From positions 1,667,804 through 1,731,803 of the forward strand of contig OZ245019.1 of the NCBI GenBank assembly GCA_965223815.1: a stretch of 64,000 nt of DNA, read 5' to 3'. The stretch comes from Sedimenticolaceae bacterium (GTDB lineage Bacteria; Pseudomonadota; Gammaproteobacteria; Chromatiales; Chromatiaceae). Below, one piece after another: positions 1 through 64,000 of this stretch. The position numbers and the translations under genes are program-made. How positions within the stretch are numbered: position 1 is the stretch's first letter; each line of letters starts with the position of its first letter. The notes below the pieces were generated by a model that was not told the DNA's origin, did no database searches, and saw only the letters and a list, made by a program, of their open reading frames with translations.

Positions 1-201
1 ATCCGTATATGTACTCGTCGCTATCATCAAAAAGCGACTCAATATCAAAGCCAGCCTCTATTCAGTTCTACAGATTTTGAGCCTGACTGTTTTCGAAACA
101 ACTCCTATGAATCAGTTGCTTACCGGATGTGAACAGAACATGAAAAACCACGAATCAAATAACCAACTGAATCTATTCGATTAATTTTCCGGACACTAGT
201 G
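1..201 (+). mobile_element. 3' end of an IS4-family insertion sequence; the rest of this copy lies upstream of the window
   Basis: Positions 1-201 are base-for-base identical to 10036-10236, the transposase C-terminus plus the terminal inverted repeat TTTTCCGGACACTAGTG that ends at 201. Confidence 0.9.
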
Positions 202-499
202 GTTTGACATATTAAACTATTCTTGTCAAGAAGACCGTTTCGGGCAGCGACTGAACCGGGTTCTGATATCACACTTCCTTATGAGTGTGGTTTTTGTCAC
301 TACTAAACTATAGCAGATGGGCGCTAGCAGTTGGAATCGACGTTCACCGGTCTAAGAATGACCCTCGCGAGGCCAAGAGTAAAAAGAGAAAAACAGGAGC
401 AATGTTTATTATCTTAAGCTTTTTGGGCGATTCGAAGTAGCCAAAACCGACGGATTTCCCATCCCCTCCATCGAGTTTTGTGTAAATCTTAGTGTTACT

Positions 500-3400
500 T
501 CAGCCTTCCACAAGCAGCTCGTTTTGATTATCGGCGTTCCGGGATAATTCACTCAAAATATTAATGGCTACAGTAAAGAGCGCGCAGTCCACCTCCGGGT
601 TGTTCTTCATATCATCAACTATCGACTGCCAGCGACCTAGAAACGGTTGATGCTGCTGTACCCACTTTTGCATTGCGATTTTTGGTTGTTCACGGTTGCT
701 TTTCAGTGCGCCTATTGTCACCGCACGCTGCTGTGCATCCAGGTCATCCCGGTAACTGTCTCTAGCCAAGGATTGCCAGTGATTGCTGGCCCGGTAAGTG
801 CGCATCTGCCGGTCCAGCCAGGGCAGTTCCAAGTGTTCACCCAGGGAAAAGTAGACGGGTGAAAGCGCAGAGATATCCATGTCCAGTTCGCTGGCGGCAT
901 CGATAATATCGAGTAGCCAGTAAAGTCCTTCAGCGGCTGCGGTCGTCGCGGCGAGTAACTCCGGTACGCCAGCGTTAGTGAAGCCACGGAATTTATCATA
1001 CCAGCGATTGTGGCCAGGAATTGTAGCCTGTAGCCGCTCGACGCTGTTGGTGACGGTACTGACAGCAGCCTGGTAGTCGTCGATACAAGCGGCGATTTCA
1101 CTGCCCGGACGGCGTCTCCGCAGCAGCCACCAACTAGCCCGTGTTACGAGCTTGTTGAGTTCAAGCAACATAGTGTCCTGAATCGACGCGGAAATTTTGT
1201 TGTCGAGCGCCTCGATTTGGTTCCAAAGTTTCTCGATCCCATAGATCTCGCGGGTGATTACATAGGCGGCAACGATATTCGCATCGTCCGAGCCTGTTGC
1301 TTGTCTCAGTTTATCGATGTAGGTAACACCCATCCGGTTAACTAACTCGTTGGTAATCTGGCTGGCGGTGATTTCCCGGCGCAGAGGGTGAGCATATATG
1401 GCCTGTAGATAGCGCTGTAACAGGATGGGGGGAAATGCGCTCGTCAGTGGTCGGGCCAACAGCGGATCATCGGTAACCCAGGAATCAATGAGCGATTGCT
1501 TCAGTTCATTTCTAGTGTAGGAGATGAGCACGGATAGTTCGGGTCGCGTCAGTCCGAGGCCTTGGTCGCGTCTTTCCAGAAGCGTTTTCCTGGTTGGTAT
1601 GGCCTCCAGTTCGCGATCGAGTTTCCCCACCCGCTCCATGCCGTCGATCAGGTGGATGTATTCGTCCGGAAATTTCCGGGCATGCCGCTGGGCAAGGGCA
1701 AGCGCCTGTGCCTGGCGGTAGTTGTTGCGCAGTACGAGTGTGCTCAACTCTTCGGTCATTTCCTGCAACAGCCTGTTGCGTTGATTTGGGCTGAGCCTTC
1801 CCGATGCAACCTCTTCGTTCAGCAGAATTTTGATATTGACTTCGTGATCGGAGCAATCCACTCCGCCTGCGTTATCGATAAAATCGCTGTTGCAGGCACC
1901 GCCGTTCAACGCGAACTCGATCCGGCCGCGCTGGGTAATACCCAGGTTGCCGCCTTCACCCAAAACCTTGCAGCGCAGCTCCTTCCCATCGATCCGAAGA
2001 GCATCGTTTGCTTTATCGCTTACATCCAGGTGCGTCTCACCGCTTTCCTTCACATACGTGCCTATGCCCCCGTTCCATATCAGTTGCACAGGAGACTTTA
2101 AAATTGCGCGGATCAATTCGGGGGGCGAAAGGCGACTAGCGCTAATTTCGAAACGGGCCTGCATTTGGGGCGTGACGGGAATCCACTTGATATTGCGTGG
2201 GAATACACCACCGCCTGCGGAGATCAGTTCGGGGTGGTAGTCGCTCCAACTCGAACCTGGCAGTTGAAATAGCCGCTGGCGTTCGTTAAATGCCGTTTCG
2301 CAATTGGGATTAGGATCGATAAAAATGTATTGGTGATTGAAAGCCGCTAACAGCTGGATGGATTCGGAAAGTAACATCCCGTTCCCGAATACATCTCCGG
2401 ACATGTCACCGATGCCCACTGCAGTAATGGGGTCCCGTTCGGGATCGGCTCCCTGTTCTCGAAAGTGCCGTTTTACTGATTCCCAGGTGCCCTTCGCGGT
2501 TATGCCCATTTGCTTGTGGTCATAGCCCTGGCTTCCGCCGGAGGCAAACGCGTCTCCCAGCCAAAAGTTGTACTCGGCCGCAATACTATTGGCAATATCC
2601 GAAAAGCTGGCCGTTCCCTTGTCAGCGGCCACTACAAGATAGGGATCGTCCCCATCGTGGCGGACCACCGAGCCGGGTGGCACGACCATACCGTCGACCA
2701 AGTTGTCCGTGATGTCCAATAGTCCGCGGATGAAGAGTTCGTAGCATGCTTTGCCTTCTTTCAACTCTACGTCACGGTCCACTCCTTCAGGCATCTGTTT
2801 GGTAATGAAGCACCCCTTGGCACCCATGGGTACGATCACCGAATTCTTGACCTGCTGCGCTTTTACCAACCCCAGCACTTCGGTGCGGTAATCCTCTTGC
2901 CGGTCTGACCAGCGCAAGCCGCCTCTGGCAACTTTGCCCGACCTCAGATGTACGCCCTCTACCCGGGGGGAGTAGACAAAGATTTCATACGTCGGCCGTG
3001 GCAGCGGCAGTCCGCTGATCGCCGCGGGGTCGAACTTGAAAGAGAAATAGCTTTTTTTCCCACCTGTGGCTGCCTTTTGGTAGTAATTGGTGCGTAGCGT
3101 GGCTTGGATGATTTCCAGGTAACGGCGCAGAATGACATCTTCATCTCGGCCTTCTATTGTTTCCAGTATCTGGTTGATTCCTCTCTCTTGATTCTCCAGA
3201 TGGGTCTCTTCCACTCGAGCCCTGCCATGATCCTCCGGTTGCAGACGGATGTGGAACAGCGTCACAAGCTGATGAGAGAGCTCAGGGTGCCGACACAGGG
3301 TTTCGGCTATGAAGTCCTGGCTATAGCCCAGCCGGGTTTGGCGAATGTAACGACCATAGGCTCGCAGCAGGGCAGCTTCCCGCCAATTTAGGCCGGCGCA

Positions 3401-4144
3401 GAGAATCAAGCGGTTGAAGCCGTCATTTTCGACACGGCCTCGCCAGGTTTCGATAAACGCCTCCTGGAACAGGGAGAGGGACTGGGGCGTCTCAAGAAAT
3501 CCGATGTCCGGATGTAATCTCAGACCGAAATCGTGGATGACGTAACTTTTGCCATCGGTCCGCGTTACTTCGAAAGGGTGCTCTGCCAATACGCGCGTGC
3601 CCAACTGCTCCAGGATAGGTACCAGTTCGGAGAGTTCCAGCTCCCGGCGGCTACTGACTATCTTAAAGTGGAGAACTTCTCCCGCAAGCTCCTGTTCGGA
3701 TGGCCATGGTTCCTGGCTGAAGGCACAGGCTATATCTCCTGAAATGTCTAACTGCCCAATCAGCTGTATATCCGCTGAAGCCTCATGGGGCGTAAACCGC
3801 GCTCGATACGAGATGGGAAAGGCGTCTCTGTAGAGTTCGGTCTGTTTACTCCCCAGAAGCTGTAGACGGAGTTCCCAGTCGTCTTCCGGTTGTAGCTGGC
3901 GATGGATAATGTAGTGCCGGCAGTCGAGCAAATTCGTGTAGAGGTTTTCCAGGTCGACATTTGCAAGCTGTGTGCCCGAGTGGTCCTGGAAATACTCCCT
4001 GGAAAAGCCAATCAGAGCCTGTGCTTCGAGGGGTGTTTGTCGCTCACTGATATATTTATCGAGACGCCTGAAGAAAAGATTTTTTTGCGATTCAGTCTTA
4101 TCCGGCATGGCTGTCGCTCTCCTGTCACTGGGGACGATCGGCAT
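500..4144 (-). CDS. gdhB: NAD-specific glutamate dehydrogenase, large bacterial (Bac_GDH) type, unusually short at about 1200 aa
   Basis: 1214-aa ORF carrying large-GDH catalytic-core motifs (VIVPMGAKGCFITK, DDPYLVVAADKGTASFSDIAN, GITAKGTWESVKRHFRE). An alternative start at M13 (4108) is possible. Confidence 0.85.
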   Translation of the reverse strand: MPIVPSDRRATAMPDKTESQKNLFFRRLDKYISERQTPLEAQALIGFSREYFQDHSGTQLANVDLENLYTNLLDCRHYIIHRQLQPEDDWELRLQLLGSKQTELYRDAFPISYRARFTPHEASADIQLIGQLDISGDIACAFSQEPWPSEQELAGEVLHFKIVSSRRELELSELVPILEQLGTRVLAEHPFEVTRTDGKSYVIHDFGLRLHPDIGFLETPQSLSLFQEAFIETWRGRVENDGFNRLILCAGLNWREAALLRAYGRYIRQTRLGYSQDFIAETLCRHPELSHQLVTLFHIRLQPEDHGRARVEETHLENQERGINQILETIEGRDEDVILRRYLEIIQATLRTNYYQKAATGGKKSYFSFKFDPAAISGLPLPRPTYEIFVYSPRVEGVHLRSGKVARGGLRWSDRQEDYRTEVLGLVKAQQVKNSVIVPMGAKGCFITKQMPEGVDRDVELKEGKACYELFIRGLLDITDNLVDGMVVPPGSVVRHDGDDPYLVVAADKGTASFSDIANSIAAEYNFWLGDAFASGGSQGYDHKQMGITAKGTWESVKRHFREQGADPERDPITAVGIGDMSGDVFGNGMLLSESIQLLAAFNHQYIFIDPNPNCETAFNERQRLFQLPGSSWSDYHPELISAGGGVFPRNIKWIPVTPQMQARFEISASRLSPPELIRAILKSPVQLIWNGGIGTYVKESGETHLDVSDKANDALRIDGKELRCKVLGEGGNLGITQRGRIEFALNGGACNSDFIDNAGGVDCSDHEVNIKILLNEEVASGRLSPNQRNRLLQEMTEELSTLVLRNNYRQAQALALAQRHARKFPDEYIHLIDGMERVGKLDRELEAIPTRKTLLERRDQGLGLTRPELSVLISYTRNELKQSLIDSWVTDDPLLARPLTSAFPPILLQRYLQAIYAHPLRREITASQITNELVNRMGVTYIDKLRQATGSDDANIVAAYVITREIYGIEKLWNQIEALDNKISASIQDTMLLELNKLVTRASWWLLRRRRPGSEIAACIDDYQAAVSTVTNSVERLQATIPGHNRWYDKFRGFTNAGVPELLAATTAAAEGLYWLLDIIDAASELDMDISALSPVYFSLGEHLELPWLDRQMRTYRASNHWQSLARDSYRDDLDAQQRAVTIGALKSNREQPKIAMQKWVQQHQPFLGRWQSIVDDMKNNPEVDCALFTVAINILSELSRNADNQNELLVEG

Positions 4145-4186
4145 CGTCGTTACCCAACTCCGAAAATGACGCGCGAAACAGAAGCA

Positions 4187-4214
4187 GGGGCCGGCCAGGG
4201 AACCGGCCGACCCC
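4187..4214 (-). terminator. Intrinsic-terminator-like hairpin downstream of gabT
   Basis: On the minus strand GGGGTCGGCC-GGTTCCCT-GGCCGGCCCC forms a 10-bp stem with one G-U pair, followed by the T-rich run TGCTTCTGTTTC. It lies between the gabT stop and the gdh start. Confidence 0.55.
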
Positions 4215-4220
4215 TATATC

Positions 4221-5561
4221 TCATCCAGAAATCAAACTATCTATGCTGGATTCCAGCAGCTCCATACTCTCGTCGATTAGATCGTCAGTTATGGTCAGTG
4301 CGGGGAGAAAGCGAATGACGTTACCGCGCACTCCACAGGACAACAAAATTAGCCCCCGTTGTGCCGCTGCTCCTACAATTGCCTTGGTAAAATCCGAATC
4401 CGGACGGTTCGCATCTCCTTCCTGTATCAGCTCCATTGCTATCATGGCACCTTGGCAGCGAATTTCACCGATCCTGTCCGGATACTTTTTCTGTAGTGCC
4501 CCCAATCGATTGACAATCCTGGCGCCGATGTTCACCGCACGCCCGCACAAGTCTTCTTCTTCTATGACCTCAAGCACCGCAAGTGCGGCGGCACAGCCGA
4601 TAGGGGAACCGCCGTAAGTACCGCCCAATCCCCCGGGTTGAGGCGCATCCATGATCTCCGCTTTCCCGACTACTGCCGCGATGGGAAACCCCCCAGCGAT
4701 CCCTTTGGCCATGGTCATCAGGTCTGGTTCCACATTCGCATGTTCACTGGCGAACATCCTTCCTGTGCGGCCGAATCCTGTCTGAATCTCGTCGCATATC
4801 AGCAGGATTCCATGCTGGTCGCACAACTCGCGTAGTGCACGCATGAATTCGGGTGGTGCTATATAGAAACCGCCTTCACCCTGGACCGGCTCGATGATAA
4901 TGGCGGCCACGCGACAGGGTTCAATGTCCACACTGAAAAGATCGTTGAGCGCGCGTAGAGAATCCTCCTGAGAGACTCCGTGGAAGGTATTGGGAAAGGG
5001 GGCGTGGTAGATCTCGCCGGGAAAGGGCCCAAAACCGGCCTTGTAGGGCACCACTTTGCCGGTTAAACCCATGGCCATGTTGGTACGTCCGTGAAAGCCC
5101 CCGTTAAAGGCGATGATACCGGGGCGACCGGTGTGGGCACGGGCGATCTTGACGCAGTTTTCAACCGCTTCCGCACCGGTTGTTACGAACATGGTCTTCT
5201 TGGGTGTGCTCCCGGGTGCTGCGGCGTTGAGTTTCTCGGCAAGTTCCACGGCACTGGCATAGGGAGTAACCATTACGCAGGTGTGACTAAACTTTTCCAG
5301 CTGGGATTGGGCGGCTGCCTGTACCTTGGGGTGATTGTGCCCCGTGTTGAGTACGGCGATACCGGCACCCAGATCAATATAGCGTTTACCCTCTACATCC
5401 CACAGTTCCGCATTCCTTGCACTTTCGACATACACTTGAGTCATGGTGCCCTGGCCCCGAGCAAACGCCTGCTCCTTGCGGGCATGAAGGGAGTGGTTGG
5501 TAGTCTCAGTATTTGTATCGAATGCGTCCAAATGAGAGGCCTGCTGCAGTTGATTGTTCAC
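4221..5561 (-). CDS. gabT: 4-aminobutyrate aminotransferase (class III PLP aminotransferase)
   Basis: 446-aa ORF with a typical GabT sequence (GAGIAVLNTGHNHPKV, GGFHGRTNMAMGLTGK, LICDEIQTGFGRTG, MTMAKGIAGGFP). It is adjacent to gabD. Confidence 0.9.
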   Translation of the reverse strand: MNNQLQQASHLDAFDTNTETTNHSLHARKEQAFARGQGTMTQVYVESARNAELWDVEGKRYIDLGAGIAVLNTGHNHPKVQAAAQSQLEKFSHTCVMVTPYASAVELAEKLNAAAPGSTPKKTMFVTTGAEAVENCVKIARAHTGRPGIIAFNGGFHGRTNMAMGLTGKVVPYKAGFGPFPGEIYHAPFPNTFHGVSQEDSLRALNDLFSVDIEPCRVAAIIIEPVQGEGGFYIAPPEFMRALRELCDQHGILLICDEIQTGFGRTGRMFASEHANVEPDLMTMAKGIAGGFPIAAVVGKAEIMDAPQPGGLGGTYGGSPIGCAAALAVLEVIEEEDLCGRAVNIGARIVNRLGALQKKYPDRIGEIRCQGAMIAMELIQEGDANRPDSDFTKAIVGAAAQRGLILLSCGVRGNVIRFLPALTITDDLIDESMELLESSIDSLISG

Positions 5562-5594
5562 GGTCTTTCTCCTTGTCTGGAATACAGATTGTGA

Positions 5595-7058
5595 TCAGGC
5601 GATACCGCCCATACACAGGTACTTGATCTCTACAAAATCATCAATTCCGTACTTTGAGCCCTCTCTGCCTATCCCGGACTCTTTAACACCGCCGAAAGGG
5701 GCAACTTCAGTGGAAATTATGCCTTCATTAATCCCCACCATGCCGTATTCCAGTCGTTCGGCAACTCGCCAGACCCGCCCCAGATCCCGGGCATAGAAAT
5801 AGGCTGCCAGTCCAAAAGGGGTGTCATTGGCGAGGCGGACGGCATCCGCCTCGGTTTCAAATCGAAATACTGTGGCCACCGGACCGAAGATTTCCTCCCG
5901 GGAAATGTCCATGTTATCGGTAACGCCGGTGAGCACTGCTGGGGCGTAGAAGTTGTCGCCAAGATCCTGGACTTCTGCTGATCTATGCAGTTCGGCACCG
6001 CGGTCCACGGCGTCGTTGACCAAGCGCTGCACCTTACTCACTGCACTGTGGTTTATCAGCGGACCCGTAGTAACCCCCTCTTCAAAGCCGTCACCCAGCC
6101 GCAGCTGGTCTACAGCCACCGAGAGTTTCTCTACGAAGGCGTCATGCACGGATTCCTGAACCAGGATCCGGTTGGTGCACACGCAGGTCTGGCCAGCATT
6201 TCGAAATTTGGAGGCCATGAGTCCAGCGACTGCTGCATCCAGATCAGCGTCATCGAAGACGATAAAAGGCGCGTTGCCGCCCAGTTCGAGGGAAACCTTC
6301 TTGACCGTGTCTGCGCATTGGCGCATCAGCAGTTTGCCCACAGGCGTTGAACCGGTAAAGGAGAGCTTGCGAACCCGACTGTCTTGGCATAGAACTTGAC
6401 CCACTGCGGCGGAGTCGGTCGTTGTGACCACGTTAAACACACCGGAGGGAATGCCTGCTTGCGCAGCTAGATCTGCCAACGCCAGGGCGGAAAGCGGGGT
6501 ATCCTCACTGGGCTTCACCACTACGGTGCACCCGGCAGCCAGTGCAGGGGCCACTTTACGGGTAATCATTGCTATGGGGAAGTTCCAAGGAGTAATTGCC
6601 CCCACCACGCCGATAGGCTGCTTAATTGTGAGGATTCGCCTGTCGGTTCCGGGTGCGGGGATCACGTCACCGTATATTCGCTTGGCTTCTTCAGCGAACC
6701 ACTCGATAAACGAGGCTCCATAGATTACCTCCCCTCTGGCTTCGGCTAGCGGTTTGCCCTGTTCAGCGGTCATGATTCGAGCGAGGTCCTCCTGATGTGC
6801 GAGAATCAGCTCGAACCAGCGCCGCAGAAGGGACGCACGCTCTTTGGCCGTCAGACTGCTCCATGATTCTAAAGCGCTTGCGGCTTTGTCAATTGCAAAC
6901 AGGGTTTCACCGGGGCCCATATCCGGGACCTCGGCGATCCGTTGAAGACTACTGGGATTGATCACGGGAAATTCACTACCGTTGTCCGCAGCGCTCCATT
7001 GTCCACCGATATAAGCCTGCTGACGAAACAGAGTAGGGGTATTTAGATCCAGAGACAT
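5595..7058 (-). CDS. gabD: NAD(P)+-dependent succinate-semialdehyde dehydrogenase
   Basis: 487-aa aldehyde dehydrogenase with a GabD-like N-terminus (FRQQAYIGGQW) and the catalytic-region motifs ELGGNAPFIVFDDADLD and FRNAGQTCVCTNR. It is co-oriented with gabT. Confidence 0.9.
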   Translation of the reverse strand: MSLDLNTPTLFRQQAYIGGQWSAADNGSEFPVINPSSLQRIAEVPDMGPGETLFAIDKAASALESWSSLTAKERASLLRRWFELILAHQEDLARIMTAEQGKPLAEARGEVIYGASFIEWFAEEAKRIYGDVIPAPGTDRRILTIKQPIGVVGAITPWNFPIAMITRKVAPALAAGCTVVVKPSEDTPLSALALADLAAQAGIPSGVFNVVTTTDSAAVGQVLCQDSRVRKLSFTGSTPVGKLLMRQCADTVKKVSLELGGNAPFIVFDDADLDAAVAGLMASKFRNAGQTCVCTNRILVQESVHDAFVEKLSVAVDQLRLGDGFEEGVTTGPLINHSAVSKVQRLVNDAVDRGAELHRSAEVQDLGDNFYAPAVLTGVTDNMDISREEIFGPVATVFRFETEADAVRLANDTPFGLAAYFYARDLGRVWRVAERLEYGMVGINEGIISTEVAPFGGVKESGIGREGSKYGIDDFVEIKYLCMGGIA

Positions 7059-7191
7059 GAGGTCACTCCACTGGGTTTATTTGTCGACTCTTGGAGCCTT
7101 TCAGTGGATGGTAATTCGAAGCTCTATGTGTGATAAATACCAATCATTCAGAGTTTAGGTTGATAGCTGTAAAACTTATGCAGATAAGCAA

Positions 7192-8124
7192 ATGAAAAAA
7201 GAGTTGACGATCAAGCTCGGCCAAGTGGCTGATTATGAGATCAGACTGTTGAGAGTATTCAACGCGGTAGTGGAGTGTGGAGGGTTCGCTGCTGCCGCGA
7301 CGGAATTGAATATCGGCCGCTCCACTATCAGCGTACATGTTGCCAATCTCGAGCAGCGTCTGAATCTTAAACTTTGTGTTCGCGGACGTGGTGGTTTCTC
7401 TCTGACAGAGGAGGGGGTCGTTGTACACGAGTTGATGCAGGAGCTCTTCACCTCACTCGATAGCTTCCGGGCTGGTATCAATGCCTTGTACGCAGAGCTG
7501 ACAGGAGAACTGAAGATACTTGCGAGCGATACCATTTGCCTGGACTCCCAGGCCATGATCCCGGAGGCGATAGCAGAGTTTTCGCACCATGCACCGGATG
7601 TAAACGTACTGCTGGACGTTAAGGGTTTGACACAGATAGAACGAATGGTGATCAATAATAAGGCCGATATCGGCTTTATACCCTGTCATCGTGAGCTTGA
7701 GGGTTTGGACTATACACCACTCTACACGGACGACTTCCATCTGTACTGCAGCGTTAAGCATCCCCTATATGATTGCGTTGATAACAAGAAGCTAAACCAG
7801 CGTATTCAAACCGACAAAACCGTGCATGCGGGAATTCAGACTCACGAGATTGTAGGGAAACAGCTTGCAGGCATGAACAAAGGGGCCATTTCTTACTTCT
7901 ATGAGGCCAGGTTGGCCATGATATTGTCCGGTGCGTACATTGGATTCATGCCTGATAAGTACGTGGAGGAGTATGTCAAAGGTGGTGAGCTTAGAATGCT
8001 GCTGCCCAAGAAAAAGCGCTTTCGTCTCGGAGTGACTGCCATTACCCGCAGCCACGGTAGGGGCAATCGTGCTCGTACCCTGTTCGTCGATATCGTTCGG
8101 AAGCTCCATGAAGCGGCAGGTTGA
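7192..8124 (+). CDS. LysR-family transcriptional regulator, divergent from gabD
   Basis: 310-aa ORF with an N-terminal wHTH (LRVFNAVVECGGFAAAATELNIGRSTISVHVANLEQRL) and a LysR substrate-binding domain. It is divergently arranged with a 133-bp shared intergenic region. Confidence 0.85.
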   Translation: MKKELTIKLGQVADYEIRLLRVFNAVVECGGFAAAATELNIGRSTISVHVANLEQRLNLKLCVRGRGGFSLTEEGVVVHELMQELFTSLDSFRAGINALYAELTGELKILASDTICLDSQAMIPEAIAEFSHHAPDVNVLLDVKGLTQIERMVINNKADIGFIPCHRELEGLDYTPLYTDDFHLYCSVKHPLYDCVDNKKLNQRIQTDKTVHAGIQTHEIVGKQLAGMNKGAISYFYEARLAMILSGAYIGFMPDKYVEEYVKGGELRMLLPKKKRFRLGVTAITRSHGRGNRARTLFVDIVRKLHEAAG

Positions 8125-8355
8125 TTCCTTATCCTATGACCAACCGGGAGTTGCTGTAAATCGAGCCCACAGGATCAATAATGATAGGGGTTGACCCTGG
8201 AAGCCTTCCATAGACATCGTGTACACAAAGCAGTAGTCGGTGGCGGGTAGAGCGAATGATTGCAATGGGGTAGTCTGGGTATTCATTTCCCGTTTAAAAA
8301 GGGATTATAGGCAACCTGGAAATCGGCCAATTACCCAACACTAAAGTTTTCCTGA

Positions 8356-8903
8356 TTACCGATAAACCTCAGTCAGTTCTAGCAGGCGATAAGGCATAGG
8401 CGGTGTACGTAATGCGACATAGGCAAGGCGCTCAATCATGGATGCCAAGTCAAAGCGGCGGTTGAATCGATATTCGAACTCAGCGAGATAACGACGCACA
8501 CGCTTTTTACGAATCGCATGAAAGGTTCCCAGCGGAGTATTTTTTAACTTTCCCAAGCAGCGTATTGACCTACTTGAATGTGGAAAGCTGGGCGCTCTTC
8601 CTTCCCCCACCTGTTATTACAGAGACATGTGTGCAATTGGCCTGGTTCCCCGTCCTGAGGCAGAAGAGTCCATCGGAGCAAATGATACTGCCGGCTTGCA
8701 GGCTGTGATTGTCGTAAGCCTTCAATGTCCGCATCGCGAAAAACGCTAACACGACGCAGATGAATCTTCATGAGCCTGCCGTACTGCGTTGTCTCAACGG
8801 CGGCTACGAAAGGGATTTTGTTACGCGAGCCTCGTCCCCGCTTGTCGGGCTTTTCACTATCGATTTCCTGTACTATCTCACTAGCAGCTTTTATATTTTT
8901 CAT
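8356..8903 (-). pseudogene. IS1595-family transposase remnant, 5'-truncated and frameshifted
   Basis: The C-terminal IS1595 signature (KRGRGS..IPFVAAVE; SDGL.C; VITGGG; LGTFHAIRKKRVRRYLAEFEYRFNRRFDL..PMPYRLL) is spread over three overlapping minus-strand ORFs in different frames (8544-8906, 8570-8752, 8356-8610). The N-terminal ~110 aa zinc-ribbon part is absent. Confidence 0.8.
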
Positions 8904-10236
8904 CACTAGTGTCCGGAAAAACCAGACTCACTTATCCATAACTCACTGTCAGTAAAACGATAATATGCCTTTTTTACCTGTCACCGACTTGAACCGGTTC
9001 CCAGCCCTGAGTCAGGCTTTAGCCCGATATCCCGGGTTGGAGCGATCAGTCGATGTACACAGGCAAACTTGTTTTTGCGCAGGCGATGGATCATCTGCCT
9101 ATGCATACCTTCCGACGTTGCATTCAACGCTACGACGGCAACCGACACGTAAAAAGATTCAGTTGCCAGGACCAGTATCGTTGCATGGCATTTGCACAGC
9201 TTACCTATCGAGACAGCCTACGCGATATCGAAGCCTGCCTAAAAGCCCAGAGCAACAAGCTCTACCATATGGGCATTCGCTCCAAAGTGTCCCGCAGCAC
9301 TCTGGCCGACGCCAACGAAAAACGCGATTGGCGCATCTATGCCGATTTCGCTCAGTCACTGATTCAAACAGCTCGGCGACTTTACACAGACGAAAACCTT
9401 GGGCTCGAACTCGACAACACGATCTACGCGCTCGACGCCACTACAATCAATCTCTGCCTCTCTGTTTTTCCATGGGCACATTTCCGGCAGACCAAAGCAG
9501 CAATCAAACTGCATACACTGCTCGACCTGCGTGGCAATATCCCATCGTTTATCCATATCTCCGATGGCAAGCTCCACGACGTCAACGTACTCGACCTGCT
9601 TTTGCCAGAGCCTGGTGCATTCTATGTCATGGACCGAGGCTATCTAGACTTCGAACGGCTGTATCATTTGGAGCAAGACTCCGCCTTCTTCGTCATTCGC
9701 GCAAAGTCCAATCTTCAGTGCCGCCGAATCTATTCGCACGTAGTAGACAAGACTTCCGGCCTACGTTGCGACCAGACAGTAGTGCTCACCGGTTTCTATA
9801 CCGCTCAGCACTATCCCGACAAACTTCGCCGGATCAAGTATTACGATGCCCAAACCGAAAAGCAGTTTGTCTTCCTGACCAACAACTTCAGCCTGCCGGC
9901 ATTGACAATCACAGAACTCTATCGGTACCGCTGGCAGGTGGAACTGTTTTTCAAATGGATAAAACAGCACCTACGCATCAAATCGTTTTTCGGTACCTCG
10001 GAAAACGCCGTCAAGACCCAGGTCTGGATCGCCGTATCCGTATATGTACTCGTCGCTATCATCAAAAAGCGACTCAATATCAAAGCCAGCCTCTATTCAG
10101 TTCTACAGATTTTGAGCCTGACTGTTTTCGAAACAACTCCTATGAATCAGTTGCTTACCGGATGTGAACAGAACATGAAAAACCACGAATCAAATAACCA
10201 ACTGAATCTATTCGATTAATTTTCCGGACACTAGTG
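8904..10236 (+). mobile_element. Complete IS4-family insertion sequence (1333 bp)
   Basis: 17-bp perfect terminal inverted repeats CACTAGTGTCCGGAAAA (8904-8920 and reverse complement 10220-10236). A 9-bp direct target duplication ATTTTTCAT flanks it (8895-8903 and 10237-10245). It has a single transposase ORF. Confidence 0.92.
9053..10219 (+). CDS. IS4-family DDE transposase
   Basis: 388-aa ORF with an N-terminal DUF4372-like region and a DDE_Tnp_1 core (YALDATTI, YVMDRGYLDF, YRYRWQVELFFKWIKQHL). Confidence 0.9.
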   Translation: MYTGKLVFAQAMDHLPMHTFRRCIQRYDGNRHVKRFSCQDQYRCMAFAQLTYRDSLRDIEACLKAQSNKLYHMGIRSKVSRSTLADANEKRDWRIYADFAQSLIQTARRLYTDENLGLELDNTIYALDATTINLCLSVFPWAHFRQTKAAIKLHTLLDLRGNIPSFIHISDGKLHDVNVLDLLLPEPGAFYVMDRGYLDFERLYHLEQDSAFFVIRAKSNLQCRRIYSHVVDKTSGLRCDQTVVLTGFYTAQHYPDKLRRIKYYDAQTEKQFVFLTNNFSLPALTITELYRYRWQVELFFKWIKQHLRIKSFFGTSENAVKTQVWIAVSVYVLVAIIKKRLNIKASLYSVLQILSLTVFETTPMNQLLTGCEQNMKNHESNNQLNLFD

Positions 10237-10871
10237 ATTTTTCATATCGGATCAATATATCTTGGGTTTCTGAGTAGCTCTAGAGAAATATGCTTGTCAT
10301 TGATAATCGGTGCTAATATTTCTATTCTTAATCTCCCGTTGAGCTTAGAGCCATTTATTTTATGGATCCTGCGAGCCGATATGGTCCGGAAGTTCTGCTG
10401 ATCTTTGTTGGATCAAGTAGTGATGCCGAAGAATGTGCCGGTGCCGTTGTCGCATTGGAAAATGAACTTCAGTCACAGCTCGATGTGGCACGACGATTGA
10501 ATTCAGATATTCCTTATACTCGACTCAAAGTCTGGTGCTGGATTAACGATCTTGCCCCGGCAGTGGGAGGACAAGCATCGCTTGTCACACCAGAATTGGA
10601 TCGGGCAGATATTGCTGTTTTTGTTTTTAAGGAGCGTGTGGGTAAGGGGACTTGGGAGGAGCTGACCTATATTCGTAAACAGCGACCGACGATTCCCACA
10701 CTAGTGTTTTTCCCCGAGCAACCTCCAGACTTGGACAAGATTTGTGAATTACAGTTCGCGGAGGAGTGGGTGGAGATGCTGAAGAAAAAGGCAGATCTTA
10801 CTACCAATTGGATGGATCCACTCACGAACTGTGTCTCGCCGCTTCCAAACTATAAGGACAGGGCACACTTA

Positions 10872-11679
10872 GGGCCTGTTAACACTAATTTTGATAAAAT
10901 CATCGGATGAAAATCACATCCGAAGAATTCAAACTCATCAAAGAATTGCTGCCAAAACAAAGGGGTAATGTCACCGTATCGAACCTGCACGTGCTTAACG
11001 CAGTTTTGTATGTAGCGGAACAAGGCTGCAAATGGCGGGCGTTACCGAAGAAATTCGGCAACTGGCACACGATTTATACGCGAATGAACCGATGGGCCAA
11101 GCAAGGTGTTTTGGATGATGTCTTCTCGGAGCTGCAAGCCAACGACATCATCAACATTCAGGTTGAGCATGTTTCAGTAGACAGCACCGCCATGAAAGTG
11201 CATCCAGACGGTACGGGCGCGTTAAAAAAAACGGCCCGCAAGCGATCGGTAAATCGCGAGCCGGATGGACAACTAAGATTCATATGGTAGCGGCGAATGA
11301 AAGGACCGCGGTTACGTTCTCGCTGTCGCCCGGTCAGGCGGGCGATGCGCCGGAAGGCAGAAAACTATTGAAATCCCTTGAGAATCAAGGTTGGGAAGGA
11401 ACTCACGTGATCATGGACCGAGCCTACGAAGGCGACGAGACACTACAGTTGGTGCTGGACCTGGAAATGATTCCGGTAGTGCCTCCCAAGAGCAACCGTC
11501 TGACAAAATGGGACTATGACAAAGCGTTGTACAAAAAGCGCAATGAGGTCGAACGCCTCTTTCGACGGCTAAAAGGTTTTCGCCGAATCTTTTCCCGTTT
11601 CGATAAGTTGGATGTTGTCTTCTTGTTCTTTATTAACTTCGCGTTGATTACCGATACGCTGATTAGTGTTAACAGGCCC
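10872..11679 (+). mobile_element. IS5-family (IS427-group-like) insertion sequence, 808 bp, inserted in the STAND gene
   Basis: 18-bp perfect terminal inverted repeats GGGCCTGTTAACACTAAT (10872-10889 and reverse complement 11662-11679), flanked by a TA duplication (10870-71 and 11680-81) within a TTAG/CTAG-like target. Confidence 0.9.
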
Positions 11680-11682
11680 TAG
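10907..11682 (+). CDS. IS5-family transposase made from orfA/orfB by a programmed -1 frameshift
   Basis: The two overlapping ORFs are 10907-11290 and 11284-11682. Slipping -1 on the A8 run gives ...ALKKNGPQAIGKSR.GWTTKIHMVAA..., the conserved IS5 junction. The DDE C-terminal motif is present (MDRAYEGDE, KRNEVERLFRRLKGFRRIFSRFDK). Confidence 0.85.
11224..11231 (+). promoter_or_regulatory. Slippery A8 tract, the predicted -1 ribosomal frameshift site of the IS5 transposase
   Basis: TTAAAAAAAAC lies in the orfA/orfB overlap region, and only the -1 frame restores the conserved transposase sequence. Confidence 0.7.
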
Positions 11683-14531
11683 AAGAACTGGTGCGAGAAC
11701 GATTGAATGCTGCTTTGGTAGACCGATTGACTGCGTTGACGAGAGCAACAGCACCCAATGTAGGAAGTACCACACTTCGATGGATGCCCTCGGAATTGAA
11801 TTCGCTGCAACCGGCGCCGCACTTCGAAGGACGCAGTAACTTGCTCTCTGAACTCTGTGGTTGGGTGTCATCAAGAGATGATCCGGTGCGAGTTGTGGGG
11901 TTGGTAGCCGCTGGGGGCACCGGAAAGACCGCGCTAATTGAGCGGGTTGTTAGTTCATTTGATAAGTTCCGTGATGCAGGGACATTTATTTGGTCCTTCT
12001 ATGAGGATCCACAGACAGATTCATTTCTACGCTCCGCGTGCGACTATTTCCGACTTACACATAGAGATGGTGGTGGCTTGCTTGAACATCTTCAAAGAGG
12101 CCTAGGTAGCGATGGACCAGCGCATCTGTTTGTTCTTGATGGTCTCGAAGTTATGCAAGCAAGCGGTGTGGGTGGCGAGATTCGCGGCGCTTTGGAGGAT
12201 CCGTTGTTGAAACGTTTTCTCCGTTGGCTTGCATCTGGAAGAGGCACCAACGCTAAGGCCCTGGTTACCACAAGATTCCCCCTGGTCGACCTTAAGGATT
12301 GGGAGAAGAACAGAGGATATCGTGCAATAGAATTAGGTGACTTAGAGGCGACTGCAGCACGAGCTGTATTGCGTAATTGGGGCGTTAAAGGCGATGACCG
12401 GAAGTTGAATAATTTGATCGATCGTGTTCACGGCCACGCCCTCACAGTCGATGTTTTAGGATCTTATCTTAGTACTTTTCACGGGGGCGACCCCTCTAAA
12501 GCACCTAGATTTGACCCAGTTTTTCTGGCGGATACTGACCCCAAAACGGCTAAGTTAGTGTCCATTTTGACAAGCTATGCGGAGAAATTATCAGCCCGGG
12601 AACGAGATCTCATCGCACGGTTATCAATATTTCCGAGAGGTATTAGCGTAGATAACCTTCAAAATATCGCCAATCGTGGTAGCGAGGTGGGTGGGAGCCT
12701 CAGCGGTTGCGACGACGACGATCTCAGAAAGCTGTTGCAACGCCTCGTACAACTCGGTCTGGTCTTCAGATACGAAACAGCGGTTGATGGTATGTTCAGT
12801 GCCCATCCTTTTCTCCGAACGCACTTTTCGAAGTTGCTCGGAAAGCATCCCACTGAATTTCACGCCGCATTGCGTGACATTTTTGCCCAAGGACTTCACG
12901 AGCAGCCTCGTTCGAAACCTCAAGAGCCCAAAGAACTCGACCGCTACGAACGGCTTATCGAAATCACTCGGCTGGCTGGATGGTTACCGCGAGCCTTTGC
13001 CCTTTACAATAATGCTCTTGGGGGTTATCAGCGAATAATTGATTTAGGTGAATCCTCTCGCGGCTTACGAATTGTATCTTCGTTTTCCGAAACGGGTAAT
13101 CCCCGCGATATACCGATATTTAGGGGTATTGAGATATTGCTTCGCGACTGGGGAATATACTCCGAGGTTCTGGGGGATCTATACACTGCTCGCCGTATAA
13201 ACGAGTTGTTGGCAGGACTCAATGGAGAGAGTAACAAACTCAGAAAGGCTATCGAGTGTTGGCTCGCTCTTGCGCGCATATCCCAACTGTCGGGTGCTTG
13301 GCCTGAATCACGCAGGGCCGCTACTACCGCTTTGGAAATCGCACCCCGCTCCAAGACGGAATTTTATCGGGCTCGAGCTCACAGCTACCTAGGAACTGCC
13401 GCGGTTGCGACTGGAAGCCTGGAGGATGCGGTGTGGGAATTTGACGCTGCCGAACAACTGGAAACTGAGCCGCAGCTGGTGGGCCGTGCCGGTTTGGTAC
13501 AGGCTGAAACCAGGCTACAGCAGGGCCAATCAATGGCTGCAGCGAAACAGACTGAAACGAATATCGTTTTTTTGGAAAACTCCAAGATTGGACACAGCGA
13601 TCTGGTTGCCCGGTGCCATGCGCTGTTGGGACGCTGCGTACTACCTGCCAATATTTCAAAGGCACGAGAACACCTGGATAAAGCGTACGAGTATACAAAC
13701 AAGGTTGGTAGCGTAGAGATTGAGCTTCGTTGTCGCCATCTTGCTGCTGAAATAGCACGATATGAAAAAAACTATCCCGCCGCTATCTCCGAAGCAATTG
13801 AAGGTATACAACTTGCCGATTCTCACAAATTCGGAAGGTGGTCTGTCGATCTGCGCCTTGAACTGGCTCAATCCTTTGTTTCATCGAATCAAGAGAGTGG
13901 AGCACTTGAACCGGCAAATTGGGTGATAGAGAATTCGAGACGTCCTGAGTCTCAGTATATCTGGGGAGTTGCAGACGGCCTTCATCTTCTAGGCATGGCT
14001 CTAGCAAAGCATAATAGAGGGAGCCAAAGGGAATCTGCTCGAACTTTTCTGGTTCAAGCAATTGAAATACGCAAGAAGTTGCAGCACCCAAAGCTGGAAG
14101 AAACACTGTCTGCTTTTGATAAAATTAGATAAATACTCAACAAACAAACTCCTCAGGGCAACCTAGTTGATACAGCGCTTGCTGGCATTGAGCTTCGCTA
14201 CCGTACTCTTCGAGAATGCCGTGCAATCCGAGATTTTCTTGAAACTAGACTATATTTTTCGGCATGATGGAAAACCTCCTGTATTGTGCCGATTCCATTA
14301 TGCAAACTCCACAGGCTCAGTAGCTGAGTCTCATCGGTAATCAGGAAGATACTAAACACTATCCTGGTATGCGAGGTCATATATGGCTGAGGACAAGAGT
14401 AAAAATATTTGGCCAATGCTGTGATCCAAGCGTCAAAACTTCCCGTATCGTCTCTTAGGTAAAAACAAAATGTACAGCAAAGCGTAATATGGCTACCTTG
14501 GGGAAGGTGGCCACAATATAGGAGATGGGAA

Positions 14532-14666
14532 ATGAGCATCAAACTATCTAACGGTGAGACGATTGAGGTAGCACGAGTTGGACGATGGTTTCTCTACGGC
14601 TTTGTAGGAGCATTGCTGGTCACAAATCTCAGGGGAATAGCGGGCATGGTCTACTCGGTCATTTGA
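14532..14666 (+). CDS. Hypothetical 44-aa small membrane protein
   Basis: The ATG is preceded by GGAG. The sequence MSIKLSNGETIEVARVGRWFLYGFVGALLVTNLRGIAGMVYSVI contains one hydrophobic helix. No family was recognised. Confidence 0.2.
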   Translation: MSIKLSNGETIEVARVGRWFLYGFVGALLVTNLRGIAGMVYSVI

Positions 14667-15021
14667 TTACCAAACCCAGCTTCTCAGAACTTAAGAGAGA
14701 TTATTTGTGAATGGAATGTTACAGTGGGTTTCTGGCTATAATCGGCTGACGGCCGATGTAAATCGCGCCGGTTCTATCCGCTGAGTCAGTATCGACCGCT
14801 CACCTCTGTGAGCAGCGAAAGGGCATCAGTGTGGCCGGGGGTAATTGGCTCGCTTAACTACCTTGAATTGGTATTACAACGAACCTGAGCTGTTTGAGCT
14901 CAGGCGATACCAGTTGTGATCAAAACAATTTCAGTTTCATAGAACACGCAAATTGGAACATTCCAGTTTCTGTATAACCTAACTTTTGAGTACCGCAGCA
15001 ATTGCTACGCCCCTTCCCAAG

Positions 15022-15705
15022 TTAACCTAAACCACACGCAAGATTTGCAGGTACCGCGACATCCATTAGTCGAGGATTATCCAATTCCAGGCTGTTCATC
15101 AGGTCAATATACTGCGACTTACTTTCTACCTGTAGGCGTGGATTGAAGCGTCTCTCCTCATCGATTGAGCTTACCGTCATTCCGTTGTAGTCATGAGCAG
15201 GGTATACCAGGGTCTCGGGGGGGAGAGTCAATAGTTTTTGAGTCAAACTGTCGTATTGGGCTCCCGGGTCACCGTTTTGAAAGTCGGTCCTTCCCGTACC
15301 TCGGATAAGCAACGTGTCACCCGTGAATACCCGATCAGGCAGCACAAGGCTGTATGAATCGTCGGTGTGCCCCGGGGTGTAGAGAACTCTAATGGTTAGT
15401 CCATCGATCCTAAGGTTCTCCTCTTCCCTGAAAACCAGATTGACGCACTCGGCTTTCGACATCTCTCCCATGGCCGCGGCGCAGCCTACCCGCTCGCGCA
15501 GTTCTCCAAGGGCTGTAATATGGTCGGCATGTATATGGGTGTCCACCGCGAGCACCAGTTTCAAGCCCAGTTCATCTATGAGCTTGACGTAACGCTTGCT
15601 ATGCTCCAAAACAGGGTCAATGAGCAGAGCCTCGCGGCCTTTACCCGCGGCAAGCAGGTAAGTGTAGGTTGACGATTCGTGGTCGTATAATTGACGAAAA
15701 ATCAT
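15022..15705 (-). CDS. MBL-fold persulfide (sulfur) dioxygenase, ETHE1-like
   Basis: 227-aa ORF with FRQLYDHESSTYTYLL, the metal motif THIHADH, and PGHTDDS. This is a typical ETHE1/PDO layout, and a rhodanese gene is next to it. Confidence 0.8.
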   Translation of the reverse strand: MIFRQLYDHESSTYTYLLAAGKGREALLIDPVLEHSKRYVKLIDELGLKLVLAVDTHIHADHITALGELRERVGCAAAMGEMSKAECVNLVFREEENLRIDGLTIRVLYTPGHTDDSYSLVLPDRVFTGDTLLIRGTGRTDFQNGDPGAQYDSLTQKLLTLPPETLVYPAHDYNGMTVSSIDEERRFNPRLQVESKSQYIDLMNSLELDNPRLMDVAVPANLACGLG

Positions 15706-15898
15706 GATTAGCAGCCACCTCTGTTTTTCAGTATATCCTCTAGTCAGGCTATCTCTCCTCCTACAGCCTGAAGTCGATGAAACAAATCTACCAGAAGATT
15801 TCCTTGATTACCCTGAAGCCTAGTAGGTCGGTCTCAGCTTCATCACCGCAAACAAAGGTGCTAATCCGTTAAACATGGTGTATATCGAATCTGCTCAA

Positions 15899-16483
15899 TC
15901 AAGCAGTTGTTCGATTCACACTCGGGTGATCGCCATTCCCCACTCGATGGTTCCATGGTAGTCGAGAAATGACTCGAGTCAGACCGTGCCAGTGGGTCAC
16001 CCCAGCGGTAATAAGGCCAGCTCCGATAAAGGCGAGAAAGAGGAAGAAAAGTTCGTGCACGGTAAAACCAAACACCACCTTCAGGAGGATTATGAATCCG
16101 ATGAAGATCTGTAGCTGGCGCTCTAACGATATACCGCCGTGGTGGCGCTGAACAGGTAGCCCCGCTTTCTCCCAAGCTTCCGTGCCGCCATTCAGGAGCG
16201 TGAGGTTGTTATAACCGGCAGCACGCAGTTTTTCCGCAGCCTGCTGGGCACGTAAACCCGAGTAGCACGTTAGGTAAAGTGGGTCTTCAGTGCCGCAGCC
16301 GGGTGACCCAATGCGCTTTACCAGGTCCGAGCTATCCAACTCTTCCAACGGTAGGGATATGGCGCCATCCACATGCAGGGATTTGTACTCCGCCGGGGAA
16401 CGCACATCGACTAGGTTAACGGATGTCGAACTCATACGATAATGCAAGTTCGCGGGAGTAATGTTAAGAAAACGGTCGCTCAT
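15899..16483 (-). CDS. Rhodanese-domain protein with a C-terminal DUF2892-like membrane anchor (YgaP-like)
   Basis: The rhodanese fold is indicated by LVDVRSPAEY and the active-site loop CYSGLRA, followed by two C-terminal TM helices. The start was chosen at MSDRFLN because a GAGGTG RBS lies 6 nt upstream. The maximal ORF extends to 16516. Confidence 0.75.
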   Translation of the reverse strand: MSDRFLNITPANLHYRMSSTSVNLVDVRSPAEYKSLHVDGAISLPLEELDSSDLVKRIGSPGCGTEDPLYLTCYSGLRAQQAAEKLRAAGYNNLTLLNGGTEAWEKAGLPVQRHHGGISLERQLQIFIGFIILLKVVFGFTVHELFFLFLAFIGAGLITAGVTHWHGLTRVISRLPWNHRVGNGDHPSVNRTTA

Positions 16484-16707
16484 TCGTTCACCTCTATGTT
16501 TTTTTGCATCGCTCATAATCTAAGGATTGTGACCGTTGTCATCAATAGCTGGATTACTCGAATTGAAGGCGCATAAAGCTCGAATTTAACGAGCTGTTTT
16601 TCGGTCTCCTAATAGGGCGAGTAGTCACAGTGACTGGTATACCGAAGGGTTGGCGTAGTGGAACCAACGTGCTTTGAATTAATACCTGCACCCCCTCGAG
16701 AAAAGCC

Positions 16708-18030
16708 TCAGACCACCAGCGAGTAACAGAGACCCATGGCGGCGCTCAGCAGGATGACCTGGACAATTCCCAGCTCGAACTTGAACAAGGCGACGAAGGC
16801 CCCGATCCCGAGCACAGCCGAGAACCACTGGAAGGGTGATTCGAAACCATCTGGCCACAGCACGTGGTAGGCAAAAAACAGCGCGAGGTTAAGAATGACC
16901 CCCACCACCGCGGCGGTGATGCTCGTCAAGGGTGCGGTGAGTTTCACTTCGTTCCGGGTTGCTTCGACGGCGGGCCCGCCGAGCAGAATGAAGAGAAAAG
17001 AGGGAATGAAGGTAAATATCGTGGCAACACTGGCGCCGACAACGCCCGCGAGCAGGAGTGATTCCGGCCCGAAGACCTCTTTGCTCCAGCCGCCGACAAA
17101 ACCGACGAAGGCAACCACCATGATCAGCGGTCCCGGTGTGGTTTCGCCCAATGCCAGTCCATCGATCATCTGCGGCCCCGTAAGCCAGGCAAATTCCTCG
17201 ACGCCTCCCTGGTATACGTAGGGCAGCACTGCATAGGCGCCGCCGAAAGTGACCAAGGCCGCCTTGCTGAAGAACCAACCCATTTGCGAAAGTGTGCTCT
17301 CCCATCCCTGAGTTGCAATTAGCAGCGTCATGAGCGCTGCCCAGAGAGAGACACCGATCAGGGAGACTACGAGAAAACGATACCATGTAAATTTTGCGTG
17401 ATCGGGAATTGGGGTGTTGTCATCAATGACCGCTGGTCCATAAGCGGCGTGAGAATGCCCTTGTTCTCCCGATGCCGCAAACCAGCTGGGAGCAAATTGG
17501 GAACCGATATAACCCAGCGCTGCGGCTGCTATCACGATGTAGGGAAAGGGCACATGAAAAAGGGTGATGGCAAGAAAAGCGAGCAGAGCCAAGAGGCGCA
17601 GCGGATTGTTTTTCAGCGCTTTGGAACCGATCCGATAGGCGGCGAATAGGACAATGGCGGTAACAGCGGGTTTGACGCCATAAAGTACCCCTTCCACAGC
17701 CCAGGTCTCGCCGAATACCAGGTAAACCCAGGTGAGGCCAATAAGTATCAGCAAAGAGGGAAGCACAAAAAGTGTGCCGGCAACCAGGCCTCCCCAAACG
17801 CCATTGAAAAGCCAACCGATGTAAGTAGCCAATTGCTGTGCCTCCGGGCCCGGTAGCACCATGGTGTAGTTCAGGGCATGCAAAAACCGGCTTTCGGAGA
17901 TCCAGCGCCGTCGCTCTACCAATTCCTGGTGCATCATGCTGATTTGGCCAGCAGGTCCGCCAAAACTGAGAAAGCCCAGTTTCAGCCAGAATAGCAGAGC
18001 CTCCCGAAACTCGACTTTCTGTACTGTCAT
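16708..18030 (-). CDS. chrA: ChrA-family (chromate ion transporter, CHR) membrane protein
   Basis: Two CHR repeats are present (FLSFGGPAGQISMMHQELVERRRWI and VTFGGAYAVLPYV). The maximal ORF runs to 18171 and the likely start is MTVQKVEF at 18030. Confidence 0.8.
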   Translation of the reverse strand: MTVQKVEFREALLFWLKLGFLSFGGPAGQISMMHQELVERRRWISESRFLHALNYTMVLPGPEAQQLATYIGWLFNGVWGGLVAGTLFVLPSLLILIGLTWVYLVFGETWAVEGVLYGVKPAVTAIVLFAAYRIGSKALKNNPLRLLALLAFLAITLFHVPFPYIVIAAAALGYIGSQFAPSWFAASGEQGHSHAAYGPAVIDDNTPIPDHAKFTWYRFLVVSLIGVSLWAALMTLLIATQGWESTLSQMGWFFSKAALVTFGGAYAVLPYVYQGGVEEFAWLTGPQMIDGLALGETTPGPLIMVVAFVGFVGGWSKEVFGPESLLLAGVVGASVATIFTFIPSFLFILLGGPAVEATRNEVKLTAPLTSITAAVVGVILNLALFFAYHVLWPDGFESPFQWFSAVLGIGAFVALFKFELGIVQVILLSAAMGLCYSLVV

Positions 18031-18432
18031 CTGTTTCGCGGTCTCGGCTGGCGGCGGATCAACTTCCAAAATCTTCTCCCTTCTCAAGCTCAGCTGGTCG
18101 CCTGATCGCTTTTCCGTTACCCGACGAAAATGCTCTTCCCAGAAGCGGCGCGAAGGACCGGCCCTCATCACCGTCCAGTGAGGCGACCCAAATTAGCATG
18201 AACCAGACCTGGTTATACGCCGTATAACCACGCAAGACGATGTGTCTCTTGCCCCACACAAAGCGTTACGTAATCAGAGACCAATCGGATTTTTCTCCGG
18301 GGGCTGTACCCGTAAAATCGAAAAATTCGAGCAATCACCATCGAATAATCGAATTTAATTTAGATTTTTTGTACGTATTTAGACAAACCAAGAGGCTGAA
18401 GCTTTCTGAACCCGGATACAGGAGAAAATGAA

Positions 18433-18588
18433 ATGGATGCAAGCGAAATTGTGCTGTTATCGATCCCCGCTGCTTTGGCAGTGGCAAAGCTGGCATTGAT
18501 TGCCTTCGCAGTGACTTGGGCGGTCAAGGGTACGCTACACCCGGTGAAAACCAAGCGTCTTCAGCACGAAATAGCACGGGAGCTCTGA
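18433..18588 (+). CDS. Hypothetical 51-aa single-TM protein immediately upstream of mrpE
   Basis: GGAG RBS at 18421, sequence MDASEIVLLSIPAALAVAKLALIAFAVTWAVKG..., and a stop 1 nt before the mrpE TTG start. It is too short for the ORF track. Confidence 0.35.
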   Translation: MDASEIVLLSIPAALAVAKLALIAFAVTWAVKGTLHPVKTKRLQHEIAREL

Positions 18589-18589
18589 C

Positions 18590-19102
18590 TTGCACTCAAC
18601 AGGACTGCCGGTGTGGAAGCTGATCGGAGCGCGCCCATTCGCGATTAACTTTACAGCCATGGCTGGGGTTTGGTTGGTACTCACCGAAGCCAACCCCGAT
18701 TCGATGTGGATAGGAATACCTTCGGTGACTGCAGCGGCTTGGTACTTGTCGAAAAGTGCAAACTCGCGGGAGGTGAGGATCTCCTTAACCGGGTTGCTGC
18801 GCTTTACCCTCTTTTTCCTCTGGGAGTCTCTGCGCGGAGGGCTTGACGTGGCGAAGCGCACGCTCTCCCCACGCTTGGCAATAAATCCCGATTTCAAAAA
18901 GTTTCGCACCTGCTTGCGGATCACAGGAGCGCGCACACTGTTCGCCAATAGCGTTTGCCTGCTTCCAGGCACCTTGGTGGCCGCAATTGATGATGATCAG
19001 TTGTGGATACACGTGTTGGATAAAGAAGCCGACCCCGAGGTGGATCTTCGGCGACTGGAACGCGCTGTGAAATGGGTCTATCCCACTGCAGCCAATAGAT
19101 AA
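18590..19102 (+). CDS. mrpE: Mrp/Mnh/Pha antiporter subunit E
   Basis: 170-aa ORF with an MnhE-like sequence (FLWESLRGGLDVAKRTLSPR, LPGTLVAAIDDDQLWIHVLD). It has a TTG start. Confidence 0.8.
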   Translation: MHSTGLPVWKLIGARPFAINFTAMAGVWLVLTEANPDSMWIGIPSVTAAAWYLSKSANSREVRISLTGLLRFTLFFLWESLRGGLDVAKRTLSPRLAINPDFKKFRTCLRITGARTLFANSVCLLPGTLVAAIDDDQLWIHVLDKEADPEVDLRRLERAVKWVYPTAANR

Positions 19103-19117
19103 CCGGAGATCTCTCAA

Positions 19118-19381
19118 ATGAATGGCAATCTACTGCTACTACTCTGCTTGCTGGTACTCATGCTGACACTCGCTACGGGGATGCTGAGGGCTGTCAAAGG
19201 CCCAACGCTCCAGGATCGGATGGTGTCGGTGCAGCTAGTCGGCACTGGAGGGGTCGCGGTATTACTGTTGCTTACCCGACTTATGGATGCGCCGGCGCTG
19301 CAAAATGTAGCGCTGTTGCTGGCAATGCTCGCCGCAGTTGCTGCCGCTGCCCTCACAATAAGGAGAGCAGCCGATGGTTGA
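19118..19381 (+). CDS. mrpF: Mrp antiporter subunit F
   Basis: 87-aa, 3-TM protein with RAVKGPTLQDRMVSVQL, typical of MnhF/PhaF. Confidence 0.8.
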   Translation: MNGNLLLLLCLLVLMLTLATGMLRAVKGPTLQDRMVSVQLVGTGGVAVLLLLTRLMDAPALQNVALLLAMLAAVAAAALTIRRAADG

Positions 19382-19655
19382 CCTGATCGCCAGTCTGCTG
19401 CTGATCAGCGGTCTCGGATTCTTCGCTGCTGGAAGCATAGGTCTGCTGCGGCTGCCGGATCTTCACTCGCGGCTTCATGCGCTGACCAAAGCCGATAATG
19501 TGGGTCTCGGTTTTCTATGTGCAGGGCTTGCACTGATGGAGGGAACTTTGCTGACAGCTGTGCAGCTGTTCCTGATTTGGCTGCTGGTTATGGGCTCCAG
19601 TGCATCTACCGCCCACCTCATTGCCTCCCAAGCGTTCAGAAGAGGTGAGGGATGA
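19374..19655 (+). CDS. mrpG: Mrp antiporter subunit G
   Basis: 93-aa ORF with GSIGLLRLPDLHSRLHALTKADNVG, the MnhG signature. An AGGAGA RBS is present. Confidence 0.85.
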   Translation: MVDLIASLLLISGLGFFAAGSIGLLRLPDLHSRLHALTKADNVGLGFLCAGLALMEGTLLTAVQLFLIWLLVMGSSASTAHLIASQAFRRGEG

Positions 19656-20629
19656 TTACGCAACACCTCTGGTTGTTACTGGATCTGCTCTTGGCGGCCA
19701 TTGTTCTCGGATTGGGATGGGCTGCCACAGCCAGTTACGACTTGAGGCGCAGCCTGGTTTTTTTCATCGCTTTCGGTCTTTTTTTGGCTATTGTTTGGGC
19801 ACGGCTCAATGCCCCCGATCTGGCATTGGCGGAGGCGGCGATCGGAGCCGGGCTCTCTGGTGCGTTGTTGCTGGCGGCTCTTAAAGACGCACCTGCAGTG
19901 GAGAAAACGGACGTCAGCTTACGGGGCACCTCTTACTGGTTGATCTCGCTGTTCACGTTCGTCCTAACCACAGCTTTGGCATGGGCGCTTGTCGAGGCAC
20001 TTATGGTCAGCGATAGCGAGCGAATGGCGGAAAAGATCCTGGCGCTATCGCCGGAAAGCGGGGTAACCAATCCGGTGACCGCTGTCCTGCTCAATTTTCG
20101 CGCCTACGACACACTGCTCGAGCTGGGTGTCTTGCTGATAGCCGGGCTCGGGATCTTGGCGTCCGGATCCGAACGCCAAGCCGATTCGGTAACCGGTGCG
20201 ATGTTCGCCGGTCTGATTCGTTGGCTGGTTCCACTGCTGATCGTTACTGCGGGTTATCTGTTGTGGACAGGGGCGCATGCCCCGGGCGGTGCTTTTCAAG
20301 CCGGCGCGGTGCTGGCAGCGGCGGCGGTACTTCTGCGCCTGGGCGGACACCCCAAGGCGGGGCTTCCCTCACCGATTACGCAGCGATTACTTCTGGTCAG
20401 CGGTGTTGGCATATTCCTTGTGGTGGGTGCCGCGGCCTCCATTGCCGGGCTGGCTTTTCTTGAGTATCCCGCAGGGTGGTCCGGACTGCTCATCCTGGTG
20501 ATTGAGTCTGCCGCCACACTGTCGGTCGCCACAACACTTACCCTGGCGTACCTCGGAGGTCAGCCCGCCGACTGGTTGATCGGTAACGACCGGGTCCAAG
20601 TGCCGGAAATCCGGGAGCAGCGGCCATGA
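19652..20629 (+). CDS. Fusion of an MrpA C-terminal-like (DUF4040) domain and an MrpB (MnhB) domain
   Basis: 325-aa ORF. The N-terminal part resembles DUF4040 (FIAFGLFLAIVWARLNAPDLALAEAAIGAGL) and the C-terminal part has the MnhB motif GVTNPVTAVLLNFRAYDTLLELGVL. Its start overlaps the mrpG stop (ATGA). Confidence 0.7.
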   Translation: MITQHLWLLLDLLLAAIVLGLGWAATASYDLRRSLVFFIAFGLFLAIVWARLNAPDLALAEAAIGAGLSGALLLAALKDAPAVEKTDVSLRGTSYWLISLFTFVLTTALAWALVEALMVSDSERMAEKILALSPESGVTNPVTAVLLNFRAYDTLLELGVLLIAGLGILASGSERQADSVTGAMFAGLIRWLVPLLIVTAGYLLWTGAHAPGGAFQAGAVLAAAAVLLRLGGHPKAGLPSPITQRLLLVSGVGIFLVVGAAASIAGLAFLEYPAGWSGLLILVIESAATLSVATTLTLAYLGGQPADWLIGNDRVQVPEIREQRP

Positions 20630-20910
20630 CCATCACTATAATGGTCTATACGCTGGCTGGGGCTGCACTCTTCGGGCTGGGTATGCGGGCGGTAATGTTG
20701 CGCCGATCGTTGCTGGGTCGAGTGATTGGGTTCAATGTCAGCGGCGCCGGACTTTTCCTGGTGCTGGTAGCCGTGGCTTATCGCGGCCCCGATGTCATAG
20801 CGGATGCTCTTCCCCATGCGTTGGTACTCACAGGCATTGTAGTGGCTGTAGGCGCTACCGCTTTGGCACTGGCATTGGGTAGGCGTCTCAGAGGAGAGGA
20901 TCATGAATAG
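20626..20910 (+). CDS. mrpC: Mrp antiporter subunit C (NuoK-like)
   Basis: 94-aa, 3-TM ORF that overlaps its neighbours at both ends. Confidence 0.75.
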   Translation: MTITIMVYTLAGAALFGLGMRAVMLRRSLLGRVIGFNVSGAGLFLVLVAVAYRGPDVIADALPHALVLTGIVVAVGATALALALGRRLRGEDHE

Positions 20911-22360
20911 CATCCTGATCCTTCCCATCCTACTGCCTATGTCTGCCGCCCTGCTGGCGATACTTTGGCGTGGCAGATCGCGGGAGATCGGCATCCTGGC
21001 GCAAATTCTCACTCTGGCGGCGGTCATTCTGCTGATTTTCCGCTTGCCGGATGACGGGCTCTTGACGCATACCCTCGGGGGCTGGTCCGGTGGGCTGGGC
21101 ATCACGCTGCGGGCCGATGGGTTAGCGTTGGTTTTCCTCGGTTTGACCAGCTCTGTATCCCTGGTCGCCGGTTGGTACGCACTCAGCTATTTCTCCGGCA
21201 AGGCATCGCAAGTCGGATTCTGGCCAATCTGGTTGATGTTGATTGCGGCGCTTCACGGACTACTGCTGTCTGCGGATTTATTCAATCTCTACGTCACATT
21301 GGAGATGCTCGGATTGGGCAGTGTGACGCTGGTTACCTTGAGCAATCAGCGAGCGGCTGTGGAGTCGGCACTGCGCTATCTGATGGTCGGGTTGCTGGGT
21401 TCTCTCGCATTCCTGGCGGGTGTGGCGCTGATTTATTCCCGTTACGGGACTCTAGACATGTTGCTGTTGCAGGGGATGGTGAACTCGGAGCCCGCGACCT
21501 GGATCGCGCTGTCGCTGATGAGTACCGGCTTACTGGTGAAATCGGCATTGTTTCCTCTCCACTTCTGGCTCCCCGCCGCTCATTCCGGGGCACCGGCCCC
21601 AGTAAGTGCCGTGCTTTCAGCTCTGGTAGTGAAGGCGGCATTCTATCTCCTGATGCGGCTATGGTTGGAACTACTGCAGCCGGTCATGACCCCGGCAGTA
21701 TCTTGGACGGTCGGCCTCCTGGGTGCCGCGGCGGTTATCTGGGGCTCCTGGAATGCGTTGTTTGCCAAGCGCCTGAAACTGCTGGCGGCACACTCGACCG
21801 TCGCTCAGCTTGGCTATCTTTTCATGTTCCTTCCACTGCTCCTGGCGCTTCCTCCAGGGGTTGCCAAGGATACCCTGACAGGTGCTCTGCTGCTGATGTT
21901 GCTCTCTCACGGGTTCGCCAAAAGCGCCCTGTTTCTCGCCGCCGGGACAATTCAGAAATCCCTGGGCCATGACAGGATTGATGATATGGGCGGTGTCGCA
22001 CGCCGGCTACCGGTCACCAATTTTGCGCTGGCGCTGGCGGGCGTTTCACTTGTCGGTTTACCACCCAGCGGCGCCTTCCTCGCTAAATGGCAGTTGGTGT
22101 CCACAGCGATCACTCTCGGCCAATGGCTGTGGGTCGCGGTAGTGGCCATCGGTTCCCTGATGGCTGCGGCCTATTTATTCAAGGTGCTCAACCACACTTT
22201 CGGGGAAGGCATGGAGCAGGTGCAGGCTCCTGGCGGATCTCAAGCGCAGCTGCCCGCGCTGTTATTGGCTCTAGTCGCAACCCTTCTCCTGGGTCTGGGC
22301 GCTGCTCCCTTGTGGGAATTCGTCGGCCTCCACGGCGAATCGATGGAGGGCTTTCGATGA
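20903..22360 (+). CDS. Proton-conducting antiporter-like subunit, MrpD/NuoN-type (copy 1)
   Basis: 485-aa polytopic protein with the Proton_antipo_M core (LVKSALFPLHFWLPAAHSGAPAPVSAVLSALVVKAAFY). Confidence 0.8.
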   Translation: MNSILILPILLPMSAALLAILWRGRSREIGILAQILTLAAVILLIFRLPDDGLLTHTLGGWSGGLGITLRADGLALVFLGLTSSVSLVAGWYALSYFSGKASQVGFWPIWLMLIAALHGLLLSADLFNLYVTLEMLGLGSVTLVTLSNQRAAVESALRYLMVGLLGSLAFLAGVALIYSRYGTLDMLLLQGMVNSEPATWIALSLMSTGLLVKSALFPLHFWLPAAHSGAPAPVSAVLSALVVKAAFYLLMRLWLELLQPVMTPAVSWTVGLLGAAAVIWGSWNALFAKRLKLLAAHSTVAQLGYLFMFLPLLLALPPGVAKDTLTGALLLMLLSHGFAKSALFLAAGTIQKSLGHDRIDDMGGVARRLPVTNFALALAGVSLVGLPPSGAFLAKWQLVSTAITLGQWLWVAVVAIGSLMAAAYLFKVLNHTFGEGMEQVQAPGGSQAQLPALLLALVATLLLGLGAAPLWEFVGLHGESMEGFR

Positions 22361-23856
22361 CCTTGGAAACTGCGCTACCGGTTTTGATCGTACTCAGCTC
22401 GCTGCTCCCGGGGGTAGCGATTTTCATGCTCAAGGAGGAGGACAACCACCTTCGCACTGGTCTCAATCTGTTCGGTGCCCTCTCGAAAATGGTGCTGGTG
22501 GCGGTCATGATTTGGGGTGTGTTTCACGAGCGGGTATTCGAGGCCCGGTGGACACTGGCGCCCGAATTGGAATTGGTGCTGCACGCGGATGAGTTGTCGG
22601 TATTGTTCGTCACTCTGTCGACGGTCCTGTGGCTGGTGACAACGGTTTATGCCATCGGTTACCTCGAACACTCCACCAACCGTCGCCGGTTCTTTGGATT
22701 CTTCAGTCTCTGCGTGACGGCAACGGTGGGTTTGGCACTGGCCGGCAACCTCTTTACCTTTGTGCTCTTCTACGAGGCACTCACCCTGGCAACCTATCCG
22801 CTGGTTGCCCACAAGGGCACCGCGGAGGCCATGCGCGGCGCCCGTATTTATTTAGCCTACACGCTTGTGGGCGGCATGCTGCTTCTGGTCGGGGCGATCT
22901 GGCTGCAGTCTATTACGGGGCCTCTGGAGTTCTCCCAAGGCGGAATCCTGGGCGACCTGGAGGGTCTGGATCATGTAGTACTAGGGTGGATCTTTCTGCT
23001 CCTGATCGCCGGGCTCGGAGTCAAGGCGGCTCTGTTTCCCTTGCATGGCTGGCTGCCTGAAGCAATGGTGGCGCCGGCACCGGTAAGTGCGCTGCTGCAC
23101 GCAGTGGCTGTGGTCAAGGCGGGTGCATTCGGTATCGTGCGCGTGGTTTACGACATCTACGGTGTCGAATTCGCTGCTTCACTCGGTCTGCTTGCCCCGC
23201 TGGCAGGAGTCGCGGCGGTAACCATCATCTACGCATCCTGGCGGGCGCTTTACCAGGACAACCTGAAAAAAAGACTGGCATTCTCCACCGTGAGTCAAGT
23301 CTCCTACATTGCTCTGGGCGCGGCGATCCTGGGGCCGGTGGCAACCATAGGTGGAGTGGTACATCTGGTGCACCAGGGGGTAATGAAAATCACACTGTTT
23401 TTCGCCGCCGGCAATTATGCCGAGACACTGGGTGTCAACAAAGTCAGCGAAATGGACGGGGTCGGCAGGCGCATGCCGGGTACCACCCTGGCATTCACCA
23501 TCGGTGCACTCGGCATGATCGGGATACCACCAGTGGCCGGATTCATCAGCAAGTGGTACCTGGGCGTGGGTGCGGTTGAAGCCGGGGTCTGGATGTGGGT
23601 CATCCCGGTGTTGCTCGTCAGCAGCTTGTTGAATGCCGCCTACTTCTTACCGATTCTGTACCGGGCCTGGTTGCTTCCCGGGCCCGACGAGTGGACCACG
23701 GCCCATCCGGCCCGCAAATGGGAGACCGGCGGCGCATTGCTCTGGCCACCGGTATTCACGGCTGTCTTTGCTTTGGCATTCGGTTTATTCGCTGCGGCCC
23801 CCTATAGCGCCCTCGAGTGGGCTGAATTGATAGCCGAGCGGGAGTACAGGTCATGA
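22357..23856 (+). CDS. Proton-conducting antiporter-like subunit, MrpD/NuoM-type (copy 2)
   Basis: The start was chosen at MTLETALPVL, where ATGA overlaps the upstream stop. The core motif is VKAALFPLHGWLPEAMVAPAPVSALLHAVAVVKAGAFG. The track ORF start at 22087 is a read-through artefact. Confidence 0.8.
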   Translation: MTLETALPVLIVLSSLLPGVAIFMLKEEDNHLRTGLNLFGALSKMVLVAVMIWGVFHERVFEARWTLAPELELVLHADELSVLFVTLSTVLWLVTTVYAIGYLEHSTNRRRFFGFFSLCVTATVGLALAGNLFTFVLFYEALTLATYPLVAHKGTAEAMRGARIYLAYTLVGGMLLLVGAIWLQSITGPLEFSQGGILGDLEGLDHVVLGWIFLLLIAGLGVKAALFPLHGWLPEAMVAPAPVSALLHAVAVVKAGAFGIVRVVYDIYGVEFAASLGLLAPLAGVAAVTIIYASWRALYQDNLKKRLAFSTVSQVSYIALGAAILGPVATIGGVVHLVHQGVMKITLFFAAGNYAETLGVNKVSEMDGVGRRMPGTTLAFTIGALGMIGIPPVAGFISKWYLGVGAVEAGVWMWVIPVLLVSSLLNAAYFLPILYRAWLLPGPDEWTTAHPARKWETGGALLWPPVFTAVFALAFGLFAAAPYSALEWAELIAEREYRS

Positions 23857-25526
23857 ACGCCACCTTAGTTCTGTTCGCCTGGATGGCGCCGCTGCTGGTA
23901 CTGCCCCTGATGGCCACCCGGATAGCGGTCCCCCTGACCGTTGCAGCCGCTTTACCAGCTTTGGTAGCTGCGATACTCGTACCCGAGGGATTTATTGTCG
24001 AAATACCCTGGCTGCTGTTGGGTGCGCGTCTGGGCCTGGATACCCATGCCGGTCTCTTTCTCTTATTTTCGGCGCTGCTGTGGGCTGTGGCCGCAGCCCA
24101 ATCCGGTTTGCTGAAGCAACCCCAGACGGCTAGGGTCCGCTTTCGACTCTTCTTCCTGCTGGCGATGTGTGGCAACTTCGGTTTGATCCTGGGTCAGGAT
24201 CTGGTGACTTTCTACCTCGGCTTCGCGGTCATGGGGTTGGCTGCGTATGGACTGGTGGTACAGGATGGCAGCGTACAGGCAAGGCGCGCCGGCCGGGTCT
24301 ACCTGGTGATGACACTGCTTGCCGAGTTCCTGCTGTTGTTCGGCTTTATCGCTCTTTTTTGGCGGACGGGCACCTTGACGCCCTCGGCCAGCCAACTGGC
24401 TGGTGCCGGTGGTTTGGAACTCGCGAGCTTCATCACCGCTTTTGGCATAAAAGCCGGGATGCTTGGACTGCACATCTGGTTGCCCCTGGCCCATCCTGCT
24501 GCGCCGGTTCCCGCCAGCGCGGTGCTGAGCGGCGCCATGATAAAGACCGCACTGATCGGTTGGCTACGCTATCTGCCACTGGGCCAGGAGAGTCTGCCGG
24601 AATGGGGTCTGTTGCTGATCGTCGCAGGTGCTGCCGGAGCTTTGCTGGCGGTGCCCATGGGTTTGGTTCAGCGCGATTCTAAGGTAGTCCTCGCTTACTC
24701 CAGCATCGGTAAAATGGGCACGATGATTTGTGCCTTGGGAGTGGCGCTTATCGAGCCCGCGGCGGCACCTGCGCTGGGAGCGGCGATCGCGTTCTTCGCA
24801 GCTCACCACGGGATCGCGAAGGGGGCACTGTTTCTGGGCGTGGGAACGGTGAAATCAGTCTCCGCCCGCTGGCCCCTCTGGCTGTTGGCAGTACCTGCTT
24901 TGGTGCTGGCCGGCCTGCCTTATACCTCAGGTGAACTCGCCAAGAGTCAGTTGACTGTGGCTTTGGGAAGCGGCAGCGAAGACTGGAGCGAGAAGCTCTC
25001 CTGGCTGTTCATGATGACAGCTATGGGTACAGCGATGCTGTTGCTGCGGTTCCTTTATCTGGTTAACGGTTTGCGGCCAAACTCCCGCGCCCTGCCAATC
25101 TGGAAATTCGCACCTTGGTCGCTGCTGATTCTGGTATTGCTTCTGCTTCCCGTCGGTTATCCCGCATTCCATGGGGGGCTGCTGCAGTGGGCCCCGACAC
25201 TGCTGGCGGTGGTAATCGCAGCCCTGGTTTTATACCTACGGCCGCAATTTTTGCTGAAGTTGGTGGGACGTATTCCTCCAGGGGATATGATCAGCGGATT
25301 TTTATATCCGGCCAGGCTTGCCCGTGCCTTGTTCGGCCGCCTCAAAGTCGCCGTGTCAGGGCGGTTCCTAAGCTCCCTGCTGGCCGATTTTCGAGGGCTT
25401 CTACTGCAAAATCTGGCGCATCACACAAGAGGGTATTCGATTTCGCGAGCCGCTGCGGCGGGGTTTGCCTGGCTGGGTGTTGCACTGGTGATGCTGCTCT
25501 CCATCATTCCTTGGAGCGGGGCATGA
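23853..25526 (+). CDS. Proton-conducting antiporter-like subunit, MrpA/NuoL-like (copy 3)
   Basis: 557-aa polytopic protein with the core motif IKAGMLGLHIWLPLAHPAAPVPASAVLSGAMIKTALIG. Its start overlaps the upstream stop. Confidence 0.75.
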   Translation: MNATLVLFAWMAPLLVLPLMATRIAVPLTVAAALPALVAAILVPEGFIVEIPWLLLGARLGLDTHAGLFLLFSALLWAVAAAQSGLLKQPQTARVRFRLFFLLAMCGNFGLILGQDLVTFYLGFAVMGLAAYGLVVQDGSVQARRAGRVYLVMTLLAEFLLLFGFIALFWRTGTLTPSASQLAGAGGLELASFITAFGIKAGMLGLHIWLPLAHPAAPVPASAVLSGAMIKTALIGWLRYLPLGQESLPEWGLLLIVAGAAGALLAVPMGLVQRDSKVVLAYSSIGKMGTMICALGVALIEPAAAPALGAAIAFFAAHHGIAKGALFLGVGTVKSVSARWPLWLLAVPALVLAGLPYTSGELAKSQLTVALGSGSEDWSEKLSWLFMMTAMGTAMLLLRFLYLVNGLRPNSRALPIWKFAPWSLLILVLLLLPVGYPAFHGGLLQWAPTLLAVVIAALVLYLRPQFLLKLVGRIPPGDMISGFLYPARLARALFGRLKVAVSGRFLSSLLADFRGLLLQNLAHHTRGYSISRAAAAGFAWLGVALVMLLSIIPWSGA

Positions 25527-25713
25527 CTGTGTTGACGTTACTCAGGCTCGATTGTTGCACCCTTGTCCACGCTTTTAACCGGGAAGGTCAGCGGGCCTTC
25601 CAAGTCCTGGTCTGTTTCGCCGTAAGGTCTGTCGTGGCCGCCGCTCACACCCGCTGCCTGCGACAACCGATGAATGAGACAGAGCTGCTCTATTGGTGTT
25701 GGGAGACTCAACA

Positions 25714-26658
25714 ATGAAACGTTTCAAAAATATCGTGTATTTCGCCGACGGTGCCTTCGATACCTGTCCGGCACTCGAGCGTGCAATGGCACTCAGCGCC
25801 AACAATCATGCGCGTTTGACCGTCATTGATGTTATTGAAGAAAACGATTCACCACCCGAAGTCATGGCGCGCGTCGGCTCCGATCTAAACGAGATCATCA
25901 GGGACTACCGGCAGCGTGCATTGGAGGCACTCGCCGCCCCTTACACGGACGCCGATAGTTTGATCTACACTCAGGTGCTCTCCGGCAAACCCTTCGTGGA
26001 GGTGATCAAAGCAGTTATCCAGAACGGTTACGATTTGCTGATAAAGCCCGCACGTCCACCGGAGGGCTTTTCGGAGCGTCTGCTGGGCAGCACCGATCTG
26101 CATCTCATGCGCAAGTGTCCGTGCCCGGTGTGGGTCGATCGCCCGGGCTCCGCCAACCCCTACCGCAGGATTGTCGCGGCGGTGGATCCCACCGGTAGTG
26201 AGTCCGATCACAGTGATCGGCTGATCATGGATCTGGCCACTTCACTTGCCGAGCGTGAAACCGCAGAGCTTGATGTGGTGCACGCCTGGCGGGTCTATGG
26301 TGAATCCATGATGCGGAGCGGCCGGGGTAGAATTTCCGCTTCCGAACAGGAGCAGGTCATTTCAGAGACAGAACGTTTCCACAGAGAGGCTTTGGATGCA
26401 CTGTTGAGAGACTACGGGATGAGCTCGGAGCAACCAAACGTGCACTGCACCGAAGGACAACCGTCAGCGATCATTCATCGACTGAGTCGAGATCTGGAAG
26501 CTGACCTGGTGGTGATGGGCACAGCCGGTCGTACCGGCATCCCCGGCTTTTTCATTGGTAACACCGCTGAGGAGGTATTACAGGCAGCGACCGCGTCTGT
26601 GCTGGCGGTAAAACCCTTTGGCTTCGTCTCCCCCGTGGAGTTGGCGGGCGGCGGCTGA
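25714..26658 (+). CDS. uspE: Tandem universal stress protein (UspE-like)
   Basis: Two Usp domains are present. The C-terminal ATP-binding-type motif is VVMGTAGRTGIPGFFIGNTAEEVL, and LMRKCPCPVWV resembles UspE. The start at MKRFKNIVYF has a GGGAGA RBS. Confidence 0.7.
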   Translation: MKRFKNIVYFADGAFDTCPALERAMALSANNHARLTVIDVIEENDSPPEVMARVGSDLNEIIRDYRQRALEALAAPYTDADSLIYTQVLSGKPFVEVIKAVIQNGYDLLIKPARPPEGFSERLLGSTDLHLMRKCPCPVWVDRPGSANPYRRIVAAVDPTGSESDHSDRLIMDLATSLAERETAELDVVHAWRVYGESMMRSGRGRISASEQEQVISETERFHREALDALLRDYGMSSEQPNVHCTEGQPSAIIHRLSRDLEADLVVMGTAGRTGIPGFFIGNTAEEVLQAATASVLAVKPFGFVSPVELAGGG

Positions 26659-26943
26659 TAGGAGGAATTTGTCGAGTTGCACGCAGCCCAAGCGAAGCTC
26701 ACTGACAGCTGTAGGCGATATGAAAGACTACCGACGCCGATTGACGCCCGCTGTGCTAACATCACCAGCAGGATCGTTTTCCGAAAGCCTGTTTGGTCAG
26801 CCGCTGAAGCTTTGAAACCCCAATCCGGGCAAGGCCAATAAACACTCCGCTGCATTGATGATTTCCACCTGTGTCCCTAAACTGAAGCTGAGTGTGATCG
26901 ATGACTTGCAGTTTTATACTCCGACCCTGGAGATGAGTGGCCG

Positions 26944-27849
26944 ATGCCGGACTTGAAACTCAACTTGAAGCACCTGCGTTATTTCTGGTCCGTTGCCAGC
27001 CACGGTTCCGTCGCCCGGGCCGCTGATGCATTGTTCCTGACGCCGCAAACGATTAGCGGCCAATTGCGCGATTTGGAACGGCAGGTTGGCGGTAAGCTGT
27101 TTCGGAAAGAGGGTAGGGGATTGGTCTTGACCGATACCGGGCAGCTGGTTTTCTCGTACGCGGACGAGATGTTCCGTATCGGCGTCGAATTGCAAAACGC
27201 GCTGACCGGATACGTCCCCGGCGCTGCAATGACACTCAAGGTAGGCATCGCCATGGTGGTGCCAAAACTGCTGGCTTATCGTATTCTGGAACCGGTCCTG
27301 CAGATGCCAGAGGGTGTTAGGTTGGTTTGCTCGGAGGATTCGCTTGTAGGTCTGTTGGCCGATCTCTCAGTACATAAGCTGGATGTGGTGTTGGCCGATA
27401 GCCCGCTTAATCCGGTGTTGAATATACGTGCCTATAATCATCCTTTGGGCAGCTCTGGAATCAGTTTTTTTGCCAGCCCCGAACAGGCCGTGAAACTGAA
27501 GGGAGACTTTCCTGCCTGCCTGGATGGGCAGCCCCTGCTCATGCCTGGTGGGGGTAGCGTCCTGCGACGGGATCTGGAGGCGTGGTTTGGACGTCATGAG
27601 GTCACGCCCATTGTGGTCGCAGAATTCGACGACCGGGCCTTGATGAAGGCCTTTGGCGAGCGGGGGGCGGGCATCTTCACATCCCCCAGCGCGGTGGAAC
27701 AGGACGTGCTGGAAAAGTACCAAGTGGTGTCGATAGGGCAAACCCTGGAAATATCCGAAAGCTATTACTTGATCTCCGCAGAGCGACGCATTCGTCATCC
27801 GGCAGTTTCGGCCATTACCGAAGCGGCGCGCAGTGAGCTTTTCTTTTGA
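26944..27849 (+). CDS. nhaR: LysR-family regulator closely resembling NhaR (Na+/H+ antiporter activator)
   Basis: The N-terminus HLRYFWSVASHGSVARAADALFLTPQTISGQLRDLERQVGGKLFRKEGRGL parallels E. coli NhaR as I recall it. It lies two genes downstream of the Mrp cluster. Confidence 0.65.
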   Translation: MPDLKLNLKHLRYFWSVASHGSVARAADALFLTPQTISGQLRDLERQVGGKLFRKEGRGLVLTDTGQLVFSYADEMFRIGVELQNALTGYVPGAAMTLKVGIAMVVPKLLAYRILEPVLQMPEGVRLVCSEDSLVGLLADLSVHKLDVVLADSPLNPVLNIRAYNHPLGSSGISFFASPEQAVKLKGDFPACLDGQPLLMPGGGSVLRRDLEAWFGRHEVTPIVVAEFDDRALMKAFGERGAGIFTSPSAVEQDVLEKYQVVSIGQTLEISESYYLISAERRIRHPAVSAITEAARSELFF

Positions 27850-27978
27850 GCGCCAACCGTTTGCTGTAGCAGTTAGGACAGTGTGGCGCACCCGGCATAC
27901 AATCCCGTAATAACGGCAACTTCAGCTGCTCGCTTTTAATCCAATCTGCCTAAAGTCAGATGGCGGAGTTGATATGCC

Positions 27979-29949
27979 TCACTCAATTCCAAGTTGCCGC
28001 TGCGCCTCCCCTGCGGTTTCATACAGATGCGGGGCAACCCGGCGCGAGTATAGAGCTTTACCCAGCTTCATGCGCAAAAAGGCGCTGGTGGTATAACGGG
28101 TGACGTCCAGGTAATAGGTTGCTACCACTTCCTGAACCATTTGCGAATAGGCGTCGATCACTTTGGGATCGATGACAAAGTTATCGTAGTTGACGATAGC
28201 GTAGACTTTGTGCCCGAGGTCGCGAAGCTTAGTGTCGACAGCATCACGGATCGCGGCGACATCCTCGGTGGTGTTAACTTCGAGTCCCTCGAAATTGAGG
28301 AAGAACAAGTTTTTCTTTGCGTCATAGTTCAAGCGCTGATTCAGGGGGCGGGCCAAAAGGTCGTCCACAAGGCCCATGGGATCAGGCGCAAAGATACGCG
28401 GATCCATGAGGCGAGGTTCGCCCCTGATCACCGGCTCGAAGTCCATGAGCGCAAGAATGTCTCGTCCCATATCGATGCCGGGCGCGATTTCGATCAACTC
28501 CAAGCCCGCCGGTGTCAGGCGGAACACGCAGCGTTCGGTGACATATAGAACGGGTTGATCCCTGGCGATCGCCAACTGCCCGCTGAAGGTTCGGTGTTCT
28601 ACTGCCTGGATGAATTTAGGGTTACCTCCCGGTGGTACGCGCAAACGCCCGGCCTTGATTTCGTACATGCCTTTTACTGCAGCGAAGGTGCCGGCGTAAA
28701 CCACCTTGCGGGCATTCTGACTGATATTGATGAAGCCGCCCGCACCGGCAAGGCGGGGGCCGAATTTACTCACATTGACATTGCCCTGACGGTCAGCTTG
28801 GGCAAGCCCCAGAATGGCCACATCCAGGCCGCCGCCGTCATATAAATCAAACTGGGAAGGCTGGTCTATAACCGCAGCTGTATTCGTCGCGGCGCCGAAG
28901 TTGAGTCCGCCCGCGGGCAAACCGCCGATAACCCCAGGCTCGGCTGTGAGCGTCAGGAGGTCGATTATCTTCTCTTCATTGGCAACCGCGGCGACTCCTT
29001 CAGGCATGCCGATGCCAAGGTTGACCACCGCATTCGGTTGCAGCTCGAATGCGGCCCGGCGTGCAATAATCTTGCGTTCGTTGAGATCCATTGGTGCAAT
29101 GGACTGCATCGGTACTCGGACCTCGCCGCTATAGGCAGGATTGTAGGGTGTCTCAAAAGTCTGCCAATGGTGCTCCGGCCTCTCGGCCAGAACGACACAG
29201 TCCACGAGTACTCCAGGAATTTTTACGCTCTTGGGATTCAGGTTGCCAGTCTCGGCGATACGCTCCACTTGAACAATGACCATGCCGCCGGAGTTGCGTG
29301 CGGCGGTTGCCATGGACAGCACCTCCAAGGTGAGCGCCTCCCTCTCCATGGTTACGTTGCCGTCGGTATCCGCGGTAGTTCCTCGAAGTATGGCGACGTC
29401 GATAGGCCGGGACTCATAAAACAGATATTCCCGGTCACCGATCGATATCAGCCGCACGATATCCTCTGTTGTACATTCGTTGACACGGCCCCCTCCATAG
29501 CGGGGGTCTACAAAGGTTTCCAGCCCGACATGGGTCAGTGTACCGGGCTTGCCGGCAGCCGTGTCACGGAACAGGTGGGAGATGACACCTTGGGGCAGGT
29601 TGTAGGCCTGGATTCGATTTTCGATGGCTAATTTCTGCAGTTTCGGAACCAGGCCCCAATGCCCACCGATGACCCGTGCGACCAGTTTTTCATGCCCCAG
29701 GTGATTGAGGCCCCGCTCCTTTCCATCTCCCTGACCGGCTGCGTAGACGAGGGTTAGGTTTTTCGGTTCCCCCGTTTCAAGAAAACGCCGTTCCAGGCCC
29801 ACGGCGATACTCTCCGCAAAGCCGATGCCAACGAAACCTCCGGTAGCAACCGTATCGCCATCCCTGATGAGGCGAACCGCCTCTTCAACAGTGACGACTT
29901 TGTTCTTGCGGGATAGGGATAAATCCAAATTCGAATCCACAGTTGCCAC
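27979..29949 (-). CDS. Acyl-CoA:acetate/3-ketoacid (propionate) CoA-transferase, YdiF/Pct-like, with an extra ~120-aa C-terminal region
   Basis: 656-aa ORF with a family I CoA-transferase N-terminus (VRLIRDGDTVATGGFVGIGF, GHWGLVPKLQKLAIENRIQAYNLPQG). The characterised enzymes I recall are about 525-540 aa. Confidence 0.75.
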   Translation of the reverse strand: MATVDSNLDLSLSRKNKVVTVEEAVRLIRDGDTVATGGFVGIGFAESIAVGLERRFLETGEPKNLTLVYAAGQGDGKERGLNHLGHEKLVARVIGGHWGLVPKLQKLAIENRIQAYNLPQGVISHLFRDTAAGKPGTLTHVGLETFVDPRYGGGRVNECTTEDIVRLISIGDREYLFYESRPIDVAILRGTTADTDGNVTMEREALTLEVLSMATAARNSGGMVIVQVERIAETGNLNPKSVKIPGVLVDCVVLAERPEHHWQTFETPYNPAYSGEVRVPMQSIAPMDLNERKIIARRAAFELQPNAVVNLGIGMPEGVAAVANEEKIIDLLTLTAEPGVIGGLPAGGLNFGAATNTAAVIDQPSQFDLYDGGGLDVAILGLAQADRQGNVNVSKFGPRLAGAGGFINISQNARKVVYAGTFAAVKGMYEIKAGRLRVPPGGNPKFIQAVEHRTFSGQLAIARDQPVLYVTERCVFRLTPAGLELIEIAPGIDMGRDILALMDFEPVIRGEPRLMDPRIFAPDPMGLVDDLLARPLNQRLNYDAKKNLFFLNFEGLEVNTTEDVAAIRDAVDTKLRDLGHKVYAIVNYDNFVIDPKVIDAYSQMVQEVVATYYLDVTRYTTSAFLRMKLGKALYSRRVAPHLYETAGEAQRQLGIE

Positions 29950-30007
29950 CTCTTACAATTATTCCCGGTATCCACTCTCTTGAGACAGCTGAGGATCTGC
30001 ATCCTTG

Positions 30008-30872
30008 TCAAAGGCATGTGTCTGCATGCTGACTCTTCACGAGGATGGTGGCAACCGCCGGAACTGCTACCGCAACCATGAAGATATCTCCGTATGAGTC
30101 ACGGTGAGTCAGTTTGCAAATCGCCAACAGCGTAATGACCGCACCGTTATGTGGCAGCGTATCGAATCCCCCAGAGGCCATCGAAGCCACCCGGTGCAGC
30201 AAGTCCGGTGAGTTACCCGCGGTATTGTTCCATGGCGCGCTTGGCGCGAGTGTTGAGCCACAGTATTCCTCCCAGCAGCATGATGAGTCCTCCGATAACA
30301 CCCAGGATGGGTGCGGCGAATGGCGTGGTACCGAAGAAAGGCATTGGGATTGCGTTTTGAATGGCCGGAGTGCCAGGCAGCGCGGTCATGGTGAAGGTGA
30401 ACGCACCTAGCGCGATTGCAGATGGGATGAACCGTTTGGGTACTCCCGCTTCGCGAAACAGGGCTGCGCCAATGGTGTAGACGGCAAATGTCACCACAAA
30501 CAGGGATACGCCACCGTATGTCAGGATGGCGCACAACAGCACGATGGCTAGTATCGCTTGACCCTGTCCCAGTTTTTTCACTATCGCATGGGCAATGGCC
30601 TTGGCAGATCCTGAGTCGTCCATCAGCTTGCCGAAGATGGCACCGAGCAGGAACAGCGGAAAATACTTAATCAGATTTCCCCCAAGGCTGTGCATGAATA
30701 TCTGGGTATAAGTGGCAAGCAGTGGTCCGCCTCCGCTTATGAGAACCGCCAGCAGTGACAGAATCGGGGCCAGTATCAATACGTTTATGCCCCGGTAGGC
30801 GAGGTACATGAGCAGAAACAGGGACAGGACGATACCAAAGACTCCAATCATGGTCGGATTCCCCGTTGGCAA
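30008..30872 (-). pseudogene. GntP-family (hydroxy-acid/gluconate:H+) permease, internally deleted and frameshifted
   Basis: ORF 30213-30872 encodes the N-terminal half (FPLFLLGAIFGKLMDDSGSAKAIA, LTYGGVSLFVVTFAVY, LPGTPAIQN). ORF 30008-30301, in another frame, has only the extreme C-terminal motif GGFDTLPHNGAVITLLAICKLTHRDSYGDI. About 150 aa of the family's ~450 aa are missing. Confidence 0.75.
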
Positions 30873-31920
30873 GTTGATTAGGCTGCGGTCGGCTTTCTAT
30901 CGATACCTGATGGGTCCCAAAGAAGCTTAGATGTTCAATTCGCTTTTTTCCAGTGCCCACAATTGCGACGCTTTCGCCGTTCAGCGCGGGCGGTGTACGC
31001 TATAAAAATTCCCATGTGCCTGTAAGGTTGGCAATAGAGCGTTACTGCGAAGAACAACTCTCTTGCCGCTGTTTCTCGACATCCTGATCACGATATCCGG
31101 CTTCTTAACCACGAGTGATAGTTGAATAGAGCAATGCTCGTGATTAACAGAAAAATACCATCTGATAGTTACGGTTCTTGCGCCGCTTCTTTGGGTGAGT
31201 GACTCAGAAACCTTGACTGCATTACCGTTGGTCCAGGAGTGTAAAACAGATTTGAGAAGCGGCAGTATTGCAAACTCGAAAACCAATAGCCTAAACCCTA
31301 CCCCAAACATCCGTCTGCTTTTCGGGCACTAGAATGCTTACCCGATTATACGAAGCCGTAACATAAGATTTGAGAGCCGATATCGATTGATTATTAGATC
31401 GAAAACCTTCTAGCAATCCGAATGACGAAGTGAACAAATGAACAATCGAATAGGGAGGTTTCCATGAAAAATTTAATGGCTATATGCCTGGTGCTGATCA
31501 TCCTGACCTGTGGCGATCAGGGCCAACACGTCTAGGCCGCTAGTGGCGACAATTCCGAGGTGACTTTGTGTTGCTGAGTGAATCAGCCTGCAGTGACGAA
31601 CGCCAAATTCAGAGGTCAGCGGTAGATTGATAAAAGCGATGAGTCCCAAGGATACTGCGAAAAGTACAGTATCCAGCCGTGCAAAATTGAAAGTGTTGGA
31701 AGTGGGGGCGTATCTTTGCTGCAGCGTGAAGACATTCACCCAGGATCCGAAAACTGTCTAGGCCTGGGAGGTGCTCTTACCCAAGAATATGCAGTCTGAG
31801 GAGTTGACGCGAATCGTCGTGGAATGTTCGAAGTGATCGTTCGCTATCGAGGCAACTACACCAACGGAAGGGGACACACTGCAGTTATAAGAGTACCCGC
31901 GCTCTCGAATTTTCGAGAAG

Positions 31921-31956
31921 TGCACTAACATGGCGCGTGCGCATTCTTGGGGTGCA
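31921..31956 (+). promoter_or_regulatory. Two adjacent NtrC-type enhancer-like sites upstream of urtA
   Basis: TGCACTAACATGGCGCG (31921-31937) matches 10 of 13 specified positions of TGCACC-N4-TGGTGCA. CGCATTCTTGGGGTGCA (31940-31956) matches 9 of 13, with the match concentrated in the right half-site. Both lie about 80-110 bp upstream of the sigma-54 motif. Confidence 0.45.
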
Positions 31957-32033
31957 CTCATCTAGGGCAAGTGCGGCATTGTTACGTTATTGCGACCAAC
32001 CAATAGTTAAGTAATTCAAGGGGTAAGACAAGT

Positions 32034-32049
32034 TGGCATGGTCCCTGCT
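32034..32049 (+). promoter_or_regulatory. Sigma-54 (-24/-12) promoter for the urt operon
   Basis: TGGCAT-GGTCC-CTGCT has the exact GG-N10-GC spacing of the TGGCAC-N5-TTGCA consensus. It lies about 70 bp upstream of the urtA ATG. Confidence 0.6.
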
Positions 32050-32118
32050 GTGTGCTGGCCAGCTACGCATTTTTTGTGTGGTAAGAGAAAGTAGATCCAG
32101 CATACAGGAGACTAATTA

Positions 32119-33411
32119 ATGAAATTGACGACCCCCACGCGAAAGCTTGCTGCGGCCGTATCTTTGGTGACGCTGTTGAGCGTGAGCACGTTTGCGCAGG
32201 CTGCCGAAACTATCAAGGTCGGCATCCTGCACTCGCTCTCTGGCACCATGGCCATTTCCGAAACCACCCTCAAAGACACAATGCTTATGCTCATAGAAGA
32301 GCAAAACAAAAAGGGGGGGCTGTTGGGAAAGCAGCTGGAACCGGTGGTTGTCGATCCTGCTTCCAATTGGCCGCTGTTCGCGGAGAAGGCGCGCGAGCTG
32401 ATATCCAAGGAGGGGGTCGATGCGATCTTCGGTTGCTGGACTTCCGTTTCCCGCAAGTCGGTACTCCCGGTAGTGGAAGAGCTTAATGTACCGCTGTTCT
32501 ACCCGGTGCAGTACGAAGGTGAAGAATCCTCCAAATATGTCTACTACACCGGAGCTGCGCCTAACCAGCAGGCGATTCCAGCTGTCGATTATCTCATGAA
32601 CCAGGGTGTTCAGCGCTGGGTCCTGGCGGGTACCGACTATGTATACCCGCGGACCACCAACAAGATTCTCGAAGCCTACCTCAAAGACAAAGGTGTAGCG
32701 GCTGCGGACATTATGATCAACTACACGCCTTTCGGACATGCCGACTGGCAAACCATTGTGGCCGATATTAAGAAGTTTGGCACCGCCGGCAAAAAGACTG
32801 CGGTGGTATCCACTATCAACGGTGATGCCAATGTGCCTTTTTACAAGGAACTCGGCAACCAGGGAGTTTCTGCAGACGCTATTCCGGTCGTCGCTTTCTC
32901 CGTGGGTGAAGAGGAGCTTTCCGGTATCGATACCAAACCGCTGGTTGGCCACCTCGCTGCATGGAACTACTTTATGAGCGTAGATGCCGATGTCAACGAA
33001 GAATTCATAGAGAGCTGGCACAAGTTCATCAAGAGCGAAGATCGGGTGACCAATGATCCGATGGAAGCACACTATATCGGCTTCAACATGTGGATCGAAG
33101 CGGTCAAGAAAGCGGGTACCACTGATCCAGAAGCGGTTTCGGAGGCCATCATCGGTGTTACCGTACCGAATCTTTCCGGCGGTGTATCCGCAATGATGCC
33201 CAATCACCATGTGACCAAGCCGGTATTGATCGGCGAGATACAGGAAGATGGGCAGTTCGACATCGTGTGGCAGACTTCCGGGCTGGTAGCCGGTGACGCT
33301 TGGTCTGATTTCCTGCCGGGATCCAAGGACCTGATCTCCGACTGGCGTAGACCGCTTGAATGCGGCAACTACAATGTCAAGACTGCCAAGTGCTCCGGTC
33401 AGAATTTCTGA
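32119..33411 (+). CDS. urtA: Urea ABC transporter substrate-binding protein
   Basis: 430-aa ORF with a signal peptide and a UrtA-type sequence (ETIKVGILHSLSGTMAISE, FGCWTSVSRKSVLPVVE). It has an AGGAG RBS and is first in the urtABCDE order. Confidence 0.9.
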   Translation: MKLTTPTRKLAAAVSLVTLLSVSTFAQAAETIKVGILHSLSGTMAISETTLKDTMLMLIEEQNKKGGLLGKQLEPVVVDPASNWPLFAEKARELISKEGVDAIFGCWTSVSRKSVLPVVEELNVPLFYPVQYEGEESSKYVYYTGAAPNQQAIPAVDYLMNQGVQRWVLAGTDYVYPRTTNKILEAYLKDKGVAAADIMINYTPFGHADWQTIVADIKKFGTAGKKTAVVSTINGDANVPFYKELGNQGVSADAIPVVAFSVGEEELSGIDTKPLVGHLAAWNYFMSVDADVNEEFIESWHKFIKSEDRVTNDPMEAHYIGFNMWIEAVKKAGTTDPEAVSEAIIGVTVPNLSGGVSAMMPNHHVTKPVLIGEIQEDGQFDIVWQTSGLVAGDAWSDFLPGSKDLISDWRRPLECGNYNVKTAKCSGQNF

Positions 33412-33494
33412 ACCGAACCCTCAACGTTTGACAACATCTGGCCGGTAGTGGGGGCAGTTCTGTCCCTGCTGCCGGCCAACTTCAAGAATTAATA

Positions 33495-35102
33495 ATGATG
33501 AGATTTCTGAGTGCACTATTGTTGTGCCTGCTGATATTGCCGGTGCAGGCCGCCAGGGTGAATACCGGTGACCCCGCGCTGGACACTGTTTTCGACGCTT
33601 TGGCTGGCAGGGACTTCGCCGCCAAAGAGCGCGCGCTGAATCAGCTTGCTACCTCCGACCACGAGCAGCGCTTTGTGCTGATACAAGGCATTATGGAGGG
33701 TAAGCTACGTATTCACAAAAAGAGCAAGCGATTGGTCTGGGCTGAAAAGAAAGGCCGCAGCTACCTGGCCTCCGATGCGCTGAGCGGCGAATCTTTGGGT
33801 GAGTTTAAAAATCGTAAACTGAAAAAAATCTCCATCAACAACCAACTGCGCCGAGTGATCAAGGGGATCATCGCCGCGCGTGATTTAGATAGCGAAAATC
33901 CCGAGCTTCGCCTCCAGGCGGTTGAGGCAATGTTTGCCAATCCCTCTGCTGAGCAGATCGAAATCCTGACGCCGCGGCTTGCTGAAGAAAGCGACCAACA
34001 GATTAGAGAAGCGATGGCACTGGTGGTATCACTTGCCAATCTGGACTCTGAAGATGCCGCAGTCCGCCTGCGGGCGGTCAGCGGAGTAAGTGACAGCCTG
34101 GAACCAGCTGTTCGTCAGCGGCTCACAGAGATGGCTAATGCGGATACCGATCCCGAGGTCAGGAAAGCGGCGGCATCCAGCTTACGTATGATAGAGGATA
34201 GGGTGGCATTGTTCGGTCGCCTGGAAACTCTGTTTTTCGGTCTTAGCCTTGGCTCTGTACTGGTGTTAGCGGCGATCGGTCTGGCGATCACCTTTGGTGT
34301 GATGGGGGTGATCAACATGGCCCACGGCGAGTTGATTATGCTCGGCGCCTACACTACCTACCTGATACAGCAGCTAATGCCCGACTCCACAGGCTTGTCG
34401 TTGCTGTTGTCCATACCGGCGGCCTTTATAGTCTCGGGGATTGTAGGTATTGCCATCGAGCGGGGCGTAATCCGTTATCTTTATGGGCGCCCCCTGGAAA
34501 CCCTGTTGGCCACCTTCGGCGTCAGCCTTATCCTGCAACAGCTTGTACGCACCCTGATATCGCCGCAAAACGTACCGGTCTCCAACCCCGAATTCATGAG
34601 CGGCTTCTGGCAGATAAATAGTGTCTTGGCACTCACCTATAATCGCCTCTACATCATCCTATTCTGCATGTTGGTGTTTGCGGCCTTATTCATAATTCTA
34701 AAGCGCACCCGCCTCGGCCTGCAGGTGCGAGCAGTATCCCAGAACCGAGCCATGGCTCGCGCTATGGGGGTGCATTCATCACGTGTGGATGCGTTGACCT
34801 TCGGATTGGGATCCGGCATTGCCGGGGTGGCGGGTGTCGCCCTGTCGCAACTGACCAACGTCGGCCCCAACCTGGGGCAGTCATATATCGTCGACAGCTT
34901 CATGGTGGTGGTGTTCGGCGGCGTGGGTAACCTCTGGGGTACACTGATCGGCGGCGTCGGCCTGGGGATAGCCAATAAGTTCATGGAGCCTTGGGCCGGT
35001 GCGGTGATGGCCAAAATACTCATATTGGTGATTGTTATCTTATTTATTCAGAAACGGCCACGGGGACTGTTCCCGCAGAAGGGCCGTGCGGCGGAGGGCT
35101 GA
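33495..35102 (+). CDS. urtB: Urea ABC transporter permease with an N-terminal periplasmic HEAT-like extension
   Basis: 535-aa ORF. The C-terminal ~300 aa form a branched-chain-type permease (GVINMAHGELIMLGAYT). The N-terminal ~230 aa are helical repeats behind a signal sequence. Confidence 0.85.
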   Translation: MMRFLSALLLCLLILPVQAARVNTGDPALDTVFDALAGRDFAAKERALNQLATSDHEQRFVLIQGIMEGKLRIHKKSKRLVWAEKKGRSYLASDALSGESLGEFKNRKLKKISINNQLRRVIKGIIAARDLDSENPELRLQAVEAMFANPSAEQIEILTPRLAEESDQQIREAMALVVSLANLDSEDAAVRLRAVSGVSDSLEPAVRQRLTEMANADTDPEVRKAAASSLRMIEDRVALFGRLETLFFGLSLGSVLVLAAIGLAITFGVMGVINMAHGELIMLGAYTTYLIQQLMPDSTGLSLLLSIPAAFIVSGIVGIAIERGVIRYLYGRPLETLLATFGVSLILQQLVRTLISPQNVPVSNPEFMSGFWQINSVLALTYNRLYIILFCMLVFAALFIILKRTRLGLQVRAVSQNRAMARAMGVHSSRVDALTFGLGSGIAGVAGVALSQLTNVGPNLGQSYIVDSFMVVVFGGVGNLWGTLIGGVGLGIANKFMEPWAGAVMAKILILVIVILFIQKRPRGLFPQKGRAAEG

Positions 35103-35105
35103 TCG

Positions 35106-36191
35106 ATGTTTATCCTCCGAATCCTGCAAGGTGATCGTGGCAGTCAGGTTTTTATGCTGATACTGCTGGCTGTTTTGTGTGTAGTGCCGATCCTGGCGGG
35201 CTTGCAGGAAGACCATCCGCTGCATATCGGTTCCTATACGGTGACTTTGCTTGGCAAGTATCTCACTTATGCATTACTCGCGGTAGCAGTGGACCTGGTT
35301 TGGGGTTACCTGGGTATCCTCAGTCTTGGGCATGCAGCGTTCTTCGCACTGGGTGGTTATGCCATGGGCATGTATCTGATGCGGCAGATCGGTGACCGGG
35401 GTGTTTACGGCAATCCGGAACTACCCGATTTTATGGTATTTCTAAACTGGCAGGAACTGCCGTGGTTCTGGCAGGGAATGGATCAATTCTGGTTTGCCAT
35501 GATCATGGTGATCTTGGCACCTGGTCTATTGGCTTTCATATTTGGTTGGTTTGCCTTTCGTTCGCGAGTCACCGGTGTCTATCTCTCCATTATTACCCAG
35601 GCGTTGACATATGCTCTGATGCTGGCATTTTTCCGCAACGAGATGGGCTTCGGAGGCAACAATGGCCTTACCGACTTCAAGGATATACTGGGCTTCGCTC
35701 TGCAGTCCGACGCTACCCGTATGGGCCTTTTTATCGCTTCCGGTATTGCCCTGGCTATTGGATATCTTGCCTGCCGGGCGATAGTGAAATCACGGCTTGG
35801 CAGGGTAGCGGTGGCTATCCGAGATGCCGAAGATCGTACCCGCTTCGTCGGCTACAAAGTGGAAAGCATTAAATTAGCCATTTTCACCTTCTCAGCTGTG
35901 CTGGCGGGTGTTGCAGGGGCACTCTATGTGCCCCAGGTCGGCATCATCAATCCCAGTGAATTTCAGCCACTCAACTCCATCGAGGTCGTGGTGTGGGTGG
36001 CCATAGGCGGGCGGGCGACGTTGTACGGGGCAGTGATCGGCGCACTTGGTGTCAATTATGCCAAGTCCTGGTTCACCGGGGCTCTACCGGATGCCTGGCT
36101 TTTCGTCCTTGGTGCGCTGTTTGTTTTTGTTACGCTGTTGCTGCCCAGAGGTATTGCGGGACTGGTTCGCCGCAAGGAGGGAGCTAGATGA
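35106..36191 (+). CDS. urtC: Urea ABC transporter permease
   Basis: 361-aa polytopic LivM-like permease at the expected position in the operon. Confidence 0.85.
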   Translation: MFILRILQGDRGSQVFMLILLAVLCVVPILAGLQEDHPLHIGSYTVTLLGKYLTYALLAVAVDLVWGYLGILSLGHAAFFALGGYAMGMYLMRQIGDRGVYGNPELPDFMVFLNWQELPWFWQGMDQFWFAMIMVILAPGLLAFIFGWFAFRSRVTGVYLSIITQALTYALMLAFFRNEMGFGGNNGLTDFKDILGFALQSDATRMGLFIASGIALAIGYLACRAIVKSRLGRVAVAIRDAEDRTRFVGYKVESIKLAIFTFSAVLAGVAGALYVPQVGIINPSEFQPLNSIEVVVWVAIGGRATLYGAVIGALGVNYAKSWFTGALPDAWLFVLGALFVFVTLLLPRGIAGLVRRKEGAR

Positions 36192-37003
36192 GTACGCCTC
36201 TGCTGCAACGTGACCGGGTCTTCGATTTCATGATACCTAGAGAGGTCGACAACCTCGACCTGTCGCACGGTACACTGCTGTATATGGAGGATGTATCGGT
36301 TTCCTTCGATGGCTTCAAGGCCATCGATAACTTGAACTTCTACGTGGATGTAGGTGAGCTGCGTGCGGTAATCGGTCCAAACGGGGCGGGTAAGACTACC
36401 ATGATGGACATTATTACCGGTAAAACCCGGCCCGACACCGGTACCTGTTGGTTTGGCCAGCGCATGAATTTGCTGCGCATGGATGAACCGGAAATAGCCC
36501 AGGCAGGCATAGGCCGCAAGTTTCAGAAGCCCACGGTATTCGAGTACCACACAGTTTACGAGAACCTTGAGCTGTCGATGAGCGGTCCCAAGTCGGTCTG
36601 GCCAACGCTGATCGCACACTTATCGGCTGAACAGCGCGATTCTATCGACAAAGTTCTGGGTATTATCTCTCTCAAAGACGAGGCCTATCATGTCGCGGGG
36701 TCATTGTCCCACGGCCAGAAGCAGTGGCTGGAGATCGGCATGCTGCTGATGCAGAACCCCCTGATGTTGCTGGTCGACGAGCCGGCGGCGGGAATGACAC
36801 ACCAGGAAATGGATCGAACCGTGGAATTGCTGACTTCATTGGCAGGTGAGCACTCGGTGATAGTAGTTGAACATGACATGGATTTCGTGCGGGCACTGAA
36901 TTCGAGTGTCACCGTGTTGCATCAGGGCAGTGTGCTCGCCGAAGGCAGCATGGACCAAGTGCAGAACGATCCGCAGGTCATCGAGGTATATCTCGGGGAA
37001 TGA
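36188..37003 (+). CDS. urtD: Urea ABC transporter ATP-binding protein
   Basis: Walker A GPNGAGKTT, signature LSHGQKQWLEIG, Walker B LLLVDEP. Its start overlaps the urtC stop. Confidence 0.9.
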   Translation: MSTPLLQRDRVFDFMIPREVDNLDLSHGTLLYMEDVSVSFDGFKAIDNLNFYVDVGELRAVIGPNGAGKTTMMDIITGKTRPDTGTCWFGQRMNLLRMDEPEIAQAGIGRKFQKPTVFEYHTVYENLELSMSGPKSVWPTLIAHLSAEQRDSIDKVLGIISLKDEAYHVAGSLSHGQKQWLEIGMLLMQNPLMLLVDEPAAGMTHQEMDRTVELLTSLAGEHSVIVVEHDMDFVRALNSSVTVLHQGSVLAEGSMDQVQNDPQVIEVYLGE

Positions 37004-37701
37004 ACATGTTGAATGTCAAAAAGCTCAACCAATTCTACGGAGAGTCTCACACACTCTGGGACTTGGATCTGGAGGTCCCAAAGCGCAGGTGCACCGTGCT
37101 CATGGGACGTAACGGTGTGGGCAAGACGACGCTATTGCAGTGCATAATGGGGCTTGCACCCACAGGTTCCGGAGAAATTATCTACGGCGATATACCCATC
37201 CATAAACGCAATGCTGAGTCGCGTGCCCCGATGGGGCTGGCCTATGTACCACAGGGACGGCAGATTTTTCCTCTACTCAGCGTGGATGAGAACCTGCGCA
37301 TTGGATTACCAGCCCGCAGTGATGGGCTCAAAGAGATACCCGAATTCATTTTCGAACTCTTTCCGGTACTCAGGGAGATGCTCGGGCGCCGCGGTGGCGA
37401 TTTGTCAGGTGGTCAGCAGCAGCAGCTGGCAATTGCCCGCGCCCTGGTTACCGACCCGCAACTGCTCATTCTCGATGAGCCTACAGAGGGCATTCAGCCA
37501 AATATCGTGGCCATGATCGGCGATATCATCCGCAAGCTGATCGAGGATATTGACCTGACCGTGTTGCTGGTGGAGCAGAAGCTGCCGTTTGCACGCCGGG
37601 TGGGCGACAATTTCGTGATACTCGATAGGGGCAGGGCGGTGGCCAACGGCGAGATGTCGGATTTGAATGATCAGTTAATTAAACAATACCTGACCGTATA
37701 A
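37000..37701 (+). CDS. urtE: Urea ABC transporter ATP-binding protein
   Basis: Walker A GRNGVGKTT, signature LSGGQQQQLAIARAL, Walker B LLILDEP. An ATGA overlap links it to urtD. Confidence 0.9.
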   Translation: MNMLNVKKLNQFYGESHTLWDLDLEVPKRRCTVLMGRNGVGKTTLLQCIMGLAPTGSGEIIYGDIPIHKRNAESRAPMGLAYVPQGRQIFPLLSVDENLRIGLPARSDGLKEIPEFIFELFPVLREMLGRRGGDLSGGQQQQLAIARALVTDPQLLILDEPTEGIQPNIVAMIGDIIRKLIEDIDLTVLLVEQKLPFARRVGDNFVILDRGRAVANGEMSDLNDQLIKQYLTV

Positions 37702-37712
37702 ATGGGAGAGTA

Positions 37713-37886
37713 ATGAACAAGGGCTTTTGGATAATCGCGATGGCCTGGCTGTTGAGTAGCCGGGCTCAGGCGCACGTAAGTGACGCCATTGGCATAACCC
37801 ACGGCAGTGAGCACTTGTGGCTGCTGTTGGCGCTGGTAACCGTCGGTGTGGTGCTGGGACCTCTACTAAAGAGTCGCAACGAGTAG
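37713..37886 (+). CDS. 57-aa signal-peptide/TM protein, possibly the N-terminal fragment of a HupE/UreJ-type nickel transporter
   Basis: A GGGAGAG RBS lies 3 nt upstream. The sequence is MNKGFWIIAMAWLLSSRAQA|HVSDAIGITHGSEHLWLLLALVTVGVVLG.... A His-rich start after the signal peptide and the E/D-H-L motif resemble the first ~50 aa of HupE/UreJ. It lies between urtE and ureD. Confidence 0.35.
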   Translation: MNKGFWIIAMAWLLSSRAQAHVSDAIGITHGSEHLWLLLALVTVGVVLGPLLKSRNE

Positions 37887-37897
37887 TGGGCTTACCC

Positions 37898-38728
37898 ATG
37901 ATCCAGACAACGCCGCAAACCGAAGGTTGGTCGGCGCGGCTACGATTGGGATTTCGAACAGGTGCGGGGAAGACCCTGCTGGCGTTGCGAGAAAGAGAGG
38001 GCCCACTTGCGGTACAAAGACCATTCTACCCTGAAGGGGAAACCTGTCATGTCTATCTGCTGCATCCGCCAGGCGGCGTGGTGGGTGGGGATTATCTGCA
38101 GATAGATACCACTCTCGAGGAGGGTAGCAAGGCTCTGATTACTACTCCGGGGGCGACCAAATTCTATCGCAGCGCCGCCAGCCGGGCTCAACAGGTGCAA
38201 CACCTTCGTGTGGAAGATGACGCCAGCCTGGAGTGGTTGCCACAGGAGAATATTTTCTTTCCCGGTGCCGAGGTTGGGCTGCACACACGTGTCGATTTGC
38301 AGGGTGGCGCACGGTTGGCCCTATGGGAGATACACTGCCTGGGACGCCCGGTCATAGCAGAACTTTTCGACGAGGGGCAGGTGGACTCCCGCCTGGAACT
38401 CTGGCGCGATGGAGAACCTTTGCTGCTCGAGCGTTTACGGATAGATGCGCAAAGCTTGCAGCGGATTGCGTTGCTGGGTGGCAGGCCCGTTACAGGCACG
38501 GCCGTGTTCAGCCATGCGGGGGAGTCGCAGCTGCAAGATGTGCGTAGCGAGATCGGATACGAAACCGACGGTGTGATCGGCGCAACCCTGATTGGTGACC
38601 TGCTGATTTTGCGCTACCTAGGTGATTCTACCGAGCAGGCAAAAAAACTATTTACCCACATCTGGAGCCTAGTGCGTGAGCCGTTGCTCAAGCGTTCGGC
38701 AAGCACGCCGCGCATCTGGAAAACTTAG
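37898..38728 (+). CDS. ureD: Urease accessory protein UreD
   Basis: The start was chosen at [11 protein letters not shown]. The sequence is UreD-like ([25 protein letters not shown]), and the gene is first in the ureDABCEFG order. Confidence 0.85.
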
Positions 38729-38739
38729 AGAAAAACGCT

Positions 38740-39042
38740 ATGGAACTGTCACCCAGAGAAAAAGACAAGCTGATGATATTCACCGCCGCTTTGCTTGCCG
38801 AGCGGCGTAAAGCCAAGGGATTGAAATTGAACTACCCCGAGGCGATTGCCCTGATCAGCGCCGAGATAATGGAGGGTGCGCGCGAAGGCAAGAGTGTGGC
38901 CGAACTGATGGATTACGGCCGCAGTCTGCTGGGGCGTGAGGAGGTGATGGAGGGCGTGCCGGAGATGATTCATGACGTGCAGGTTGAAGCCACTTTTCCA
39001 GATGGCACCAAGCTGGTTACCGTTCACGATCCAATTATTTGA
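38740..39042 (+). CDS. ureA: Urease subunit gamma
   Basis: 100-aa ORF with the canonical N-terminus [35 protein letters not shown]. Confidence 0.95.
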
Positions 39043-39054
39043 GGGAGCAGCTCC

Positions 39055-39363
39055 ATGATTCCAGGTGAGGTAATCGTTGCAGAGGGAAAGATCGAACTCA
39101 ATTCAGGGCGCCGGACACTGACTCTATCGGTCGCCAACAAGGGTGATCGTCCGATCCAGGTTGGCTCCCACTACCACTTCTATGAAACCAATCCAGCGCT
39201 CGAGTTCGAGCGTAAGAGAAGCCGTGGTTTTCGACTTAACATCGCAGCGGGTACGGCGGTGCGTTTTGAACCGGGACAGACTAGGGAAGTGGAGCTGGTG
39301 GCTTACGCCGGAGACCGCAGAGTATACGGATTCAATGGCAGAATTATGGGGGAGCTGGATTGA
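39055..39363 (+). CDS. ureB: Urease subunit beta
   Basis: 102-aa ORF with [19 protein letters not shown]...[17 protein letters not shown]. Confidence 0.95.
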
Positions 39364-41078
39364 TGGCGACGATCGACAGACAGGCCTATGCAGAGATGTA
39401 TGGCCCCACCACCGGTGATCGTGTGCGCTTGGCGGATACGCAGCTATTCATCCAGGTCGAGGATGATAAAACGAGCTACGGTGACGAAGTGAAATTTGGC
39501 GGTGGCAAGGTGATACGCGACGGTATGGGTCAGGGACAGGCCTGTGCCGATGAGGTGGTGGACCTGGTAATAACCAATGCTCTGATTCTCGACTGGTGGG
39601 GAATCATCAAGGCGGACGTCGGAATCAAGAACGGCCGTATCTCCGGTATCGGTAAAGCGGGCAATCCGGATGTGCAGCCGGGCGTAGATATTGTGGTGGG
39701 CCCCGGAACTGAAGCGCTAGCCGGAGAGGGACAGATCTTGACCGCCGGCGGTATCGATTCACATATTCACTTTATCTGTCCGCAACAGATCGAAGAGGCG
39801 TTAATGTCGGGTGTGACCACTATGCTCGGTGGGGGCACTGGGCCGGCCACGGGCACCAACGCCACAACTTGTACTCCGGGACCGTGGAATATTCATCGTA
39901 TGCTTGAAGCGGCCGAAGCGCTGCCGATGAACCTCGGTTATCTCGGAAAGGGTAATGCCTCGCTCCCGGAGCCGCTGTTGGAGCAAGTCAATGCGGGTGC
40001 CATCGGGTTAAAACTGCATGAAGACTGGGGTACCACGCCAGCGACCATCGACAACTGCCTGACCGTGGCTGAGAGTGAGGATGTTCAGGTAGCGATCCAT
40101 ACCGATACGCTCAATGAGTCGGGCTTCGTCGAGCATACCCTTGCGGCAATGAAAGGTCGCACCATCCACACCTACCATACCGAGGGTGCCGGCGGTGGCC
40201 ACGCACCTGACATCATCAAGGCAGCAGGCTACCGCCACGTATTGCCGTCTTCGACCAATCCGACGCGCCCCTACACGGTCAACACTGTTGATGAGCATCT
40301 CGATATGCTGATGGTGTGCCATCACCTGTCGCCGTCGATTGCCGAGGACGTGGCCTTCGCGGAGTCCCGTATTCGCCGAGAGACTATTGCCGCCGAGGAT
40401 ATTCTCCATGACCTAGGCGCATTTTCGATGATCGCCTCTGACTCCCAAGCGATGGGGAGGGTTGGCGAAGTCATTATGCGAACTTGGCAGACCGCGCACA
40501 AGATGAAGGTACAGCGCGGCAGTCTGTCGGCTGGCGATAAGGGCGATCCGGCGGAGCATGACAATCTGCGCGCCAAACGTTACATAGCCAAATACACCAT
40601 CAATCCGGCGCTGGCACACGGTATCGCCCATGAGGTGGGCTCGGTGGAGGTTGGCAAACTCGCCGACCTGGTGCTATGGAAACCGGCTTTCTTCGGCACC
40701 AAGCCGAGCCTTATACTCAAGGGTGGCATGATCGCCGCCGCGCCGATGGGAGACCCCAACGCCTCCATTCCCACGCCACAGCCTGCGCATTATCGCTATA
40801 TGTTTGGCGCCCTTGGCGGTGCGCGGGCCGCTACCCGCATGACTTTCCTATCCCAAGCAGGATACAAGGCGGGTGTTCACGAGCGCTTAGGCCTGAAGTC
40901 ACTGCTGGGCGTGGTACAGGATTGCCGCAGCGTCAGCAAGCAGGACATGGTGCTGAACAGTTGGATGCCAACCATTGAAGTCGACTCGCAGACTTACGAA
41001 GTTCGCGCTGATGGCGAATTGCTGAAGTGTGAGCCGGTAGACGAGTTGCCGATGGCGCAACGATACTTCCTGTTCTAA
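39363..41078 (+). CDS. ureC: Urease subunit alpha
   Basis: Nickel-site motifs are present ([33 protein letters not shown]). The ATG overlaps the ureB stop (TGATG). Confidence 0.95.
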
Positions 41079-41089
41079 GGAGGCCCGGT

Positions 41090-41560
41090 ATGTTGCGCAT
41101 AGTCGAACGAATTGACAGCGGCGAACCGGTGGTGACGCTGACCCTGCCGCTGGAGTTGCGCGTTAAAGCCCGGCTGCGAGTTACCCTGGATGACGGCCGC
41201 GATGGGGGCCTGTTCCTCGACCGTGGTCCTATCCTGCGCGGCGGAGACCTGTTGTTGTGCGAGGATGGCAGCGTAGTGCGAGTGGTGGCAGCGGCGGAGT
41301 CGGTTTCTGTAGTTAAGACAGGAAATGCGCTGCTACTGGCGCGAGCTTGTTACCATTTGGGTAATCGCCACACCCCGTTGCAAATCCTTGAGGGTGAAAT
41401 ACGTTACCGGCACGATCACGTGCTCGACGAGATGCTGCAGCTATTGGGAATGAAAGCGGTAGTTGCGCAATTGCCGTTCGAACCTGAATCTGGGGCGTAT
41501 GGCGAACACGGTAGTGATCACGCCTACGGCCATTCCCATGGGCATGCCCATGTTCTCTAA
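41090..41560 (+). CDS. ureE: Urease accessory protein UreE
   Basis: 156-aa ORF with the core LARACYHLGNRHTPLQI and a His-rich C-terminus (HGSDHAYGHSHGHAH). Confidence 0.9.
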   Translation: MLRIVERIDSGEPVVTLTLPLELRVKARLRVTLDDGRDGGLFLDRGPILRGGDLLLCEDGSVVRVVAAAESVSVVKTGNALLLARACYHLGNRHTPLQILEGEIRYRHDHVLDEMLQLLGMKAVVAQLPFEPESGAYGEHGSDHAYGHSHGHAHVL

Positions 41561-42263
41561 TGTCAAGCAGCCGGACGCGTTACATCCCGCCAACTGTCCA
41601 TTGGCACAACTGCGCCTGATGCAGCTGGTCAGTCCGTCTCTGCCCATTGGCGGGTTCACCTATTCTCAGGGATTGGAGTATGCCGTGGAGTCTGGGTGGG
41701 TCGGGGACACGGCCAGCCTCAGAGACTGGCTGCATGGCCTGATAGAAGACAGCGTCGCTTGTCTGGAGATCCCTTTGCTGGCTCGTCTATACCGGGGTTG
41801 TATTTTACAGGACATCGATGCGCTGCATACCTGGGGCCGCTATCTGCTGGCTGCCCGGGAGACGCGGGAACTGCGTCTTGAAGAACAACAGCGCGCGCGC
41901 GCCTTGACCCGTCTGCTGATCGACCTGGGCATTGGCGAGGCGAAACGTTGGCAGCCGGCAATGCATCATTGCCAAACCGCCCCCTATGCGTTAGCGGCTT
42001 CCCAATGGGGAATACTTTTGCCTGAGGCGGCGCTGGGCTTTGCTTGGGCCTGGTTAGAGAACTCCGTAGCCGCGGCGATAAAGCTGGTACCCCTCGGTCA
42101 GACAGACGGACAGCGCATCCTCTTAGAATTGTCCGAAGCCTTGCCGGATGCAGTAGAGCGCGGTTTGGACTTACCTGACGATAAGATCGGAGCATCTGCC
42201 CCCGCGTTGGCGCTAGCCAGTAGTCTGCACGAAACTCAATACACAAGACTTTTCAGGTCCTGA
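41538..42263 (+). CDS. ureF: Urease accessory protein UreF
   Basis: LMQLVSPSLPIGGFTYSQGLEYAVE is the UreF signature. The start is one of three ATGs at 41538, 41544 or 41550. The track start at 41463 overlaps ureE too far to be real. Confidence 0.85.
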   Translation: MGMPMFSNVKQPDALHPANCPLAQLRLMQLVSPSLPIGGFTYSQGLEYAVESGWVGDTASLRDWLHGLIEDSVACLEIPLLARLYRGCILQDIDALHTWGRYLLAARETRELRLEEQQRARALTRLLIDLGIGEAKRWQPAMHHCQTAPYALAASQWGILLPEAALGFAWAWLENSVAAAIKLVPLGQTDGQRILLELSEALPDAVERGLDLPDDKIGASAPALALASSLHETQYTRLFRS

Positions 42264-42266
42264 AAA

Positions 42267-42878
42267 ATGAATAAACCAAAATCACCTGTTCGGATCGGTG
42301 TTGGTGGCCCGGTGGGCTCAGGTAAGACGGCGCTGCTGGAGGCCCTATGTAAGGCCATGCGCGATCGATACGATATCGCTGTTGTGACTAACGATATTTA
42401 CACTCGCGAGGACCAGGAGATTCTAACCCGCGCCAAGGCGTTGCCTGCCGAGCGTATACTCGGAGTAGAGACCGGGGGTTGCCCACATACAGCAATCAGA
42501 GAGGACGCCTCGATGAATCTAGCCGCGGTGGCTGATCTGCAGGAGCGGTTTCCGAATCTGGATGCAGTATTTATCGAGAGCGGAGGGGACAACCTCTCGG
42601 CGACATTCAGCCCCGAGTTGGCTGATTTGATGATTTACGTGATTGACGTTTCCGAAGGCGAAAAGATTCCGCGCAAGGGGGGGCCGGGGATTACCAAATC
42701 CGATCTACTGGTCATTAACAAGATCGACCTGGCTCCTTATGTTGGGGCTTCACTGGCAGTTATGGAGGCCGACACGCGGCGCATGCGTGGCGATCGGCCC
42801 TATGTTATGAGCAATATGAAGCAGGGTGCCGGCGTGGATGAGGTTGTTGAGTTCATCAAGAGGGAGGGGATGTTGTAA
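42267..42878 (+). CDS. ureG: Urease accessory GTPase UreG
   Basis: P-loop [11 protein letters not shown], plus ESGGDNL and the INKIDLAP NKxD motif. Confidence 0.95.
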
Positions 42879-43225
42879 CTGTTTTATTAGTTACATACAG
42901 GTAAAGCAGCGGAGTGGTCCAAATGGAGGAAATTGACCTCGGTGGAATGCCCAAGTGAAAACCCGTTCCAGAGCCCTCTCTTTTACCCAATAGCTTTGGT
43001 AGCACTGCTCGGGGTCGTTGTATCTTGCTCATTTTCTAGATATAGGTAATGCGTCTTCAATTTCATACCAGACCCACAACTGTGGAATCGTTACCACAGC
43101 TGCAACGGCATATTGTCCTGGGTATCCGCGTTAAGTCGTTTATTGGGAAATCTCGGTAGTCGAGTTGGCATCGATTTGTCTCTCAGAAACGATATAATTC
43201 GGTATTACAGAAAGCCTACACTGGC

Positions 43226-44203
43226 TTGATGTGGATAATAGCTAAAAATAAATTCAACGAGTTTACGGTCCGTCCAATCATATCACGCGATACCGGGACT
43301 TCAGTGAACTGCCCGCCAAATGCTAGCATGTCAATTCGGGGAATGGGTTGGGCAGCAGTTTCTAAGACAGCTGGTGTTTTTCATCGGCCGGGGGTGTGCC
43401 GGGTGGCGGATATATTCCTGAGTTATGCGAGAAGAGATGCTACTCAAGCAAGCGGGGTAGTCGCTGCGCTTCAGGGGGAGGGCTGGTCGGTTTTTTGGGA
43501 CAGGGAAATCCCTGTCGGTCAGACTTGGGAAGGCGTGCTAGAGCAACAGTTACAAGATGCATCTTGTGTTGTCGTTTTGTGGTCACCCGCTTCTGTTGAA
43601 TCGGTATGGGTACGGATCGAAGCGAATGAGGCAGCCGAGCGAGGAATACTGATACCGGCTTTGATTGAAGAGACATCCTTACCGCTTCGTTTTAAGGCGA
43701 TTCAATCCGCGAATTTAATCGGCATTGAAGATGATTCGTCACCGGAGGGGCTAAAAAAATTGTTAGACGCTGTTCGCTCTTTGGTGCAAGGAAAAAGGGC
43801 CGTTAAGGGCACACGCAGTCGGCAGTCGACAAAATCTGGGACAGCGACAATCGCGCGTACAATCGCTCGTATATTCATTGAATCTGGTGAGCAGAGGGGT
43901 AAGATTTTCAGGCTGACACGAGATATCAGCAGCATCACTATTGGGCGGGGTCAGGACTGTGACTGGGTATTTCCCGAGGACTTCGAAATTTCCAGAAACC
44001 ATTGCCGCCTGAAAATCGAAACTAAGGAAGTGGGTTCTTCAGCAGGAGAGAATTACGCATTTTCTATAATCGATTCGGGCAGTATGAACGGTACCATCGT
44101 AAATGGAAAGCGAGTCGAGAGAGCGGTTTTGGATGACGGTGATTACTTTCAGCTGGGTAATGTTCGCCTCAGACTTTCCATCGATCACCAAGCACCGGGC
44201 TAG
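43226..44203 (+). CDS. TIR-domain protein fused to a C-terminal FHA domain
   Basis: TIR_2-like motifs are ADIFLSYARRD, GWSVFWDREIPVGQTW, CVVVLWSPASVESVWVRIEANEA and ILIPALIE. FHA motifs are ITIGRGQDCDWVF, ISRNHCRL, GSMNGTIVNGKRV and GDYFQLG. The start is uncertain. 43226 is the maximal ORF, and ATG 43328 or GTG 43403 (GGGGG 9 nt upstream) are more likely. Confidence 0.8.
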   Translation: MMWIIAKNKFNEFTVRPIISRDTGTSVNCPPNASMSIRGMGWAAVSKTAGVFHRPGVCRVADIFLSYARRDATQASGVVAALQGEGWSVFWDREIPVGQTWEGVLEQQLQDASCVVVLWSPASVESVWVRIEANEAAERGILIPALIEETSLPLRFKAIQSANLIGIEDDSSPEGLKKLLDAVRSLVQGKRAVKGTRSRQSTKSGTATIARTIARIFIESGEQRGKIFRLTRDISSITIGRGQDCDWVFPEDFEISRNHCRLKIETKEVGSSAGENYAFSIIDSGSMNGTIVNGKRVERAVLDDGDYFQLGNVRLRLSIDHQAPG

Positions 44204-44510
44204 CTTTCTATAACTTGGTTGCAAAGGCTGGAACTCAAGTCAGGCTTTGTTGGAACTTAGCCGAGTCCCCTTGTCCCCAGCGAGGGCCGAGGAGCTTTAG
44301 ATAATATTTGCTCCAGATCAATACTTGCTTAGTTATAACAGTATAGATAAAAAGGTTTTACTAAATTAGTAAGTAGCCACGGCTGTTTTTCCCTGTTGCA
44401 GGAACTCAGCGTGTTATCCGGTCAGAGGAAGTCAGTTTTCCGCCTCGAGAGTGTACCTTGGTTCCGCGGCGTGGATCAGCTGCCGTAGCCTATTTAGGAG
44501 GAAATCTCAA

Positions 44511-45041
44511 ATGAAAGCAAAAAATGTAACCAGAAAGCTGGCGGTTATTTTCCCGACCCTCATGTTGATGCTTTTAGCAAGTGTATCCTTGCAGGCACAG
44601 ACCGGGGTTCTGATTTGTATCGAGGATATTCCCGGTGATTCAACGATAAGCGGGTATCAGGATTGCATTCTTGCGGATACAGCCAGCATAACCGTTAAGA
44701 GTCAAAAATCACCTTTTTGCAAAGTGACGGCGATCTACAGTATTGGGGTTCACAGCCCTCTGTTGGCGATTCAAGTGATACAACAGAGGGTAATGGAGGG
44801 AGTACGAGTCATATTTTTCAATCACTTGGGTGGGGGAGACCCTGTCGACGTTCCCTATGAATTGGAGCTTAATCGATTTATTGCGAAAAGAGTTACTGCA
44901 GAAGCTGCCGGCGAATCACCCTTTAGGGAGCAGATTACCTGGATACCCCACGAAGAGGCCACTATAGAAATCACGGCGCGTGCTTTTGATAACCAGAACA
45001 ATCTGTCTGGAATTGTCGAAGAGACAATTTTCTGTAACTAA
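44511..45041 (+). CDS. Secreted hypothetical protein with Hcp-like (T6SS tube protein fold) sequence features
   Basis: An AGGAGG RBS lies 9 nt upstream. The Sec signal peptide is MKAKNVTRKLAVIFPTLMLMLLASVSLQA|Q. The mature N-terminus VLICIEDIPGDSTISGYQDCI parallels the Hcp F.KI.GI.GES.D..H...I motif, and the later strand pattern is Hcp-like. This call was made by eye only. Confidence 0.4.
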   Translation: MKAKNVTRKLAVIFPTLMLMLLASVSLQAQTGVLICIEDIPGDSTISGYQDCILADTASITVKSQKSPFCKVTAIYSIGVHSPLLAIQVIQQRVMEGVRVIFFNHLGGGDPVDVPYELELNRFIAKRVTAEAAGESPFREQITWIPHEEATIEITARAFDNQNNLSGIVEETIFCN

Positions 45042-45103
45042 TCGCAGGATCCCGGATTGGTCATTGCGGGAGGTTTCGGTATTTTTCGATGCCGCAGTAT
45101 AAA

Positions 45104-45128
45104 CGGCTCCTTTGGGAGCCGCTTTTTT
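45104..45128 (+). terminator. Rho-independent terminator after the Hcp-like gene
   Basis: CGGCTCC-TTTG-GGAGCCG stem-loop followed by CTTTTTTAG. Confidence 0.75.
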
Positions 45129-45398
45129 AGTTTGATTCGATTCAATGGAGCCCTTTGCTCTACATTCGCTAGTAACCGCCCGGAAGCCCTTTCGGGGAGA
45201 AAACGAGTTGCCATACTTGCAAGCGCCGACCCGAACCTCGGCGAGCATCAATATCTCTTGGATTTTTCTGTGTGCAGAATTCATCTAGCCGGGCCGGAAA
45301 AATACGCGCTAAAGCCCCGAATGGCTAGGGCCCGATCAATTGACATATCTTTATTTGCTTAGCCAATCCAAATCAATATAGCCTCATTGCTACACACT

Positions 45399-46103
45399 TC
45401 ACATGGTTGTTTTTCTTTGTAAGCGTATCTTTGCCATTAAAGGTCGATGATCCGAGGCGTTTCGGCAGTTCGGGTGATTCGGTATGCAGATAGACTCGAT
45501 CAAATCGGGTGGCAGGCTACAGATGCGGTCTAGAGCCAGTATCGGCAAGCGAGAGGGGAAGGTCCGGGGTGTCTTCCGTTTCCCGAACAGGTTGTGAATG
45601 CGGGGCAGGACTCCCAACCCCGGAATCCATTCATTGAAATCTCCCATCAGTAGTGTGGGTCTGGTGTGGTCGCAGATGTGGGAGAATAGTTGATCAATCT
45701 GACTGTGTCGTTCAACCGGACTGAGACCGAGATGTGTTGCTACCACCCTCAGTGGTCCGGCCGGGGTCTCTATCAGCGCATCGATAGCACCACGGGGCTC
45801 GCGTTTCGGTTGACTGAGATTGATCCGGTTTATCGACAACAACGGGTAGCCGGTAAGCAGGAGATTGCCGTAGTGCCGTTCGTCCTGCTTCAGAAGTGGA
45901 CCGGCCACGGCGCGGAGCCCTGTGAGATTTTCCAGTAGTTCAATTTGTTCCACCGCGGTATGCGGCCCCCTTCTGGAGTCGACCTCTTGCAGAGCCGCAA
46001 TTTCCACGCAGAGATCACTTACCAGGTCTGCTACCCGAGACAGATCCTCGCCGATTGCGCCGTGTATGTTGTAGGTCAACACACTCAATTCTATTGCCTT
46101 CAC
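45399..46103 (-). CDS. Endonuclease/exonuclease/phosphatase (EEP) family protein
   Basis: 234-aa ORF with the N-terminal LTYNIHG motif and EEP-type catalytic motifs (LQEVD, GDFNEW, SDHRPL). Its GTG start shares one base with the upstream TAG stop. Confidence 0.8.
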   Translation of the reverse strand: MKAIELSVLTYNIHGAIGEDLSRVADLVSDLCVEIAALQEVDSRRGPHTAVEQIELLENLTGLRAVAGPLLKQDERHYGNLLLTGYPLLSINRINLSQPKREPRGAIDALIETPAGPLRVVATHLGLSPVERHSQIDQLFSHICDHTRPTLLMGDFNEWIPGLGVLPRIHNLFGKRKTPRTFPSRLPILALDRICSLPPDLIESICIPNHPNCRNASDHRPLMAKIRLQRKTTM

Positions 46104-48232
46104 TATGATGATCGTAGTACCCGGCGTAACCCAAAGGTGACGCCGATCAGTAATGCAGCCACCACCGCCAATACGCCCAGTGAGGTGAGGCCCGGATCGG
46201 TCACGGCCTGGTATAGGCTTTCGGAGAACAGACTGATGGCAAGGATTCCGGGAGCCAAACCCAATGCGGAACCCAGAAGGAACTGCCCAGGCTTAAGGTG
46301 TGAGGCACCAGCGATCAGATTGAAAATGGTAAATGGTGCGATAGGCACAAGTCGCAACACAATGATGGCCAACGTGCCTTGTTTCGATATGCGCCTACTC
46401 AGCCGTTCCACTCGCGAACCGGTAATCTGAGTGAGTAGATCGCGACTGAGAAGCTGTCCCAGCGTAAAGGCTATGCCAGCACTGATCAGTGCACCGATAA
46501 GCGCCAATACAAAGCCCTCCCAGGCTCCCAGTATGAGAGAGGACGCAACGATCAGTACAGTCAGAGGCAGCATCAGCAGGCTGGCGAAAACCAGGGTAAC
46601 TACGATTACCACTGCCCTCAGCACCGGGTCGTCGAATACCCGCAGCGCAGTGGCGATACGCTCTGCATCAAGCCATTCTGCCAAGGGCGTCCAGCGCCAA
46701 GCAATAGCGGCTGCAAGTAGCAAGACTATCAAGCCGAGCAACAGCATGCTGTGGCGGCGCCCGACCGAACGATGACTGCGGGGTACGAAGCGATTAACAA
46801 AATAATCCGTGTCAATCGGTTCGTCTGGGTCTACCAATTTATCGTCGGGAAGCAGGCTTTCCTTCACGGGATCCCGTTCTAATGGTAATTGGCGCAGGCT
46901 TCTTGGCCCATTATTACAGGTATTGATCGTATCTATCAGACTGTGATTCTGAGACATGCTTTCGGAGATCTGTTTCGGATCTGCTCCCAGGTGCTCCGCC
47001 AGCAGTCGATTTCGTAACTTTCGCACCATGTTGTGGCCATTTTCGCCTCGGGCTTCCAAGGCCAGATCGCACTCGCTATCCAGTCCCATGGATCTGTTGC
47101 TGGTATTCGCCGAGCCCACCCGCAACAAGCGATCATCCACAATCATCAGCTTTGAATGCACACTGATACAATCTTCCCCCAGACCTGGCCGGTGAGGGTA
47201 GTAGACGCGCAGCCGGTTATGTCGGTCCACCCGCTTCAAACGTGCCAGCATCCGCCCGCGAAGAACGTCCATGGTTGCCTGCTCCAACCAGCCGCCGGTG
47301 TGATGGGGCAGTACCAATACCACTTCTGGGCCCCCGCTTTCTCTTAGGCGTCGCACCAGCGCCCGGGTAAGCGCTTTCGACGTAAAATACTGGTTTTCTA
47401 TATAGATGTAATGACGGGCAGCGGCTACGCCTTCCAGATACAATGCCTCGACCTCGCGAATGGCGTCACGACCTTCGCCACCGGGGCAGGTTCTGGCGAT
47501 ACCCACCTTATGATCTCTGCACATGGGCTCCAGTGATTGAGGCCAGGGCCTGTGGGTCCCCAGTTCAGTTTTTACCGGTTCGAGCTGGCTTCCAGAATCC
47601 GCCCAACGCCTGCGGGCCAGTTCACCCAGCGCAGATGCGACATCGCCGCTCACTGCCAGCATCATATCGTGAAAAGGCGGATAGGCTTCTCCATCCGGAT
47701 CTACGCGGCGCGGGTCGTCGTTATTGTGCTCCGTGGTGTCCCACCGCCAGCGCGACAGGTCAATACCGCCGCAGAATGCCAACGCGTCGTCGATGACCAC
47801 CAGTTTCTGGTGCTGAGAACCGCCTATCGGGTGCTGCCCATCCAGTTGCACATGCAGCCTCGAGTATCCCTGGAGTCTTAGTCGCCAAGCCTGAAACAGC
47901 TCTCGCTCGGCGGCGTAGACAAGATGGAAGTCCCACATCAACAGATAGATATGCAAGCGCGGGTTCTCACGCAGCAACTGGCATAGGAAAGTACCGATTC
48001 GGGGAATGCCGGGGCCGCGCCCGAGTTTTTCACGGCGGTCGAAATCCCAGCCCAAAACAAAAATGGAGTGTTTTGCCTGTTCGCAGGCTTCCCGAAACGC
48101 CCGAAAGTAGGCCTCGCCATCAATCGCCACGGCGATACGATCCGCATTTTCCTGGCGCCAGCAGGTCTCGCCGGGTCTTAGTATCGATGTTGAACCGGAG
48201 CGCCGATCTGGTAGGTGGGATTGTTCGTCCAT
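46103..48232 (-). CDS. Phospholipase D-superfamily protein (two HKD motifs) fused to a C-terminal DedA/VTT membrane domain
   Basis: HKD1 is SQHQKLVVIDDALAFCGGIDLS and HKD2 is SVHSKLMIVDDRLLRVGSANTSNRS. The C-terminal ~220 aa are polytopic with a VTT/SNARE-associated pattern (LRLVPIAPFTIFNLIAGAS). Confidence 0.8.
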   Translation of the reverse strand: MDEQSHLPDRRSGSTSILRPGETCWRQENADRIAVAIDGEAYFRAFREACEQAKHSIFVLGWDFDRREKLGRGPGIPRIGTFLCQLLRENPRLHIYLLMWDFHLVYAAERELFQAWRLRLQGYSRLHVQLDGQHPIGGSQHQKLVVIDDALAFCGGIDLSRWRWDTTEHNNDDPRRVDPDGEAYPPFHDMMLAVSGDVASALGELARRRWADSGSQLEPVKTELGTHRPWPQSLEPMCRDHKVGIARTCPGGEGRDAIREVEALYLEGVAAARHYIYIENQYFTSKALTRALVRRLRESGGPEVVLVLPHHTGGWLEQATMDVLRGRMLARLKRVDRHNRLRVYYPHRPGLGEDCISVHSKLMIVDDRLLRVGSANTSNRSMGLDSECDLALEARGENGHNMVRKLRNRLLAEHLGADPKQISESMSQNHSLIDTINTCNNGPRSLRQLPLERDPVKESLLPDDKLVDPDEPIDTDYFVNRFVPRSHRSVGRRHSMLLLGLIVLLLAAAIAWRWTPLAEWLDAERIATALRVFDDPVLRAVVIVVTLVFASLLMLPLTVLIVASSLILGAWEGFVLALIGALISAGIAFTLGQLLSRDLLTQITGSRVERLSRRISKQGTLAIIVLRLVPIAPFTIFNLIAGASHLKPGQFLLGSALGLAPGILAISLFSESLYQAVTDPGLTSLGVLAVVAALLIGVTFGLRRVLRSS

Positions 48233-48597
48233 ATCAGATCGAGGGGGGCATTTTTACAGGTTTATCCTTTTGTGATATTGATGCGCTCCAGCAGATTGCA
48301 GCAAGAATCATTGAGGTTCTGCCTACCGTGTTCAACTAATTCTCTGTATCCCAACAGATCGTGGTGAAGAGATTGGCATTGGTCAATCCAGTTCTCGAAT
48401 GAGTGAGCTTTGGACTGGGGGTACTTTGAATTGGGGCTGAATGGTATATAGCGCCTACCATGTCGTCATTCTCAATCGATGCCCAGACTCGACAAATATC
48501 CGGCTGGCCGACACACGTCGTGTGCGCGACGCAGTTTCCTGGACCAGGGAAAAGGGACTGATCGTATGGGGATATGCGTAATGCCAGGGCCCGTAGT

Positions 48598-49023
48598 TCA
48601 CACTGCCCCTGGGCCTCTACTGAGAGCCTGCTCCAAATCCGCAAGTGCCTGGGAGTCGAGCACCCGTTGAGCTGTATCAAACAGTTCTTGTTCTTCAAAT
48701 TGTATATGTGCCGCAAGCAAATCGGCGAACGCTCCTAGATTACCCGATCGATTTTCAACGATAAGCGCGTGCATCATTCGGTGTTCACGCAAAGTACGAT
48801 CTATTAGCTCCACTTCCCCTGCAATCCGCAGCATTGGAAGCAAATTCTGCTCCTCGCGCCGAAAGTGTGGCTCCAACTCGGTATGGAAAATTTCGACTAT
48901 CGCTTCCCATGCCACAGCCTGTGTCGAAGCGTCCTGATCTGCTGCCAGGCGTGCCTTGCGAGCGATCAGCAGCTCGGTTTCATGGTCGCTGCTCAGGCTG
49001 CGTAGAGAGGTGTGGCGCTGCAT
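48598..49023 (-). CDS. Hemerythrin (HHE cation-binding) domain protein
   Basis: LSSDHETEL, ELEPHFRREEQNLLPML, REHRMMH and AAHIQFEEQELF give the H/HxxxE/H/HxxxE pattern. The start at MQRHTSL has a GAGGGA RBS. The maximal ORF extends to 49089. Confidence 0.75.
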   Translation of the reverse strand: MQRHTSLRSLSSDHETELLIARKARLAADQDASTQAVAWEAIVEIFHTELEPHFRREEQNLLPMLRIAGEVELIDRTLREHRMMHALIVENRSGNLGAFADLLAAHIQFEEQELFDTAQRVLDSQALADLEQALSRGPGAV

Positions 49024-49495
49024 AATCAGTCCCTCGACCGTTCTGTTTGAGGAGGAGATAAGGGTAGCAAAATTTTTTTTCGCACTCACTGACCGAAATC
49101 TCCCGCGGCTAACCTGCTAGGATATCTCTGTTAGTGGCTAATTAACAGATAGATATTCCCCACCCAGGGTGTCTAAACGAACGGCAGTGTATGATGTGGA
49201 CAATATGGCGAGAGCAGCGCAGAAAACGGCGAGGGACCTTCAGAGGAAATATAGCTTTGAGCGGCACCAATGCAGTTGCCCATAACCGAATAGCGGGAAA
49301 TATGGTCGTACACTATAAAACCATGGTTGAGAATCTGTGAGCAGAGTTCCCAACTAGTAGAGTTGAACTGATGTGATCCATGGGGAGCATCGTCATGGTA
49401 TCGAATTAGGAGATCAGATTAATCTGATATATTTAAGCGTCCCGTCGAACTCGTTCAGTAGACCGAGCTTTCCCATATAAATTTCCTGTTTTTTA

Positions 49496-64000: not shown

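What the first reader, a model, noticed from the sequence alone, without database searches (positions are those of the whole stretch)
43226..44203. TIR-FHA fusion: an NADase-type TIR coupled to a phosphothreonine reader
Seen in the sequence: one ORF with a TIR_2-type domain that includes a Glu in the W-x-x-x-E context (SVWVRIEANEA). A Ser/Thr/Arg-rich linker follows (KGTRSRQSTKSGTATIARTIA), then a canonical FHA signature (GR...SRNH...NGT.VNG...GD). Established knowledge: bacterial TIR domains act as NAD+ hydrolases or signal-nucleotide synthases in Thoeris, in some CBASS/Pycsar effectors and in SPARTA, and they are activated by oligomerisation. FHA domains bind pThr peptides. Inference: TIR activity here may be gated by Ser/Thr phosphorylation. 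The partner could be a kinase encoded elsewhere or the protein's own Thr-rich linker acting as a cis ligand. I do not know of a named defence or signalling system with this architecture, and no kinase or phosphatase is encoded in the window.
Basis: partly seen in the sequence, partly recalled or inferred. Interest (0 to 1): 0.7.

Follow-up and report, generated by a model that had tools for sequence, protein, structure and literature searches.

The report
Stand-alone TIR-FHA two-domain protein
A small bacterial protein really does join a TIR domain of the NAD-cleaving type to a phosphothreonine-reading FHA domain; the fusion is rare and unstudied, but no neighbouring gene shows what signal it answers to.

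Summary
One ORF carries TIR_2 (E=1.6e-21) and FHA (E=9.6e-18). The real gene is probably shorter than the ORF: GTG 43403 to 44203, 266 aa, because 19 orthologue clusters all start there.

The TIR glutamate (E132) is invariant in 20 orthologues and 46 wider relatives. It aligns with the Glu of the AbTir and SARM1 W-x-x-x-E motif. The FHA is GarA/OdhI-like. The window protein has all five canonical phosphopeptide-contact residues, but the Asn of "NGT" is absent from every orthologue.

The Ser/Thr-rich linker is specific to this protein, and three orthologues have no linker Thr. A conserved cis phospho-ligand is therefore not supported.

Nine independent lineage groups plus one further contig, and two separate TIR+FHA fusions, share no neighbour gene and have no kinase or PP2C nearby. 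No relative was found in the viral collection, and no curated family or paper covers the protein.

Best reading, by inference: a stand-alone TIR NAD+-cleaving enzyme that the FHA recruits or clusters onto a phosphothreonine target made by a kinase encoded elsewhere. Whether it acts in phage defence or in normal signalling is open. I rate it a new variant of a known kind, of moderate interest.

The parts
43403..44203 (+). Most likely true coding sequence of the TIR-FHA protein (GTG start, 266 aa plus stop)
   Evidence: All 19 orthologue clusters start at the residue aligned to ORF codon 60. Codon 60 is GTG. Orthologue lengths are 252-277 aa.
43226..43402 (+). 5' extension of the mechanical ORF (59 codons, TTG start; the public annotation uses 324 aa), probably untranslated leader
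   Evidence: No orthologue has these residues. P0001, the public 324-aa call, is the only long form.
43390..43394 (+). G-rich Shine-Dalgarno-like run (GGGGG), 8 nt before the GTG start
   Evidence: Read directly from the sequence. By inference only.
43412..43765 (+). TIR domain (ORF aa 63-180; TIR_2)
   Evidence: Pfam E=1.6e-21. TIR-only AlphaFold model has pLDDT 89.7 and pTM 0.86. Foldseek matches to SARM1, AbTir, BtTir, SPARTA and MAL TIRs have TMq 0.7-0.82.
43619..43621 (+). Codon of E132 (E73 of the 266-aa protein), the putative catalytic glutamate in W128-V-R-I-E132
   Evidence: Translation check. Invariant in 20/20 orthologues and 46/46 wider relatives. Aligned to the Glu of AbTir 'DWTNYE' and SARM1 'DWVHKE'.
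43778..43870 (+). Inter-domain linker (ORF aa ~185-215), basic and Ser/Thr-rich in this protein, including T206 in a T-A-T-I context
   Evidence: Modelled pLDDT about 30. Length is conserved and sequence is not; 5 Thr here, 0 in three orthologues.
43880..44185 (+). FHA domain (ORF aa ~219-320; Pfam core 237-311) with G240, R241, S256, R257, H259, N288, T290, N293, G305, D306
   Evidence: Pfam E=9.6e-18. Closest solved relatives are GarA/OdhI/Rv1827 by sequence (E=6e-11) and by fold (TMt 0.83-0.89). Residue table.

Best explanation
The gene encodes a soluble, stand-alone 266-aa protein. It has an N-terminal TIR domain of the NAD+-cleaving type, a flexible linker of about 30 residues, and a C-terminal GarA/OdhI-like FHA domain.

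Proposed mechanism:
1. The FHA docks onto a phosphothreonine epitope on another protein. That epitope is made by a Ser/Thr kinase encoded elsewhere in the host genome, or possibly brought in by an invader.
2. Docking raises the local concentration of the TIR domains so that they self-associate.
3. TIR active sites form between neighbouring subunits, so assembly switches on NAD+ cleavage. The result is either NAD+ depletion or production of an ADP-ribose-derived signal.

Shown here: the domain identities, the conservation of the catalytic Glu and of the phosphate-contacting Arg/Ser, the disordered linker, and the lack of any linked partner gene.

Inferred: NADase activity, phosphothreonine binding, activation by clustering, and the biological role (defence or normal signalling).
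For: - Both domains score well above the Pfam cut-offs.
- E132, W128 and D92 are invariant in 20 orthologues. E is also invariant in 46 relatives with unrelated C-terminal domains.
- The profile alignment puts E132 on the Glu of the AbTir and SARM1 W-x-x-x-E motif. From my own knowledge these are AbTir E208 and SARM1 E642, the catalytic residues.
- The TIR fold is modelled with confidence.
- FHA residues G240, R241, S256, R257 and H259 are invariant, and N288 is present in this protein. These are the Rad53 Gly69/Arg70/Ser85/His88/Asn107 equivalents listed in PMC5549992.
- Solved FHA relatives include two precedents for phospho-tail control: GarA/OdhI, and DgcB, an FHA-GGDEF nucleotide-signalling enzyme whose FHA was solved with a phosphorylated N-terminal peptide.
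- The nearest TIR relatives carry many alternative C-terminal binding domains: DUF4062, TPR, WD40, PDZ, SEL1, FGE-sulfatase. This fits a pattern of TIR effector plus an exchangeable targeting module.
- TIR+FHA fusions arose at least three times and in both orders: this clade, P0243 and P0244.
- Two natural alleles lose the FHA but keep an open TIR frame. A free TIR therefore seems tolerated, which suggests the FHA activates rather than restrains. This is a weak inference.
Against: - No kinase, PP2C or any other conserved partner lies next to the gene in nine independent lineage groups plus the P0004 contig, or next to the two independent fusions.
- The Asn107-equivalent of the FHA is replaced in all 19 orthologue clusters, mostly by Ala. 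Canonical peptide binding may be altered across the family.
- The TIR fold equally resembles non-enzymatic scaffolding TIRs such as MAL, MyD88 and TLRs.
- There is no defence-island context and no hit in the viral collection.
- No enzymatic or binding experiment exists.
Confidence: 0.45

Rival explanations
1. GarA-like self-regulation. A Thr in the protein's own linker is phosphorylated and binds its own FHA (in cis), or the FHA of a neighbouring molecule (head-to-tail). This switches the TIR off or on. It is the first reader's 'cis ligand' idea.
For: The closest solved FHA relatives are GarA/OdhI, and the HMMER alignment runs into the linker. From my own knowledge, phosphorylated N-terminal Thr in those proteins binds the FHA in cis. 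The window protein's linker has 5 Thr, one of them (T206, T-A-T-I) with a hydrophobic +3 residue. The DgcB FHA was solved with its own phosphorylated tail.
Against: No Thr column in the linker is conserved. P0003, P0005 and P0017 have no linker Thr, and only 5 of the 19 orthologues have a T-x-x-[ILVD]. P0014 lacks 13 linker residues. The linker is modelled as disordered with no docking. The NCBIfam OdhI score is 49.5 against a cut-off of 200.
Confidence: 0.1
2. Phosphorylation-independent adaptor. The FHA binds an unphosphorylated partner, as GarA does with its metabolic enzyme targets, and simply tethers the TIR to that partner.
For: The peptide-backbone-contacting Asn is replaced in all 19 orthologue clusters. 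No kinase is linked in any context. GarA was solved bound to KGD, and OdhI to its 2-oxoglutarate dehydrogenase partner.
Against: The phosphate-contacting Arg and Ser (R241, S256) and R257 are invariant, which is hard to explain without a phosphate or an acidic mimic. The window protein itself keeps the Asn.
Confidence: 0.15
3. Non-enzymatic TIR. The TIR acts only as a protein-protein assembly or adaptor module, as in MAL, MyD88 and TLRs, in a phospho-signalling complex and does not cleave NAD+.
For: The top Foldseek match is the MAL TIR filament, and TLR and MyD88 TIRs score like the enzymatic ones.
Against: The Glu, the Trp four residues before it, and the Asp of the VFWD motif are invariant across 20 orthologues, and the Glu across 46 wider relatives. 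By sequence profile the best solved matches are NAD+-cleaving TIRs: BtTir, AbTir and SARM1.
Confidence: 0.1
4. Dedicated anti-phage abortive-infection gene. This is a sub-case of the best explanation: the FHA reads phosphothreonine marks laid down by a phage-encoded kinase, and the TIR then depletes NAD+.
For: Bacterial TIR NADases are frequent defence effectors, and PADLOC matches the TIR to ThsB and SAVED-TIR models. Distribution across phyla is patchy: Desulfobacterales, Dehalococcoidia, Gammaproteobacteria. GC is lower than in the flanks. Inactivated alleles are frequent. Phosphorylation-based defence involving an FHA exists (KKP, PMC11341870). The separate FHA-TIR-TM fusion lies beside a caspase-like peptidase and a TPR-S/cyclase gene.
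Against: Neighbours are mostly housekeeping genes: urease, UvrA, MFS, PilZ, SDR, malate/lactate dehydrogenase, aminotransferase. There is no defence island, no full-length PADLOC model, and no tested phenotype.
Confidence: 0.2

Closest known systems
Bacterial and animal NAD+-cleaving TIR domains (BtTir 7uxr, AbTir 7uwg/7uxu/8g83, SARM1 TIR)
   Same: Best solved sequence matches of the TIR profile (E=1.6e-10 to 1e-6). The W-x-x-x-E motif is aligned residue for residue, and the fold is the same (TMq 0.70-0.78).
   Different: Identity to the query model is only about 18-25%. From my own knowledge, AbTir and BtTir carry N-terminal coiled-coil regions and SARM1 carries ARM-SAM domains. None has an FHA. 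Activity of the present protein is untested.
GarA / OdhI (Rv1827) FHA regulators of actinobacteria
   Same: Closest FHA by sequence (E=6e-11), by NCBIfam and by fold (TMt 0.83-0.89). Both are small proteins with a flexible Thr-bearing segment N-terminal to the FHA.
   Different: The score is far below the OdhI family cut-off (49.5 against 200). There is no conserved phospho-acceptor motif. A 10-residue insertion lies between two FHA strands. The partner domain here is an enzyme-type TIR, not a bare tail. The host phyla are different.
DgcB of Bdellovibrio (FHA-GGDEF diguanylate cyclase, 6hbz/6hc0/6hc1)
   Same: An FHA is fused to a nucleotide-signalling enzyme domain, and that FHA was solved bound to a phosphorylated tail peptide. 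This is the nearest working analogy for phospho-control of an enzyme that needs self-association.
   Different: The enzyme domain (GGDEF, not TIR) and the domain order differ. There is no evidence here for a phosphorylated tail.
Thoeris ThsB and other defence TIRs (TIR-SAVED, TIR-APAZ/SPARTA, retron-TIR)
   Same: TIR-level similarity to PADLOC ThsB and SAVED-TIR models and to NCBIfam ThcB4. SPARTA TIRs are structural neighbours.
   Different: Matches cover the TIR only. All scores are below family cut-offs (ThcB4 42.7 against 220; Pfam ThsB_TIR 20.6 against 21.2). No ThsA, SAVED, APAZ, Argonaute or cyclase partner is nearby.
TIR-plus-variable-domain proteins of 'conflict systems' in multicellular-habit bacteria (Kaur et al. 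2020, PMC7159879; 2021, PMC8195603)
   Same: The same TIR clade is fused to many exchangeable C-terminal modules. Those papers list both TIR and FHA among the effector and adaptor domains of such systems. The window has three TIR genes within 21 kb.
   Different: In those papers FHA and TIR are alternative modules attached to vWA or STAND NTPase proteins, and a two-domain TIR-FHA protein is not described. No NTPase or vWA partner is conserved here.
KKP kinase-kinase-phosphatase module of Pf prophages (PMC11341870)
   Same: A phosphorylation-based toxicity and phage-defence module in which an FHA domain is required.
   Different: In KKP the FHA is fused to a kinase, next to a PP2C phosphatase, in a prophage. 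Here there is no kinase, no phosphatase, no prophage context, and a TIR domain instead.

Membership tests
TIR domain superfamily (Pfam TIR_2, PF13676) | Profile match above the curated cut-off | tested here: met
   77.5 bits against a cut-off of 28, E=1.6e-21, full-length match 1-122/122.
TIR domain superfamily (Pfam TIR_2, PF13676) | Flavodoxin-like TIR fold | tested here: met
   TIR-only model has pLDDT 89.7 and pTM 0.86. Foldseek hits are all TIR domains, TMq up to 0.82.
NAD+-cleaving (enzymatic) TIR domains | Conserved catalytic Glu aligned with the catalytic Glu of characterised enzymes | tested here: met
   E132 is invariant in 20/20 and 46/46 sequences. It is aligned with the Glu of AbTir 'DWTNYE' and SARM1 'DWVHKE'.
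NAD+-cleaving (enzymatic) TIR domains | Measured NAD+ hydrolase or cyclase activity that depends on self-association | not testable with these tools
   Needs a biochemical assay.
FHA domain (Pfam PF00498) | Profile match above the curated cut-off and an FHA beta-sandwich fold | tested here: met
   64.8 bits against a cut-off of 20.7. Foldseek matches to GarA, OdhI and FhaA have TMt 0.83-0.89.
FHA domain (Pfam PF00498) | Five canonical phosphopeptide-site residues (Rad53 Gly69, Arg70, Ser85, His88, Asn107; PMC5549992) | tested here: met
   G240, R241, S256, H259 and N288 are present in the window protein. In the 19 orthologue clusters the Asn is replaced (Ala 14, Thr 2, Ser 2, Pro 1) while the other four are invariant.
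FHA domain (Pfam PF00498) | Phosphothreonine-dependent peptide binding | not testable with these tools
   Needs binding assays.
GarA/OdhI regulators | Family-level profile score (NCBIfam NF041660 equivalog) | tested here: not met
   49.5 bits against a cut-off of 200.
GarA/OdhI regulators | Conserved phospho-acceptor Thr motif N-terminal to the FHA | tested here: not met
   No conserved Thr column in the linker, and three orthologues have none.
Thoeris (ThsB with ThsA effector) | ThsB-type TIR score, plus an adjacent ThsA-type effector gene | tested here: not met
   Pfam ThsB_TIR scores 20.6 against a cut-off of 21.2. NCBIfam ThcB4 scores 42.7 against 220. No SIR2, SLOG or Macro neighbour occurs in the window or in any orthologous locus.
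CBASS/Pycsar TIR effectors and SPARTA | A fused SAVED, cNMP-binding or APAZ sensor domain, plus a neighbouring cyclase or short Argonaute | tested here: not met
   The PADLOC SAVED_TIR match covers only the TIR part, profile positions 13-92 of 404. The C-terminal domain is FHA. No cyclase or Argonaute is nearby.
Operon-encoded kinase/phosphatase-FHA signalling modules (e.g. KKP, T6SS PpkA-Fha1-PppA) | A Hanks-type kinase and/or PP2C phosphatase encoded next to the FHA protein | tested here: not met
   No HRDxKxxN motif occurs in the window or in any TIR-FHA locus. No Pkinase or PP2C Pfam hit occurs among the scanned neighbours.

The most novel reading that the evidence does not exclude
TIR-FHA is a phosphothreonine-triggered NAD+-cleaving switch. 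It would be the first direct wire between Hanks-type Ser/Thr kinase signalling, from the host or from a phage-encoded kinase, and NAD+-derived signalling or NAD+ depletion in bacteria. FHA binding to a multiply phosphorylated target would nucleate the TIR assembly that forms the active site.
Probability: 0.3. Interest if true: 0.7.

Novelty: new variant of a known kind. Interest (0 to 1): 0.45.

Why it matters
The known triggers of bacterial TIR enzymes are protein or nucleic-acid sensors, such as cyclic-nucleotide sensor domains, guide-RNA-loaded Argonautes and phage-protein recognition. None is a phosphorylation reader. A TIR switched on by phosphothreonine docking would add protein phosphorylation as an input to NAD+-based signalling or cell-suicide pathways. 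It would also parallel eukaryotic immune signalling, where TIR assemblies and kinase cascades are coupled. The protein is small, soluble and single-gene, so the idea is cheap to test. At present, though, it rests only on domain identity and residue conservation.

Tried and rejected
- Conserved partner gene. All-against-all BLASTP of neighbours across nine dereplicated lineage groups found only generic ABC-ATPase and short-chain dehydrogenase families. Rejected.
- Kinase nearby. A six-frame HRDxKxxN screen and Pfam scans found none. The single motif hit (L103) is an FHA-only locus, not TIR-FHA.
- 'Two matched stretches' in the 1.84-billion-protein search, which I first took for many TIR+FHA families. 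They are tandem TIR-TIR proteins, and only 2 of 42 carry FHA.
- L062 (Caldimonas), reported as covering residues 60-325. It is TIR plus a membrane segment plus an unrelated C-terminus, not TIR-FHA.
- Phage origin. No relative was found in the viral contig collection.
- Mobile-element borders. No meaningful direct or inverted repeats flank the low-GC segment. The promoter and terminator scan found no more sites than shuffled sequence gives.
- Named family. NCBIfam and PADLOC give only sub-threshold, single-domain matches.
- Source organism. The genome-collection scan did not return the window's own genome, the exact-protein look-up found no contig on record, and cluster look-up gave no names or accessions. 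The organism remains unidentified; the protein comes from one 5.0-Mb contig held by NCBI and ENA.
- Literature. No paper in the library contains 'TIR-FHA' or 'FHA-TIR', or combines forkhead-associated, TIR, NADase and phage.
Full report
OBSERVATION

The ORF 43226..44203 (+) exists. It carries a TIR_2 domain at aa 63-180 (E=1.6e-21, 77.5 bits against a cut-off of 28). It also carries an FHA domain at aa 237-311 (E=9.6e-18, 64.8 bits against a cut-off of 20.7).

The mechanical ORF is probably too long. The 19 orthologue clusters that share the full architecture (44-51% identity) are 252-277 aa. All begin at the residue aligned to codon 60. Codon 60 is GTG at 43403, with a GGGGG run 8 nt upstream. 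The public annotation (P0001, 324 aa, on a 5,007,418-bp contig held by NCBI and ENA) uses the long form. I take the CDS as 43403..44203, 266 aa.

THE TIR DOMAIN

W128, E132 and D92 are invariant in all 20 family members. The Glu is also invariant in 46 relatives with unrelated C-terminal domains.

A profile of the TIR region finds solved NAD+-cleaving TIRs as its best sequence matches. These are BtTir 7uxr (E=1.6e-10), AbTir (6e-8) and SARM1 (1e-6). The family's W-V-R-x-E lines up with AbTir 'DWTNYE' and SARM1 'DWVHKE'. From my own knowledge those glutamates, AbTir E208 and SARM1 E642, are the catalytic residues.

A TIR-only AlphaFold model is confident (pLDDT 89.7, pTM 0.86). Its structural neighbours are all TIR domains, but they include both enzymes (SARM1, AbTir, SPARTA) and scaffolds (MAL, MyD88, TLRs). 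Fold alone therefore does not show enzymatic function. That argument rests on the invariant Glu, Trp and Asp.

THE FHA DOMAIN

The closest solved relatives are GarA/OdhI/Rv1827. This holds by sequence (E=6e-11) and by fold (TMt 0.83-0.89).

PMC5549992 names five residues as critical in Rad53 FHA1: Gly69, Arg70, Ser85, His88 and Asn107. They correspond here to G240, R241, S256, H259 and N288. The Ser-to-Asn spacing is 32, or 22 once the 10-residue insertion relative to GarA is removed. All five are present in the window protein.

Across the family G, R, S and H (and R257) are invariant. The Asn is found only in the window protein. The 19 orthologue clusters have Ala (14), Thr (2), Ser (2) or Pro (1). 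The phosphate-contacting residues are therefore conserved.

THE LINKER

The full-length model gives pLDDT of about 30 for residues 131-150 of the 266-aa protein. Linker length is 30-34 residues in 19 of 20 members, and P0014 has a 13-residue deletion.

The linker sequence is not conserved. The window protein has 5 Thr and 9 Arg+Lys with no acidic residue. The orthologues are mixed-charge, and three of them (P0003, P0005, P0017) have no Thr at all. Only T206 (T-A-T-I) in the window protein has a hydrophobic +3 residue, and no Thr column is shared. FHA domains read phosphothreonine, so a conserved cis ligand in the linker is not supported for the family. It remains possible for this one protein.

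CONTEXT

In the window the gene lies between the urease operon (ureDABCEFG, 37817-42878) and a small predicted secreted protein with no family match. Further downstream are an endonuclease/exonuclease/phosphatase-family gene, a PLD-DedA fusion, a hemerythrin and a 164-aa stand-alone TIR gene. No kinase or PP2C phosphatase occurs among the window ORFs scanned. No HRDxKxxN motif occurs in any frame.

The gene and its downstream neighbour have lower GC (0.50 and 0.46) than the flanking operons (0.54-0.57). No flanking repeats were found.

Orthologous loci were collected from exact-protein look-ups, a genome scan and a metagenome scan with an FHA-only alignment. After dereplication there are nine independent lineage groups, plus one further contig (P0004).

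Their neighbours include:
- a Metallophos-STAND NTPase, a sulfatase and PNPOx;
- a GMC oxidoreductase;
- an MFS transporter and UvrA on one side, with two PilZ genes on the other;
- glyoxalases, an ankyrin-repeat protein and a LysM protein;
- another TIR gene;
- SDR, HAD, aminotransferase, MarC, and malate/lactate dehydrogenase genes.

No family recurs apart from generic ABC-ATPase and SDR families, and no kinase motif is present. The family was found in MAGs of Desulfobacterales, Dehalococcoidia and Gammaproteobacteria. It was not found in the viral contig collection.

FAMILY SIZE AND RECURRENCE

A profile search was run over 1.84 billion representative proteins. In it the tight clade collapses to two representatives plus fragments. 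Most high scorers with two matched stretches are tandem TIR-TIR proteins.

Two further proteins combine the domains independently. P0243 is TIR-FHA (339 aa). P0244 is FHA-TIR followed by a hydrophobic C-terminal region (491 aa). P0244 lies next to a caspase-like peptidase and a TPR-S/guanylate-cyclase gene, which looks like a conflict-system neighbourhood, again without a kinase.

The combination therefore arose at least three times and in both orders, but it is rare. More divergent examples below the top 150 hits cannot be excluded.

DECAYED ALLELES

Three lineages carry disrupted copies:
- an in-frame stop at the start of the FHA, seen in four samples (L093-L096);
- a 1-nt insertion in the linker relative to a 99.9%-identical intact allele (L088/L089 against L086);
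- a multiply damaged copy (L098/L099 and L025).

In the first two lineages the TIR reading frame survives without the FHA. This suggests that a free TIR is tolerated and that the FHA is needed to activate rather than to restrain. That inference is weak, because loss of expression is equally possible.

MECHANISM

The best-supported reading is a stand-alone TIR NAD+-cleaving enzyme targeted by a phosphothreonine reader. The FHA would dock on a phosphorylated protein made by a kinase encoded elsewhere. Docking on a multivalent or clustered target would bring TIR domains together. From established knowledge of SARM1, AbTir, SPARTA and plant TIRs, self-association forms the active site.

Working analogies among solved FHA proteins are DgcB (FHA-GGDEF, solved with a phosphorylated tail) and GarA/OdhI. 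The nearest TIR relatives carry many alternative C-terminal binding modules. That fits a TIR effector with exchangeable targeting domains, the theme described by Kaur et al. (PMC7159879, PMC8195603). Those papers do not describe a two-domain TIR-FHA protein.

I put this mechanism at about 0.45. Whether the role is phage defence (about 0.2, as a sub-case) or ordinary signalling is open, because the gene context is mostly housekeeping. The rivals are:
- self-regulation through the linker (0.1);
- a phosphorylation-independent FHA adaptor (0.15), favoured by the missing Asn in the orthologues;
- a non-enzymatic TIR (0.1), disfavoured by the invariant Glu.

COMPARISON AND NOVELTY

The protein passes the membership tests for the TIR and FHA superfamilies and for the Glu-bearing enzymatic TIR class.

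It fails the tests for:
- GarA/OdhI (49.5 against 200 bits; no conserved acceptor Thr);
- Thoeris ThsB (below both cut-offs; no ThsA);
- CBASS, Pycsar and SPARTA effectors (no sensor domain or partner);
- operon-encoded kinase-FHA modules such as KKP (PMC11341870).

No curated family, defence-system model or paper in the searchable library covers the architecture. Automatic pipelines do label orthologues 'TIR domain/FHA domain'.

I rate it a new variant of a known kind: a bacterial TIR effector with a fused targeting domain, where the new feature is a phosphorylation reader as the input module. Interest is moderate at 0.45. The idea is clean and testable, but it rests on domain identity alone. 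The family is small, and no context supports the proposed trigger.

Noticed in passing
window 49496-49990 (-): A second TIR gene, a 164-aa stand-alone TIR_2 protein (E=2.6e-25). It is 45% identical to the TIR of TIR-FHA, keeps the W-V-x-x-E Glu, and lies 5.3 kb downstream on the opposite strand. It has sub-threshold matches to Thoeris ThcB4, retron-TIR and Argonaute-associated TIR models.
   Followed up: partly
window 62401-63816 (+) and 59851-61725 (-): A third TIR gene (471 aa; TIR_2 E=7.6e-12, Glu retained) with a C-terminal region of about 290 aa that has no family match. It is divergently oriented from a 624-aa protein that also has no Pfam or NCBIfam match (only a marginal LmuB hit, E=8e-4). 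That makes three TIR genes within 21 kb.
   Followed up: partly
window 43226-43402: The public gene call (324 aa) and the mechanical ORF (325 aa) start about 59 codons upstream of the conserved start. The orthologues indicate a GTG start at 43403.
   Followed up: yes
window 42879-45398: A segment of about 2.5 kb with lower GC than its flanks. It holds TIR-FHA (GC 0.50) and a 196-aa predicted secreted protein with no family match (GC 0.46), between ureG (operon GC 0.57) and an EEP-family gene (0.54). This may be an acquired insert, but no flanking repeats were found.
   Followed up: partly
window 39516-39798 (-): Rfam hit to '5_ureB_sRNA' (107 bits, E=3.6e-27), antisense inside the urease alpha-subunit gene. 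It may only reflect conservation of the urease coding sequence rather than a real antisense RNA in this organism.
   Followed up: no
window 8965-14132: A low-GC3 block of genes with no family match (400 aa, 182 aa), an IS element (DUF4096 plus DDE transposase, 10907-11682), and an 813-aa MalT-like TPR protein directly after it. The IS may have split a larger gene or may mark an island.
   Followed up: no
L093-L096, L088/L089, L098/L099, L025: Naturally disrupted TIR-FHA alleles in three lineages: a nonsense codon at the start of the FHA (four samples), a 1-nt insertion in the linker, and a multiply damaged copy. In the first two lineages an open TIR frame is left without the FHA. One further allele (P0014/L090) has an in-frame 13-residue linker deletion.
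   Followed up: yes
L166 6881-8356 (P0244) and neighbours: An independent FHA-TIR fusion with a hydrophobic C-terminal region (491 aa). It lies divergent from a caspase-like Peptidase_C14-SH3 gene. Downstream are an abutting 504-aa protein with no family match and then a TPR-S/guanylate-cyclase gene. This looks like a conflict-system neighbourhood.
   Followed up: partly
proteins P0123-P0238: Many of the closest relatives of this TIR clade are tandem TIR-TIR proteins. Others carry FGE-sulfatase, pentapeptide, trypsin, PEGA, DUF4062, TPR, WD40, PDZ or SEL1 domains. The TIR module is highly promiscuous.
   Followed up: partly
window 50207-54403 (+): A 1398-aa protein that combines CheB methylesterase, CheR methyltransferase, PAS domains, GGDEF and EAL in a single chain.
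   Followed up: no
window 30213-30872 (-): A 219-aa ORF that matches only the first third or so of the GntP permease profile (positions 7-161 of 440). It may be a truncated gene remnant.
   Followed up: no
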